Assembly: GCA_010015585.1 (NCBI GenBank)
Contig: ML975160.1
Length of the DNA stretch: 64,000 bases
Origin: Eremomyces bilateralis CBS 781.70
Taxonomy: Eukaryota
Strand: one strand, 5' to 3'
The notes below the pieces were generated by a model that made no database searches, was not told the origin of the DNA, and saw nothing but the letters and a program-made list of their open reading frames with translations. Both the position numbers and the translations under genes were made by a program. Below are positions 1 through 64,000 of the stretch, piece after piece (position 1 is the first letter of the stretch; every line of letters begins with the position of its first letter).

Positions 1-2438
1 TAGAACACGTCTACTCCTCATGACCGGTTTGTGGTCTTCACTTACCGTCAAGTTTTGATTGTTATAGGGCTCTGGATGGTTCTTGATGTACTCAGTCGTC
101 TCGAACCCCGGTGGGTCGCACGTCACCATCGTTTTCCCCTTTGGCTGATACCATCGAACATAATCAATCCGCATAATCGTAGGGAATTTCAATTTTGCCC
201 AGTCGATATTGACCCACGAATTGCTGATGCCAAGATTTAGGACGATGGACATGGGTTCCTCGCTCACGACTCGACTACCAACGTTGCCGTTGGGTCCGAT
301 TGCCCTTCCATCGACCTGGTACACCATTTCCTCACCGACAAACCAAGAGATTTTTCCCTTAGCACCGGTCCCAGGCGTGTACTCAAAGGCGTATTTTTGG
401 TAAGCTTGGCCGTCAAACCACCGCTTATTCAGTGACGTGGTGGTCGAGACCGCTTGCTGGAATGGGCCGCCAGTATAACTGTTCGTCAGAGAGACTGCAG
501 GGTTCGGACAAGCAGTAAATTCATAATCCGGATAGTACTGCAAGTCCATTAGAAATAATGATTGACAAAGGGACTTGGAGGACAAAGGACAAGCATACCC
601 ATATGTCGAAAGGGGCGACCTGATAAGATTGTGTAGCAACGGGAATACCCGACCAATCTGCGCTGGCTTCAATGATGTCAATTTCTGGAGCTCCACGACC
701 TCTTCCCGGAGTGGGGTGGTCCGCGCCGGGGCAAGTGCAAGCTGGAAGACGTTGACCGGGGAGACGGGAGGTTCCATCGGTCATGGACTGATTTGGTGTA
801 ATGCCCACATCGCTATCGCTCATCGTGTCAACGGCAATATAAGAAGGCATTCCAGGTTGCGACTCACCATTCGTCATACGTGTAGGGCCACATGCCTTCG
901 GTCGTCGCCAAGTAGCCCGGTCGTCCAAGATTGCCCATTGTCCATGCCCCGGGCCACAAGCCCATGACACCGGCTGGACCGGGCAAAGAAATTGAAACCT
1001 CGAACACTCCGCCCTTGAAACAAGCCTGATTCCAGGTGTTCAACATCCCAGAGCGGAATTTGAGGTTGTGGTTGTCGAACTGATCCAGCCGAAGTTCCAG
1101 CACCCCATCCCACGTAGTCACGGCGTCAGGATCATACCATTCCAGATCCTGCGTTGCCCCATACCAAAAATCGGGCGCGAAGAAGTAAGGATCATCGCCA
1201 GGATAAAAAGTGCGGTTATTATCGTTGAACTCGTCGCTGAATACGAGGATGAGATCGCTGCCATCGACGGATTTCCGCGTCTTCGCGTGCGAGGGCGTGT
1301 CGGGGTCAATTAGACCCCTCCGCATATATCTGAGAAGAGGATGGTGGCGGTCGTTGACCGTTGCCCATGGTTGCGGTTCAGGGACCTGGTCAGGCATTTC
1401 GTCAATTGGCGTGTCGTAGCTCCCGCTGAAGTGAACCACACTGGTATAGCTGAGGACGGGGAACACCACAAAAAGGAACAAGATTCCGGATATCATCATA
1501 ATCAGCCCAATGGTGGAGCAGATGTTTGCCCTGGAGAAGTGATCTCTCAATCTCGGTCTGAATCGAACATCGTCGTCCGGATATGGCATATGCATATCGT
1601 CGTCCGGCTCCTTCTCGTCGAGAAAGAGAGGAAAACTGTACATCCCTCTAACAGCGTACGGGGCAGACAATCGGTCGTCGAGCGGGAAGAACTTTTCCAT
1701 TTCGGGGTCAGTAGGCAACTTGGTGGTAGATGCTCCTGGTAATGCTGCTGTCCGGATCGACTCGTCGCTAGATAGAAGAGCGGAGGGAGCCGGGACGCCG
1801 GGGGTAGACAGGAAAGAGCTCCGGCGGCAGTCCGAGAACGGGTTGAAGTATCTCGAATAATCGGAACCCAGCTCGTGCAAGGTCATGGGTATCGGCCGCC
1901 GATCATTTGTCTGGTCAGACTGGCTTGACTCCAGCCCTCGTGATCTCCCTAGGCGTTTGTGAGTGAGAGTCTTTGGCCATGACGGGGTTTGAGTCCGACC
2001 AGGAGTGGAATGCCGAGAAGGATCTGCTAGTCCGGCAGTTGGTAGAAGGAAATAGTCTTGCTGTTCCTTTGAAATAGCCTTATCATGGCTCTCGTGGCTG
2101 TGTGTCGACCCAGTTGGGGACTGAGGATTGAGGGGGGACGAAACGAGTGGCACATAGTTCGCTCGAGTTGTAGGCGAATGCATGGAGGAAGGGGACGGCG
2201 CTTTTCTCAGCGTGCCTTTCGAATCCTTGCTTGACATACTTGGAGGAATACTCGGAGAATCGAGGCCATGAGGTGCAGGAGGAGATTTGTCGGATTGATG
2301 CACAGCGGTTGCTGCGGCTTGGGCAGCGAGGCCAGACGGCGATCGACCTGCTTGCTGTGGGATGTCATCGTCGCCAGGTGCGATGGAGTCCCCAGCGGAG
2401 GAAGTCCGCGACACGGTCTTACTCAAGGGTGCCGCCAT
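1..2438 (-). CDS. KRE6: Beta-1,6-glucan synthesis-associated protein, KRE6/SKN1 family (GH16); 3' end runs off the window
   Basis: Long disordered N-terminus, one TM helix, then [40 protein letters not shown] and the GH16 motif PEIDIIE. Introns 813-867 and 538-598, plus one starting at 45 (GTAAG), join the frames; splice junctions give YDEC/DVG and DIW/YYPD. Confidence 0.93.
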
Positions 2439-4632
2439 ACACGTTCCTTCCTCGTGCAGGAGGAACAGAAGCTCTGAGGCAACGGAATGGTGTCAAGAGC
2501 GAGGCAGACGAGGCAAGAGTTTTGATATGTCCATGACGTGTTATCAACAAGGCTGTGCTACTGGCGGACGCGTATACGTCGGAGTAGAAGAGTCGAAGCA
2601 AAGAATCTAGTTATTATATGGCTATTAGACGGAGCAGGACCTTCGGCGAACGGATCGAGGTCGTTACAGGGAAGGGTCGACTTGATGGGCAGAGCAGGCC
2701 TCACGGATACAAGCCGGTTTGGTGAAGGCACAACGAGGGTGTATTCGGTATTAGTGGGATACCGGGACGAGGAAAGGGTAAATGTAGTGGGATGTGAGAA
2801 ATGCAGTCGACCAGATGGGAACAAATCAGCCAGTGGCTAGAATAGGAAAACGAACGTGCAAGTTTGACGACAACAGAGAGCCTGCGAAACGGAGAAAGGA
2901 GAAGAAGTAGAAGAAGGAAAAGAAACAAATGAAAGGAAATGAGAGGAAGTCAGTTGGGAATTGTCATTGTAACTACTCCATGCTGAATCTAAGCTGTGGT
3001 GACATGCTTGGATGGCATGTTGAATGATGGACGGGAATATGAAAGTGGCACAAAAGAACTACAAAGTCGCGAGAAGTCTGGAAAGGTGAAGCATGAAGAG
3101 CTCCTAAGGTGGTAAGGCCTCATTCTTCCCTATTGTATGTAAATGCAAGCACGTATGTAATCACCACTGCCATCCTCCATAATAGAAGAATTACTCCCTG
3201 CAGACTGCAGACCTCACTCACTAATTACTCTGTACCAGAGGATTGACTTCTATAATATAGCAAGTACACGGAGGTACTACAGACAACAACAAAGAATCCA
3301 CGGAATTTTCAGCATATCTTCGCCAACAAACCTGCCGTGTCCTCTCAACAGAACCAATGCCGCTCCCCCGGCCCCTGATTGATTGGCTGTTGCAGGCTCG
3401 GGCTATCCTCCGATGCCCCTGCCCTGGACAACCTTCGCAACATCTCAGAAGTCAGAAGTCAGAACCCATCTCCCTTCTCAGAGTCAGGCCACATTGATGA
3501 GTTTATAGGAATATGGCCATATCCGGATGACATTTGCCGTTGGACAACCGGCGGCTCAACTCTAAACTCTCCCACGATGCCCACAGTACTGGTCCTGCCC
3601 ATTGTACGGTGACGAGGGTCCCATCACAGTGCCTCCTGCAGACCTGCACACGGTGCATAGTTACCTGCACACCTGCATAGCGAGTCCTAAAGTCCGGATC
3701 CAGGCGCGGATTTTCGGAACCATGCCCGCGTGCCGGTTGGCGCTGTCCTTATCCATCTTATATCCACCTATTTCCCCTATTTTGTGCCGCCATCGTGCGA
3801 CGAAATGCGCATCATAGTGTAACCCCGAACGAGGGCCCTTTTCAACATGTCCCAGTCGGTTGGGCTCTTTGTTGGACCGATCACGAGCGCGATACGGTCG
3901 CAGTGGTCGAAGCGGTCGAAGCGGCCCGGATCCCATCGTGATGTTTCATCCACGGTTCCACTTCAGTTCTCCCAGGGCTCAAGCAACCACTATCACTAAT
4001 CAATCAGACCCAATCTCTTTCGCCTCTTTAGCCTCTTCAGTGTTTTGACAACACAAAATAGTCTCTTTTTCAGCTGCGAACGGTGGGATGACGCCATCAT
4101 GGGAGGGCAGTGTTCAAAAACAGAAACAAACCACCATGACCGTAATCGTTCGCTAGGAATAGGCACTGGACGACCACCTGGTTAATGCTGCTGCGTCATA
4201 AACTCATGGTGAACTGATAAGGACACGAGACAGGGTTGCACACCAATGTTGTGGTTGTCTCTTAGTCTTGGGTGGTATTATTGACAGGAAAGGCCGGCAA
4301 TTTCACGGCCGATGGCCCACTGATCCCATGTCCACACTTCTCCTGAGTGCATGATCCTCCGTATGCTATTCCGCCCCGCTCTGAACTCTCAGCTCCGCCG
4401 CCCTACGGACAGCCCATGCAAACTCTCCGAATGACGGAATGAAACTCCGAATCTTGAAGTCCTTGGATGCAAGGTCCGCAACCACACCCCTGGTACGACG
4501 TCGAGGCGTGCGACGTGCTTAAACGGGATCATCTGCCACTCTGCATCCACCTTATGTATATCCATTCCCGTCTAGCCACCTGTTGCAATCACTGCTTGAT
4601 GGGATGAGGTACCAAGTGCGATTGAGGGAAGT

Positions 4633-4786
4633 CATATGCAGTCTTCCCCCGGACTGCACTCATCAGCCCATTTTCGGGAGGCTGTGAGCACTCCCGACCG
4701 CGAATGGCATATGCAGTCTTCTCTCGGACTGCATTCATCAGCCCTCAGCCCATTTTTGGGAGGTCGTGGGCTATCTCGACCGTGAA
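4633..4786. repeat. Imperfect tandem duplication (~75-bp unit x2) overlapping the THI80 stop codon
   Basis: 4633-4704 and 4708-4786 both read CATATGCAGTCTTC..CGGACTGCA.TCATCAGCCC..ATTTT.GGGAGG...CGACCG.GAA. Confidence 0.85.
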
Positions 4787-5583
4787 CAAAACCATCTTGT
4801 CTGTTGTGACACACACGGTGTCTTGGACAATATGGTTGCTTGTACTTACCCGTCCGCCCATGGACGTAAACCAGTTGTTCACATCCCATTCGAACCCTTG
4901 GGTGGTGATGGTTGCGGGACCGTAGATAGGCAAGACCCCCGCCTGGTGAGTGAAGTAGCCCTGTGAGAATTTGGTCTCGATAATGTTCTCTCCTGGCAGA
5001 AGCAAGAATGAGATGCTCGACTCCGAGATCAACCACAGCCGCGTCTGAGGGTCGTGATGGTGCTCACGAAGGATCTCGTGTAGCAGGCCGATCCCTTGGT
5101 CGATCCGTCCACCGATACCACCAAAAACCATGATATCTGTAGTAGCTTGATAAGTGCTAGATTTCAATGATCGCATAGCCTTGCCAAAATCCGTGCTTTC
5201 TTGGTCGTCAACGAAAGTGACCTGAACCTGCTCCCGTGCGTAGTAAGACTTGACGTCATCCCGAATGGAGTCTAAGTCGCCCACAATCTCGTCCGGTAAC
5301 TGCTCGTTGCGTCAGTGAGGTCAACAGTGGACAGAATGCGGCTCACATATGTCCTCCGCGTCTCCGACTGGTCCGGAGCGAAGGCATCAAACAATCGATT
5401 GGCGGCTCCATCAGCACAGACGCGTGCTAGGCTGTTCTCCCAAAGTTGGAAGAGAAGATCTGGCCGATAGATCGGCTGGTTTAGCAGCAACAGCTTAACT
5501 CCAGATGGTCTTGTGGCTCCCGATCCCTTGGCATCTCCGAGATGGATTGTGGGATGGAAGACTCGACGCATGTTTCTCGACAT
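4745..5583 (-). CDS. THI80: Thiamine pyrophosphokinase
   Basis: Motifs LLLLNQPI, VCADGAANRL, IVGDLDSI, DQESTDFGKA, GGIGGRIDQ, GFEWDV and STSNH. Intron 5300-5346 (GTGAGC..CAG). About 263 aa; alternative ATG at 5571. Confidence 0.93.
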
Positions 5584-5880
5584 GCGAACGGGGACAAGAC
5601 CCTGTTGGCAGCACACGGAACCCCTAGAACCCCTAGCTCTTTCTAATAAATATGCACTCAGCCATTACACCCGCTGGTCTAAGGAAATAAGAGAAATAGT
5701 TAAATTCGAAGCAATATCCTACTGGCTTCGTGACAAACTTGTAGCACCAGACGATGAGACTTATCAATAATCGGCGACTTCGGTGGGAGTGGGTGGGCAC
5801 GTGCTGTGGCGCTGGAGAGTGGAGCGTGCTGAGCCGTGCTCCAGCCATTGAGATCCTCTGATCCTCAGCTCGCTCCTCGA

Positions 5881-5988
5881 GTCAATTCCGGTCAATTCCT
5901 ACCAATTCCTGTCAATTCCTGTCAATTCCTGTCAATTCCTGTCAATTCCTGTCAATTTCTGTCAATTTCTGTCAATTTCTGTCAATTC
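5881..5988. repeat. Minisatellite, 10-bp unit GTCAATTYCT x ~11
   Basis: Directly visible tandem copies gtcaattcct/gtcaatttct. Confidence 0.95.
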
Positions 5989-7496
5989 AACATCAATACT
6001 CTGTACGCGCACAACAATACTTAACTTGCCGCTATTGAATCCCTTATAAAATGGGTGTGAGAGATGCTATGACGCCCTAGATACACCGTGATGACATCGT
6101 GGTTCTCCTTTCTTGTATGCTAACGAATCTCCAGTAAACAATACTAGCCTAGTCGACGCGCTCTGTTATGAGTCTCTTTCCACGCCAGTACGGAATATAC
6201 CTCTAATACCTCGCGGTTCACAAAGATCGGAGGTGGACCGCTTTGCAGGATCGTCACCGTGAACACCCACACCATCTGAACCTATTCCCACGTCAGCAAG
6301 AGCGAGGAATGTCGCTGGTGTCCTTGAATGGTCGCATTTGTACAACCTGTCCGTGACAGCTCGCAGCACCCTCCCCTTTCATTGCACCAGCTCGGGCACC
6401 CACATCATGCAAGTGCTGCAACAGCATTTCCCGCCGATCAGCCTTTTTCTGGCCGTGACATTTCACAGGTGCTGAAGCCGTTTTCATCCAAGCGATTTCG
6501 AGGCCAACGCACCCTTCACTCGTTCGCTTTGCGTTGTGATGATGTTCATCGGTCACACGGCCCAATTCCAGCCTCCACCAGAGACCAAAAACATGGCCTT
6601 TGTGACCCGTTCTGGTACAGTTCTAGAAGTATACCGGAAGAAGACGTTGTCCACTCAGCTGAGAGCTTGCCGCATTGGACGTCTAGCCGAACTTGGCATT
6701 ATTGAATCTACCTATCTCATACCTCCATCAAGGTGGCTATACCCGGCTATTTCGAGGTGGGCGTACTTTCCTATGCTTAAGATGGTTGTTATTGCCTTCT
6801 TCATGCCATTCAATCGATTCATTATTCTCGTCTGAAAGTCACAGTAGTGCGCGCTATTGGTTCTACACAGGTGCCTGACCCCGTTCATTCGCTGGTTGGG
6901 TTTCTCCTCCCGTATCACACGCTCCTCTTTGCCCCATCAATGCCCAACATCTAGTTGAATCATACTGATACTAACGATCCGAGGGGCGGTAACCCCACAT
7001 CAGCGAGCCAGTTGGTGAACCCTTTTGCTAGACGCCTAACCAGAGTTGTTCCTCTTACGGTATGGGCTGGCTCGTATTAGCACACAGGTTTAGGGGGGCA
7101 AGGTCGCATTTAAGCGTGCATGGTCCATTCCAAGGCTGAGAGCCCCATCACGCGGCTTCTTTCATTACTCAATTTCCTACCACGCACTGGTGTCTGTCGG
7201 GGGTGCCGCTTTTGGCCGCTGATGATATATCTGGGGTCTCAAATTGGTAGTCACTGTATTGTATTTGTTTTAACCGCAATGCTAACTGTATGACCTGACC
7301 GGAAAACAACTTTCCTTGGAATCCCAACCTTCTCTATGCCGCTTGATATCATCATATATTACCCTTGCACTTGCCTTAATTCTCCTATTTATTGTGTTAA
7401 ATCCAGCTCCTCCTAGTTTGATTCAGGCTATTCATTGATCTCTCTCCTTCAACCAGCCCATACTCCGCTACGGACTGCCAGCTCTAACCCCGAAAC

Positions 7497-8252
7497 ATGT
7501 CTTCACCGAGTCGGCCCATCGCATGCACGGCATGCTCTCGCGCCAAAACCAAATGCGACAAACTAGTCAGTGGACATGGCCCGGGTCATCAAGCATCGAC
7601 TGACGGGCAACAGATCCCCACGTGCTCGCGTTGCAAGGCGCGCCGAATGGTCTGCGAACCGCGGACTGCCGGCCCTCACAACGCTAGCAGTCACTCCTCT
7701 CGGAGTTCCTCAAATCCACTCGATGCTTCGATGCAGCGCCAGATGACATCCTTCTACCAGAACCAGGGGGCCGAGCCCGTGGCCGGACGCACTCTGTCTT
7801 CGCAGTCGAGACACTATGGAAACGCTGCATCAAATCCCACATGGCCATCGTCCGCTCATCCCCTCGAAGCCTGCCGCATGCCTAGCTATTACGATTCAAC
7901 CGCCTCGGAAGGCCCTTACCTAGATATGGATATGGACCTGGACTCCGGCCTCGACCTAGACTGCAACGATGACTTCGCCAGATCATTCTCATCCCCATCT
8001 CCTCAGGGCCAAATGACAGGATACCTGCCCGCAACGGGATACACTACAACAACAAGCGCGAATGGATACAATATAAATTCCCACTGCGGACCGGGAGACG
8101 CCTACGCAGGATATGTGCAAACTGGCACGGACGCTGGGAGTGGTTACGGAACTTCAAACGGAGCCTCTGGATATGCGAACGCAAGTCCAGCGTTCGAGCA
8201 TTCGAAATCTAACAGTTATCCCTATATGCAGACCAAGGGTAGCTACCAATGA
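7497..8252 (+). CDS. Short Zn(II)2Cys6 transcription factor (~235 aa)
   Basis: ACTACSRAKTKCDKL|IPTCSRCKARRMVC after removing the 48-nt intron 7566-7613 (GTCAGT..CTGAC..CAG). Low-complexity, partly acidic C-terminus. Confidence 0.85.
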   Translation: MSSPSRPIACTACSRAKTKCDKLVSGHGPGHQASTDGQQIPTCSRCKARRMVCEPRTAGPHNASSHSSRSSSNPLDASMQRQMTSFYQNQGAEPVAGRTLSSQSRHYGNAASNPTWPSSAHPLEACRMPSYYDSTASEGPYLDMDMDLDSGLDLDCNDDFARSFSSPSPQGQMTGYLPATGYTTTTSANGYNINSHCGPGDAYAGYVQTGTDAGSGYGTSNGASGYANASPAFEHSKSNSYPYMQTKGSYQ

Positions 8253-9196
8253 CGGAATGATGTTATTTGCCCGATTGAAAGCGGTTTGATTTGATCTCAT
8301 TTCTTTGGTTACTCCAGACTGGGCTGACTCGCTCTTGTATGATGAGATGCACTACCTCTCTGTCGCATAAATTGGGGGACGGCTATGTCCATATATCCTT
8401 TCGGGGGTTGACTTTCACTTCCGCACACGATTTCTGATTCCTAGCGGTCTTGCTTTTAATTAGAGGATATCTCCTCGGTTTCAACTACTACGTACTTTAC
8501 CTCGTACATAGACTGCTTTTAATGCAACGAGATGACGATCCATTCTAATCGATGCTTCGTGGATTGCAGTGCTGCACTATTCATTAACCAGTATCCAGTT
8601 TGGCTGGGCGATCGCACATTGCTGCCTTTTTAACTTTCAAGCTGGCATTCTCGGGACTAACAATTCTTCGGAGTTGGAAGATATTATGATCCAAGAGCAA
8701 GTTGCCCAATACATCAAAATGAAAATATGATATTCCTCTCAAACTCTTCTTTCGACTCGTGTTGACACCATAATTTCGCGTTTCCCTTCCTTTGTTGAGC
8801 CTTATGGTATCACTTAGGGACCGAACTCCAAAGTAAGCTTCAAAGAACTTTGATTGGGCAATGGTGTTGGTCAAATGCGTTGATCGAATCTTACGCATCA
8901 ACAAATTTAACATCCCCATGCACTGTTCCGGAGGCGGGGGATCGACTCACGTCGGGCCTTTCGGCACAGAATACGGTAAAGTCGATAATAGGACCTTACT
9001 TCTCAGATACCATTCATAGTATTCTCCCAGTGACAGCCTGCCTAATTAACAGCAGTCCAGCACATATTGCCCTTGGGTGTTCCGCAAAACAGAATCTCTA
9101 CAGCGACTACCCGTACCAACAAAGGAACACGAGCTTCCTATTCCAACCACGCTACTCAACCCGACCCCGTCAATATACGTCACGTCACCGTCAGAT

Positions 9197-10220
9197 ATGG
9201 GTGGCACCAATGAAAACCAGGAAAACAAAGTCGATGTGGAATCCACGGTGAAGAGAAACCCACATCCAGACTTCAAGACTGTGGAGTCGTCAAGACCGCT
9301 ATGGTCAGAAGCAACCTTCAAGTACACTCGAACTCCAAATCCTGACTGGAAGGTTGGGCAAGGAGCCAATGATGGCGGGGAGGGCTTGAAGAAAGGACAT
9401 GTCGAAATAGACCCCTATGAGCCGGGACGACCAGCTGTGTTCAATTATAAACTTTTGATCAGTGCCATCGTCCCACGGCCCATTGGATTCTGCTCAACGG
9501 TCTCGAAAGACGGTGAGTAGCCTTGAGTATCTCATTTGATCCTTCACAAAGCCTCTGGCAGTGATCCTCACAAGATGACTAAAGCATATCAGGGACAAGT
9601 CCGAATCTGGCGCCGTTTAGTTTCTTCAATGTCATCAACCATGATCCGCCCCTGTTCGTTTTTGGATTTTCAGGAGGCTTCGATCGGGCTAAAGACAGCT
9701 GTCGCAACTTAGTCGATACTGGAGAATGTATGCTACCTCCCTGGGTTGTGTCAGTCTCGGTGCCGCTGATAACCTCTACTCAGGCTGCATCAACATCATC
9801 TCGGAACATTACATCGAAGCCGCGAACTTCACTTCTATCAACACTCCACACGGCATCTCGGAATGGGGAGTCGCCGGCTTACACCCTGCCCCTTGCTCCG
9901 AGGTGAAACCATCCCGGGTCAAAGAAGCCATATTCTCCATTGAGGCGAAGTTGGTGGAGACGAAGGAGTTTGAAAGTAGATCTATGCCTGGAAAGAAGAG
10001 CGGAGTACTAGCCATCGTCGAAGGTATCAGGTTCCATGCGCGCCAGGACGCCATCAATGAGGACAAGAATATGATCGATCCGGCGATTTTGAGGCCGATG
10101 GGTCGACTGGGAGGAATCGGTTATTCGAGGGTTACGGAAGGAATCGAGCTTCCCAGACCCGACTTCACTGAGGTTTCAAAGAATGGTAACGCGGGGGAGT
10201 TCATCAAGCCGAAAGCCTAA
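9197..10220 (+). CDS. Flavin reductase-like FMN-binding split-barrel protein (flavoprotein oxygenase family)
   Basis: RNPHPDFK, YKLLISAIVPRPIGFCST, NLAPFSFFN and RPMGRLGGIGY. Introns 9513-9592 and 9728-9783. About 295 aa. Confidence 0.9.
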
Positions 10221-10457
10221 GGATAATAGACGGACAATAGAGCGGAAGGCCTTTCACCGGCTTAACCTGAGCTAAAATATCGACACCACAGAACCCTAGA
10301 GGGCTCCACACCATACCCGTGAAGGATGATATAGACCGTATAGACCCAAACCCGCCCATTGCTGTCTCGATATTCATAGATATTCGTTCATGATCGTCAT
10401 GTTCCCCTAAATTGAAAGACCGTAAATCTGTCCAGTCCACCAAATCCCGGACACTTC

Positions 10458-12290
10458 CTACTTCATGCCAATACACTCCTTCGGCCACTCGAGCCATTTA
10501 TTCCATTTTCCCCCATCGGCATGCTCAACCATTTCACATATTGACAGCACGAGATCTCTGCCAATACCTTCGAACATCCAAACCTCGTCAAGCCGATAGA
10601 GCAGCATCGCATAGTGTGCCATCAAAATAAGTGCCGGCATTTGCTGCGTCTCCAACAAGTCTACGTACGCTTCTGGTAATGAAAACAACCACATGAAGAC
10701 GACAGACATGATCGGGACTTTGGGAGCAAATTTGGGGTCTTTGGTTTTCGGGGCCGGGTGACTGAGGCGGGCGAAGGTGATTCGTAGCTCCATGAGCGCT
10801 CGATTGTAGGTCAGGATTTCCGCTTCTCGGTCTACCAGTCTTTCGGGGGATATCATCCACGTAAAAGGTGAGATTCCGCGTGAAGGGTCTAATCTGTTCT
10901 CAACGGATATCGTCCCGACCGGTCTTAAGATCCCAGAGCCAAGGGTCGGCGATTCGTGATGATTCCCATAACCGTCGGGTTCAGAGACCGTTACTGACAA
11001 TGGGGAACTGTCAGACAATGCTTCGGTGCCCTCGTATGATGTGGTCCCGGTTTTCGGAACTGCCACCAAATGACTCAAGCGATTCTCAATGGTTAGCTGC
11101 TCTGGTTGGCGACGAGTTTCTCCTTCTTGTCGCCATAAATCTTCCAGTTCGCTAAGCCGGCGGTCCCATTCAATCGCCTTATCTGTTTCTGGTCGAGCGG
11201 TTGTGGTCCAGGTACGTGCATTCACGTATAAAAAGTCCTTCAAAGGCCCTTGAGCGATCCAAGGGATCGCGGGATGTATTACAAGCCTGGCACCACGCAC
11301 AAGGCGAATCCATTCGGGTTGCGCTACGAGACTCGATGGTTGTATTCGTGCTGATGCATCTGGTCCAAATTGTGGCGAAGTTTGGAACGTACCCTGGGTT
11401 TGGGCTGATTGCCCGGGGGAGCTAGGAGTGAGCGGAGACCTATTTCTTAGATCGGCCTGCGTATTCGCATGGAAAATACCACCCTCCTTCCTTGGGACAG
11501 CGAAGACCTGACAGATAAGTAAGAGAGAGAAGGCGAATAGCGCATGGCAATTCGCGATTGTGATAGACTCCATGTTCACCCGGTAGAGGCTAAGAGCCTG
11601 GCCTTGCCAATGGGCCGCAGCTTTGTACAGCTCGTCTCTTCCAGAAAGATCGTTCTTTTGCGTCTTCACATGAGCGATATGAAGTGCCGAGACCGCCAAT
11701 AACCCGTTTAAAAGGAAGTCGTGTTTCAGGGCGATAATCGGGATCTCGAACTGCCAGAGCTTTTGCAGCGGTATCTGGTCGGTGATGGTTTGAGAGGTGA
11801 AGTGTGAGAAGTGGTGGAAAAGATGTAAATCGTCCCGGCTAAATGCATCGTATGCTTTGGCAAACATAATACCTTGTGGACCCAAAATCGGCGGTGGTGA
11901 ACAGGAGGATGTGTCCAGTGTCGGCCTCCGCCTTGTCAACGCTCGTGATTGACTTCTTGAAGCGGCTGAAGAAGGGGGGACTGGCTGGTAGGCACAGTCT
12001 AGTCCCATTTTCGTGCAATTTAAACAGCATGGTTTCGTTTCATCGCACTAAATTGGTTCTATTAGTAGAAGAACAAAGGTTGATGATAGTAGCAATAATG
12101 AGCAAAGACAAGGTCAAAGGGAACAGATGCAAAGTATGACATCGTGGATTACAGAGCAAGACAATATCGATGGGTTTAAGCAGGCAGGACATGTACTGCT
12201 TCATGAGATCGCATTCCATACCTTGATCCTTCGTCGCTTGCACGTCACGCATCCCGTGCGTGTCTTCTGGTGTGGTTTTCGTGGGTACAT
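10458..12290 (-). CDS. Zn(II)2Cys6 transcription factor, Upc2/sterol-uptake-control-like family
   Basis: Exon 1 MYPRKPHQKTRTGCVTCKRRRIK (12290-12222), intron 12048-12221, then CDETKPCCLNCTKMGLDCAY. Also DLHLFHHF, FLLNGLLAVSALH, PALILMAHYAMLL and a terminal WLEWP. About 552 aa. Confidence 0.9.
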
Positions 12291-13349
12291 GATGGAGGAA
12301 TGGGTGCTATGGGGTTGCAGAGGTTACGAGATACGATGAAGGACTCCCGTGAGAGATACTCTCTGAGTACTGATATCCCCAGCCACTCGCATCTAGGGGC
12401 GAGTGGCCTCTAGAACTGTTGTGCCGCTTGGATTTGAAGGGTCTGTGAGCGTCGGAAGCCTCGCAGATGGTTAGCGATGGGCGTAGAATCGGTAAATGAG
12501 GTTGTAACTTCGATGATGAACCAAATACGGCCGATCTAGCAGTTAAGAGCCAATGAGCCTAGTCCAGACGCTTGGATCTTTGGGTGTAGGCCACCAAATA
12601 CTGCGCGTTTTCACTTGATGTCCAGTAAATGTGAAACCGTTGTTCCCGACTAGAGGTCCAACGTGGGAGGAAGCGCTCATGCAAAAATAGTCTGGGGTGT
12701 TCAGGAACAGGCACCTGATGCCCTCACCCCATTCTTTATTCGCAATTAATCTGATAAAGCTAATTAAAGCTTTATAGCTACCTATAAGTTGATGAAGTGA
12801 GGCATAAGGACTGGGAATAGAGTTGCTGGCTTCCAAATCCACTGTCGCAAATAGATTGTTGGAGAACAGTTGCCTCGGATCAAAAACAGACCCTTGCCCC
12901 CCAAGTCTCAAAGCGTCAGAGTGGCGCATCATGGAAGGGTTTGCCAAGTGATCATGGAGTGAACTAGCCTTTAGCTTACTTGTTTCTCCTAATTTTACTG
13001 GCGCCATAGCCGTATGTCGATCCTGCCTGGATATTCATTGATCATGGCTTCGATTTCGGCGTGCGTGATACGCCTGATGCTGAAGGTGCTGAACTCTGAA
13101 GGCGCCGCTGATGTTGTCCATAAGCTTTGGCCAGTTTAGGGCACATACCCCAGAATACGCCCATCCATGTTTCGATCCCCGGCCACGGCACCTGGCTGCC
13201 GAGGATAGGGCAAACCAGCACCATCAGCCCTCGTTCCTTAATCCCTTCTAGGATCGCAATGTTTAACATAAGGGAATCGGCCACTAGGTAGGCACCAATG
13301 GAGCGGCATACGATTCGCTTCGCCGGTTTATAGACGACACCAAGGAAAA

Positions 13350-16300
13350 CTAGTATGCTACACGAGTTCGCATGTCCTACTGTTGTTAGCGAGGTGTTAT
13401 GTCAAGCTTTTTGTGTGGGTAAACCTTACCGAAATCTTTCGCTCAACCTCACGCACACTTCGGTCCAACTCCCCAGCAATCTTTTCCTTGGCCGGTCGAT
13501 CCAACACCAGGAACCGCTCGCAGAGATCCCCGTCAATGACGCCCTTCACCGGGACGTAATAACTCCTAAAAATCAAGTGATCCCGTCCTGCAAGCGGCGC
13601 ATCATCATTTCGGAGGTGATGTTCCAGATTTTGGAAGAAATCCACATCCTCGCGACTCATGAACGGGACGAGCATCCCAAGCGTACCCTGGAGTCCAGAC
13701 CAAAAGAGGACATCACGGCCACCAGCAACAAGGCTCGTCTTCTGGATCGATGTCACAATGTCCTGACAATAGTAATGGATCATAGGCTCTAACCGGTTCG
13801 GAGCTCCTTGCAGGTATGAGCGTTCATGAATAAGATGCGCAGCACCCTCTTCATCGGCTTCTTCGGACACCTTTTGCGGACACCGCACCAACCACAAGTT
13901 GCCAAATTTATCGCCTCCAGCAACCGTTTCATAATCAACCATGGCAGTGCTTGTCGTCCATCGGGCCATCGCATCATCTGCAAATGGAATGATCCGATTT
14001 TCACTGAATTTGTAAACAGCATATGTCACGGACTCCTGGACATCACCGCAAATGATTCGCGACCCCTGCGTTTGAAGGCTAATTAGGAGATTGGGGACCA
14101 CATTGGCTTGTGTCTTTCGGAGCAGCTGACGCATCCCAAGGTCATAGACCCGAAGTTCGGTGCCAATGCCTGCTAGCAGTCGGCCCTGGAAAGCACGCAA
14201 AGCTAAGGGTGGTAGTTCCATCTTGGTCTTATGGATGAATTCTAGGGTTTTGCCGCCATCTTGGAATCGGTAGACGTGAATGAAGCCACATGTGCTTGAC
14301 CGCGGATTGACGACCATATCTTTCCCTGTGCCAACGAGGAGAAACGTCTCGTCATCTTGACTTGTGAATGGGACGGTGGCCATGGAAACGGCAGCTTCGT
14401 TATCCTCGAGTTGTAGTGAGAAAACCACCGCCTTTTCGGTAACAGGGTCTACGATCTGAATGCAAGATGACCAGTACTGCGTCCCATGAGGATGCCCGAA
14501 TTGCTCGGGCGGGAGGACAGTCGAATCGCCATTGACAACGCCAGGCTTATCTTGAAGCTGCTGCTGGACGGCTGGGGGAAGAACTTTACTGTCCGATTCG
14601 ATGACATAGAAAAGCGGTTCTTCAGGATGCCGGAGGAAACTCCTCGGCGTGTAAGTGAGAGGTATGGATTCCTGCAGCAGGTTGTTCGTGAGTTTCTCGA
14701 TCGTGAATATCCTATGCAGATGGTTAGCAGCGCTTAGCACCATATGTGAAAATTTGCTTGATAAGGTATTCATCAGAAGGAACAATTGGATAATAAAAAG
14801 ACTAATGTTCGTCATGTGTTGTCGGATGTCCTTGTGTCATCATTGAATACAAACTTGAATGAAAATGGGGTGCGTACCGTAAATTTTGCCCTTGGATCCC
14901 AACCATGCCTTCGACGCACTGTTCGCTCGAAAAGCTCCAACCCCACTCAAGAGGCACATAGTTGAGAGGAGTAAGAGTGAACGCCTTCGTCACAGCGTCC
15001 GCATATCCAAGCCACGGTCGACTACTTAATGCCAGCACGGCTACTTCGCCCTTGACTGAGACAGTGAATAGCCTCACTGGCTTGGGGCCTAAGAAACGGG
15101 TCCGAGTATCGGACAAATCGCCTGTGAGATCATCCAGAACCGTTCGAAGGTAAACACCGGAGTAAAGTCCAATGTGCAAGTACAGTGTCTTCCCGCCGGA
15201 TGACGAATCCGGCATAGCCATGATCCGCAAGGCTGACGGTGCGGATGTCAAGGCTTGCACTGACTTGTTCTCCAGGGTGGAATCGGGGTCGAGGCTGAGA
15301 ATCCGCACGGTAGAATCGTCACATCCAACCGCCAAGAATGAGCTGCGTACTCTTCCCTCAGGGATCTCGCCGAGACTAAGGCAAGTGACAGTACCACTCA
15401 TCTCTCGCTTTTCGTCATACTCCGCCAACGATCCATCTGAATCCATTTCGAAGTATACGATCTCGCCGGAACTCAGCGCGATTGCAACCTGGCGCTCGTT
15501 GGTGGTTGCGGCAACGATGGACCGATGCTGCGGTGCAGGCCATTCGTTGACACGTCCGCCTGCCTGGATGTGCCTGATTCCTTTGGGATGGACTTGAATG
15601 AGGGCATCTTCGCCCAACTGCTGGACGGCAAGCGTTGGCGCAGACGAGAGAAACCCGGTGTCCGTCACCTCTTCGACGGTCTCACCAATGGAGAGGACAA
15701 GGGTCCCGTTGGCGAATGATAATATGATATACGAATCATACTCATCGGAGCGCTTGATCTTCGTCGTCCATACCGCGGATGGAACGGAAGGGAGTTCGGA
15801 CTCAACGATCTCAGAGACCTCGAGACCATGCCGAAGGGTTTTGAAGGAGCTACGAGCGCCAGTTCCGCATACGGCATAGATTTGCGGAGCATCCTCGTCA
15901 GTTAAGTTGAGAACCTTGCTTTCCATAATGGGGTTCATGGAATCGATGCTCTCGACCAATGCCACGTTCTCGTAGGATCGCGGATGGAAGTATACCGGCT
16001 GATATGATTCCATTGGGTCCGCTGGAAATTGGTCGCTCGTAAACTCCGTCTCATTGTCGTCATCGCCCAACTTTTCGAACTGGTAGAAGTGGTGGTCGCC
16101 GTTCTCCGAAGCGACAAACAGAAACCCGCTCTTGAGGATGAGCAGATTGGTGGCCACGGGCACCGTGTCGAAATACTTGATTTTCAGGGCCCTGACTTCG
16201 CCCGTTGCATTCTCCTCCTCGTCCTCGACCATGTCAATGGTGACCTTGAAAAGGTCGCCGTCTTCGGTCTGAAGAAGGAAAAAGAATGCTCCCCTCATCC

Positions 16301-17377
16301 GATGCATTACGCCGGCAGTGATATATCGCTTTCTGTCTGGGTCTTCTGTCATGGCTTTTCGCCTTGGAATCGCCACCCGGAAGGCGTCTTGGGTAGAATG
16401 TCTATAGGTAATGTTCTCCTCACCGCACACCAAAACTCCGCTAGGTCCATCGGCACCCCCAGGAACTTGGAAAAGCATAGATGCCGTCCGGTCAACTGTG
16501 TCCGCCCACTTCCTGACGACATGATTGAGGCCAAGGTCGAGTTCATAGTAGATCAGTTGCTTTTCCACATCTTCAAAAGCTTGACCAGTCGGGTCTTGAT
16601 CCGAATCGGAATAGTCGATTTCCAGCGCAGCAAAGACCGGATTGTCATATCCGACATCCAGGCCTATTAGAGCAAACACCAACGTTTGTGGTTTGTGTGC
16701 TTCCAGTGGGGAGGAAATCGTCAGCTCCGCTTGCGCATTGCGATTGAGAACGTAGACGAGCTTGTTCTTTTCCACTGAGGCGATGATACAGGCTCTGCCT
16801 TTCGGGTCGCTGGCAAGGTACTGTCCCGGAATAACCCTCCGCACTCCAGACTTCCCGAAGGTCTCGAGATGTATTCGGTGGAATTTATTCTTCGCGGGCA
16901 AATATTCGATGATGGTGATTCTTCCCGAATCCGATGCGATGATAATGTAGTCTATACAGGAGTCAGCGAAAACATTCTCTAGAACAAGTAATCTGCACCA
17001 CACATCGAACGGATGCTTAAACGAGGCGCGTTCAGAATGCATCATTTCATCGCATGTCGGAACGGCTGCAGCAAGCTTCCAATAATCACTAAATGGCGCC
17101 TGGTATATTCAAAGGAGGTATTTCGAGACTTACCCTTATTGCTTCCCGCTAAGCGAAACGCTGAGAGAGACCGAATAATGCCGAAGACATCGTGTGCGAG
17201 AATCGTATATAGCTTCCCCTGTGTGGAATCGGGGCGGTAAAGCGTCAGCCGTGAGCCACATGCTGTGAGAATTTGCTGCTCCTTGGTTCCAGAAAATTGC
17301 CCAAGCATCGCTTGCGTTATCGAGGTCGGTGGCTGAATCGTCAAAGCATACATGAACATGGACGAAGTCGTCGCCAT
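13350..17377 (-). CDS. RSE1: Pre-mRNA splicing factor Rse1 / SF3B3
   Basis: [11 protein letters not shown] start, [33 protein letters not shown] and [17 protein letters not shown]. Introns 16952-17133, 14712-14877 and 13377-13429; last exon DMRTRVAY*. About 1208 aa. Confidence 0.97.
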
Positions 17378-17810
17378 CTTGTCGAATTCGCGGCGTACGC
17401 CGCACGAGTCGAGGGCCTCACCCAGCCAGTATTACTCCCAGGAATCGTTGAAATGCTGATCCCATGGATGATACCGAGTAGAGCACGGTCTGAAATGGTT
17501 CGTGTAAGTAATTGCTGGCTGTATGGTGGTTTGACCAAGTGAAAAGTAGACGAGGATGAAGCTGCGATATAAAATTGAGATCGAGAGGGGAGCTTGGACC
17601 AAGTGATCTGAGCTGGAAACTGTGGCGCAGCTGTTCAAGCCACAGAGCACTATATATGCACGTGACTGATAGCAAGCTCTGGAACTCCGAACGAATTGAA
17701 GCTTCCAGCGAGGTGAGCAGAGATATTTTGCTTCGTCTACGTCTATTCAAGCCCATTGAATTGTCATTCGACAGCGACTGGTAGTTGCAGTTGCGACTTT
17801 TCCTTTTACA

Positions 17811-19391
17811 ATGGCTTCAGCAAGCATCTGCAGCTCATGTTTGCGATCCATTCGCTCCACCATCCGCTGTCAAACCTCGCGCTCGCTGACTGCGGGTGTC
17901 ATTCGATCTCATCTTCCAGTATCCACGCAGACGGCGCGGCAGCACTCCACCAAAAGCCGACAGAAGCACCTCCCGAGCTCGCAATATCATCAGAAACGAC
18001 TTCAGACGTCCGCGGCCGAGCCTCCGCAATACGTCAGTCCACCTGGACTCGCCTCCGTCCCGCTACCAGATGCGCAAAGCCAGGTCGTGCTCCAGCCCGA
18101 CAATCTCTTCCATCCCTTCTCCTCGTCCCCCTCGGCCGATATACGACGGCGGGCAGCCTTCATCAAGCAGCATGCATATTGTCCGCACCCATCCCATCGC
18201 CAGACAAGAGCTCCCGAATCACCGTATGACTCCGAAGCCCTCAAACCCGCGACGGGAGGAGTCCCGCCGGAACATGTTCGTTACGAGTGTCCGGACTGTG
18301 GGATTCCCGTCTATTGCTGCGAAGACCATTACGCCGATGCCTACGAGGAACACTTGCAGGTTTGCGATACACTAAGGGAAATCAATGAGGATGACCACGA
18401 TCTGCGGTCGGGCAGGTTCTTCCAAGAGTTCGAGTATCCGGGTCCTCAAATGGATGAATCATTGATCAACTTCACGAATTGGGATACGTTCCTATATACC
18501 AGGGATTTTTCGGCAATCAACGAGGAGCGCAGCCTCCGGCAAGCCACTCGGTTGCTTACATACCCCATCACGGTTGGCAGCATTCTTCACGAGCTGAGCC
18601 CGTATGGAATTCGGTCTGGTGGTCGGCTGACGGTAGAAGGACTGAAGAGCTTTAGCGGTACGTTTGTCTACAATCTCGCATATTTTGAGGCATGCTGACA
18701 GCTTTTAGCTCTGCGATACATGCTTCACCCTCCCAAGTCTGGTTCTGGACAAGATATCAAAGGTCTCCGTCCTACCGCACCTTCAATCCGGCTATTCATT
18801 CTCGGGGCTCGTGCCGAGTCCTCACTACCAAGGGAGGTCTGGGCACAGATCACCCACCTCTACCCACGAGCCTCTTTCCACCTGATCTTCATCGGCCCCG
18901 AGAGCATGCTTAACCGAGATGACGAATTCCCTCTCCCTCCTCGCACCGCCTCGAATCCGTTCGGCGCCATCATCGAAGACCGACCCGCACCGAATCTCCG
19001 CATCACGACCTATGTTGAATACTTCCACACCCTCCACAAGGCCGGTATATTTGGGCCGTTCGACCCGTACTTCGACGCATTCGTTCTCTTCCACCCGGGC
19101 TTGGGACATCCCGCGTCGGCCCACGAATGGGAAGAGACGATCCCCCAGCTCCTGGAGACCAAGGTCCCGGTGATCGCGACGGGCTATACCGAGTGGGATA
19201 TGCGACGGGACTGGGAGTGGCTCACGCAGCGAATGGGCGGTGAAGTGGACATGCTGTTGGAGCCGGGAGAGAACCGGTTCAGGAGCTTGCGGTGGGATTT
19301 GAATGACGTGGATCCCCAGGATGTCAGCGCGGGGAATTGGGGAACCTGGGCATTCCGAGGGAAGCGATACGAGGCGACCAGTAAAGAGTGA
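17811..19391 (+). CDS. MSS51: Mitochondrial Mss51 (COX1 translation/assembly factor, zf-Mss51)
   Basis: Arg/Ser-rich presequence, LFHPFSSSP..IRRRAAFIKQHAYCP, CPDCGIPVYC, INEDDHDLRSGRFF and ILGARAESSLP. Intron 18658-18708. About 509 aa. Confidence 0.93.
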
Positions 19392-19612
19392 TCTACCTTT
19401 ACAAAGGGTCCTCACGGAACGATTTTTTGCTGTCAGGCAAGTGTATAAATGTACTTGTATTTGTGAAGCTCCTTTTGTCTTGGATTCAAGGGAATTATCA
19501 AGCGTCACTTTAAAATCCCTCTTCTTTCCATGACGAGCCATCCACCTGAGCGTCCGTCCATTCACTTGATCGTTTCCATAATTCCAAGGACTTGAGGCAT
19601 CGAAGAGGTGGA

Positions 19613-19760
19613 TTAGACGGGGCAACTCTGAGAATCATGGAAGATCAGTCTCCAGTTGATCCCACGGAGTAGGGTCACTTACGCTGCCACAAGCGTTGCA
19701 GCTCTTGCTCTCGCCTTCAAATTGGGCTCCGCACTTGGGGCAGTGAGATTCGTGAGCCAT
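19613..19760 (-). CDS. 30-aa cysteine-rich microprotein MAHESHCPKCGAQFEGESKSCNACGSSCPV (zinc-ribbon/metallothionein-like)
   Basis: Good start context (TCTACCATGG). Exon 19760-19683, phase-0 intron 19628-19682 (GTAAGT..CTGAT..TTCTCAG), exon 19627-19613 AGT TGC CCC GTC TAA. Confidence 0.75.
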
Positions 19761-20618
19761 GGTAGATTTAGGCGAGGATATCTTTAGGTAAGGATATCGA
19801 CTTTGATTTCCACTCTGGTTTGGATGAACTGTAAAGTAACACGGTCGTGGTTGGAAACTTGGAAGATTGGTAAAGAGGATCAGGTCGGAGGGCGTAAGAT
19901 CGAGGGAGATGAGGGGTCTTATTTGTATCCCGTAACTCGCCTCCCTGCCTACACTCTTAGCAACCACTGGAAAGGGCGGCGTGGGATGTCTCCAAGCCCC
20001 TCTACTGCAGACCGGAATCATAAATGAGCAGAATTGCCTTGTCTCGTCCCCTTCTAACCTAATCGATCCCAAAGGCTACTTCGAAGGATGGCCTGCTGAC
20101 ACAATACAGTCGCTATCATTGGTCGATAGTTACCGGGAGAGCTATGTACTAAGGGCAGGGAGGAGAATCGATCTAGCAACACCGTCATACCGTTATACCG
20201 CCATACGTATTTATTCTTGGGTGAAGCGATTTGACGTCAACCGGAAGGGACAACAGCAGGAAAGGAGGGTGCGCTTATATCTAGATCACAATGGTGGAAT
20301 GCATAGAACTGTGGGGTAGAAATGTCATTATCGTAAAGAGGTGTTCCATCTTGAACATGTGAGAGTCGAGTGACTTCGATAAGGACAGTAAGGAATAATA
20401 AGTAGGGTATGATGCAAGACATTTGTTTGCTGCATGTTTGGATGGATCTGATATGCCTGTCAAAGTTGGTGCTCACTATTCCGTATTTGTTCTCGGACAT
20501 GGACACGACTCATTCTCTCAACCTGTCCTGGTCTGAAGCTGCTGCTACTTCGGTTTTTATCCTCCATGATTTGCTCATCAGGCTTTCTCACTGTTGAAGC
20601 TGCGGTCCATGAACTGCC

Positions 20619-22064
20619 TCAAACGCTCTGATTTTCGCTGACAGAATGCTGACTGCTTTTCTCCATCGCTATGCCAGTTGGACCAGTTGGACCAGTTGAA
20701 CCAGTCGATCCACGACCGCGACGCCTGAAGACGACAAACACGAGCCCTCCGACAACCAACAAGACTCCCAGAGTCACGAAGGCACCGATGACGCCCGCTA
20801 CAGCGTTCGACATTCCGCTCCCGCTCCCGCTACCCACACTTTCGGTTCCGGCCGCCGTCGCGGCGCTTCCGCAGAACGATTCCGTGCTGCTGCACAGCTG
20901 GCACCATTGAGACACGCTGCTGATCGTCCGCTTTTGCATCTCGCTCGAGAACTCGGACCAGGTCATCGAGTCGTCCGGGCGCCCGAACAATGGGAACTGC
21001 GTCAAGCTGCCGGCCGTACCGTTGCGGAAGAGGAATCGCACGTTGATGGCGTCAGCGTCGGAGGGGAACGACGTGGAGTCCTCGGGTGTGAACAGCTCAA
21101 AGGCCATGGTGGAAGCATACTCCGGGAGGCCATAGAAGTCGGAGAAGCCATCGATCAGGTTGGTCAACCCGAAGGTCTGCAAGAACGTGTCGTAACTTCC
21201 TGCGAGCAATGAAAACTTAAGCTTCCCCTTGGACGACACCGTTTGGTTCAATTGGCTGAAGATTCCACCCAACAGGGTCTGTCCACCGATGGATCGCTCT
21301 GGTTGCGAGGCGTTGAAATTGAGCCCGAACTCGTGACTGTCGGCAAGCGTCCGGAGTTGGAAGAGTTCTTCGTCGGTGACATTGCCCACGCTCGAGGCGT
21401 TGTGGATCCCGGCGACATTGATCAAATCGAAGATATCGTATGCCTTAGCGTATGTCAGGTTGGCTTTCTCGTAATCATACACATTGTCCAGGATATCCCA
21501 GAACCCGGCGTAGAAGGATCGGGTGGATTCCACACGCTGCTGGAACTCAGCGCTATCCTTGAACGAGTCACTGGCTTCGTTCTGCGCCAGACATCCGTCA
21601 TCACCCTTGATCCAAATGGTGTCGGGAGACTGGTCATCCTCGCCGTGTAGCGTAACGTATTGGTACCCATCCAACGGTCTCTGCGAGAACGAGCCATTGT
21701 TCAAAGTCGAGCTTGCCAGCTCAGGGTTGAGCCCTGCAAGAGGCGGATAGAAGCCCTGCAAGAACGCCGTAGCCGTATTCAAGAGGACGGCTTGGTCTGG
21801 AGCACTGGCCCAGATTTGTGAGGGGACATAGCTATCTTCGGAGATCCCAAGGATGCGTTGAGGGGAGTCGGATGAAAGGTAGCGCTCGCGATAGCTGCTG
21901 CCAACCTGGAAGCACTGTTGGGAGCCCAATTCCGTGAGCTGATATCCGGAGTAGTGCTTTGCAGAACGATCTCCATGTCTGGAGAAGACGACGGAGCCCA
22001 GCACCGTCTCTCCCAATGCTGTGGAAGCCATTGCCCCGAGGATGAGAAGTGAAGTAGCTGCCAT
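20619..22064 (-). CDS. Secreted, membrane-anchored histidine acid phosphatase family protein
   Basis: Signal peptide MAATSLLILGAMASTALG, RHGDRS motif, LTELGSQQ, and a C-terminal TM helix followed by RRR. Confidence 0.88.
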   Translation of the reverse strand: MAATSLLILGAMASTALGETVLGSVVFSRHGDRSAKHYSGYQLTELGSQQCFQVGSSYRERYLSSDSPQRILGISEDSYVPSQIWASAPDQAVLLNTATAFLQGFYPPLAGLNPELASSTLNNGSFSQRPLDGYQYVTLHGEDDQSPDTIWIKGDDGCLAQNEASDSFKDSAEFQQRVESTRSFYAGFWDILDNVYDYEKANLTYAKAYDIFDLINVAGIHNASSVGNVTDEELFQLRTLADSHEFGLNFNASQPERSIGGQTLLGGIFSQLNQTVSSKGKLKFSLLAGSYDTFLQTFGLTNLIDGFSDFYGLPEYASTMAFELFTPEDSTSFPSDADAINVRFLFRNGTAGSLTQFPLFGRPDDSMTWSEFSSEMQKRTISSVSQWCQLCSSTESFCGSAATAAGTESVGSGSGSGMSNAVAGVIGAFVTLGVLLVVGGLVFVVFRRRGRGSTGSTGPTGPTGIAMEKSSQHSVSENQSV

Positions 22065-23044
22065 GACTGAATTGGTTGACCACACTTCACAAGGGACTTC
22101 GGATGGGAATATCAAGGAGCTGGTTCCTTCGTCACCGTCTGATCTCCCGTTTCACAGATCACTGACAGATGAAATATCAATTCAAATCCCTTGGCGACAC
22201 CGGAGTGGACAAGAGCAAGAGATAAGCATTTGTAAATCCAGCGGCAAGCGGGGTGCCAGTGCGGCCGTAATATTACTACTCACTTGGGTCCCGTGGTAGT
22301 GGGGGGGGCGTCGGTGGTTACCTCTTTGGTCGTAGTGGTGCGTTTTAGTTTCCGCGACGATGACACTTGCTGCAGGATGAGCAGATGAAGTCTAGGATGA
22401 GCTTCACGGCAATTGACTGTTGACAAGCGCCGGTTTTGCAAGCGCCGGTTAGCAAGCACCGTGGAGGTGTGTACAATCCATCCAACACCTCCGCGGGGCA
22501 GTCCAGCACTCACCGTTGAATATAGATGCTATTGTAATGAGTCATCCGATACGGAGTACCTACCTTATTCTCTCAAATCTCCAATGCGTGAACCAATTAT
22601 TCGAAGAAGTGAAATGGTCTCCTCCGGCCATCCGTTTCTTCTGCTCTAGGAGTCCGGATGATGTCGCTCTCTAAATTCTGAAATGTCATGTTCATCAAAA
22701 GCAAACGCCTTTCTCTTTTCTTACTAGTAGTTATATATTACTCAGAACTCATCAGAAGTCAGAGCCCATTTCCTATCAACTAATTTCACAATCACTGCTC
22801 AAAAATTCATCACACGTATACCGTTGTTCCTGCAGTAGACTTTCCTAATATAGTTGCCGACTTTTCATCCATTCTGCAATTCCGCTCAGGTCTATTCTCT
22901 ACTAGTCTAAGACAGCACTCCTGCTTTGTGGCCAACCCACATTGTGGTAACCACATCAGGACCAATCCGTAGAGAGAAGAAGTAGATTTAATGAATTCAG
23001 TCAATTCAACCACACTGTCTATTGTTCTGAAATTCCTCCGCTAA

Positions 23045-23935
23045 ATCCAAGAAGGTATACAAGCGTATGGAAATAGTGAAAGCCATTCTATTCGTAAATG
23101 CGCGGAAGAATACGGCGTGGGCTACTCTGCCCTTCAGGCCCGTCTACAAAAGGACCGAGAATCCCACCACGATGCAGCTAAGAAGCTCCTAAAATTGTCA
23201 CCTTTTATAGAAACAATACCTAGTTCAATAGATTACGGAAGAAGATCAATATGCGAGGGCTCCTTCGCATCAAAGAGTGTGCGAAATGGCTCGAACAATT
23301 GCTCGAGAAAATGAAGACGAGACCCCCTGCGGAAAGAATTGGATCGACGGCTTTCTTCGACGAAATCATAGTATCAAATCTATGGTAGGAAACTCTATCG
23401 AAGCCTCCCGCATAAGTGCACCCTCGAAAGAGATCATTTTGGATTAGTTAGGCTTCTTCGCCGCCTCATTGACTTCCACTCCATCAAGGCGTCAAATATA
23501 TGGAATTTCGACGAGCATGGAATCACCCTTGGTTGTGGCACGACCAGGCCTATATTGGCCCCTATTCAAAAGAAAAATAGAAAGAAAACCTACGTCAAAC
23601 CCCCTGATGATCGCGAGTGGGTGTCTATCATCGAAGCTATTTCTGCTGGCGGCCACTCGATTTCTCCCCTTGTGATCTTTAAGGGTAAAAGCTTGCAAAA
23701 TACTTGGTTTCCACGCCAAAATTGGCCTAAGTGGCACTATACATGCTCTGAGAATGCATGGACTTCGAATGAGATCGGCATTGAATGGCTTCGACGCAAA
23801 TTTCTCCCCGAATCGAAGCCACTGATTTCGACAGATTGGCGTCTCCTAATTTGTGACGGGCACGGTTCCCACGCTACTACTGATATTATGACGCTCTGTA
23901 AAGACAATAGGGTCATCCTCTTATATCTCCCTGCA
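23045..23935 (+). pseudogene. Fot1-like DDE transposase, 5' part, with frameshifts and stops
   Basis: HTH remnants (SIRKCAEEYGVGYSALQARL; CGKNWIDGFLRRN), IWNFDEHG, REWVSIIEAISAGG..PLVIFKGK and WRLLICDGHGSH. Breaks at LLYLPA, where HSSHxLQPLD would normally follow. Confidence 0.9.
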
Positions 23936-24084
23936 AACAGGCGTTACACAGGCAGAGACCATTTTGGTCGGGGGGCGACTGTAGAAGAGTATAGTACAGA
24001 TGGTACTGCTCGGAAATCTGTGGCAGGAGTCTGGATAGGCAGACTGGTGAAACCTGCTATTGTATACAAACACAATATAATGTC
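23933..24084 (+). repeat. 152-bp direct repeat, copy 1
   Basis: Aligns ungapped to 25143-25294 with about 15 mismatches by hand count (~90% identity). Confidence 0.95.
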
Positions 24085-24163
24085 CTGCCAACTGCACGCG
24101 TCCACGTCGCCGCGGGTGGAAACATTGATGGGGAAGAGTTCTCTATCGATGGCTAAGTGCAGT
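24052..24163 (+). ncRNA. HDV-like (CPEB3-type) self-cleaving ribozyme
   Basis: P1 ACCTGC(T) 24052-58 / CGCGGGT 24111-17; P2 ACTGCAC 24091-97 / GTGCAGT 24157-63; P3 GCG/CGC around loop TCCACGT; P1.1 CC/GG (24118-19); 13-bp P4 24123-35 / 24139-51; J4/2 GCTAA with putative catalytic C24153. Confidence 0.8.
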
Positions 24164-25142
24164 GGCGATGAAAGAGACGCACGCGTTACGCGTGCAGGTC
24201 GCAAGCGTTGAGCGTGGTATCGCCATACCACCAACACCAGCACGACCGTGTTTACTGCCTCCGCTTAGACACGGTGTCCTTTCATCAAGGGAGGCCTCTT
24301 GAGGGATAAAAATGGGAGATGAAAACCATCCGATAGGGGTCTATCCAGCTCGCAGCTGGATCCGGAAGCCTGACTTATTATCAGGTGGATGAGGACGCGT
24401 CCTAGGCCCCTAACAGGACACCCTCAGGCTCGCCTACTCTGGGGTTACGCGTGAGCAACGAGCTGCGTGTAGCGAGGGTTTGGAACAATCCTAATTCTAA
24501 AGAACTTGTTAAGGCTAACTTGGATAAACCTAGGTGAACTCTGTTAAGGCCGGAGGGCCTCTTCGCAACGGGAGCGCTTGTTAAGGCCCCTCTATCGGAA
24601 CCTGTTAATACCATAACGACACGAGCTTACGTACCGGGCGCGACAAGCACGACAGCTTACCGAACTGGAGTTACAGGCCAGTCGATAGAGGAGAAACACA
24701 GGTATGCTCCTGGTGGAGGCTTGATGGAGACACAGACCCGTCGCGTGGATCTATACAATGGGAGAATCACGGGCCAACTTAAGATGATGGAGGACACGAG
24801 CTTGGTTAGTGGGATAAGGCTGCTTGCGTTGCCCGGCGCGGAACGCATGCGTACTGCCTTATCCTGCAAGACACGGTCGGCCCATCAGAGGGAGACCCCT
24901 ATGGGCAACGCGAAACGGCTACTGTTTACAGTAGTCGCGGGGCGTAGTGCGTGGTAGCCACTGCTGGCTCCAAGGACCTCGTCCCGTCAATGGGCTCTGA
25001 CCCTTGGTGAATCTGAAAGCAGGCGGGATCAAACCCGGCCGGAGAGACTACCACGTGGCTCGAGAGAACGGATGCGCGTGTCGGTATACAGAGAGACAGG
25101 ACCAGTCGCTAGGCTGGAACGCTGGTGATGTATGCTTAAGGA

Positions 25143-25294
25143 GCAAACAGGCGTTACACAGGCAGAGACCCTTTTGGTTCGGGGGCGACTGTGGACAAGC
25201 TAAGTGCAGATGGCACAGCTCAGAAAACTGTGGCAGGAGTCTGGATAGGCAGACTGGTGAAACCTGCGATTGTATACAAACACAATATAATGTC
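25143..25294 (+). repeat. 152-bp direct repeat, copy 2, truncated by the LINE junction
   Basis: See copy 1. Carries ACCTGCG (25262-68), a full 7-bp partner (one G.U) for the ribozyme P1 3' strand. Confidence 0.95.
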
Positions 25295-26580
25295 GTGTCC
25301 CTCTCATGGAAGGACCATATCCTCCGGGCAATACAGAGGGGACTTAAGGCCTTCGACTCCCTGGCGAGGGTAACTTCATCGGTATGGGGACCATCCGTCC
25401 GGAAATCGAGGCTGCTCTACACAGCGGTTGCACGGCCCATTATGACATACGGCGCCCCTATTTGGGGAGTCTGTCAGCAGGGTGAGCCAATCTCTGAAGG
25501 CAAAATGAAGGACCTAGCCAAGGTTCAGAACAAGTGTCTACGAAAGATCCTAGGGGCTTACAAACGGACACCAATCGCCGCACTTGAGAGAGAGGCGGAC
25601 GTTCCCCCAATCGAACTCTACGTCCAAGAACGGGCCGCCCAAAGAGCAGCATCGACGAACACCCACCAGGTCACTACCCAGATTGAGGGAGCCCTGACGC
25701 AAGTCTGGGATGCTGCTTCTGCTCCCCCGAGACGAACTCGAGGCCGACCCCGCCGTATCCGGTCTAAACCTGAACCCGCGATGTGTACGCTTCGGACCCA
25801 GTATGACAGACTTCTGTTCCCCCGGCCCGAACCAATTAGAGGATATCAGACACAACAGCGAAAAGGCCCGTACCGGATGATCCAGGACGAGTATCGAGCG
25901 AAATGGAGGGAGAGATGGCAAGCCGAAGCGGCCAGAACAGGAAGGAGAGCAAGGACATGGAAGGACCCGTGGGAAACCCAGTGCCTTAACCGGTACGACG
26001 GCCTTCAGAAACACGAGGCCTCGGCGCTCATGGCACTACGGACTGAGGTAGTTGGAGTTAAAGGATGGCTCGCGAAACTTGGTGTCCCTGGAATCTACCC
26101 AGCGTGTGAGTGCGGTGCCCCCCGACAGTCTCTCTACCACCTCCTTGCATTTTGCCCGCAGCGGACCGACCAGAGGATCGCGCTCCTCCAACGTGCTGGA
26201 ACAACGGACTTTAAGAGGATATTGCATGACAGGGACAAGGTGCGCCACGCAGCAAGGTGGCTGATCAATGCGGGAGGCCTAGAGCAATACCGGGTGGCCA
26301 AGGAAGTTGAGGAGGAGGTAATAGAGGACTGGAAACCGTTCCAGCTCCTCCACGACGTGCCAGAATAAGCTCTCCGCGTAGGCGGAAACACCAACTCGTA
26401 CGGATAGATGATAAATGTTTGAGATAGTCTACTAAAGGGAGGAGGCGGGATTTTATATACCCGCAGCCTCAGGGCTACGGGGAAACTTTTGCCCGCGGCA
26501 GACCAGATAGAATGCCGTGCTCATAGACCCGAAAGGGATCCAGATAGTACGATAAATTGATTCTTATTATTATTATTAAT
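25295..26580 (+). mobile_element. 5'-truncated non-LTR retrotransposon (Tad1-like LINE), 3' end
   Basis: Open frame from LSWKDHI (RT thumb), then LLYTAVARPIMTYGAPIW, VQNKCLRKILGAYKRTP..ALEREADVPPI and CCHC finger CECGAPRQSLYHLLAFC. Stop at 26368, ~190-bp 3' UTR and (TTA)5 tail at 26564-26578. Confidence 0.92.
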
Positions 26581-26925
26581 ACGCCTAAAGGCCCCAAGGA
26601 TATCTATATCCAAAAATTTGGCGGAATGTCGGCGCAGGATTTCAGGGGGTTTCAGGGGAAACTGGCCAAGTCACCTTCGGAGAAGCATGCCGAAATAGCA
26701 GCGCTCAAATCCGAAGTTGCGAGGCATTCAAAAACAGTGGAAGATCTAGGCGGAGCTACTAAGAAAAGAAAACGAGTCCAAGTTGATCAAAATGGGCGAT
26801 TTGTCTCAATTGATCAAATTGTTGCGGCTTAGGAGGCGGCCAAACAAGCGGACTGACAGCTGTTCAAAGGAAGGTCACTTTTAACGCGGAAGAAACATCT
26901 CGACAATTTCAAGAGGCAGATTTCA
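26581..26925 (+). pseudogene. Fot1-like transposase, C-terminal remnant
   Basis: TPKGPKDIY..EIAALKSEV..KKRKRVQVDQNGRFVSIDQIVAA*, typical of Fot1/Pot2 C-termini; lies just inside the right TIR. Confidence 0.8.
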
Positions 26926-27779
26926 TGTCTCTTTGCTCACAATTACAATTATATATCTAGATAAATTATCGTTGTTGAGATACTGTCTGGAATCTACAGC
27001 TATACGATCTGTTTTCCACTGTTTTGGGCATTCTGGTGGAGTGACCACACTGTAGGTTGGCCACAAAGCAGCTGAGGGGTGCTGTCTTATCCATGTATCT
27101 GGATATCCATACGCCAATGACACCACTGATGACAAAGTCCGCCTCCTTGAGTTAGTTATTATGTTCTTAGTTTCGTTGCATCTGTCACATATAGTAGTTA
27201 GACAACACCACATTATACTTCCCTTGCTTTATAAGTTTTATACTTTGTGATATGTCCCGAGATCATATAGTTGCTGCAGCCGAATAAGTATAGAGGGCGT
27301 TCGACGTCACTGGAGTAATAAAGGGAGTGTCCCCTCTAGCTGTGCAACCGTGCCAATGACTGTAGAATAGTGAGTTATGGGAGAAGAAGTAGGGCACAGG
27401 ATATCTCGGGATGGCGGAGAGTGGGTGGGGAGCGCATAACTTCGGAAGAGAGCATGTGAAGGATCATGGGAGTTCCATTTAAGGTGTAATTTTGATCAGT
27501 GGACAAACAGTTGCTGAAAAGGATATTTTCGCTTCGCAGTAGAAAGTAAGAAATATAATTAAGTCGTGATATTATAGAACTAGCATAGTATAGAGTATGG
27601 GATACAAAATATGGATAGCGGCTGGGGAAAATGTGAATGGCAATCCAACAACACCGTGGATCATGCCCAATTTCGTACAGAATATTGATAGACCCATAGA
27701 GGGAGGAAAATCTCCGCTAAACTCGCTAGATCTTGAATTGAAAGCCAAAATCGGAATCATCAACAGTTCGCACACTGTA

Positions 27780-30700
27780 TCAATCATCGTCCGAGCTCGT
27801 GGTGTCGCTATCCTCGTCCTTTGGGCGGCTATCCCTCCAACTGGGGGGCTTGCTCCGCCCACCTCTGGGTGCTTCCCGTCTCGCAGCGCTGCCGCCACTG
27901 AACGTTGCCGGCTCCTCATCATCTTCATCCCTGGCATCATCAAACCGTCGTGGTCTCCCATATCCGCTGCGCGGCCCGTGAGATGCACCGGCGATTGTCA
28001 TCCCGGGGTTTGGCCTCGAGTCACGGTAATCCATACGGATCTGGTTCGTGCGTGCTCGAGCAGACTCATCTTTCCCACCGAAGAGGTCTGTGATGTATTG
28101 ATCGAAGCCTTCAGCGACCTTTGCAACTTTCTCGAAATGCTTTTTTCGCAGGATAAGTCGCTTTTCTTTGCCTTCGGTGGCATTCGAGTTTTTCAAATTA
28201 CGTGACTGGTCTGAACGACTATCCCATTCTGCAAGAGCGACTGCCGTCTCGAATGCATTTTGAATTTGCCTGAGTAGAAAGGATTAGCGAGATATTCCAC
28301 ACTGAGAATGTAAATGTTGTAGGTCTGGGGGGCGGAGGGGACGAAAGCGGGGGGCAAAGGGAGAGTCATGGATTGATAAAACTGACCTCCCGTTCCACTG
28401 CCGTCGCTTCTCTGAACTTGCAATATAATGTTGCTCGGCCCAATCAAGGATCTCGTTTGTTTTAACCTTGGGTTTCGAACCCGATTTCGTCTTGCGACCC
28501 TCAAAGCCCCTGACTACACGATCCAGACGATTTTGGTAGATTTGCATAGTGGTATCAAGGTCAAGCGGCTTGTACTCGAGAGTCACATGAATTCTGGACT
28601 TGAAGCCTGCGTCGATGTCTCCAACCCGATTTGTAGTCAAGAACAAGATTCCCTGGCAAAAAAATGTCAGTAAGTAGGCCTAGGACCCACGGAAACGCGG
28701 ACTGACATTGTAGTACTCAAGCTGCCGAAGGAAAACTGTTTGGACTGATCAGCAGAACTCCTTGCGTTGCTTTGGGTCCCCTTACCTGATACGATGGCAT
28801 TAATATTGATTTGGTTCGCAACCCGCCGTTGCAAGAAGACGTCCGCTTCGTCGAGCAGAAGAACACATCCCCACTTGTCAGCAAGGCTGAAATGCCACCT
28901 CAGATTGTCCTCCACCTTCTCTGGAGACGTGCCCAGGTTGCCGGAGGTCAAAGAATATAGTGGTTTTCCGACTCGCGCCGTGATGCATTCCACGGTACTC
29001 GTCTTTCCTATCCCAGGGGGGCCGTGCAATAGGAAAACCAAACCCCTTCCTTTGGACGATATGAAATCACCGAACGTGCTGTCAGCGCCCCGGCCACCAT
29101 TGACTGCTTCTTCGCGGGCCAAATGTTGACGGACGAGGGCCTCCACAGTCTCTTTGTGATCCGCAGGAAGGACAAGGTCATCCCAGGGGTCGTATGCGGT
29201 TGGGCTTTGCAAGTTCTTTTCCGAGGTGCTAATAATCGCCCATTTCCTTGTGACCAAAAGATAAGCATAGACACGATCAGGAAGCAAAATAGCATCCTCA
29301 TCGCCGTCGATCTCCTTCCGCGGTTCGAACAAATGCTTGTTCGGTCGCAAAAAATTCCGCTCGTTCGCCAGGTCCACGGAGAAGTCGTTCTCGACTGGAT
29401 CACCCGTGCAGCAGTTGGCGTAACGGCAGAACCGATTGTCGCTGTACATTTCAGCCCACTCTCGATTATCTTTGGGCTGTTAGCGCTAATTAGGTTATTA
29501 GGGTAAAGGGCACGTACCGTGATCGATGAGGTCCAAGTCCGGGTTCAACTTGATCGGCTCCCAATCCTCTTTCTGCTCAAAGGCCTCTTTGAAGTCAATG
29601 ATGACTTCGGAGTTGATCTGCTCGCCACGCGCATCTTCGTCTAGATTTGGGCCGGCATACCGTCTATGGGTCGTCTTCTTGCTAGCAACGTCCATGAAAA
29701 CTCGTCCTCGGCCCTCAAGTTGATTGCGAAGCGCCGCCCGCTTGGAATCGAAATGCAACGGATACACGGCAAGATCGGTAACTTTCCGTTCCCCTTCATA
29801 TCGCTGAATGCCAAATGTCTTTCCCTGGGGAATGTAGACTTCGCCGTCAAATGTGAGTGACCAGCATTGAACTGCGAACGCCCCATACCAATTACCAGGA
29901 CCAAGGGAGTTGGATGGAGGGTTTTTAGGAGGATCAACGACGCTGTATGTAAGTTCTCGACCGCCAGTATAGGTGAGAACTCGATAGATTGCCAGCGATC
30001 CTTGCTCTTGTCCAGCAGCAACAACCTCTTGTCCAATCTGGAACAGATGCCAAAGATCATCGAAAGCAATCGTCTCCAGACTTCCTTCTTGAATTCGGCC
30101 GCGCAAATCCAAGATACTTTTCAGATCTTGATCCATGAACTGCATGAAGAGCTTCATGTGCTCGTATGCCGTTTGGGAATCGATTGTTTCGTCATCGTCA
30201 TCTCCTACGACATTTGTCTCCGGCCCTCCAGGACTGGTCCGTTTCACCGCCGGCGATCCATCGAACTTTGCTTCGAAGACATCAGTCCTATCAATCGGGG
30301 TCTTCGGCCGTTCATATTTCGCTTCGAGATTGCGGAAAGCCTCCCGTATTTTCTGTTCGTTTGTCACGAAGGTCTTGTAAGGACGCAAAAAGACCAATTT
30401 GCCATGCCTTAGGGCCCAGTTACTGTTGGTCACACTTTTCAAAACGGTCAAGAGAGGTTTCGAGCGGATCCTTAATCTTGGAGGAGGCCTTCCAGATTTC
30501 AACCAGCCAGGAGGCGGGGAATGAAAGTCCATCTCCACCGCCCCTTCTGGCTCGTCCGAGATTTGCACATGTTCATTCGGATTCTGCTTGCTCGTCTGTG
30601 CTCTAACCTTTCCGGGCTCTTCTACCAGGATTTCAAGCACCGATCCAGGTGTCGGATCTGGGCGAAAGTTATGAAATCCCGTCTCATTAGGTAATACGGG

Positions 30701-31246
30701 CGCCGGTTTGGGCTTGAACTCATCCCAACCAAGGTAGCGGCTAGCGACTTCATGAACTGGAGGCTGAAATGACTTTGCGCGCTTAGAAACCGGTTTGTCT
30801 TCGCCGCGGATATTGCGTAGCTCTTTCTCCAAAGCTGACACGCGGCTTTCAAGCCTGGCGGCATATCGTACTGATGCTACCGCTCGTCTCATGACCTGCT
30901 CCTGTTTCGTAGTTGAGTCCTCTTTATAGACACTTAGATAAGCTTGCTCGACATCCGACTCACTTTCTGAGCCGGAGACGTCCGAATCAAGTGCGACTAT
31001 CTTGGACTTCCCTGTTCCCGCTCGTTTGGGTGGACGGTCCTCACCGTCAATGGGATCTTCTGTTTTGGCAGGGGATGGAGGGTCATAGGGAGAGGCTGGA
31101 TGGTATGGCTCTGTACTTTCTCTGACGAACGGTTCATTCTGTTCCAACGTTGTCGGCGTCGGCGGGATCACAGCCGTAATTGGAGTAACGGCATCCACAG
31201 GAGAACGAGGCTCCTCAGCCTTCTCCGGGCCCAAGACATCGGCCAT
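27780..31246 (-). CDS. Large fungal AAA+ ATPase (~1065 aa; single C-terminal AAA module, long N-terminal domain)
   Basis: Walker A LLHGPPGIGKT, Walker B VLLLDEADVFL, VFLRQLEYYNGILFLTTNR, FKSRIH and WNGRQIQNAF; N-terminal IAFDDLWHLF. Introns 29470-29517, 28736-28785, 28653-28706 and 28270-28386 give a continuous frame. Confidence 0.92.
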
Positions 31247-32249
31247 CTTGACAGGTTTCTGAGATTGCAGCCAAAAGATCTCCTAATCGCATGAGACACC
31301 CTGTGGAGAATGAACGCCTTTGAGCCTAGAGGGTAAAGGAACGAGATATATCAAACAGTAACCACGACAAGATGGAAGCAAATTGATGGGAGAGATGGAG
31401 GTTGGTGGGGGATCCAATTACCAATCCAAAAGCCTAATGCGGCTGAAATGGAAAGATATCGGGATTCAGGAAGCCTGTGTTCATCAACAGGTTGGAGGGA
31501 GACCGTGTGCTCTGATTGTCCAGTGTCCTGTTCATTGCTGGGGTAGCCACACGCCTCGGGGCGAACAGAGCGGCGCGGACCCCTCCACCTAGATTCCCTC
31601 CAATATCAGAGGCCAAGCTGCTAAAATGGTACAACTTGGAGCTCGCCCCACCGACTGGCATCGATTATTTTGAGGACCATTCAAACTCCGAGTAACCGTA
31701 GTGGCATGAAAGGTTGTCTCAGCCGTAGAGCACGGCTTGCAGCACCCATTTCCGACATTCTGCCGCCTGCCGGTGATATCTTAGGCTTCGAGGGCGATTG
31801 ATGAGGGACGGCGTTGAGGCAATGTAGCCCGTCCGGGTCGGGGCAGCGCGCAGAAACCCGCGATAATCCTCAAAGCTCAAAGCTGGTACACTGGTATGGT
31901 CGGAATGTTCCCGACGCAGCGGATTGGAGTGCAGCATCTCCAGCTGAAGGCTTGGATTTTGGTCTTTTCGGAGCGTTGGGGTGGTGTCGGAGGTTAGCCT
32001 TGTCAACTGGGGCCAATTATGACCCTGTCGTGCCCTGGTGACTATGTACTGCGGTCGTAGTAGTGCCGAGCGGTCAAAAAACGCTCTAATAATTAGCGGA
32101 GGATCTAGCCTTGCTCAACATCGTGCTACTCGCAGGTTTCCCGACGACCTCCGACATCCTCAGCCTCAATCGAACTTTCAAATCGTCCCGATTGCTGTAG
32201 ATCAAGAAGTGACGGCATCCGCCCGACAATGTGAGATAAAATCTCGAGA

Positions 32250-34264
32250 ATGCCGTCTGTCTTCACCACCATGGACACCACCGACCCTCCACGAGAACCG
32301 GGGTTTACGCTATCGAAACGGACCTTGTCTGATACCACCGAGCAGTGGATGTCGCGGCATATCGCCCAACCCAAAGGCATGGATCAGCCGGTATTCGTAC
32401 CAGAGCAAGGCATGTTCGTTACTTCGCAGGAAGCGGTAGTTCTCCGGGAGAAGATGTAAATCATCTCGTCTGGTGTCTGCGCCATGGCCGTTGACGAGCG
32501 TTTAGTGACGGGATATGGAAGGAACCGTACGAGGTAGCTCAAGAGCTGCAAAAGAGAATATCAAAAGCCCAAGGACGATTGAAGAAAACCAACCCTCAGA
32601 TTGCTCTTCGGACAGAGAAGTTCACGTGGAGAAACGTCCACAATCAGATCGATGAGCTGCAGTCCATCTACGAGGAAGAGCGGATGCAAGGGACGGGCGG
32701 ATTTGTAAGACGAGGGCTCAACAAGATAGGCAAAAATGCCTCGACATTCGAGAAATGGCTCAAGCTCGTTCCTCAAAACGAGTCCTACGCAGCCCCTATC
32801 ACCGGCGCCTTCCAAGTCGTCCTGAGCATGGGAAGGAGGATGCACGAAGTCCGCCGGGAGATTTTCGATGCGCTGGTTGAAATCCCCGAATTGTTCGAGG
32901 GCATCGATCGTTGGATTAAATTGTATGGACAATTGGACGATGACCTGCTGATGAAGACGGCATCCAACCTTTGTGCTGAGATCCTGCGAGTTTTGTGCGA
33001 GATCGTTTCTCATTTCGGGGAGTCGCACGGCAAGAAATTTATGCAGGTTACCTTCAAAATTGATAGCTACGAGAGACGCCTGAGCTATCATGTTGAGGAC
33101 ATGCGAAAGGCTCATGGGCGTTTCAAGAATGCCATCGAAGCTTGCAGTGGAAAGCTTCTCGGAGCGACATACGATATCTCCTATCTGACGAACTCGAGAA
33201 TCGCACAGATTAGCGAAAGACAAGAGCATCTCATACAAAGTAAGTGACATCGAAAGCATTGTTATTCTTGACTGACATCCCAAGTTACTATGCAAACCAT
33301 GCAGTTGCTGCAAGATCCGGAAAAATTGAGTGAAGAGAGTAGGAGGAATGTCGTACTCAGCGCGTTCCATCGCCAACTTTGTGAAAACGCGGTTGATTCC
33401 TCAAGAGAGAAAGAGAACGTACAGGAGCCCGAGAAATCAAGAAGTATGGGAAAGGAGAAGAACATGAAGCGCATCAAATTGGCGCATATCCCTGAATTCG
33501 ATCCAGAAGTTGGTCACAGACACATTAAACTCTGTCGGCACAATTCCGAAGTCACTCAAGATGATGACATGGAAAGACTTGGGTGGGTCAAGAGATCAGA
33601 AATGTTCCGATCCTTCCTTATAGACCGGAGATCCGGGTATCTCCTCATCGAAGGTAATATGCGCGACGATCGAGTCTGTCATCAGTCATCGCTATCGCTC
33701 CTGATTGCTGAAATGGCGGAGCTTCTCGAGATCGTCCGCCCAACGGTGTTTGTAACCCATTTCTGCGGCCTGCACGCCCAGGAACCAGGTTGCTTCCGAG
33801 ACATTCGAGATTTGCTGATCGAGTTCATCGGCCAGCTGCTTATGAAATGGGATACTGGAGCGTTTGGGAAGCCACTAGTTGAAGGGGACCTGAAGAGCAA
33901 GCTGGAGTCGAGGGATCATGACGTCCTTGTCCAGGTCTTCATCACTCTGCTCTCCAAGGTCCCTAAACCATGGACAATATTCTTGTTCATCGATGCGATC
34001 GACATGTACGAAACCCCTGAACGACTAAACGACACCATGGTGGTCATTCGCGAACTCCTGGATTTGGTCGAGACCGAGGCACGGAGAAAGAAGTCTCGAA
34101 CGATCAAATTGCTCGTTACCGCTCCAGCAAGCACGATTGAGGTTGGCAACGAATTCGAAGCCAGGGAAGGACAATCGCGACTGATGGTTCCTGACGCACT
34201 TGATGAGAGTATGATGGACGATGTTGGGCTGGTGGATATGGTTCACAGCGTAGGTCTTGGTTAA
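32250..34264 (+). CDS. NACHT-like (STAND-type) protein with degenerate P-loop and N-terminal helical domain (~639 aa)
   Basis: Introns 32456-32505 and 33240-33284 join three ORFs in frame. NACHT-like order SGYLLIEGN (no GxxGxGK), THFCGLH, LLIEFIGQLL, IFLFIDAIDMYE, IKLLVTAP. N-terminus has WLKLVPQNESYAAPITGAF. Confidence 0.75.
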
Positions 34265-35152
34265 GGGACTATTGCAGTCAGCCCAGTGTAATGGAAAACA
34301 TTAGCGCGGAGTTTTGGAATGGCCATTCTGGAGACATGAGCACTGTAACTATTACGTATTTAGCCTATCCTCTTACCTATTCCAGCCATTCTAACGATGA
34401 ATAAATCGGCTACCCTTCCCATTGTTGGGCTCACTGGATTGAGCAAACAAGGTTGGGTTCCCTGGGGGAAGTGTTACGGCATCCTTCCTGCTTACGCAAT
34501 ACCATCGAAGGCCTAGGTACTAATATCTTATTACCATTACTATGAGGAGTAACTATATGATCGATGTATTAGATACTGTATCTCGGAAACCACTTCCCGT
34601 ATGTTGGCAGGAGCTATAACTCCAAAAGGGGTTAGAGGAGTTTGGATGGCTGTTGCAATTGGTCAGTTTGGGTAGCGTGGCAAAAGAGAACTTCACAGCC
34701 ACACTACTGGTTACGTGGATAGGTCACATTTCATTGGTTCCTGCTGTGGGGTTACAGCCTCACTGCCTTGAGAGGACTGGAGGCTAGTTAACTTCTTCTG
34801 ATTAAGCCGGTATTCCGGAATGATTGCTATCAGGGTGGTTCTGCAGTGTTTGTTAGGTGGCGAAGTCAATAACAATCTGTGTAGACCGCCGGAGTACCTA
34901 AGTTGATATTCGGTAATAATACGTACATGTATCTCGTATTTGTCTGGTAAGCGGCCGAACTTTCCACCTCAGCCTGATATGCCAGCGGCTCCCTTTTCCG
35001 TTGATTGCGTACCACTCCCGATCCTCAGGCACACCACTTTACCGCTTCCTCCCCTCCCCTCCATTCCCTATTGTTCCTATTCCTCCAGCATCTCCCTGAA
35101 TCTCTTCTCATATGGTTTCGAGAGCTCCTAACCCACAATCATATCATTCAGA

Positions 35153-36654
35153 ATGCCTGCACCGATAGCTAAAGGTTAGTACTTGGTCCCATACCAGCCC
35201 ACTTCCCCGCGTTTCACCGTATGTCGTGTCGCCACCTACAGTCCTGAGACAGAAGGCAGCTGTTCTGCAGCCTGCCGTGACCGTGTCAAAGGCCTGCCGT
35301 CTAGCATACATGGAAAAGACAAAGCTGATTTCTTTTAGGTATTATAATCGCGGCGTCCGTCCTCTTCGCCGCCGGCATCGCCCTGTACGAGAGCCCCACC
35401 TTCCGCCAATGGGTCGATGAGTCGAGACGAAAGGTGGCCATCGCCCTATACAGCCTCGGAGATGGGGTCAACCCGCCTTCGAGGACGGCAGAAGGCGAAG
35501 AGGAGTCGGAGGAGGCGCGGCAGCAGCGCAGAGAGGAGATCGTACGGCGGAACCGCGCCGAGCTGATCCGCCGAGCTCAGGCGGAGGGCATCGCTGTCGA
35601 CTTGGACGAGCTGGCGGCGATTGGGACGGAGAAGATCAAAGAGCACATCAAAGACATCGACGAGAAGATGGCTTCGCTGAAAGAAATGGGCTTCACGGAC
35701 GAGGAGCGGAACTCGACGCTGCTGGCTGCATACGACGGGAATCTGGAACAAACGGTTGAGCAACTCGTCTACCTCAGTCAGACTGCTGCAAACCAGACCG
35801 CTGGAAACCAGGCCGCTGGAAACCATACATCCACCAGCCGTGCCGACAGATCCAAGAGCTTCGACTCCATCGTCGCCCATGACGGCAGCCTCCTCTCGTC
35901 ATCGCCTGAGCCAGAAATGAGCCAGATGGGCCGCTCCACCGCTTTATCGACATCCAACACTCTTCGCCACCGCGGGCAAGGCAACAGCGGATTCCTCCAA
36001 GGCTCGGCATTCAGCAACCCGTTCGGAGACGAGCATGCCATCATGTACGATGCCGAGTCTATGTCTAGCTCCGCTCAAGGCCAGACGGAGAGTGATATAC
36101 GCCAACGTCACGGAAAAACCGCCACCCTCGCCGGGGGCACCCCAGCACCATTGATCGATCTGACCAGTTCTGTCCCTGAGGCGGAAGCAGAGGCGGAGCT
36201 AAACAACGCAGACATCCTTTCCACCACTCCTTCATTCGACTCCCTCTACGACGACCCCGATATCCCGCGTCCTTCCCGCCGTTCCATCATCGCTGCTGTC
36301 TCCACCCCAGCTCCGATAGCCATTGCCATCGACCCGCCCAGCCGCAGCAACACACCCACCGGTACCGGCGCGCTCACACCTACGTCAGATGGGTTCAACT
36401 CAGAGATGTCGGTCGTGGCGAGCAATGCGGATGACATCGGCATATTGTCGTCCGTCCCCCCGTCTGACGCGGGGGAGGCAAACGCTGACCGGATGAGCGA
36501 CATGGGCGGCTTGAGCGACATGGGCGAGGAGGCGCGCAGCGAGATGAGCTTCAGCGATGTGGGGATCAGCACGCCGGGAAGCTGGACGGATGTGGAGAGC
36601 GATGGGTGGAGTGAAGCAGGGAACGGGGAGCCGCGGGAGGTGGCCGTCCGTTAG
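35153..36654 (+). CDS. Membrane-anchored protein with central UBA domain and acidic disordered tail (~445 aa)
   Basis: Exon 1 MPAPIAK, intron 35175-35338, TM segment GIIIAASVLFAAGIALY, and UBA-like MASLKEMGFTDEERNSTLLAAYDGNLEQTVEQL. Confidence 0.8.
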
Positions 36655-37207
36655 CCGGTGCAGTAGTGGATAGTCGACGGTGTTCGGTGGAGGAACGGGG
36701 ATCTGGAGTCATATATGGGCGTTATAGAGGTACGATTGGTGTAATTGGCGTTGGGTAATACACCCGTGGAACAAATTTGGGGCATGGAGGGATTTCGGGG
36801 GACAATATCGGCGTTGGGGGCCACCGACTTGACTTTGACACACGGTATTGAGTACCCCTCTTCCGTTTCCATGTATACAGTGCCTATTTACTCATTTAGA
36901 TCCTCTATATTCGATTTGAATGTTCATTGTTTGATCGATACCCGCTGTTATGTATACAATGGCGCCCCAAATGCCCCGTCAGACGCCGAACTGTTACTCC
37001 CTAAACGTCCTCTGCAAGAAACCCGTGATGGTCCTCGTGTATCACCGGGAGAACCAGTTTTTGAAACAAACACCAATCCAATCCTGTACTTCGATGCGGA
37101 CTTGGATGCAACGGTACAGCGAGGCCTAAATGTCACCGTTTCTCATCAGCTCTGCGCCCATTTCATCGTAAACTGGCTGAAAGGACACCCGTCCGGCTGT
37201 ATCCAAC

Positions 37208-39207
37208 TCAGTTCCCCGTACTGGTCTTCCTCATCACCAACCCCCCCAGACCCGTCTGCCATCCAAGGATCCCTCCCCTCCCCTCCTCTGCCACCTTCCC
37301 GCTCACTTCCCTCCTCCGGCTGCCGCCCACGCTGGCGTACCCGTCGCTCCCGTGTCCGTACGTATACCCCGCCGTTCCGATATCTCCATCGTCCACGCCG
37401 CTGCGACTCACCACCCGTCCGCCTCCGTCCATCCGTCTCTCCGCCTGGCCGCCCCGGACCGCCTTGGTCGCGGACGCCAAGTCTCCGTAGTACTTCCGCT
37501 TCGGCGTGCCGCCCAGTCTCGTGGGGCTCGGGCTTCCCCGGCCCTCGTCGATGCGGCTGTAGTCTCCGCGAGTGGGGCTCGGCGAGATACCGTATCCACG
37601 ACCAGCGTCGCCTTCGGAAACGTCGCCATCGGGTGTACCATATCGTCGGAAGTTCTTCGATGGCGGGGTTGGTGGGTTCATGCGAAGCGGTTGCGGCATC
37701 AGCCAATGTGCGTTGAAGTCTGGTTCGAGCGGGTTGGTGTGGTCGAGTTGAGTAGACCGAGGATGAGGAACATCATCCACGGGGTCGTCGTTGTCGACGG
37801 ATTGATGTCGGGCGTGATTGGACAACGGCGCATAGCTCTTTTCGCGAGATGAAGGGATCCACGACTTCGGTCGGGATTTGTAGCCGGAGGGACTGCTGGC
37901 CATGGTGTAGGGGGTCTCGGAGTCATGGACGGTCCAGTTATTACCACTCGGCTCGTTGTAGAGGCTAGACACTGGAGATGGAGCGTCGGAACGGGAGTCG
38001 AGAGTGTTTCGCTTTGAAGGCGAAAGCGAGGAGAGCGGTCGTGAAGGTGGGTTGCTATGCGTCTCCTTCATGTAAGAGCCACGGTTAGATGCCAGGTCGG
38101 CGTGAGATGCATGGACGGATGATCTAGGTTGGTATACTCCGTTAGGAGGAAAGTTTATCTGAGACAATGTACGCGGGTTGTGAGCGGAAAATCTGATCGA
38201 TTCTGAATCTCCCTGTCGAGTCGACATGAATGAGACACCCAGGCCCTTGGAATCCTCCGACAGCAAGGAGTCACGCGCGGAGGGGTGCGGGCGACGTGTG
38301 GGGGAGCCATCGAGCGTGACACTGGACATGTTGCTGGCCCGCTTCTCCGACATAGTTGCTGACGACACCGTCAACTCCGAGTTCTTGTATTTGTGCTTGC
38401 TTTTCCTGGAGGTAAGGTTGTCCTCGAGCGGATTCATGTCTGGCGGTAGTCGTGTGATACGTCGGAAGACAAGGAGAAGAATCAGATCAAGCACATCGGA
38501 GGCACCATGAATGCTGGCGTTGACTATAGCCGCATACCATGTATAAGTCATGACATCCTTTGCGGTAATGGTGCCAGACAGGAGCGTCTCCCAGCGTGTT
38601 TTGTCCTTCTCATCTTTGTCGAGGTTATTCTTTGAGGCGATCATGATATAAACGTAGAATGGGATCAATCCCGTATCCATGACCAAGGCAAAGAAATGGT
38701 AACTCGCCGAGCTACCAGGGGTGCGGTCTTTGGCGGCGCGACACAAGTGATAGATCGCATACAAAGTTACTACGACGTCAACCGCAACCTTTACTCACAG
38801 TTAGTAGTATTCCCGTGCAATAGGAAGATGGTTGTCCAAGGGTTTCATACCGGCACTCGGAGGATCCACGACTCTTCGACACTTGTATTCTTGATACAAA
38901 TGACAAGAACCAGCATGCCAATAACTGCAAAAATCTGTAAGGTGCGGAGGAACAGCTGTGTCCATCGTGTGTATTTGACCAAAGATTTTGTCCTCGGGTC
39001 CATCGTCTTCGCATTGGTCTGGCCGTAGGGGAGAATGAGGTAGCTATCGGGATGTTTGTTGAAGTTGATCAACGGCCCATCTTGCTTCGGTTTTGGGGGA
39101 GGAGCAGACACATAGCTCGCTCTTGTCACGGCTTTGGGGTCGAACGGTTTTGACGGGAGGTCGAAGCTGCTGTTGGTCGGCCCATAGAGATATGGTTGGT
39201 GGACCAT
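37208..39207 (-). CDS. Fungal membrane protein: ~4 N-terminal TM helices (MARVEL-like) and long Ser/Pro-rich tail (~645 aa)
   Basis: MVHQPYLY..FDPKAVTRAS..PLINFNKHPDSY, intron 38789-38850, LPPDMNPLEDNLT and C-terminal REVSGKVAEEGRG. Confidence 0.8.
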
Positions 39208-39830
39208 TATGAGGTGGAAGTAGGGCGGAACTGCAGGACGTAACCCCAGACCAGACAAGAGAGCAACGAGATGAATACTCAAGGATCAAAGGCAGTCATG
39301 AGAATGAGCGTGGTTCTAGATCATAGGTGAAGAAGAATATGAGGATGTTGAACTAGGATTTAACCAAGGAAGGTTTGGTGATGTCGCGGAGTGGGCTGGT
39401 GATGCCGATGTGGATAGTCGTGTGTGATACAGTCGGGTGTTTTGGATTACGATGGCCGATGGTTGCATGGGCAACGGGGCCAACTGCGCAGCGTGGGGGA
39501 CTGGGGATGTGCTGAGCTAATCCTCTCAGCCAATCATATCACTAATCGGAGGACTGGAACTGGTAAGGCTGCAAGGATGTTGGGCAAGGCTACAAGGCGA
39601 CAAGGTTGGAACTCTCCCTCTTGGTCCTCTGTCGCATTAAGACATCGCAAGGGAATCAACGAAGAAGAGAGCAACCAACGCGCTGGCCGATTCACATGTT
39701 GCCTATTCTGACTTTGAACGAGTGCATAATGACCCCCATACCTAATGTACCAGTATTGAGAGTACAATTTCCTTCAACGCCATGATCCCTCGAGTTTCCC
39801 ACCAGACTGGAGAACATAGATGCAAGGACC

Positions 39831-42800
39831 ATGGCAGATGAGCATGATCTCCCCCCAAAGGTATTACATCCCCGCTTTGAACTCCATTCAACAGGTCGAA
39901 GTACTTGGCTAATGAGATCATTGACAGCGAAGCCGAGGAGACGGTTCACAACTCTCAAAGTCCAACTCCGATCGAAAGCGAAAGCGAACGGATGAAGAAG
40001 AAAGCTGTCGAAAGAATCGGGGAACCCGTTTCGGTCGTGACAGCAAAGCCACAATAGAGAAGAGCAATTCCCGAAGGAGTGGGAAACAAGCAGACGACCG
40101 GCAGACACTGGATCGTTTGGGAAAAGAGAAGGCGGATGCTGTGGTGTTCTCCTCCGATGGATCGAAATTATATGTTGTCGATCGGAAAGGTGACCGCCAA
40201 AACCTGATATATGGCTCGCTCGGACGGTACAGCATCCCTCTATATCGGCGATCCGGCAATGGAGGTGTGCTTGGTGTACAGGCGTCTCATCGAATAGATC
40301 GAGACGTCTCGGATGACAAAGCTCTGATCGTTCAAGATCGGTTTGCATCCAAAAGAGAGGGTAAAAGTCGACTACATACTCAGAGACATTCAGATCGAGG
40401 TGTTCGTCGTATCCTGCCAAAGGACTCTAAGGAGGCGGAGGACCATGATGCCGACTTCGTTGGTCTGAAGCCAGGGAAGCAATCCCTAAGGAAAGGTGGT
40501 TCCCATATCCAACCTTTCTCGCTCTTTGACCAGGGACATGGAGATTTATCCAGCGATGAAGCCGATGACAAAGCCGAGGACAGTGGCCCAGAGGTTGACG
40601 AAGCCTTGAATGACGCAAAATCAAAACAAGCAGAGCTCTCGAAACGGACGACTTCCGATCCCACGGACCTCCAAGCTTGGCTGGATCTGATCGCCCACCA
40701 AGAGGTCATGGTACGCATGGGAGCAACAACCGATAAACGGGCGATGTCCGGTGCAGAGCGACGGGGTCTGGCGGATGTCAGATTGTCAATCTACGAGAGA
40801 GCGCTCAAAGTAGTTCAGAGCCTGCCGGACCAGGTCAAGCTTGTCCTAGGTCTACTCCGTGAGGGTTCAAATATCTGGGACTCGAAGCAACTGGCAGTAA
40901 AGTGGAAAGACTACATTGACCGATACCCGAAAAGTCCCGACTTACGGATAAGATATATCGATTTCATACAGTCAAACATTGCGATCTTCTCATACGAGAA
41001 ATGCTTGGAGGCATACCGAAAGCCACTTCAGGCTGTCGATTCCACCAAAGAGGACAAACTGAGAATCCTCATACGACTCACGAGATTCATGAAAGACTCT
41101 GGATACCACGAGCTAGCCATCGGTATATGGCAGGCGCTTCTCGAGTATCATACGTTCCACTGCGGTATCTTCAACCGAAGTCTCGATGATATCCAGGAGT
41201 TTTGGGGAAGTGAAGTTTCCCGCATTGGGGAACAGGGAGCACGAGGGTGGAGACATTATTCGTCTCCATCACATCCTTCTGGGTCTAGATTAAGTTCAGG
41301 AACCGCCATGGACGTCCCAGAAGCAGTCCGTTTCGAAGACCAATTTCATCCTACGGCGGACTCTTGCTTTCAGCAATTCGGGGTCCTTGAGTCGTGCCGC
41401 ATGAAGCACCTATTCCTACCCGGAAGGGCAGCGGACGATGTCGGCGAAGACGACCCGTTTCATATGATCATGACTAACGATGTCCTCGATTACTGGGACT
41501 TCCTCCAGGGTGAGGTGGAGCCCATTGCAGTCGTTTCAGCCGTGCTTGGATTCGGTGGCCTCCCACCCCTACCATCTGGGCTCATCAAATGGCATGGAGA
41601 TGCCAAACAACGTGCGGACCAGTTTCTCAGATTTGAAACCCTCTGTCCACCGAAGCAGAGCCCGGAGTCTGGCTCCTTTCGAGATAACCTCGAGAGACTA
41701 AGTCGACTCCCAATGAAATGTCGCATGTTAACAACCGAACATCTCTTCTCGGATGCGTTCGACGCGAATCAGTCTGGTCCCCTGATTGATTGGGTTCGGC
41801 GCGTTCTAGAGCTTATTTCCTTCGCGCCGGAAAAGGAGATGGGGAAGGAACACGTCATCCAAGAATACTTCGTTGCCTTGGAGTGGCATTTTTCGCCCTC
41901 AACGGCCATGAAGACCGCGAAACGTCTCCTTAAGAAGCACCCTTCAAACCTTCGCCTGTACAACGCCATCGCTCTGATGGAATCTCGAAGCGGGAAGACG
42001 GAAGAGTCGGATAGGATATTCATGGCCGCTCTGGACCTGGCATTAAAGCTTGACCAATCTGATCAAGAGCCAAAGATCCTTCTCTTACGCACTTGGGTAT
42101 GGGAGGCCCTGAGACTAGGAGATGTGAAGAAAGCAGCAACACGATTGATGACGTTTGGTTCATCGGAAGTCAGCACGACCGGCCCTGGCGAGGCCAGTGG
42201 CAATGTCTTCACCCCAGCAGCGGTACTTCGTGTCAGACGGATGCTGGCAGATGGCATAGACCATGCCACTTCATTAGGCGATGAGTACCTCGTTGCTCTG
42301 TATGGGGAGTGCCTTGCAATTCTGGAGTATCTGCGGTATGATCGCGACTTTCAGTCTGCTGATTTATCGTTCTCACACTCAATTACCAAAAGTGCGCCGC
42401 TCACAAAGCATTTAATGGCAAACGAGCTATTGCACCAGGCCCGTGCCCAGCTTCTAGCAAGCCATGCTATATTCGTCAAAACATTCAAACCGAGCGCATT
42501 GCGGGACGCGATCCTGACCAGCGTCAACCTGTTCCCTTCGAACACCGACTTTCTCACGCTCTTCGCCGCCAATGAAAGCAAATTTCGGATGGACCAACGG
42601 GTGCGAGCCTTGCTGAAAACGGATGAGAGCGGCGACGAAGAACACGCTTTCATTCGCAGCGTCTTCGCTATCTGGACCGAAATGAATCGAGGGGTGGAGC
42701 TGGGCGGCACCAAACATGCCATTCGATCGGCGTTCGAAAACGCCCTGAGAAACGACGCCGGAAAGCATTCGTTTGCGCTCTGGAGGTCTTACGTGCAGTA

Positions 42801-43077
42801 TGAAATGGAACTGGCGGACTTTGAACGCGCGAAGAAAGTCTTCTTTCGCGGCGTGACGCATCTGCCGTGGTCCAAAGACTTTATGATGCTGGCATTCACG
42901 GAATTGGTAGACCATCTCACTTTCAGGGAGCTGAAAAGGGTTTACGGTGTGCTTGAGGAAAAGGAGTTACGGATAATGGTGAACATTCAAGAGCAAGTTG
43001 ATGAGCGGGAGGAGATGGAAGAGACGAAGCTGGACCCGGTTGGCTTTGCCGGGGATTCCAGTGGAGAAGAAGCTTAG
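39831..43077 (+). CDS. NRDE2: NRDE-2 / Nrl1-like nuclear RNA-processing protein (HAT/TPR repeats)
   Basis: WLDLIAHQE, RLSIYERAL, AIGIWQALLEY, FWGSEVSRIGEQGARGW, EDDPF and KKVFFRGVTHLPWSKDFMM. The 5' exon 39831-39860 and intron 39861-39927 are tentative. Confidence 0.87.
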
Positions 43078-43241
43078 CTGCAGACTAGATTACAGTCTCG
43101 TAAGTACGGATTGACACGCCTATCACGCGCTAGGCGTGGATTTATTAACGAATCTAAATCTATGCATACATGCATGATTCATTAGGCATTCTATGTATCA
43201 AGCACTGGTCATGACCATCATGCGACTATCCATCTATACAC

Positions 43242-45968
43242 TCATGACGATGTTTTGGAGAAAATGTACTTAATCCTCGAGCCAGGCTCTTCCAGCAAGC
43301 GCACCAAGACATCGTCCTCGAACACCGTCGTGAGATCAGGGGGATCAGAAGAATCCAGAGTACAAGGGTCAAAATGCAAGTACTGATTCAGCGTCTTCAT
43401 CCGTGACTTTTCCGCATGGTGCCTTTTGGATGATTCCTTGATCCTCAGTTCCTGCGCTTCGACATTCAGCTGTGACGCCTTGATAAGGGACGGGAGATCC
43501 GGAAGCTCGTCATCATCGTCATCGTCAGATTCGAGATTTATAGGCATCTCGGCGCTCAGACCATCCAGATCTGCCGCAACCGTGCTTCCTCGCCCTTCGC
43601 AGCCGCACTCAAGCAGTTGATGGGTACGACAGGTGCCACTTTCGTCAAGTGTGAAGAGGGCTCGTAACTCATCCCGAGTGAAGGTTGTTGCGGTTTCCTT
43701 CTTGTCCATGACGCTATCTGCGAGGCCGAGCTTTGTAACCTGTCTCTGGTAGATTTTCTCGTCCAAAGCGCCCATCGTGAGCAGTCGGTAGATATGACAG
43801 GCCTTTTTCTGTCCGTCACGGTGAATTCGAGCCATCGCCTGCAAGTCGGTACTTGGATTCCAGTCGATATCGAAGAGGACGAGCCGGTTCGCCCCAATCA
43901 GGTTGAGACCCACGCCCCCAGCTTTTGCAGAGAGGAGAAATACGAAGCCGGATTTCTGATCGGTGCGATTGAATTTGTCAACCAGACCTTGTCGCTTTGG
44001 TGGAGGCGTGGATCCATCAAGACGGAGAAAAGGGTAAGAAAGGGAGGCCATAAGATTCCCAAGTATGTCGAGCGTCGTGGTATAGTTGGATACGACGACG
44101 ACCTTATCATCCGTGTTCGTCCACAGCTGGTGCAGTAGATTATCCAGAACCTGAAGTTTTCCACTTGCCCCGGGAGTTTTTAGGAGAGCGTTTGGGATCT
44201 GTGTCAACAGTTCTCCGACTAGACCAGTTGGACGCTCGTCATCCGCTTTAAGACTGAGTAGCGATGGCGAATTGCAGACCTTCTTGAGGATAGTGATGAG
44301 CTGGAAGGCATTCTCCGATGAGCTAAGAACAGAAGAGAACAGTGGTGAGGAGAGAACGCTTCGGTAGACGGCGGTCTGCGCTTTTGTTGGTTGGCAGAAG
44401 AGGATGTGTTCGGTTTTAGGAGGAAGATATTTGGCTAAGATCTCCGCCGTGCGACGCAAGATGAATAGGTTAGTAAGGGAAGAGAGTTCCTCGCTTCTCG
44501 CGTCGCCCTTTTCAGACTCTTTGGATGAACATTCTGGCTGTCTGGCCTTGATGATTGGATTCTCGAATTCTCTCTTGAATGTCGAATACTTGCCCAAAAG
44601 CCCAGGGTTGATAAAATCCACCATGACGAAGAATTCACTCAAATCGTTCTGTATTGGAGTCCCCGATAGAATGACACGGCGGTCCGTGTTGAGAGATCGA
44701 ATCGCGATTGCGGATTTGTTCTGCGCCGTCTTGAGTCGATGACCCTCATCTGCGATCACAATGTCGACTCCGACTCCTTTCTGAAGGTCTTCAGCGATTG
44801 TTCGAAGCTTCTCATAGCCCACAATCATGATGCTATAACTCTTTCCCATAGTGAAGTCGGTCAATCTCGTGTGTTTTTCGTCGGCAACGAACACGCCGAT
44901 CCGTTCATTTCCAAGCCATTTGCGAAACTCCTTTCTCCAGTTGTTGATCAAAGTGACGGGGCAGACGATCAGCGCTTTCTTGATGACTGGAGGAGATCCA
45001 TCGATCGGGTTCTGCTTCAACAATGTCCAGAGTAGCGCGATGGTCTGAAGCGTCTTCCCTAAGCCCATCTCATCGGCAAGAATCGCCCCTTGGCCATCAA
45101 AAGGTCTTAGGCCCATGACACATTCGTACAAGAACTTGACTCCTTCCCGTTGATGATCTCTTAGATGCTTGCAAATGAACGGATCGACGACAACATCGAC
45201 CACCTGCTTCCCCTTTGGAACGCTCGTTGGCCTCTTCATGACAAGGGCCCCTGGTAGAGTTGGATCGTGACGAGGAACCGGCGCTGGGAGAGCTCGACTC
45301 GGCTCGGACGATGTGGAGGATTTCGCTGCTGGATTTTTGAATTTCGTCTTTGGGAGAGGCTTCCTCGACGCTGCATTCGGCAAGAAATCTTGAGCGTTCG
45401 TGGAAATTGGGAGGTTTTCTACTTTTTCCTTGCGAGCTTTGCGTACGGGAGCGATCTCTACCGCTGGTCTCGAGGCAAGGTATTGGCGTCCGGACAGGTA
45501 ATTCTCCTTCGTCATCATGGAGTCGACTTCGATCTCTTTGCCACCAATCGACAACGCTGAGCCTGAAAATAGCGGCTTGGAGCAGGCCGACTTGCCCAGC
45601 TCTTTCCCCGACTCGTCGTAAAGGTACGCATATCCTCTGCTGACGACGAGTACTCCATCTCCATCCCATGTCTTGTGCTTCTTGGTTGTAAACTTCCTCC
45701 ACAGGACCTGGTAATAATTTTCTGCCTCTTGCTGAGGAGTGGGTTGTAAGGAACTCGCTGCGTTTGGTTGGCTGGTGACCGCCAAAAGAGGCCTTCGGTA
45801 AGCTGTGAAGGAAACGGATGCCTTCGTGACTTTCTCTTCCTTGATCTTTGTCGAATCGGGCTCGACGCGTCGCCTCTTTGCGACGTGTTGGTCATTTCCA
45901 GCACCATCATCTAGGGCCCTATGTTTCAAAAGTGGCGGTTTGAAAGGTTTATTGAATGCGGAGGCCAT
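43242..45968 (-). CDS. RDH54: SNF2-family DNA translocase Rdh54/RAD54B
   Basis: YYQVLWRKFTTKKHKTWDGDG N-terminal domain, ILADEMGLGKT, DEGH, SGTPIQNDL and QAMARIHRDGQ. 908-aa intronless ORF. Confidence 0.93.
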   Translation of the reverse strand: MASAFNKPFKPPLLKHRALDDGAGNDQHVAKRRRVEPDSTKIKEEKVTKASVSFTAYRRPLLAVTSQPNAASSLQPTPQQEAENYYQVLWRKFTTKKHKTWDGDGVLVVSRGYAYLYDESGKELGKSACSKPLFSGSALSIGGKEIEVDSMMTKENYLSGRQYLASRPAVEIAPVRKARKEKVENLPISTNAQDFLPNAASRKPLPKTKFKNPAAKSSTSSEPSRALPAPVPRHDPTLPGALVMKRPTSVPKGKQVVDVVVDPFICKHLRDHQREGVKFLYECVMGLRPFDGQGAILADEMGLGKTLQTIALLWTLLKQNPIDGSPPVIKKALIVCPVTLINNWRKEFRKWLGNERIGVFVADEKHTRLTDFTMGKSYSIMIVGYEKLRTIAEDLQKGVGVDIVIADEGHRLKTAQNKSAIAIRSLNTDRRVILSGTPIQNDLSEFFVMVDFINPGLLGKYSTFKREFENPIIKARQPECSSKESEKGDARSEELSSLTNLFILRRTAEILAKYLPPKTEHILFCQPTKAQTAVYRSVLSSPLFSSVLSSSENAFQLITILKKVCNSPSLLSLKADDERPTGLVGELLTQIPNALLKTPGASGKLQVLDNLLHQLWTNTDDKVVVVSNYTTTLDILGNLMASLSYPFLRLDGSTPPPKRQGLVDKFNRTDQKSGFVFLLSAKAGGVGLNLIGANRLVLFDIDWNPSTDLQAMARIHRDGQKKACHIYRLLTMGALDEKIYQRQVTKLGLADSVMDKKETATTFTRDELRALFTLDESGTCRTHQLLECGCEGRGSTVAADLDGLSAEMPINLESDDDDDDELPDLPSLIKASQLNVEAQELRIKESSKRHHAEKSRMKTLNQYLHFDPCTLDSSDPPDLTTVFEDDVLVRLLEEPGSRIKYIFSKTSS

Positions 45969-46144
45969 TGAATGAAGCGAGAAATGCTTCCCAAGACCAA
46001 TCCGATATAGAGTTCGTCTGTGGTGTTGAAAATGGAACAGGAGGTTGAGACATCATGGACATGCAGTACGCGCCAAGACTGGAACACGACGCGAAGTCAC
46101 ATGACCTGAGATTTGATGATATGGGAGACTTCGATGTTCTCACT

Positions 46145-47813
46145 TTACTCTTCAACTACATGACCAAGAGCCTGTCCAACCTTCACTGTCTGGCCTTTCT
46201 CTATACTCCATTTATATCCTCCTTTCCGTTCGCCTCCTTTATATCCTTCGTCAAAGCTCGGCCGGGCTCCTTTGGGTGCCTCGAATACCATGACGATTGT
46301 ACTTCCAAGCTGGAATCCGCCCATCTCTTCTCCTCGCTTCAAAGCATGACCTCCGAGAACCTTGCTCGCACCCTCGTATGTTGCTTCAACAAATCCCGAG
46401 AACTGTTCACCACGCTGCCACGACTCCTCTGCTGCGGCATCTGCTGCAGTGTCGGTGATGAGCGAGTTGGTCCGTAGCTCTTTATCGAAGTTGATTTTGA
46501 TTGACCCCACATTTGTCGCTCCAACCGGCGTGTAGGAAAAGAAGCCCCATCGCCATCTGCCTAAGAGAACCACTCGCTCGTTGAGAGTGAACAGGCCCGG
46601 TAGCGTCTTCACGAGATAGGGATGAACGCTGAAGAGCTCTCCTGCAAAATGACGTCTCCTTTCCACAACCCAAGCAACCGGTGAATGAAAACGGTGATAG
46701 TCTCCCGGCGCAAGATATATCACGCAGTAGTGGAGCGCCGTGGCGGTCTTCTCCGTCGTCGGGGCCCACCAGGAGGTCGAGGCCTCCGCAAGAGCGAGAT
46801 CGGCTCGAACCTCTGCTTCGGAAGAAGCGACAGGAGTCGTGGACTGATCAGGAGTCTCCACGTCCAGCTTCTTGTCCTTATTGGCCGATCCTGAAAGCAC
46901 GTCTTTCAGAGTGTAATGTATACCGTTGACCTGGGCAAATTCTTCATCGGCTCGAACGTTGTCTTCCTCCGTCTGTCCATCGTTCGTCCGTGAACCCAGG
47001 CTATCCGATCGCGATGGTTGTGGTGTCGTGGTACCCGATGTGCTGGGAGTCTTAGTCCCCAGCAACGCATCCAAACTGTAGGTGACGCCTTTGACCTGCT
47101 CGACTTCACCGCCCTCTATCAAACCATATTGGACGATTTTCCCGTCCGCGGGAGAAAGTATAGCGTTTGGATCGGGATCCGATGGTCGAGCCCCCTGTTT
47201 AAGTTCGCGATAGAAGAAGGCGGCAAGGTTGGGATATGTATGGAGATCGGGTTCGGCCACTTCATCGAGTTTGACGTTGAACAGGTAGGAGTAAAGTTTG
47301 AAACCGGGGACTCGCAGATAGTAAGGTATATCTAAGGAATTAAACCATCCCCATAATCGAGAAAATGCTTTTAGAGGTAGCGTGGTCATTACTTGAACTT
47401 GCCTGTACACTTGTAAGTACTTCATGACGGAGCTGAACCGAATGAATTTACCAAGGTTCACTTGGTCTTATACGTCTCCGGTCCCTTGGCCGACCAAGGC
47501 CATCCATCTCTTGATCTTCTAGCTCCTCCTGGAGTTCCTTCACTCGTTCTCGCTCTCGTCTTTGCACATGGTAGAACTGCACTCCGCCGAGGAAGGCAAT
47601 CCCCAGCGCAATGGGGATGGGTTTCCATTCGATTTTCGTATTGCGTAGGGCAGTCCCTAACCTAGCACGGAAGGATTGCTTCCCCTCGGAATCTTGCTTT
47701 TGTGAAAGACAACGGGGAGAGTTGCAGAAGCCTCTCCTGGATGCAGGAGGAGGCTGATGCCAGAAACGGCGGCCAAGCTGGAGCTCGACCTTCAGGGACA
47801 ATCGTTTGGACAT
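46145..47813 (-). CDS. PSD1: Mitochondrial phosphatidylserine decarboxylase
   Basis: Presequence plus TM helix, SPADG, IYLAPGDYHRFHSP, VGATNVGSI and the LGST autoprocessing motif. Intron 47403-47451. About 539 aa. Confidence 0.95.
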
Positions 47814-48416
47814 GATAGATATTGAGCATTACATATCGTCGATGGACTCACGATAGGAACAAAAGAAGGGTGAAGTGATAAAGAACCTGGAGTTTCCCCG
47901 TCCTGTCTGTTGGATTCATTGATTGATCGGCCGTCTAATACGGGTCTGATATGACGCAGCTTGCGGCTTGCGGCTTGACTTCGTCACGGACTGAACTTTT
48001 TCTGGTGAGAAGCGCAAGGAGACTCCGGCGGACGACTACGACCACCATGCACCGCAAACAAAGCTCCAGTTCATCACTCATCTCGCTGTGAGGCAACGTT
48101 TCAAATGGACTGATGATAAAGCTTCCGGAGACAACAGCCAGCAATGCAAGGCCAGAATACTGACGGCAGACGGAAAGAATTACGGCGGGGTTGAACCAGC
48201 ATGCTCAAATCCCCCTACGATTTCAAAGCCAGTATTTCTCATTCAGCTGATTAAACCCCCGAAACGTCTCTTGGGGAACACTAAGACGCGCAACCGCAAT
48301 TCGTTGAAGTTGGCCGCCAGCCGGTACGTGATATGCCGTCTTCGAAACTTTGATTATGATAGTGCGGTTCTGACATCTTTCAGATTCGGTGGCGGGTCCG
48401 CCTAAACTTATTCAAC

Positions 48417-50849
48417 ATGGCCGACGATCACGAGAACGAAGACCGAGGGAATGATCTCGAACTTCGCATTCTATCCCCTTCCTCCGAGCTGCCTGGGCCG
48501 CTCACCCTTAAAGTTCCGATTTCGACAACAGTAGCGGAATTGAAGTTGAGGGTCAAGAATGCCGTTGCATCGAAGCCCGAACCCTCAAGGCAACGCCTGA
48601 TCCATAAAGGAAGAGTCATGGCCAATGAGTCGGAGGATTTGGCGTCCATATTCGGGGCAGAGCATATCAAGAACTCCGAATATATCAGTCTCCATCTGGT
48701 GCTTAAAGACTTACAAACGTCTGGCCCTCCTCGTTCTTCGACAGCGCCTCCAGGCGCCATGCGAAGCCCTCTTCAACCATACCAGACTGATTCACGACTC
48801 GAGCAACCCCGCGGAATACCGACAAGTCACCCCGTTGGCGCGAATCCGAGTTCCTCTGTCGCTCTGGGCACTACCCCCGCTACAAACGCCGGGGCAATTC
48901 CAGCTCAGCAGCCTAATTACGCGCAAGGCATCCCAAGCTTCGGTTTTATGCCCGTTCCGAGCCCACTCGGCCTTCACCAGCAAGCCGTGGCGATGGCCCA
49001 AGGCCATCTCCATCCTGCAATGCAAGCTGCCTTCCCCCCTCAGTTACATCCACATGGACTGCCTCCACACATCCACGGAGCGGAAGCGCCGACTCCCTCC
49101 CCGCATCCGAATTCGAACATTCTATTACAACCACATGCGCATACCCAGCAAAGAATGCCCGCGGGATCCCCTGACTTTGCTGCGGAGGACGGCAATCAGC
49201 ATGGCATTCCTGGGACGAGAGGCAGACTGAACGCCTCACATTCAGACCCTAACCTGGCTGCAAGGGCAAATGCCCAAAACCAACAGCAGCAGCAGCAGCA
49301 GCAGCAGCAGTCGCAAATGCAGCCCGGGTCCTTCACCAATCGACCTGCTAATGCACGGTATACCGTTACTATGGAAAGCAGAATTACTTCGGTATACCCA
49401 GGCCCTTCAAATCCGCCACACGTCGCTCATCCGATGACTTATACTCTCCCTCAGGGTCCGCCCGTATTTGCTCAGCCGTCGAATCGAGCTCAGCCAAGGA
49501 TCCAGAATCAAGCCTCTACGCAAGTGTACCTGCTCTCCTCCCCATCAGGACCACATGCCTTGCTTGTCGGGCCAAGTGGGACCTATTCAAGCGACAACCT
49601 CTCGCCAAATATCTGGTCAACTCTACTGAACAGTCAGAGTCCACTGGAGCGACATGATACCTCTGCAAGCAATGCCGCCCAACGTTTCCGCACATCCGTC
49701 GACCCTCAGCCATCCTCCTCACGTCAACTCCAACCCCGTTTCGACCAACACACGGTATCTCAACATCCGACCCACCAACACCCTGGTCACTACCCCCACC
49801 ATCATCATCTACATCAACACCCACACCAGCCCTCATCACGCCAACCTCACCCGCAACCCGCCAATGCCGAAGCTCCTCCTGTTGCCCCTATCCCCGTCGC
49901 AAACGCACAAAATGCCCAACCCAATATCCAGCCCCATGCCCTACCCAACGGCGTACCGAACGCGGACGATAACGCGGGTGAGCTCCGTAACCTGCTTCTT
50001 CCCGCCATGGGCCACCTCTGGCTCGCTGTCCGATTGATTGGCCTCTGGTACCTCTTCAATGGCAGCGCGTCCCCCTTTTCGCGCGGCTTCGACCGCATCA
50101 TGGTCCTGGTCGGGTTCATCACCCTGGTCTATCTCGCCTATCTCGGTGGCTTCCTCGGCGATTCCGCGCAGCGCGTTCGACGGTATTGGGATGCGCTGGT
50201 GTTCGGCGACGAGCAGCAGCAGCCGGGTCAAGAGGGAGCCGGTGCCGGTGTCGACACCAACGGATCCGCGCAGGGCCTACACCGTCCGGCGCGTGGGCAG
50301 CAGAGAACCCCCCCTAACCCTGCCCAGCTCGCGAACCGCATCCATGACGACACGCCTCTCAACCGCTTCCTCCACGAGGCCCGCGAGCGCGTGCGTACCG
50401 TCGAGCGCGGGGTGGCGCTCTTCGTCGCCAGCCTGTACCCCGGCTTCGGCGAGCGCGTGATCCGCGAACGGCAGCGGCGGGAAGAGGAGCAGGCCAGACA
50501 GGGAGCGGAGGTGGTGGAGGCGGAGGTGGCGATGGCGGCAGCGGCAGCAGCCGTGGAAGGACAGGCGCCAGATCAGGGCGTGCGGGAGGGGGAGGGGAGG
50601 ATGCAGCAGCAAGGAGGGGCGCCGGGCCCGGTGGATGGAGCGGAGCCGCAGGTCATCGAGGATCAACGGCCGCTGTGGGATTTGGGGGATGGGAGGGGAC
50701 GAGGGGGCGACGCGGCGGTCGCTACGGGGAGGGATGATGGCGCTGGCAGTGAAGGGCTTTCTGCAAGAGGGCATGGCAGTACCGGTTCTCAGACTGAGCC
50801 GATAGACGCTGGTGAGAGATCTCAGGCTGCGGATGCAGGTCAAGACTGA
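48417..50849 (+). CDS. Ubiquitin-like-domain ER membrane protein (Usa1/HERP-like)
   Basis: N-terminal UBL (TTVAELKLRV..QRLIHKGRVM..ISLHLVL), VYLLSSPSGPHALL, two TM helices (HLWLAVRLIGLWYLF) and LFVASLYPGFGER; polyQ tract. Confidence 0.8.
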   Translation: MADDHENEDRGNDLELRILSPSSELPGPLTLKVPISTTVAELKLRVKNAVASKPEPSRQRLIHKGRVMANESEDLASIFGAEHIKNSEYISLHLVLKDLQTSGPPRSSTAPPGAMRSPLQPYQTDSRLEQPRGIPTSHPVGANPSSSVALGTTPATNAGAIPAQQPNYAQGIPSFGFMPVPSPLGLHQQAVAMAQGHLHPAMQAAFPPQLHPHGLPPHIHGAEAPTPSPHPNSNILLQPHAHTQQRMPAGSPDFAAEDGNQHGIPGTRGRLNASHSDPNLAARANAQNQQQQQQQQQQSQMQPGSFTNRPANARYTVTMESRITSVYPGPSNPPHVAHPMTYTLPQGPPVFAQPSNRAQPRIQNQASTQVYLLSSPSGPHALLVGPSGTYSSDNLSPNIWSTLLNSQSPLERHDTSASNAAQRFRTSVDPQPSSSRQLQPRFDQHTVSQHPTHQHPGHYPHHHHLHQHPHQPSSRQPHPQPANAEAPPVAPIPVANAQNAQPNIQPHALPNGVPNADDNAGELRNLLLPAMGHLWLAVRLIGLWYLFNGSASPFSRGFDRIMVLVGFITLVYLAYLGGFLGDSAQRVRRYWDALVFGDEQQQPGQEGAGAGVDTNGSAQGLHRPARGQQRTPPNPAQLANRIHDDTPLNRFLHEARERVRTVERGVALFVASLYPGFGERVIRERQRREEEQARQGAEVVEAEVAMAAAAAAVEGQAPDQGVREGEGRMQQQGGAPGPVDGAEPQVIEDQRPLWDLGDGRGRGGDAAVATGRDDGAGSEGLSARGHGSTGSQTEPIDAGERSQAADAGQD

Positions 50850-51500
50850 GCGGTAGCTTGGGTCTTTTGGAGGCCGATGCTTACGGGGTGTATCGGCAAC
50901 GTTAATGGCACATTCTGGGGCGTTTGGGTTCGATGTCGTGTAGCGTAGCATTATGCATGATAGATACACCTAGTCATTAAGTACAGCAAAACTATTATCC
51001 CGCACAAGCATGTTGAGGCAACTCGACCACTGGGAACACTGTCCATCACACGGAGGCTGAACGATACATGAAACAAAATATCCATTGTTAGCCGATCTAC
51101 CATGCGAACTCCAGACTCGGACATTATAAAGCGCGTCAGCGGTGTATATGCTCCAATGATCAACCGTAGCACGGCCGATCGTGCTACCGACCCGACCGAG
51201 TGCTGCAAGATAGGGATGCCTTCATAGGAAACACATCAACATGGCACGAACAAAACAGACATGAGCTTCCGCATCGGTAGAGTGGCGGATCCCACGACCA
51301 AACCTCCAATGATTCCTTTGGTCTCCACCCTTGCAATTCTACTGCCTGGTCACAGAGACCACGCCAGACGGTCCAGATGAGAGTCGAGGCATGGTTTGAG
51401 GCTTTGGCGGCAATTGGCCAGTCGGAGTAATTGCAAAGATTGCGCTCCCTCGTCACCGAACTTCCACAACTCTCGACTCCACGCCTGGCTATTGCTCCGC

Positions 51501-52443
51501 TCATTTCTCTTTCTTCGGCGCCTGTGGCCCGGATACATATCGCCGAACATCCGTGACGTCCACGACCTTGGCTAAGACTCCTCGTGTCTGTTCCCACACC
51601 TGCCTCGCGACGGGCGGGGTGCCTTGGTTCGCAACCAGCGCGTCGACTCGGGCGCCGATGTGGGCCAACCCCTCGCGAATGTATTGGCTCTGGGAGTAGC
51701 GCATTCGGAAGAACAGGAGGTAGACGATCAAGGTCACCCAGGAGAGCCGCACGAACAGGAGTGCGGAGAAGGCGAGACGGAAGATGAGGGCGATCTCGAG
51801 CAAGGCCACGGTCGCCATGGAGGGATCGTAGTAGGCCTTGATGAAATTTCCGAGGGCGCTGTATCCCGGAGGCTCGGAACGCGGCGCTGCACCCGAGGCC
51901 GCCGGTGTGGGCGCTTTGCTAGGGAACACAACTGGGAGGAGTTGCGAGCGCGTGTACGTTGCGACGTGGAAGGTGGAGTAGATCGCGAAGGGGAGCAGGG
52001 CAAGGGGGACCTGGCGAGTGAAGAGTAGCACGACGGCCCAGACTGAGGAGTAGGAGAGTTAGCTGAATGAATACAAAACTGCAGCTGAGACCGGCCAAGT
52101 GGGGCCTCAAAGGGGTTGGGCATCCCATACCTAGATAATGCACATTCTCATCGAATGCGAAAGAGAGGGGCTGGATCGACCCCTTGTTTTGCGCCTCTCG
52201 CTTCGCCTTTGCTTTTGCTGACTTGTACACCACAATCACGTATGTTGCAACTGCGCTCAGGAAAGCGGTGCGGTAGCTGAATCGTGCCCATCGGGAGGCG
52301 GAGTTGAAGGTAAGGTACGAAAATCCGTATCGGAGGACACTCAGGAGAAGGATAGCATGTCCAACGAACCAGCCAAACTGGAGGCTCTGGGCGAGGTTCA
52401 AGATACGGGCCTGAAGAGGCTCGTTTGGGCTGGATGGTGCCAT
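51501..52443 (-). CDS. POM33: Pom33/Per33 (TMEM33) ER and nuclear-pore membrane protein
   Basis: LAQSLQFGWFVGH, YRTAFLSAVATYVIVVYK, DENVHYL, PFAIYSTFHVATYTR and FFRMRYSQS. Intron 52043-52130. About 284 aa. Confidence 0.9.
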
Positions 52444-53339
52444 GGCTGATGTAGATGTCAGCTGTGCCCGAAAAAAGGTTGTGGATAATATATGGGAGCA
52501 GGTCCAAAAGACGGTATACAAAAGGATAGTGACGAATATACATACCTGTAACTGACTTTACGTCACAGCTTCACACTTGCTAGTGTCTTAAGCTCTTGAT
52601 AGATTCAGTAGTAGATATCGGACTCCGCAGTTTGCCTAAGACGGGGATTAACGTTAACAGAGAACGAGCATACAGGTAGTTTATTGAAGCAATAAGAAGG
52701 ATTTTATCAAGAGGAGAATAAGACCGATCCCACTTCAAGCGTGTGTTGGGCAAGATAGGCAGCACAATTGCTATCGAACACTTGTCCATTATCACGCGGG
52801 TGGCTGGCAGCCAGCTGTGCGGAGCAGATGACAGCCAACTGCACCCCATGACTGAATGGAGAAAGACAACTAGGTAGATTTGGAAGAAGAAGGGATGTAT
52901 AGAGACTTACCAACGCAATATTAACGGGATGGAAGACACAGCTGGAACGGATGAGGTGGACAATTCAGCGACATAAGGTGAAGTGAGTGATGCCGATGAG
53001 GTGTGTGGGAAATCAGAGCAGCAGCCGCAGCTTTGGAGCAGTGACCACCAAGAGGCACAAACACGTGCAGCATCAAGCCCATGACGACACATTACTGCCT
53101 TGGTGCCTTTATGCCTTGGTGCCTGGTTTTGATTCATTATTGACCTGAGGCATCCAATTCCCATCCTCACCATGCCTACCTCCACTACATCCACAATTGC
53201 ACACCAAGATAAGAGCGCAAAGGAAGTGCATACCTAATACCAGTACGTTGCAGTAATACACAACAGCGATTCCCGGCATGCCGTAGACATAATTATGTGT
53301 TGCGTGGTATGGAACTAAAATCATCTAGCCACCAGAATA

Positions 53340-53394
53340 CAGGGTACAAAACTCAGGGCACGAAATTCAGGGTACGAAATTCAGGGTACGAAAT
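53340..53394. repeat. Tandem repeat, 14-bp unit CAGGGTACGAAATT x4
   Basis: Directly visible; first two copies slightly degenerate. Confidence 0.9.
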
Positions 53395-53633
53395 CCTCCT
53401 GACCATTACTTGTGCTAACCATCAAAACTCCGAATTCATCAGTGGTATCGTAGTCGAACTCCAAGCCTTCCCAAACACCGCCCAGATGCCTCAGCTACCC
53501 AAACGAACGGGTTCCATGCCTCCCTCGGCGCCAATTCTTTAGATTCGTCATACGAGAGGAAGGCGCAGAGAATCTTCCCTCAGTCAGCCTTCATGGCTCC
53601 CGAGTGACCCCTCGTATATCCTCCCTGTATCCT

Positions 53634-54500
53634 CTACCACAGGGCGATCCACCTCTCCGCCCCGTCCACCAGACCGAGCAACCCGTACTTGACATCTCGG
53701 AGGATCAGCCCTCCACACCGGTTGATTTGCCTCGCATCGAACTGGCCATCGCTCCACCGCGACCATCGCTCGGCGGACGGCGGAGTGTCGGACGAGAACT
53801 GCACTGCCAGCATCAACGCAGCGATGGCCACAAGTTCCGGCCGGGGAACGTCGGTCGGCTGCGTCCAGCATTGGGATGACCGTCTTGCCGATGTCCATGA
53901 GCTCGTAGCCATAGCCGGAGGCAGTCGCAGTGGACATGCATCCGCGCCCTTCATCTCCACGTCCACCACCGACGACCCGACCATAAAGTGCGCCGGCACC
54001 GTCTCCTTGGACGAAGCGGATAACGGTCGTCGGAGCGGCAGCTGTTCCAACGGCGTCGAAACATTCGTGAACGCCGCGCGATACGAACGGGCGAAATGGG
54101 AGCTCAGATCATCGAGGATAGACGCGGCGAGTGCGATGGTGGATAGGGACAAGCCGGAGCGACCAAGTAGACGGTGGATGCTCGGCACATAGGGACGGTG
54201 GATCGAGGTGTTGGGGACCAGGTTCGCGATGTGTGTGGATGGAAGATGGAGGGAGGGCGGCCGATCTTCAAGATCGTATATCGAAAGCGGTGTAGAGGGT
54301 GTGACGGCTCCGTCGTTCGTCGACACCGTTAAGGAAGCCTCGTCGCTGCTTTCGTCGGAGAGAGGGGGCGTCGGGAGGTTCGAGAGCGGAGCGTAGGCCG
54401 CGAAGTAGGAATCGAGCTCTTCATCGTTCATCGAAGTAACGGATCCCTTGCGGGAAAGGCCTGCATTGGCTGATGGCGGGAGGAGGAAATTTGAGGCCAT
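53634..54500 (-). CDS. Cyclin-fold-like protein (Clg1/Pcl-like), fungal hypothetical
   Basis: PLSNLPTPP, LSTIALAASILDDLS, PELVAIAALMLAVQF..D and QINRCGGLILRDVKYGL resemble cyclin-box helices. Confidence 0.6.
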   Translation of the reverse strand: MASNFLLPPSANAGLSRKGSVTSMNDEELDSYFAAYAPLSNLPTPPLSDESSDEASLTVSTNDGAVTPSTPLSIYDLEDRPPSLHLPSTHIANLVPNTSIHRPYVPSIHRLLGRSGLSLSTIALAASILDDLSSHFARSYRAAFTNVSTPLEQLPLRRPLSASSKETVPAHFMVGSSVVDVEMKGADACPLRLPPAMATSSWTSARRSSQCWTQPTDVPRPELVAIAALMLAVQFSSDTPPSAERWSRWSDGQFDARQINRCGGLILRDVKYGLLGLVDGAERWIALW

Positions 54501-57500
54501 TATTGTGCATATAATAGGTAGGTAGGTTGCTTGGAGACCAATTGGCCGCGACCGAAACCGTACAATGCACTATGAAATACCAAGTCTCCTCTGTTATGAA
54601 GGTGCATTCCTACAGTGACGTTTGGTTCAGATGAGACTCAGGAGGGGAGTGTTTAGTCAAGGCATTCCAACACAACAATCCACTCGAAGCATCCCTCAGC
54701 AACAAAGGAGGAGGAATAATGGTGCCCAACCGCGGAGAAATGAGACACTGAGAAGTGAGATGTTTCATATGTTCACCTTAACCGAACGGTATGAAGTTTC
54801 TTGTTAGGAAGTAGTACCTAATTACAGAGTACTATGTAGGTGGCAGGTCTAGTCCTTTTATGTCAGAACAATCGTGGGGACTTGCACAATCCAGATCAGA
54901 TCTCACATAACTCTACTCCTGCAGAATATTCCATTGTCCCCTCCCTCCCCTCACGCTAGAACGTCTGAGTTCGGATTCTCTAGCGCCTCCTCTCATCCTC
55001 TGCCGGAGCTGCGCCTTCTGTTAGCCCCTTAGCGACGAGCCCTACGACCCTGAAAGTGCCACGCATTGCAGACTGCAGCAAGTAGAGTCAGTTCACACCG
55101 CGGACTTCCACGATTCCATCATTTCCACGATTCCATGCCAATTTGTGGAGAGGATCAGGTCAGAGCTTGGGCACCAAAGCGCCTCGTTCACATCCCCATG
55201 TCGAAATCCCTTGTCCGATGCCCCGATCTTCTCCATCAGGCTGCTGTCCAGGGCCACAGCTTTCAGCAGCTCTACTATGTACAGTCTACACAAGTGCACA
55301 TGGCGCAGCCCACAGCACACAGGCCACAAATGCCCACTGCGGCTGACGACTGACGAGGCTGCCGTCGATTCATCTCCATGTCCAACCCAGAATTTCAATT
55401 CCCCACTGAGAATCGATGCCAACGCTGAGCAGAGGTAATCATCCTGTCCTGACCGCGGAAGTTTGGAACAAACACTGGGGAACCATGGGCGGGAAGTGAA
55501 TAGCTGTCCGCAAATCACAGCCGTCTACCCGCCCTCCATAGTCATACTCAGGGAACGATTCTGGTGCGGAACCGCAGATCTGAACAAATTGTATGGTAGA
55601 CCAAGTCTCCGATCAGCATAAAGACGTCCACACCTCCAGGACAAATTGACATATTCTCATAACAACCGAGTAACCGACAGGGCATCCCAGGTTCGAAGCA
55701 ACATGGTTTAGTTTCGAGCTTCGAAGTGGTCGAGGAAAAAACCCCAAGGTATTAGGTAACTAATAGGAGGAGTCCGATGACGAATGAGACTGCGGATTCG
55801 ACTTAGGAGGGAGCCGGCATATCGGACAGCATATTGATCTTAGTTACGGGCACCATCCGCACCGCCTAACCGTTTAAGGGGTTAGGGATGGCAAATACTA
55901 AATAGATACTTCCTGAGGGTGTACCAAAATCCAAAGCATTCCTCAACTCCCGGCTGGCACAAAACGGTGGACCGAACGACACACTATGTAACTATATCCC
56001 ACCACGCTCTGATCTGGCTTGGCCAAAGTCGAAGGCAGCACCGTCAGAGAAGTCGTCACGTTCATAGCTCATTCATTTGCGTTGACGGCATGCTCAGATG
56101 AAACTTGTCCTGTCTCGATTTGCTATTTGCTACGCGAATCACCTATCGACAATTGTCTATGTACATAAAAATATGTCCACTCATCGGACATTGCGGGGCC
56201 AACCGTCTAGTCTCACCGTATCGAGATTCCCCGGTAGAATGGGATCGATCGGAGACGGCTAGACGAGAATTAGGATTTAGGAACGCCTCTCGGCTCTTAG
56301 CAGTACCAATAAAGTGAATAATCAAGTCCACCCAGCCGGAGGATGCGGAAGGGTCATGACTCCATGAGAATTGAGAAGTGCGGATTCCTGTTCCGTCGCC
56401 TTGAGCTAAGTGCGGGTTTTTAGTTCTCGGTTCCAAAGAACACAAAGGTGTGGTTTCAATCGTCAACATATCACGGCATGTCCGGATCTGAGGAATTTAA
56501 GGTCACCGAACCCCCGATGTGGTCTGATACTCCCACTGGGTTCCATTGGGACGGCCCCCTAATAGCGGAGACGTGAATAACGTCACGATAGGTTGACTTT
56601 CCGATTGCTGTGATGCGATTCGATTCAATGGGCAAGATTACTAAAATGCGGAAATAATCTGCTGTGTAGCGAAGACGAAGATCAGATATCGATAGCTGGA
56701 CGGGAACTTAGTCCAATATAATTTGTGAGTCCGCTCATGGTCCGAAAATAGAGCGAAACATGCATATCGAGTCGCACCATTTCAGGGGAAGGGCTTCAAC
56801 GCCTCGACGTTCGGGGATCAGGCTATCGTGTCACAGGCAGTGAAGGAGGGTCCGATCGAGCCACACGGCTTGATAATGCGAATTTTCGTTCGGGAACTGG
56901 TTCTCGGCAATGTCTAATAAGGAACTATTCGGGGAATTCTCGCCCCCCTTTGAAGGATATACCATCGGTCGACGCGCGACATGAGTATGTGCTCCCGACA
57001 TCCTGGCATATCTTGGGCGTCCAAAGGTCATGTTGTAAAAGGGCTCCTTGCCCCCGTGGGTTGTAAAGTAATGGAGGATGAATGGATGGATATACACTGG
57101 ATGGGTTGCCTGGTCAAGCAATCTAAGTTCTGAATCGTAGCATGATACTGGCTCAGCACACAGGACGAGGTATTTCTTGCGTACATTATTAAAAGGCTAT
57201 CAAGACTATCTTCCATTCTCACCGCTAGCGTCCTCAATTGTGAACAAAGGAAAAAAAGAAAGGGAACAACAAGGCCAGGTATCACGCTTCGGTTATGAGG
57301 CAGGCCAACAAACCCCACAGGACCATGGAGGTGGATTGAATGGTATGTCTTTTGAAGGTGGTTGCTCGTCAATCCTTGGTATCGCGACCACGCCACTGAT
57401 ATTTTGAAAACGACCGACGCTGAAACACGAGAACAGAGAAGCGAGCCGACGAGAACGGGGGTAGATGCGGAACGGGGTAGAGGGGTAGGGAGGACCGCAA

Positions 57501-57759
57501 GGGAGTGAAGAGATCAAAAGAGGACACGAAATGAATAAGACCAGTGTTTTTTCCGAAACCGAGCGTCTTTCGTCCTTCCAGCAGATGCCAAGGACATGTT
57601 GGGCGCCGTTTTCCTTTCTTACAGAGGAATCGACGACCAAGTCATCGATGCAACTTGAGAAGGATGCGCTCCCCTTGAGCCACTTGTCGCCAGACTCCAG
57701 ACAAAGCCGTCTTCCACCATTTCTCCATGTCCCACTCCGCATCATACTCCAAATCAAGT

Positions 57760-59657
57760 CTAACGCAGAGAGAAGCCCTTCCTCTTGCCCTTCTCCTCTA
57801 GCGGTCTGCCGGACTCGATTCGAGACTTCTTCTCCTCCAGTTCCTGTCTCTGTCGCTCCAGCTGCTCCTTCATCTCCTTGTGTCGAGCATACAATTCCTC
57901 CTCGGATTGCTTCAACTTGCTCTCCTTCTCCGACACCTTCTGCTGGAAGACCATCTTCATTTCCAATTCCATCTTCTGGAGCTTCTGCTCGTGCAGGCTG
58001 CGCTCCTCCTCTTGCTTGACCGCGGGGTTGATCTCCTTGAACACGGACGGGTCTTGCGCCACACCCATGGCGGTGAGCTTGTCGGACCGGTAATTCTCGT
58101 ACATGAAGTTGTTGGTGTGCTCCTTCAACTCCTCCATATGAGTGCGGATGAGCATCTGTCGCAGCTTGACGAAGTCACAGTGTTCCTCGTTGTCGACTTC
58201 GATGACACCCCATGGGTAGCGGCGACCGCGGACCTTTCGGCCATCAGGAGTACTGACTTCTTGGTTGGCACCTACGACAGCGAAGGGAACCTTGGCCATG
58301 ATTTCGTTGTTTTCGGCAATGGTCTCATCATCGTCAAGCTCGTAGCGGGGACCTTCGAAGATTTGGATGTGGTGGTACTCGATATCAGCAAGGATCTGCG
58401 GATTGCAACCATCAGCAACGTGTACTCGTATGAATCTGCTTCAAGGGATTACTCACCCGTGCCTTGAAGGCGCTGATCTCGTCGTCGGTCAGGGTATCAG
58501 CCTTAGCAACGACCGGGATCAAATTGACCTTGGTGTGCAGCCTACGCATCACCTCGACATCAAGGGGCTTCAAGCTGTGGCCAGTAGGCTCGATGAAGTA
58601 GACACAGGCATGGACGCGGTTGTCCACGATGTTCATCCGGTTCACCTTGTTCTCGGCGTCAAGATAGGCATCATAACGCTGCTCGATATTCTCAACGATC
58701 GGGCGCCACGAATCTTCATTGTTGACAAAGTCACCGAAGCCGGGAGTGTCGACAACCGTCAGCCGGAGGCGGACACCGTTCTCCTCGATGTCTGCGGAAA
58801 TGGATTGAATGGAGACGGTTTTGGGGATGATGTCTAGGGACGGTGGCTTGCGATCCCTCGGCGGGTAAAGCGACGTGTTGAACAGGGTATTCACGAGGGT
58901 GGATTTTCCGAGACCAGACTCGCCTGTAGTAAAAGTTCATCAATATACGAGCTGAGGGAACAATGATTCACGGATCACATACCGACAACCATAACGTTGA
59001 AATTGAACCCTTTCCGGACACTCTTCCGATGCCATTGATTCGGCAGGTTGGCAAAGCCAACGTAGCCAGTCAACTTCCGCCGGACAATATTCCTCAGATC
59101 GCTGGCGGCCAGGGCAGCGGCCTTGGGGTCCTTCGACGTGACGGTCTGAGGAGCGGAGCCCGAGCCATTGGGCATGGGGTTACTACGCTCAACATAGGGT
59201 TGAGCTATTTCGAAGTTAGAACCTAGTGATGTAGGGAAGAAACCAAGCTTTGGGGCGAGGTGGGAGGGAGAAATACCGTTTGCCGCTGGAGGAGAGGACT
59301 CAATGTTAGCTTGAGGATCTAGAGGTTCACCAATCAGATCGACATCAGAGCGAAGTTGGCGGATGACATGAGATGCTGAGCCAAAGGGGGATGGAAGTCG
59401 AAGGCTGGAAATATTGGCGGTGGAGCTCTGGCTCCGGCCTTGGGGTGGCTCCTGAGCAGACGCCTCATCATGGAGGTGAGGTAACGAGGACCTCCATTCC
59501 ATGATGGATTGTTCCTTAGATGCAGGACCTGCCATTGTGGAGTGTTGTGATTGAATCGGTCGGTGATGGATTTGGATGAGGATGAAAGTAGAGGTCGACG
59601 TGGAGGTCGATGGAATTGTTTGGTAAAAGTGAGAAAGGTGGAAGTTCGCTTACCCAT
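57760..59657 (-). CDS. CDC3: Septin Cdc3 / AspB
   Basis: [53 protein letters not shown] and C-terminal [10 protein letters not shown]. Introns 58924-58982 and 58396-58456. The 5' microexons 59657-59654 and 59285-59277 are tentative; an alternative ATG lies at 59535. Confidence 0.95.
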
Positions 59658-60616
59658 TGGGACGATGTGTTATCGGAGTAAAGTGATTGTCTTTGATTCA
59701 ACACCAAGTGCTGATGTGAATGGAGAGGGCGCCTGCAGGAGAGCATCATGAATTGTTAGCCTATGCATCCCACCAGCACGCGCAACGTCGCCCATACACT
59801 CGACAAATGACAGATCTCGCATTCCGAGGTATTTGAAGCATCCTCAGAGCTTGCAACAGCTACAATCCGAGATGCAAGCAATCCCATGATGGCGCGTTGA
59901 TACAGCAAGCAGCAATGGCGGAAAGTCTGGGGAAAGGGGTCAAATGGCAAACACACCTTTTTTGGTAGACAGGGCAGAAGTGTGCCAGAGAAGAGTAGGA
60001 TAGGGTCGGTAAAGGGGATCTCGATATTAAACACACTCTCCGCTACGGCACATATGGAAATATGCACTCAGGACAGAGCTGTTGCCGGGAGAGAGATGAG
60101 GTGCAGAGGTTGGAGTTGGACAGAACCGCAGAAGTCGCGATAGAAAGTCGCACGTTCTCTCTCTCCCTTGCTGTCTCCTTGTCCGTGCCTTCCTTTCTCT
60201 CCTGTCAGTGTCACTGGAGCACTCACGCTTGCCTCAAACGAAAGGGGTCTGCAGCTTGGCAGCACGCTATTCCTCATTTGGATTCTGGAGCAACACCTTA
60301 TTAAACTGATGCCTGTGCCCATGCTTGCTCACGTGCCCGAGCCCAGGGGATCAATCTGTTCACGATATCTCACCAATCTCCTGGCGTAGAAATATTGAAT
60401 ACACCCCACGGTGCTTTACTATGGATAAGGTATGGATGAACACATCTAGGCTTGGATGGACGGATGTATTGATACGAGACGACGGGTTGAGATGCCTCCT
60501 CCCATCGGACACCACCGTCAGAGACACCATGTCCAAAGTATTGAAGTTAATTGGTGTGCCATTCATCACCCTAAGCCCACATATCTGCTGGTACAGTACT
60601 CAACTCCCATTCCCCA

Positions 60617-62500
60617 TCACCCAAGACTCTGCAAGATGCTAGTCAACGTCTGCTTATCATACTTGACATGCTTTCCCTTTCCCTTATCCACCTCATGGTA
60701 CCGGTCCCAGAATCGCCCATACATCGGCTCAATCAACCGCGTGATCTCCGTCTGCACCATGCTTCGGACCTCCCGTTCCATCTTGAGCTGCTTGTGTTTG
60801 GAAACCAGGTCATCGAATGACGTATTGAACTGTCGGAACTTTTCCTTCACCCCATCCCGGTCTCGGGACGACATCGACTTGATCATGGCCGCCGAATCCA
60901 CGGTAGCCGCCGTCGACGGAGGTCGCGGCGCTCGATTCGTATATTGCACGTCGAACAGCAGGATCGAGCATTCCTTCCATGCGTCGACGTATGCCTGAAC
61001 CGACTTCTTTCGCCACATCTCCACCTTCGGAGCCAGCCCGGAAAGAAGACTGGCCAGCTCGCTCGTCCGGATGCCGCGGTCGATCACCGCCACATTGTTG
61101 GCGATGAAAATCCCGGCCACCCCTCGAGACTTCATTTGCTTCGCCTTCCCCTCCAGCGAGCCGACGAGGGCGTCGAGCATATCGCTGGCATAGTGTGCGA
61201 ACAGCGACGGGCCATCCGCTCCCACATCGAATGCCTTATTGCTAGACGCCGCGCTGGACGAGGACGCGGACCACCCTCCGTCTCCAAGAGCTCGCATGAC
61301 GCTGGTCAATGGTTCCAAAAAGCCGGCCAATGATTGGAGGCGCCTCATGACTTCCGCGGTAAGCGGGATGGTCGATGCATCCGAAGGTAGGACAGCGAGG
61401 CTTTGCGCGCGGGACCGGGTATCCTCGAGCAGCATAGTCACTGCTGCCTTCGCGGTGTCTCGGATTGGTTTGAGCGCATCGGACAATTGGACTTTCATGG
61501 CGCTTCCGGTGGTGCGTTCCAGATCCACCGACACCTTTTGGATCACTTCGATGATTTCGAAGGCAAGGTAGCAATCCGTAATGATGTTCGATTTGATGTG
61601 GTTGTTCAGCTCTCGAAGGGTTTTATTGAACTCTGAGAAGCTGCTGTTGCACGTGGTGGTAAACACCCTGATCCACTCATCTCGCGGAAAGATGATGTAT
61701 ACGTTTTCGTATTCGGATACGTATAGTCCCGCCAGACAATTCGCGTATGTCCCGATACCTGACGTCCCTCGCCGATACAGCGTATCCGGTGATGTTTTTC
61801 TCGCTGTCGACACCGACGCCGAAGCAAGGTTGCGTAGTGAGATGGCAATATACTCGCCTCGGACGTCGGTATAGATCTTCACCGAAGGATACTCGCGCTT
61901 CCCCTGTGTCGAGGTCTGGGCAACAGAATCCATGATGTGTGTGTTGATAGTTTGTAATAATGTGACCTTCTCTTGTGGAATCTTCGGGAATGGAAGCTGC
62001 TTGGTGATAAAATGGAGCGGTTCAACTGGCCGAGCATCTTCTCGCAATGTATCCCTGAATATGTCTTCCATCTGCATGGTGCCTCCTTTCAGCCACGTCT
62101 CAATCTCGCTCATTGCTTGCTGATTGCACTGGAAGTTCGAGTTCTTTAGCTCTGCTAACGAACGCGTCGCCCGCTCCAGCGATGCAATGTAGTCTGGCAA
62201 TCCCACTTGCCTGGGACCTGCTTTCACGATTCGCTCTTCTCGTCGGGCCCCCTCAACTGGCTCGAATATCCGATCGATCGCATCGATGACATGGTCGATG
62301 TTGCCATTCATCGTCTGGAGCCCCGACGTGTTACCGTAGACCGGTCGAATCGCGTCTTCCATATTCTTGCCATTGGTCTCCAACCTGTTCAGGGAGCCTT
62401 GGATCTTCTTCCTGAGTCCATCCAGCTTATCGATGTTGGCAGTGAGCACCTCGACTTCGGCGCTATCTTCCGCCAGGGCAGTTCGGTGGACGTCGGGCAT
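60617..62500 (-). CDS. EXO70: Exocyst subunit Exo70
   Basis: AEDSAEVEVL, IFIANN, KEKFRQFNTSFDDLV and PMYGRFWDRY..KHVKYDK. 627-aa intronless ORF. Confidence 0.95.
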   Translation of the reverse strand: MPDVHRTALAEDSAEVEVLTANIDKLDGLRKKIQGSLNRLETNGKNMEDAIRPVYGNTSGLQTMNGNIDHVIDAIDRIFEPVEGARREERIVKAGPRQVGLPDYIASLERATRSLAELKNSNFQCNQQAMSEIETWLKGGTMQMEDIFRDTLREDARPVEPLHFITKQLPFPKIPQEKVTLLQTINTHIMDSVAQTSTQGKREYPSVKIYTDVRGEYIAISLRNLASASVSTARKTSPDTLYRRGTSGIGTYANCLAGLYVSEYENVYIIFPRDEWIRVFTTTCNSSFSEFNKTLRELNNHIKSNIITDCYLAFEIIEVIQKVSVDLERTTGSAMKVQLSDALKPIRDTAKAAVTMLLEDTRSRAQSLAVLPSDASTIPLTAEVMRRLQSLAGFLEPLTSVMRALGDGGWSASSSSAASSNKAFDVGADGPSLFAHYASDMLDALVGSLEGKAKQMKSRGVAGIFIANNVAVIDRGIRTSELASLLSGLAPKVEMWRKKSVQAYVDAWKECSILLFDVQYTNRAPRPPSTAATVDSAAMIKSMSSRDRDGVKEKFRQFNTSFDDLVSKHKQLKMEREVRSMVQTEITRLIEPMYGRFWDRYHEVDKGKGKHVKYDKQTLTSILQSLG

Positions 62501-63315
62501 GTTGTTGGTGGTAGCGGGTCGAGTGTTCTAGAGGAGCGGTCCCTCGAAGGCGTCGATAGCTTGAGGTGCTATGTATTGTGGTGGTAAAGGATAAAACCGG
62601 TTCGGGGTTCTAGTATGAGAGGGGTAGAAGACATCAGTCGTAAAGATGATCCGCTGAGATCCCGCTGGTGCGCGCTGCGGCCATTCTACATCATGACTGC
62701 GCGATCAGGAGGATGACCAAAGACATCCACGCGGTAGAGAGGACAAGAGCTAGTACCGCGCATGTAGACTCCCGTAGCTGAAGTCAGGCACTTGACTGGA
62801 GGGGTGCGGATAACAACGATAAGGTCCGAGTAACCAAGGAATAATACAGAGTTCCCTAAATTCTAACACCAGTATAGGTACAGGACGTCTATCCGTAGCT
62901 TGGTCGATCACTTCAAGACTCAAGTTGCCTGTTGTCACTTGTCAGTTCCGTTGTCGGTCGTCACGCTTAGCTTGAGCGACAGCTGCAAGGAACAAGGAAA
63001 AGAGGCCTGTGATTGGTTCATCCCCAATACCTTACGTCAATCCGACAATATTACATTCGTGCCATGGTTCCAAGGCACAAAAAGGGACGTCAAAGTCATG
63101 ATTGTGCCCTGAGTAGTTACTTCGTACAATCATCAGACAATACCTCGAACTCATCGAAACATGGCAAGGAGATAGCTATGGTTTCCATTCGGAGGTAACC
63201 TTTCGCCAAAAAGGTACTGGTTCTACCAAGCATTCCGAGATATGACATCCAAGTCAGTTATGAATGCTATTCCACGCAACAGATGGAGGCCGTCGGCATG
63301 TCCCAGGATCAGTAA

Positions 63316-64000
63316 ATGCTATGCTTATCATTTCCCAAGGTCGGTCAAGCAATGAACAATGCAATTGCTTCGCATTCGGTTCCTAGGGTCAACGAAACAT
63401 GCTTACGAATACCTAGATCATATATATCGAGGAGGTCGCACTCGTGGCGAGCTTCGAAAGGACGCCTTCATCAGCAAAAGTCATTCATCTGTCTAGCTGG
63501 GTCCATTAGTTGCGTTGTCGTGGGATTAAGTCTCTATTTGAACGGAAACCTTGTTCCATTGTATGAAGGGCGAGCATTTTGCGATGGGCCAAGGTCGGGA
63601 CCGTCGTGGCCTTCGGAAGGGCCCGTTGTGATACACCGGGGCCGGAGGTTTAAGTCTGGTGATACTATTTCTGAAGACCCCGAACCGCTATCTCAGACAG
63701 AGGTGGTGGAGGACAATGATACTCGAAAGGAGTCGATGCCAATCGACGACACGCCCCCAGAGGATGGGCCATCAAACGTCCAATCCAACACGGGGACTGC
63801 CAACTGGTCTTCTGTTCAGGAGAAGATAACCGAGTTCTTGATCCCTGATTGGGTTCGTGTACTCCCCGAATATATCACGAAGTTACAGAAGGAAGTGTCA
63901 CGGGCACCCGGATCTCTTGCCGACATGATTTGGCAGGAAGCGAATGACCCCGAGATGCATCCGGAGATCATCTGGGACTGCCAAGTTCGTATATCGGACA
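63316..64000 (+). CDS. Cytosolic phospholipase A2 / lysophospholipase family protein, 5' part (runs off the window)
   Basis: Frame open from ATG 63316 to the window end. IPDWVRVLPEYITKLQKEVSRAPGSLADMIWQEANDPEMHPEI resembles the conserved pre-catalytic segment of fungal cPLA2-like proteins. The catalytic domain is not in the window and the start is uncertain. Confidence 0.7.
   Translation, partial: MLCLSFPKVGQAMNNAIASHSVPRVNETCLRIPRSYISRRSHSWRASKGRLHQQKSFICLAGSISCVVVGLSLYLNGNLVPLYEGRAFCDGPRSGPSWPSEGPVVIHRGRRFKSGDTISEDPEPLSQTEVVEDNDTRKESMPIDDTPPEDGPSNVQSNTGTANWSSVQEKITEFLIPDWVRVLPEYITKLQKEVSRAPGSLADMIWQEANDPEMHPEIIWDCQVRISD

Follow-up and report, generated by a model that had tools for sequence, protein, structure and literature searches.

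Chimeras in which a LINE is joined to a long noncoding RNA by template switching have been described in fungi, as far as literature searches show, only for the MINE elements of Magnaporthe. In MINE, a full-length copy of the 1.1-kb noncoding RNA WEIRD is joined to 5'-truncated MGL LINEs, with 28 different fusion sites; the chimeras are flanked by repeats of 10-20 bp, a tripartite WEIRD-MgSINE-MGL chimera has been explained by two template switches, and WEIRD had no known function in the 2007 paper (PMC2104539). The reverse transcriptase of R2 is described as jumping in vivo to U12 and to tRNA (PMC3414825). HDV-like ribozymes are documented at the 5' ends of LINEs, as are nonautonomous derivatives that combine the ribozyme with the LINE 3' end (PMC3414825; L1Tc/NARTc), and for fungi 230 variant and 11 canonical HDV ribozymes are reported with "widely variable gene associations" (PMC5640933).

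The locus studied here lies in a window of 64 kb, by which we mean the whole stretch of DNA that was analyzed. We propose that the segment from 23933 to about 26580 is probably one composite retro-insertion into a pogo/Fot1-like transposon, made by the reverse transcriptase (RT) of a Tad-like LINE with two template jumps. The composite is probably not a circular-RNA retrozyme and resembles known chimeric retroelements. Its features, with the evidence for each in parentheses, are as follows.

22910-27087, + strand: pogo/Fot1-like DNA transposon, the host element (inverted repeats, blastn, both ends read, DDE_1 and HTH_psq matches)
23372-23932, + strand: transposase frame (DDE_1), broken at 23932 (PF03184, E 4.5e-21, profile positions 2-108 of 177)
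23933-24087, + strand: repeat copy 1, the 155-nt 3' tail of another, diverged unit copy (repeat search, blastn, the family's fixed 3' end)
24088-25297, + strand: near-full-length copy of a noncoding unit of about 1.22 kb, without its first 11 nt (ends of other copies, folding z-scores, no ORF or Pfam match)
25143-25297, + strand: repeat copy 2, the last 155 nt of the full unit (repeat search, blastn)
25298-26368, + strand: 5'-truncated LINE, the C-terminal 356 codons of ORF2 plus stop (BLASTP, 55% identity, E 2e-126)
26369-26580, + strand: LINE 3' UTR and (ATT)n tail, the tail at 26560-26578; 3' end of the retro-insertion, approximate (TRF, contig ends)

The host transposon has terminal inverted repeats at about 22910-22959 and 27033-27087, is bordered by TA on either side (22908-22909 and 27088-27089), and is internally deleted. 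The rest of the DDE_1 domain is absent 3' of the insertion, where Pfam gives no DDE_1 match in 26548-26832; the insertion site is a target deletion, the transposon lacking the remainder of its DDE domain. No target-site duplication was found around the whole insertion, the longest word common to the 40 nt before 23933 and to 26556-26640 being 6 nt.

Homology to LINE ORF2 begins exactly at 25298, which is query residue 100 in the BLASTP alignment, and the alignment of the fragment covers residues 763-1137 of P0001, an endonuclease/RT protein of 1137 amino acids. Upstream of 25298, other copies of this LINE in public sequencing-run contigs read on as normal ORF2 (four contigs in run X1, one in X3, and two in X4), and the sequence 5' of this position translates as LRVLGVWLDP, residues 753-762 of P0001. 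Among the 25 LINE relatives found, PF00078 and PF14529 occur in most and PF03372 in many as well; Pfam finds nothing in the window's LINE fragment, which retains nothing but sequence C-terminal to the RT domain. A search with the LINE protein against metagenome contigs returned seven loci, all at most 39% identical. The 3' end of the LINE is placed from TRF and two contigs: a LINE contig of X4 ends at 26572, and a contig identical to the window resumes from 26542. The unit at 24088-25297 is fused directly, and in the same orientation, to a LINE segment (25298 to ~26580) that reaches the LINE 3' end.

The unit is noncoding. Its longest ATG-initiated ORF has 77 aa and its longest stop-to-stop frame 139 aa, and the two frames scanned with Pfam (139 aa on the + strand and 106 aa on the - strand) gave no match. 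The 139-aa frame matches one of 44 candidate proteins, an 87-aa call on a 789-nt contig, and does so patchily, as noncoding DNA would. Both halves of the unit fold more stably than shuffled sequence, with minimum free energy (MFE) z-scores of -4.65 for 24088-24690 and -2.21 for 24691-25297 (none of 20 shuffles as stable in either case) versus +0.60 for the adjoining LINE stretch 25298-25900, where 13 of 20 shuffles were as stable. We found no tRNA-like head. A telomerase RNA was considered as a candidate identity and dropped, the longest match to a telomere template being 7 nt, found once.

In public sequencing-run contigs the unit is multicopy, linear, and physically linked to a LINE. Its 5' end is fixed: contigs cease to match the window immediately upstream of 24088 or 24090 (four contigs in X1, two in X3, and one in X5), and other copies share ...A GCCCGCGAAGT at the 5' end behind three different flanks. 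The 3' end is equally constant and is common to five contexts: the window junction 25297|25298, the joint 25297>25758 (one contig in X3), the joint 24087>25818 (one contig each in X1 and X3), the tandem junction 24087|24088, and a solo copy in X5 that stops at 24089, with unrelated sequence beyond. The same unit end is therefore joined to three LINE positions, 25298 in the window, 25758 in X3, and 25818 in X1 and X3, the last two joints resting on one contig per run each. Run X1 may be the source sample of the window; it shows no difference from the window's flanks, and it is therefore not independent for this locus. The solo copy lies in a 25-kb contig of X5, from another, related organism, and is linear: it runs through 24090-25178 and then 23971-24089.

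The two repeat copies are 155 nt each and start 1210 nt apart. They are identical at 139 of 155 positions, and the 16 differences comprise 7 transitions and 9 transversions (blastn: 153 nt, 90.85%, E 2.8e-54). The adjacent LINE frame is still open over 356 codons, while the repeat copies differ at this many positions. A divergence of this size, with transversions exceeding transitions, is easier to reconcile with two source RNAs than with a single circle copied over 1.1 turns. The 1365-nt stretch formed by both repeats and the interior has no further copy within the 64-kb window by blastn, and a 28-nt stretch kept in both repeat copies has no exact match in metagenome contigs or in viral contigs. 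As far as the sequences tell, members of the unit family do not have the 155-nt segment as a terminal repeat, because the X5 solo copy carries it once, at its 3' end. On several points these results bear out the preliminary description of the locus, which had drawn attention to direct repeats 1210 nt apart around a hairpin-dense interior lacking ORFs and had placed a LINE junction at the end of the second repeat.

The 5' start of the unit contains a predicted HDV-like ribozyme. HDV-like ribozymes have little sequence in common; their P1 has 6-7 bp, with a G.U wobble first, at the cleavage site, and their J4/2 carries the catalytic C just before the P2 3' strand in a C-N-R-A pattern. The elements of the candidate in the window are the following.

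24091-24163, + strand: HDV-like ribozyme core, predicted (targeted pairing test, P1-less descriptor, MFE fold)
24091-24097 with 24157-24163, + strand: P2, 7 bp (pairing test, also in the MFE fold)
24098-24100 with 24108-24110, + strand: P3, 3 bp (pairing test)
24101-24107, + strand: L3, 7 nt (pairing test)
24111-24117, + strand: P1 3' strand (pairs 7/7 with the native P1 motif of other copies)
24118-24119 (GG) with 24102-24103 (CC), + strand: P1.1, 2 bp (pairing test)
24123-24135 with 24139-24151, + strand: P4, 13 bp (pairing test, also in the MFE fold)
C24153-U-A-A, + strand: J4/2, directly before the P2 3' strand at 24157-24163 (sequence, descriptor)

These pairings follow the nested double-pseudoknot order P1, P2, P3/L3, P1.1, and P4, with the P1 5' strand supplied by other copies only, since it is among the 11 nt that the window copy is missing. 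The 5'-terminal heptamer of those copies, GCCCGCG, which is known only from 30-letter loose-end consensus strings of public contigs, forms 7 of 7 pairs with 24111-24117, the first of them G.U. The 5' boundary of several genomic copies falls at most one base from the predicted cleavage site, with one common A before G1 in all three flanks, and two variants of other copies, G>A at 24132 and C>T at 24147, leave P4 paired. Because the P1 5' strand of the family sits at the 5' tip of the other copies, we take the bounds of the unit to be 24088-25297 plus the 11 missing nucleotides. The window copy is without the native strand; it can form a surrogate P1 of 6 bp with ACCUGC at 24052-24057, which begins with an A-U pair, puts A at +1, and implies a J1/2 of 33 nt. 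This surrogate exists only because the tail fragment of another copy sits upstream at this locus.

We also assessed the ribozyme by descriptor searches. With P4 included, a P1-less descriptor matches the window once on each strand, where 60 shuffles average 0.82 matches per strand, and the core at 24091-24163 is its only match on the + strand; a looser P1-less version has 26 and 21 matches on the two strands against 24.4 in shuffles. An HDV descriptor with a J1/2 of 0-3 nt finds two sites on the + strand and six on the - strand, versus 1.9 per strand on average in 20 shuffles, and misses the core at 24091-24163. A P1-less core is not rare, nor are the matches of the P1-less descriptors significant by themselves, so that the case for the ribozyme rests on its position together with the P1 of the other copies. 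Rfam gives no family match at the gathering threshold over the window, nor at E values up to 10 in 23000-27500, and hence no hammerhead, HDV, or other ribozyme match. Judged from position and pairing, we suggest that the 5' end of the unit is set by an HDV-like ribozyme in unit positions 1 to 84, which would be self-cleaving.

The composite could have arisen as follows. Target-primed reverse transcription would start on the LINE RNA; the RT would leave this template at 25298 and go on at the 3' end of a separate unit RNA of ~1.22 kb, copying it up to 11 nt short of its 5' end. From there it would jump to another, diverged unit RNA, entering at the 3' end, and copy 155 nt, after which the cDNA would be joined to the target. 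The 155-nt repeat at a spacing of 1210 nt would be a by-product of the second jump, and neither an LTR nor 1.1 turns of a circle. We infer this order of jumps, and a unit RNA that would be free in the cell. The unit ribozyme would release that RNA from any upstream co-transcript, and the unit with a LINE 3' part would hold what a nonautonomous retroelement needs: a 5' end that it makes itself and a LINE tail for the RT.

An origin by internal deletion has to be weighed against this. The unit could be the normal 5' UTR of the LINE family, with a ribozyme at its 5' end, and the composites could be internally deleted LINEs, like the R2 SIDEs and NARTc, mobilized in trans. Precedents exist both for LINEs headed by a ribozyme and for nonautonomous derivatives that keep the ribozyme and the LINE 3' end (PMC3414825), and the G+C content of the unit (0.550) is like that of the LINE (0.553), versus 0.45 for the host transposon. 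We nevertheless consider this origin unlikely: one identical unit end is found at three LINE break points (25298, 25758, and 25818), at the tandem junction, and in the X5 solo copy, and independent internal deletions should not share a common left edge. Furthermore, over the ~15 kb that the X5 contig extends past the unit 3' end, there is no match to the LINE part at ≥80% likeness.

The tandem could instead have formed in DNA, if, once an ordinary unit-LINE chimera was in place, two unit copies had undergone unequal recombination, gene conversion, or repair. The 10% divergence between the repeat copies, such as separate genomic copies would show, agrees with such an event, as does a locus that already has a target deletion and is without a target-site duplication. 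What makes it improbable is the precision of the joint: the upstream piece ends exactly at the family 3' terminus and the downstream copy begins 11 nt from the 5' terminus. Such end-to-end joining of RNA-sized pieces points to template jumping, whereas homologous recombination would join the copies within shared sequence.

The preliminary description had favored a retrozyme based on HDV-like ribozymes: terminal repeats with cleavage sites would delimit ~1.1 turns of a 1210-nt monomer (24052-25261), which would circularize and be copied by a LINE RT, possibly as a rolling circle. A ribozyme core is indeed present and the locus is a partial head-to-tail tandem; in a complete tandem, cleavage by the downstream ribozyme would give a unit-length RNA with 5'-OH and cyclic-phosphate ends, which would explain the constant 3' end, and the surrogate P1 at 24052-24057 is a possible pairing. 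We still regard this origin as very unlikely. The repeat is not a feature of the family, the X5 solo copy being linear with a single segment, and it contains no ribozyme core, which begins at 24091, past the repeat end at 24087. The motif GAA/ACCTGC does occur at 24049-24057 and 25259-25267, as described, but it is not the family's cleavage site, the native P1 of other copies being GCCCGCG; likewise, the HDV-like ribozyme persists as a predicted core downstream of the first repeat, while its proposed P1 at 24052 is a surrogate pairing from the tandem junction, with A and not G at +1 and a J1/2 of 33 nt. The supposed second ribozyme, thought to be cut off by the LINE, is actually the 3' end of the unit, the bounds of which are shifted accordingly. 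The tandem junction is without the native P1 strand, so there is no clean circle junction; 16 of 155 positions differ between the repeat copies, against a single unit copied 1.1 times; the unit is always entered at the same nucleotide, as with the end of a linear RNA; and Rfam, a scan proposed in the preliminary description, is without any ribozyme match. All the run sequences used are contigs, where an RNA back-join would look no different from a tandem junction in DNA.

Finally, a miniature LTR-type (TRIM-like) element, with 155-bp LTRs, a 1055-bp interior, and TCCCT as a 5-bp duplication at a pre-existing transposon/LINE junction, would account for the size and repeat layout and for the TCCCT that adjoins 23933 upstream and 25297 downstream, but is highly improbable, because the X5 solo copy has no terminal repeat, the repeat ends are neither TG...CA nor inverted, integration would have to strike exactly the 5 bp joining transposon to LINE, and elsewhere the same unit end joins other LINE positions. 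The LTR/TRIM and rolling-circle readings were both rejected on the grounds set out for each. The TCCCT itself (23928-23932, directly before 23933, and 25298-25302, directly after 25297) is left unexplained by the template-jump model, barring chance or microhomology. For annotation, the locus illustrates that direct repeats around an ORF-less interior beside a LINE can have been left by a double template jump, rather than marking an LTR or a circle.

Among known systems, the composite is most directly compared with MINE. In both, a (near) full-length copy of a noncoding RNA of ~1.1-1.2 kb is set, with matching orientation and no poly(A), on a 5'-truncated LINE that runs to its 3' end; both have several LINE break points, a three-part form explained by two template switches, and an ascomycete host. 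The present host, however, is not Magnaporthe (for a neighboring gene, the closest relatives with a name are at most 65% identical), and the WEIRD primers WEIRD125-forward and WEIRD967-reverse (PMC3978060), the two sequences by which WEIRD was compared, have no match in the window at up to three mismatches. The extra piece is here a second copy of the same RNA, and this locus is without a target-site duplication. Unlike WEIRD, for which no solo copy was found, the unit has one in a related organism (X5), and it starts with a predicted HDV-like ribozyme; the word "ribozyme" is absent from the main text of PMC2104539, and a literature search joining MINE and ribozymes returned nothing on the subject. 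The locus represents a second ascomycete with the MINE architecture, in which the partner begins with a predicted canonical HDV-like ribozyme. This suggests that the partners in such chimeras may be retroelement modules rather than housekeeping RNAs, with a 5' end of their own making and a tail taken from a LINE.

The R2 SIDEs and R2/R1 hybrid SIDEs of Drosophila and NARTc of Trypanosoma share with the composite a 5' HDV-like ribozyme, a LINE 3' end, and the absence of coding capacity, and in these elements, too, the 5' boundary of genomic copies lies at most one base from the predicted cleavage site. These elements are internal deletions that share the 5' end of their LINE, whereas the head described here is 1.2 kb long, has its own constant 3' end, and is joined to varying LINE positions. 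The chimeras of U6 with mammalian L1, and of R2 with U12 or tRNA, offer the same switch of an RT to the 3' end of another RNA, with a full-length partner upstream of a 5'-truncated LINE; there the partner is a known small housekeeping RNA, and here it is long, multicopy, and ribozyme-headed.

With retrozymes and the pseudo-LTRs of Penelope-like elements, the unit has in common that it is noncoding, ribozyme-bearing, and dependent on retroelements, and that a partial head-to-tail tandem mimics terminal repeats. Those systems have hammerheads inside the repeats and circular RNA; here the ribozyme is HDV-like and outside the repeat, and the repeat is peculiar to this locus. As a long shot, the unit family could be a fungal, HDV-ribozyme counterpart of retrozymes, in which each unit would be cut off by the ribozyme of the unit that follows it and the LINE RT would jump onto the resulting RNAs. 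If so, cutting in head-to-tail units or read-through transcripts would explain the invariant 3' end, the products would be RNAs of unit length, bearing 5'-OH and cyclic-phosphate ends, which could be closed into circles by a tRNA-type ligase, and their abundance would be what the LINE RT keeps jumping onto. A milder corollary, if true, is that the WEIRD of Magnaporthe is the same kind of ribozyme-headed module.

The unit also resembles the fungal HDV ribozymes in its HDV-type nested fold, its ascomycete genome, and its dispersed copies (PMC5640933). In the variants described there, the cleavage site has C-G, P4 contains an E-loop, and an additional base separates P2 from P3; the main text of that paper does not contain the word "retrotransposon" (PMC5640933). 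The unit ribozyme fits the canonical HDV pattern, with G.U first, a plain 13-bp P4, and no extra base. Retroelement modules of the kind suggested here would provide a genomic setting for the hundreds of HDV ribozymes reported from fungi (PMC5640933).

A direct repeat of 155 nt (23933-24087 and 25143-25297, spacing 1210 nt) bounds a 1365-nt stretch that has no further resembling sequence anywhere in the 64-kb window (blastn). The repeat copies match at 139 of 155 positions (E = 2.8e-54, blastn), and their 16 differences, seven transitions and nine transversions, are concentrated in 23994-24017. Two blocks near the 3' end of the unit, the ~1.22-kb module at 24088-25297, are identical in both copies (40 nt, 24018-24057; 26 nt, 24059-24084), which hints at a constrained 3'-terminal element. 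The interior contains no ATG ORF longer than 77 aa and gave no Pfam match in either unit frame scanned. Both halves fold more stably than all 20 shuffles (z-score -4.65 for 24088-24690 and -2.21 for 24691-25297), compared with +0.60 and 13 of 20 shuffles equally stable for the adjoining LINE stretch. The preliminary description was thus right about the repeats 1210 nt apart and the ORF-less, hairpin-dense interior. The stretch sits within a DNA transposon, followed by a LINE:

22910-27087: pogo/Fot1-like DNA transposon flanked by TA (22908-27089 including TA), its terminal inverted repeats imperfect and ~50 nt long
From 25298: C-terminal part of LINE ORF2 (last 356 residues), with 55% identity to an endonuclease/RT protein of 1137 aa (residues 763-1137)
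To ~26580, + strand: LINE stop codon, 3' UTR and (ATT)n tail, reading on from ORF2

The LINE alignment begins precisely at 25298, which bears out the LINE junction noted previously. The DDE_1 frame of the transposon ends at 23932 (profile position 108 of 177) and is not resumed downstream of the insertion (Pfam). Minus the retro-insertion, the transposon measures only ~1.5 kb and the second half of its DDE_1 domain is gone; the retro-insertion therefore accompanied or came after an internal deletion. Downstream of the transposon, 28667-31282 on the - strand holds two long open frames (270 aa and 594 aa), the first bearing a P-loop-like GPPGIGKT motif; these look like ordinary host genes with no relation to the unit. 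The best named relatives of a nearby acid-phosphatase gene, at no more than 65% identity, are spread over several Pezizomycotina classes, indicating that the host is a filamentous ascomycete and not Magnaporthe.

Contigs containing the unit from four public sequencing runs were compared over positions 23300-26800 of the window. One of them, X1, is identical to the single-copy flanks of the window and is possibly its own source; its 1956 aligned contig pieces comprise 830 at 99% identity or above, 736 at 95-99%, 348 at 90-95% and 42 below 90%. Many unit positions show alternative letters, each in several X1 contigs, and we conclude that both unit and LINE are multi-copy families. The unit has fixed edges. 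At the 5' edge, contigs from X1 (n = 4), X3 (n = 2) and X5, a run from another organism (n = 1), diverge from the window immediately before 24088 or 24090, sharing the letters ...A GCCCGCGAAGT behind three different flanks. At the 3' edge, the unit end at 24087 (the counterpart of 25297) abuts three different LINE positions: 25818 (one contig each of X1 and X3), 25758 (one X3 contig) and 25298 (the window). A 25-kb X5 contig runs 24090..25178, then 23971..24089, then into unrelated sequence, so that this unit copy is linear, has the 155-nt segment once and lacks this LINE behind it. This solo copy (contig record 23) is complete, with the native ribozyme tip; no obvious target duplication was seen in the 16-30 flanking letters inspected, and the copy may be either a source gene or a solo insertion of some age. 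Given the fixed edges and the linear solo copy, repeat copy 1 represents the 3' tail of a further copy of the unit, placed in front of one without its first 11 nt, and, contrary to the earlier proposal, the repeats are not the terminal repeats of a retrozyme. Other copies in X1 and X3 carry a 93-nt internal deletion (24179-24273), a 38-nt insertion at 24851-24854, or 2- or 4-nt deletions at 24628 (24628-24631), and thus define subfamilies.

The main rival explanation, that the unit is the 5' UTR of this LINE itself, is opposed by the single unit end point common to three different LINE junctions and by the solo copy without LINE. Other LINE copies continue upstream of 25298, where hand translation gives LRVLGVWLDP, residues 753-762 of the endonuclease/RT relative. 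LTR-type integration of the 1365-nt stretch would account for the TCCCT on both sides (23928-23932 and 25298-25302), but conflicts with the solo linear copy and with the repeat's ends, and would have to strike the transposon/LINE junction exactly. In intact LINE copies the bases preceding 25298 end in ...GACCCT, and the pentamer could reflect chance, microhomology during joining, or duplication.

The HDV-like ribozyme had been placed with its cleavage site at 24052. Rfam gave no match, either at the gathering threshold over the window or at E up to 10 in 23000-27500, and an HDV descriptor limited to 0-3 nt between P1 and P2 did not recover the core. In a targeted pairing test of that site, ACCUGC at 24052 was able to pair with 24112-24117, and a complete HDV-type core was found downstream of ACCUGC:

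24091-24097 with 24157-24163, + strand: predicted P2
24098-24100 with 24108-24110, + strand: predicted P3, enclosing a 7-nt L3
24118-24119 (GG) with 24102-24103 (CC), + strand: predicted P1.1
24123-24151, + strand: predicted P4, a 13-bp hairpin
C24153-U-A-A, + strand: immediately 5' of the P2 3' strand

P2 and P4 are also present in the unconstrained MFE fold, and pairing is kept in both P4 variants (24132 G>A and 24147 C>T). The 5'-tip heptamer of other copies forms 7 of 7 pairs with 24111-24117, G.U first, which puts the predicted cleavage site at most one base from the point at which the genomic copies begin; all three flanks retain one common A before G1. The P1-less core is not statistically rare (one descriptor match per strand in the window versus a mean of 0.82 in 60 shuffles), and the ribozyme case lies in its position and the native P1 strand, the latter known from 30-letter consensus strings alone. 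The sole other match, at 12070 on the - strand, is within chance expectation. The predicted core lies at 24091-24163. The site at 24052 (A at +1, 6-bp P1, 33-nt J1/2) arises only through the tandem junction between repeat copy 1 and the unit at this locus. Behind the second repeat there is no core, and hence no second ribozyme truncated by the LINE.

Most simply, the insertion is explained by target-primed reverse transcription that started on a LINE RNA and changed template twice. Having primed at the target, the reverse transcriptase would have left the LINE at position 25298 for the 3' end of a unit RNA and, 11 nt short of the 5' end of that RNA, moved on to the 3' end of another, of which 155 nt would then have been copied. 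Two source RNAs fit both the 10% divergence of the repeat copies, in which transversions outnumber transitions, and the adjoining LINE frame, still open over 356 codons. At odds with template jumping are the lack of a target-site duplication around the whole insertion, the missing part of the transposon and the TCCCT flanking the 1365-nt stretch. A circular RNA from the unit, though possible in principle, is unlikely.

HDV-like ribozymes at retroelement 5' ends and in fungi are already known, with 230 variant and 11 canonical fungal examples (PMC5640933), and SIDEs, which combine a ribozyme with a LINE tail, are known from Drosophila (PMC3414825). LINE template-switch chimeras are likewise established: the R2 reverse transcriptase jumps in vivo onto U12 and tRNA (PMC3414825), and the MINEs of Magnaporthe join a full-length 1.1-kb copy of the non-coding WEIRD RNA to MGL LINEs at 28 distinct sites, and two template switches are invoked for one tripartite chimera (PMC2104539). 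Two WEIRD primers (PMC3978060) have no match in the window at up to three mismatches, so the unit is not the Magnaporthe family itself. Ribozymes go unmentioned in the main text of the MINE paper (PMC2104539), and our literature search found no relevant publication linking MINEs with ribozymes. The window insertion, a non-coding RNA copy plus LINE, has the architecture of the Magnaporthe MINE (PMC2104539); what is new is that, in a second ascomycete, a MINE-type partner RNA is combined with a predicted canonical ribozyme head.

What the first reader, a model, noticed from the sequence alone, without database searches (positions are those of the whole stretch)
24052..24163. Near-canonical HDV/CPEB3-type ribozyme fold
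Seen: all nested double-pseudoknot elements occur in the right order. They are a 7-bp P2 (extendable by GCC/GGC), P3 GCG/CGC, L3 UCCACGU, GG for P1.1, a fully paired 13-bp P4 and J4/2 GCUAA. P1 has 6 of 7 pairs in copy 1 (ACCUGCU) and 7 of 7 with the copy-2 variant (ACCUGCG). J1/2 (32 nt) holds its own hairpin (ATTGTAT/ATATAAT). Established: the CPEB3 ribozyme core reads GCG UUCACGU CGC. Inference: cleavage 5' of A24052, with C24153 catalytic. An alternative P1 5' strand, ATCTGTG (24016-22), is possible.
Basis: partly seen in the sequence, partly recalled or inferred. Interest (0 to 1): 0.82.

Follow-up and report, generated by a model that had tools for sequence, protein, structure and literature searches.

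The report
Truncated HDV-like ribozyme of fungal retrotransposon
This is the core of a hepatitis-delta-type self-cutting RNA that caps the front end of a repeated jumping gene in a fungus, but the copy in this window has lost the short strand that sets the cut site, so it is probably a dead relic.

Summary
A core-only HDV descriptor, written after seeing the candidate, finds this site once in the window. It finds nothing in 537,670 nt of related loci and nothing in 150 shuffles. Rfam gives only a weak RF00094 hit: 20.2 bits against a gathering score of 50.

The core (24088-24166) lies in the 5' UTR of an APE+RT non-LTR retrotransposon fragment inserted in a pogo/Fot1 DDE transposon. Contigs of public runs laid on the locus show many other copies. 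There the core is preceded by GCCCGCGAAGT, and the sequence further upstream differs between copies. GCCCGCG pairs 7 of 7 with CGCGGGU 24111-24117, with G.U at the cut site. So the family carries a canonical HDV-like ribozyme at the element's 5' boundary.

The window copy lacks these 11 nt. At 24087/24088 it is fused to a second, 90% identical copy of the last 155 nt of its own 5' UTR.

Verdict: a new fungal member of a known kind, and this copy is probably inactive. No cleavage or RNA-end data exist.

The parts
22921..27071 (+). Host element: a degenerate pogo/Fot1-type DDE transposon. Inverted terminal repeats lie at 22921-22959 and 27033-27071. The transposase frame is broken at about 23933-23939.
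   Evidence: inverted repeat, 39 nt, 85% complementary. Pfam DDE_1, E 8.5e-22, ending at residue 189 (about nt 23938), profile positions 2-110 of 177.
23933..24087 (+). Extra copy (copy 1) of the last 155 nt of the retrotransposon's 5' UTR, ending 8 nt into ATG 24080-82. It is joined to the ribozyme core at 24087/24088.
   Evidence: 90% identical to 25143-25297; 16 mismatches, 7 transitions and 9 transversions; in a 25-kb contig of run X5 this segment follows 25178, i.e. its native place is downstream of the UTR body.
24052..24058 (+). It is a chance surrogate inside the extra piece.
   Evidence: 6 of 7 pairs with 24111-17; a second strand with at least 6 of 7 pairs lies at 24043. My arithmetic expects about 0.02 such strands per position.
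24082..24088 (+). P1 5' strand chosen by the Rfam HDV model: G(U)CCUGC, 6 pairs with U24083 bulged. It also lies in or straddles the joined-on piece.
   Evidence: alignment.
24088..24090 (+). Rest of native J1/2 (CCA). Likeness to the other genomic copies begins here.
   Evidence: loose ends 'before 24088' (run X1, 4 contigs; run X3, 2 contigs) and 'before 24090' (run X5).
24091..24097 (+). P2 5' strand, ACUGCAC.
   Evidence: 7 of 7 pairs with 24157-63. Recovered in the minimum-energy fold.
24098..24110 (+). P3 (GCG/CGC) closing L3 UCCACGU. C24102 and C24103 form P1.1.
   Evidence: unique 13-mer in the window.
24111..24117 (+). P1 3' strand, CGCGGGU.
   Evidence: 7 of 7 pairs with the native leader GCCCGCG seen, with G.U at the cut site.
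24118..24119 (+). GG of P1.1.
24123..24151 (+). P4 hairpin, 13 bp with loop GAG.
   Evidence: The two variants listed in other copies, 24132 G>A and 24147 C>U, both keep their pairs (with the pair list).
24152..24156 (+). J4/2, GCUAA. C24153 is at the catalytic-C position.
   Evidence: Aligned to GGCuAA of RF00094. Catalysis was not tested.
24157..24166 (+). P2 3' strand GUGCAGU plus GGC.
24167..25142 (+). Body of the long non-coding 5' UTR. It holds blocks conserved in the 5' UTRs of two related elements.
   Evidence: colinear blocks with L012 8661-9386 and L052 281-755; no RT-profile likeness in any frame.
25143..25297 (+). Native copy (copy 2) of the UTR's last 155 nt, with ATG at 25290-92. 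It is joined at 25297/25298 directly to the RT tail, an internal deletion of most of the ORF.
   Evidence: a 22-nt block spanning 25142/25143 is identical in L052; the X5 contig runs unbroken over 24090-25178.
25298..26368 (+). C-terminal third of the APE+RT ORF, equal to residues 763-1137 of P0002.
   Evidence: 55.7% identity, E 7e-114; profile positions 759-1128; other copies read ...LRVLGVWLDP just upstream of 25298.
26369..26579 (+). 3' UTR ending in (TTA)5 at 26564-26578.
   Evidence: summed depth falls from about 77,000 to about 300 after the bin 26528-26628.

Best explanation
Positions 24088-24166 are the catalytic core (J1/2 end, P2, P3/L3, P1 3' strand, P1.1, P4, J4/2 with C24153, P2 3' strand) of an HDV-like self-cleaving ribozyme. 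This ribozyme forms the 5' terminus of a multi-copy APE+RT non-LTR retrotransposon of an ascomycete.

In intact copies, 11 further nucleotides (GCCCGCGAAGT) precede position 24088. Their first seven pair with 24111-24117, so the transcript would be cut just 5' of that G. This would free the element RNA from whatever upstream transcript it was read through from, as in R2, L1Tc, baggins and RTE. The uncapped RNA would then depend on the long, partly conserved 5' UTR for translation (inferred).

The copy in the window is a dead-end insertion inside a DDE transposon.
- It is internally deleted, with the UTR end joined to RT codon ~763.
- Its 5' end stops 11 nt short of the true end.
- There it is joined to a second copy of the last 155 nt of the UTR that differs at 16 of 155 positions. 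The most likely cause is reverse transcriptase switching templates during insertion (inferred).
- Without its P1 5' strand it most likely cannot cleave at the native site.

Shown: the anatomy, the junctions, the native leader in other copies, and the differing flanks. Inferred: catalysis, the role in processing, and template switching.
For: Structure of the core
- All helices and joining regions are present in the right order.
- The core-only descriptor gives 1 hit in the window, 0 in 537,670 nt of loci and 0 in 150 shuffles.
- The best Rfam match of the region is RF00094 HDV_ribozyme over the full model, positions 1-89.

Independent test of P1
- Contigs of runs X1 (4 contigs), X3 (2 contigs) and X5 (1 contig, another organism label) match from 24088 or 24090 onward.
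- Just upstream all three loose-end consensus sequences read A-GCCCGCGAAGT. Further upstream they differ from one another, with agreement of 0.67 to 0.75 within runs.
- GCCCGCG pairs 7 of 7 with 24111-17, with G.U first. By my arithmetic the chance of this is about 0.002 per position.

Context
- The RT tail matches 36 proteins, most of 1,085-1,168 aa, with RVT_1 and Exo_endo_phos domains.
- The UTR body shares colinear blocks with the UTRs of L012 and L052.
- 1,951 contigs of X1 were laid on the stretch. Summed depth is roughly 10 times higher over the 3' tail than over the UTR, as expected from 5' truncation (the tool warns that depth is not copy number).

Variants in P4
- Both listed variants keep their pairs.

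Origin of the extra piece
- It differs from the native one by 16 of 155 positions, 9 of them transversions. This fits two source molecules rather than a local duplication.

Known precedent
- HDV-like ribozymes sit at the 5' ends of R2, L1Tc, baggins and RTE elements, with conserved downstream and differing upstream sequence (PMC6765202, passages read).
Against: - No cleavage assay and no RNA 5'-end data exist.
- Rfam scores are far below gathering (20.2 against 50) and nothing passes at gathering. By my scaling of the E-value, a 20-bit RF00094 hit is expected in about 4% of 64-kb windows.
- No covariation could be shown. I never saw the individual contigs, only 30-letter consensus loose ends, and 159 variant rows were not shown.
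- Variant density listed in the core (2 in 79 nt) is no lower than in the rest of the UTR (20 in 976 nt).
- Neither locus with a related UTR gives the ribozyme. L052 begins inside the UTR. L012 shows no HDV fold upstream.
- None of 11 related full-length loci gave an HDV-like Rfam hit at E <= 10.
- The descriptor was written after seeing the candidate.
- Template switching is one of several ways to obtain the junctions.
Confidence: 0.72

Rival explanations
1. One reading: the window copy is itself an active HDV/CPEB3-type ribozyme. It uses ACCUGCU 24052-58 as P1 and a 32-nt J1/2 with its own hairpin, and cuts 5' of A24052.
For: - 6 contiguous pairs plus the J1/2 hairpin, 7 of 7.
- Large HDV-like ribozymes with a helix in J1/2 are known, and that helix speeds them up (PMC4908430, abstract and passages).
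Against: - The strand lies in a joined-on piece that is not next to the core in other copies.
- Surrogates of this quality are expected by chance. Two were found within 45 nt.
- The first pair is A-U rather than the G.U wobble of the native copies.
- U24058 x C24111 is a mismatch.
- The repeat shows no sign of selection. Copy 2's better-pairing variant lies 1.2 kb downstream of the core.
Confidence: 0.1
2. The window copy cleaves at 24081/24082 using G24082(U)CCUGC, the P1 picked by the Rfam model, with a short J1/2.
For: - RF00094 alignment.
- 6 pairs with G.U first and J1/2 of 2 nt.
- The strand was created by the junction itself.
Against: - It needs a bulged U inside P1.
- It scores only 20.2 bits.
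- The pairing arises from an accidental junction.
- There are no RNA data.
Confidence: 0.07
3. The fold is not catalytic at all. It is a chance HDV look-alike, or a conserved 5' structure that serves only for protein binding or translation.
For: - The score is below Rfam gathering.
- No covariation was found, and no ribozyme in L012 or in 11 related loci.
Against: - The native leader supplies a perfect 7-bp P1 with G.U exactly where flanks begin to differ.
- 0 hits in 150 shuffles for the core.
- L3, P1.1 and J4/2 carry the residues expected at the active site.
Confidence: 0.1

Closest known systems
HDV-like ribozymes at the 5' ends of non-LTR retrotransposons (R2, L1Tc, baggins, RTE)
   Same: - Nested double-pseudoknot core.
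- Position at the first nucleotide of the element.
- Conserved downstream and differing upstream sequence.
- Host element with APE+RT, as in L1Tc and RTE.
- Many 5'-truncated copies.
- Internally deleted derivatives that keep the 5' and 3' ends, like R2 SIDEs.
(PMC6765202 and PMC3185411, passages read.)
   Different: - The host is an ascomycete fungus; one search shows a 100% match to a protein that NCBI names from Eremomyces bilateralis.
- The examples in the passages I read are metazoan and trypanosomatid.
- There is no rDNA target.
- A ~1.2-kb 5' UTR follows the ribozyme.
- The sequence is unrelated to those families by Rfam; only a weak RF00094 hit was found.
Hepatitis delta virus ribozyme (Rfam RF00094)
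   Same: - The full-length model alignment covers positions 1-89.
- L3 begins UCC, GG forms P1.1, and J4/2 reads GGCUAA as in the model consensus.
   Different: - 20.2 bits against a gathering score of 50.
- Not part of a circular RNA replicon.
- P4 and P2 sequences are unrelated.
CPEB3 ribozyme (mammalian intronic)
   Same: The same general fold.
   Different: - No Rfam CPEB3 match at E <= 10.
- It is a repeated transposon part in a fungus, not a single-copy conserved intronic element.
Chimeric or internally deleted non-LTR copies made by template switching of the reverse transcriptase
   Same: Junctions fall between non-adjacent parts of the element RNA: 24087/24088 and 25297/25298, plus the joints 24087>25818 and 25297>25758 in other copies. 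The R2 reverse transcriptase is reported to synthesise cDNA continuously on non-continuous templates; I saw this only as a title in the reference list of PMC6765202.
   Different: All four junctions share one left end, 8 nt after the ATG. I cannot explain this, and I did not find it described.

Membership tests
HDV-like self-cleaving ribozymes | Order P1-J1/2-P2-P3-L3-P3'-P1'-P1.1-P4-J4/2-P2', forming a nested double pseudoknot | tested here: met
   One search gives the pair lists. The core is complete in the window. The P1 5' strand is supplied only by the native leader seen in other copies.
HDV-like self-cleaving ribozymes | 7-bp P1 starting at the cleavage site, with a G.U wobble as first pair | tested here: inconclusive
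   Met by the native leader GCCCGCG against 24111-17, 7 of 7 with G.U first. Not met in the window copy: the leader is absent, and the surrogates give 6 of 7 with A-U first, or 6 pairs with a bulge.
HDV-like self-cleaving ribozymes | Two-pair P1.1 between L3 and the nucleotides after P1' | tested here: met
   C24102-G24119 and C24103-G24118.
HDV-like self-cleaving ribozymes | Catalytic cytosine in J4/2 | tested here: inconclusive
   C24153 in GCUAA aligns with the C of GGCuAA in RF00094. Its role in catalysis cannot be tested here.
HDV-like self-cleaving ribozymes | Mg2+-dependent self-scission giving a 5'-OH product | not testable with these tools
   No assay is possible. No run on record as RNA was listed.
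Rfam RF00094 / CPEB3 / drz-Agam families | Covariance-model score at or above the gathering threshold | tested here: not met
   0 matches at gathering in the whole window. RF00094 scores 20.2 bits against 50. No other HDV-type family appears at E <= 10.
Ribozyme-terminated non-LTR retrotransposons | Ribozyme cut site coincides with the element's 5' boundary (same downstream, different upstream sequence among copies) | tested here: met
   three loose-end consensus sequences share A-GCCCGCGAAGT and differ upstream of it. Individual contigs were not seen.
Ribozyme-terminated non-LTR retrotransposons | Element encodes an endonuclease and a reverse transcriptase | tested here: met
   The window holds only the RT tail. 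Full-length relatives carry PF03372 or PF14529 plus PF00078.

The most novel reading that the evidence does not exclude
A fungal non-LTR family combines a 5' HDV-like ribozyme with a 1.2-kb conserved UTR. It also produces a discrete UTR-only RNA that ends 8 nt after the start codon. That 3' end, perhaps made by a second processing event, would be the preferred landing site when the reverse transcriptase switches templates. This would explain why four different junctions (to 24088, 25298, 25758 and 25818) share one left end, and why the family spawns ribozyme-bearing, ORF-less derivatives.
Probability: 0.15. Interest if true: 0.6.

Novelty: new member of a known kind. Interest (0 to 1): 0.42.

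Why it matters
HDV-like ribozymes at retrotransposon 5' ends are well documented in animals and trypanosomes. In the library I could search, the only fungal mention I read is one sentence of unpublished 'laboratory data' on Penicillium chrysogenum (PMC3185411).

A clear, multi-copy fungal family would extend this processing strategy to ascomycete LINE-like elements. It would also give a testable case of an uncapped element RNA with a long conserved leader.

For this window the practical point is a correction. The site is real, but the copy is truncated.

Tried and rejected
- Own genome search: no genome is held for this window.
- Earlier notes of this scan: nothing by sequence, place or words.
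- Is the 155-nt repeat RT-coding? A 'GVW' motif caught my eye. A profile of 34 homologues (P0001, P0036 and P0037 left out) finds no likeness upstream of 25298 in any frame. I dropped the idea.
- I first thought copy 2 was a cleaved leader RNA and copy 1 plus the UTR an uncleaved transcript. I rejected this because the X5 contig and L052 show that the repeat's native place is downstream of the UTR body.
- Comparative support from relatives:
  - Of 78 metagenome loci, only 2 (L012, L052) share the UTR.
  - L052 starts inside the UTR.
  - L012 7800-9000 gives no Rfam hit, and only an AT-rich, unconvincing relaxed-descriptor hit.
  - 11 related loci (65,029 nt) give 7 Rfam matches at E <= 10, none HDV-like.
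- The loose descriptor is not discriminating: 2 cores in the window (24098 on +, 49083 on -) and 7 cores in the loci.
- The native 11-mer is absent from the window apart from three 1-mismatch chance hits (expected 1.14). It is absent from all 78 loci.
- RNA evidence: no RNA holder was listed. X3 is only guessed to be RNA and consists of contigs, so nothing can be said on expression or RNA ends.
- RIP as the cause of the repeat divergence: 9 of 16 differences are transversions, so I rejected it.
- Literature: one search was a badly chosen search and returned irrelevant papers. Ruminski et al. 2011 is not held.
- I did not fold or score a leader-plus-core sequence, because that would need a joined sequence. 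The pairing was checked strand against strand instead.

Full report
**The observation**

- P2: 24091-97 / 24157-63, 7 of 7 pairs, with a GCC/GGC extension.
- P3: GCG/CGC.
- L3: UCCACGU.
- P1.1: C24102 and C24103 with G24118 and G24119.
- P4: 13 bp, 24123-35 / 24139-51, three of the pairs G.U.
- J4/2: GCUAA, with C24153.
- P1 candidate: ACCUGCU 24052-58, pairing 6 of 7.
- A 7-bp AU-rich hairpin in the proposed J1/2.

The core is not a chance pattern.
- The 13-nt P3/L3 core occurs once in the window (expected 0.08).
- A descriptor for the core without any P1 5' strand hits once in the window. It hits nowhere in 537,670 nt of related loci, and nowhere in 150 dinucleotide shuffles of the window. 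I wrote that descriptor after seeing the candidate, so it is biased in its favour.
- The nested fold of 24088-24170 has z = -3.15 and recovers P2 and P4.

Rfam is lukewarm.
- Nothing passes at gathering in the whole window.
- A permissive scan of 601 nt gives RF00094 HDV_ribozyme over its full length at 20.2 bits, against a gathering score of 50, with E = 1.6.
- By my scaling of that E-value, such a hit is expected in about 4% of 64-kb windows.

**Surroundings**

- The window is fungal. A 582-aa ORF at 29498-31246 (-) is 100% identical to a protein that NCBI names from the ascomycete Eremomyces bilateralis. No whole genome is held for it.
- The site lies in a pogo/Fot1-type DDE transposon. Its inverted ends are at 22921-59 and 27033-71. 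The DDE_1 domain breaks off at about 23938.
- The inserted block runs from 23933 to about 26579, in this order:
  1. A 155-nt segment, 23933-24087.
  2. The ribozyme core and about 1 kb of non-coding sequence, 24088-25142.
  3. A second copy of the 155-nt segment, 25143-25297. It is 90% identical to the first, with 16 differences, 9 of them transversions.
  4. The last third of an APE+RT ORF, 25298-26368. This equals residues 763-1137 of P0002, at 55.7% identity and E 7e-114.
  5. A 3' UTR ending in (TTA)5.
- The 36 homologues found are mostly single proteins of 1,085-1,168 aa with endonuclease and RVT_1 domains.
- The block is therefore a fragment of an APE-type non-LTR retrotransposon.

**The non-coding kilobase is the element's 5' UTR**

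- Of 78 loci of RT relatives fetched from metagenome contigs, two share colinear blocks with 24314-25151 upstream of their ORFs. These are L012 and L052.
- The shared blocks include a 20-mer with one change, and a 22-mer that is identical in L052 and spans 25142/25143.
- In L052 the ORF's ATG follows 245 nt later.
- So the second 155-nt copy is in its native place, and the first copy is the odd one.

**The decisive evidence: public-run contigs laid on 23700-26700**

- The element is highly repeated. 1,951 contigs of run X1 and 350 of run X3 were laid. Summed depth is roughly ten times higher over the 3' tail than over the UTR. The tool warns that depth is not copy number.
- Contigs that match the core stop matching at 24088 (X1: 4 contigs; X3: 2) or at 24090 (X5: a 25-kb contig under another organism label).
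- Their unmatched upstream parts all end in A-GCCCGCGAAGT. Further upstream the three consensus sequences are unrelated to each other, and agreement within a run is only 0.67-0.75.
- GCCCGCG pairs 7 of 7 with CGCGGGU 24111-17, with a G.U wobble as the first pair and a J1/2 of about 7 nt.
By my arithmetic, a random 7-mer pairs fully with that strand with probability of about 0.002 per position.
- The point where copies stop resembling one another is the predicted cut site. That is the signature described for ribozyme-terminated retrotransposons (PMC6765202, passages).
- The two variants listed inside the core, 24132 G>A and 24147 C>U, each keep their P4 pair. This is weak support, since transitions often do so. 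Another 159 variant rows were not shown.

**What the window copy is**

- It lacks the 11-nt leader. No copy of the leader is in the window.
- At 24087/24088 the core is joined, with a possible 2-nt CC overlap, to the extra 155-nt UTR piece.
- The X5 contig shows the native order: leader, core, UTR body, 155-nt segment, then other sequence.
- The native RT sequence upstream of 25298 reads ...LRVLGVWLDP in other copies. So 25297/25298 is an internal deletion junction.
- The copy resembles the internally deleted R2 'SIDE' elements mentioned in PMC6765202. On top of that it carries a 5' truncation and an added UTR piece.
- I infer that the reverse transcriptase switched templates. The two 155-nt copies differ too much, and with too many transversions, for a recent local duplication or RIP.
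Strands pairing at least 6 of 7 with a G-rich partner are expected about once or more in 70 nt, and one search found two within 45 nt.
- The copy is therefore most likely inactive, though weak cutting through a surrogate P1 cannot be excluded without an assay.

**Limits**

- There are no cleavage data and no usable RNA data. No run on record as RNA was listed.
- No covariation analysis was possible, because I saw only consensus loose ends.
- L012, the one relative with sequence upstream of the shared UTR, shows no HDV fold.
- None of 11 related full-length loci gave an HDV-type Rfam hit. The ribozyme may therefore be confined to this sub-family.

**An unexplained point**

- Both 155-nt copies end at the same nucleotide, 8 nt after an ATG (24080 and 25290) that resembles the ORF start context of L052.
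- Other copies join that same end to 25758 and 25818.
- One left end with four different right ends suggests a preferred acceptor for template switching. I have no tested mechanism for it.

**Comparison and novelty**

- In fold and position this works like the 5' HDV-like ribozymes of R2, L1Tc, baggins and RTE.
- It is not a member of any Rfam family by score, and it is not CPEB3-type by any test I could run.
- Literature searches in the held library gave:
  - 4 papers with 'HDV-like ribozyme', 'non-LTR' and 'fungi';
  - 7 with HDV-like, ribozyme, retrotransposon and fungal;
  - 0 with Tad1.
- I read passages of PMC6765202, PMC3185411, PMC4908430 and one 2026 preprint.
- The only fungal mention I read is a sentence on unpublished Penicillium chrysogenum data.
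- Webb et al. 2009 and Ruminski et al. 2011 are not held. Their supplements may list fungal hits.
- I rate this a new fungal member of a known kind, of moderate interest.

Noticed in passing
window 24087 and 25297; joints 24087>25818 and 25297>25758 in runs X1 and X3: Both copies of the 155-nt UTR segment end at the same nucleotide, 8 nt after the ATG. In other genomic copies that same end is joined to two further positions in the RT tail. This is a recurrent left breakpoint with four different right partners, and I cannot explain it.
   Followed up: partly
window 24314-25151; L012 8661-9386; L052 281-755: The long 5' UTR holds colinear conserved blocks, among them a 20-mer with one change and a 22-mer that is identical. 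The RT proteins of the query family are only about 27-32% identical to these two loci. This suggests a functional RNA, such as a translation or protein-binding element.
   Followed up: partly
window 22921-27071: The host of the insertion is a degenerate pogo/Fot1-type DDE transposon. It has 39-nt inverted ends (85% complementary) and a weak HTH_psq match below the Pfam cut-off. Its DDE_1 domain stops at profile position 110 of 177, and only about 85 codons follow the insert, so part of the transposase is missing.
   Followed up: partly
window 29498-31246 (-): A 582-aa ORF is 100% identical over 99% of its length to a 936-aa AAA+ ATPase-domain protein that NCBI names from Eremomyces bilateralis CBS 781.70. 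The annotated protein is longer, so the gene probably has introns or a longer 5' part.
   Followed up: no
window 49036-49221 (-): The loose HDV descriptor also hit here (L3 GTCGAAG, P2 GAACAG/TTGTTC). The hit fails the stricter core descriptor, and I take it as chance.
   Followed up: yes
window 24851-24854, runs X1 and X3: Some other copies of the element carry a 38-nt insertion in the UTR at this point (table 5c).
   Followed up: no
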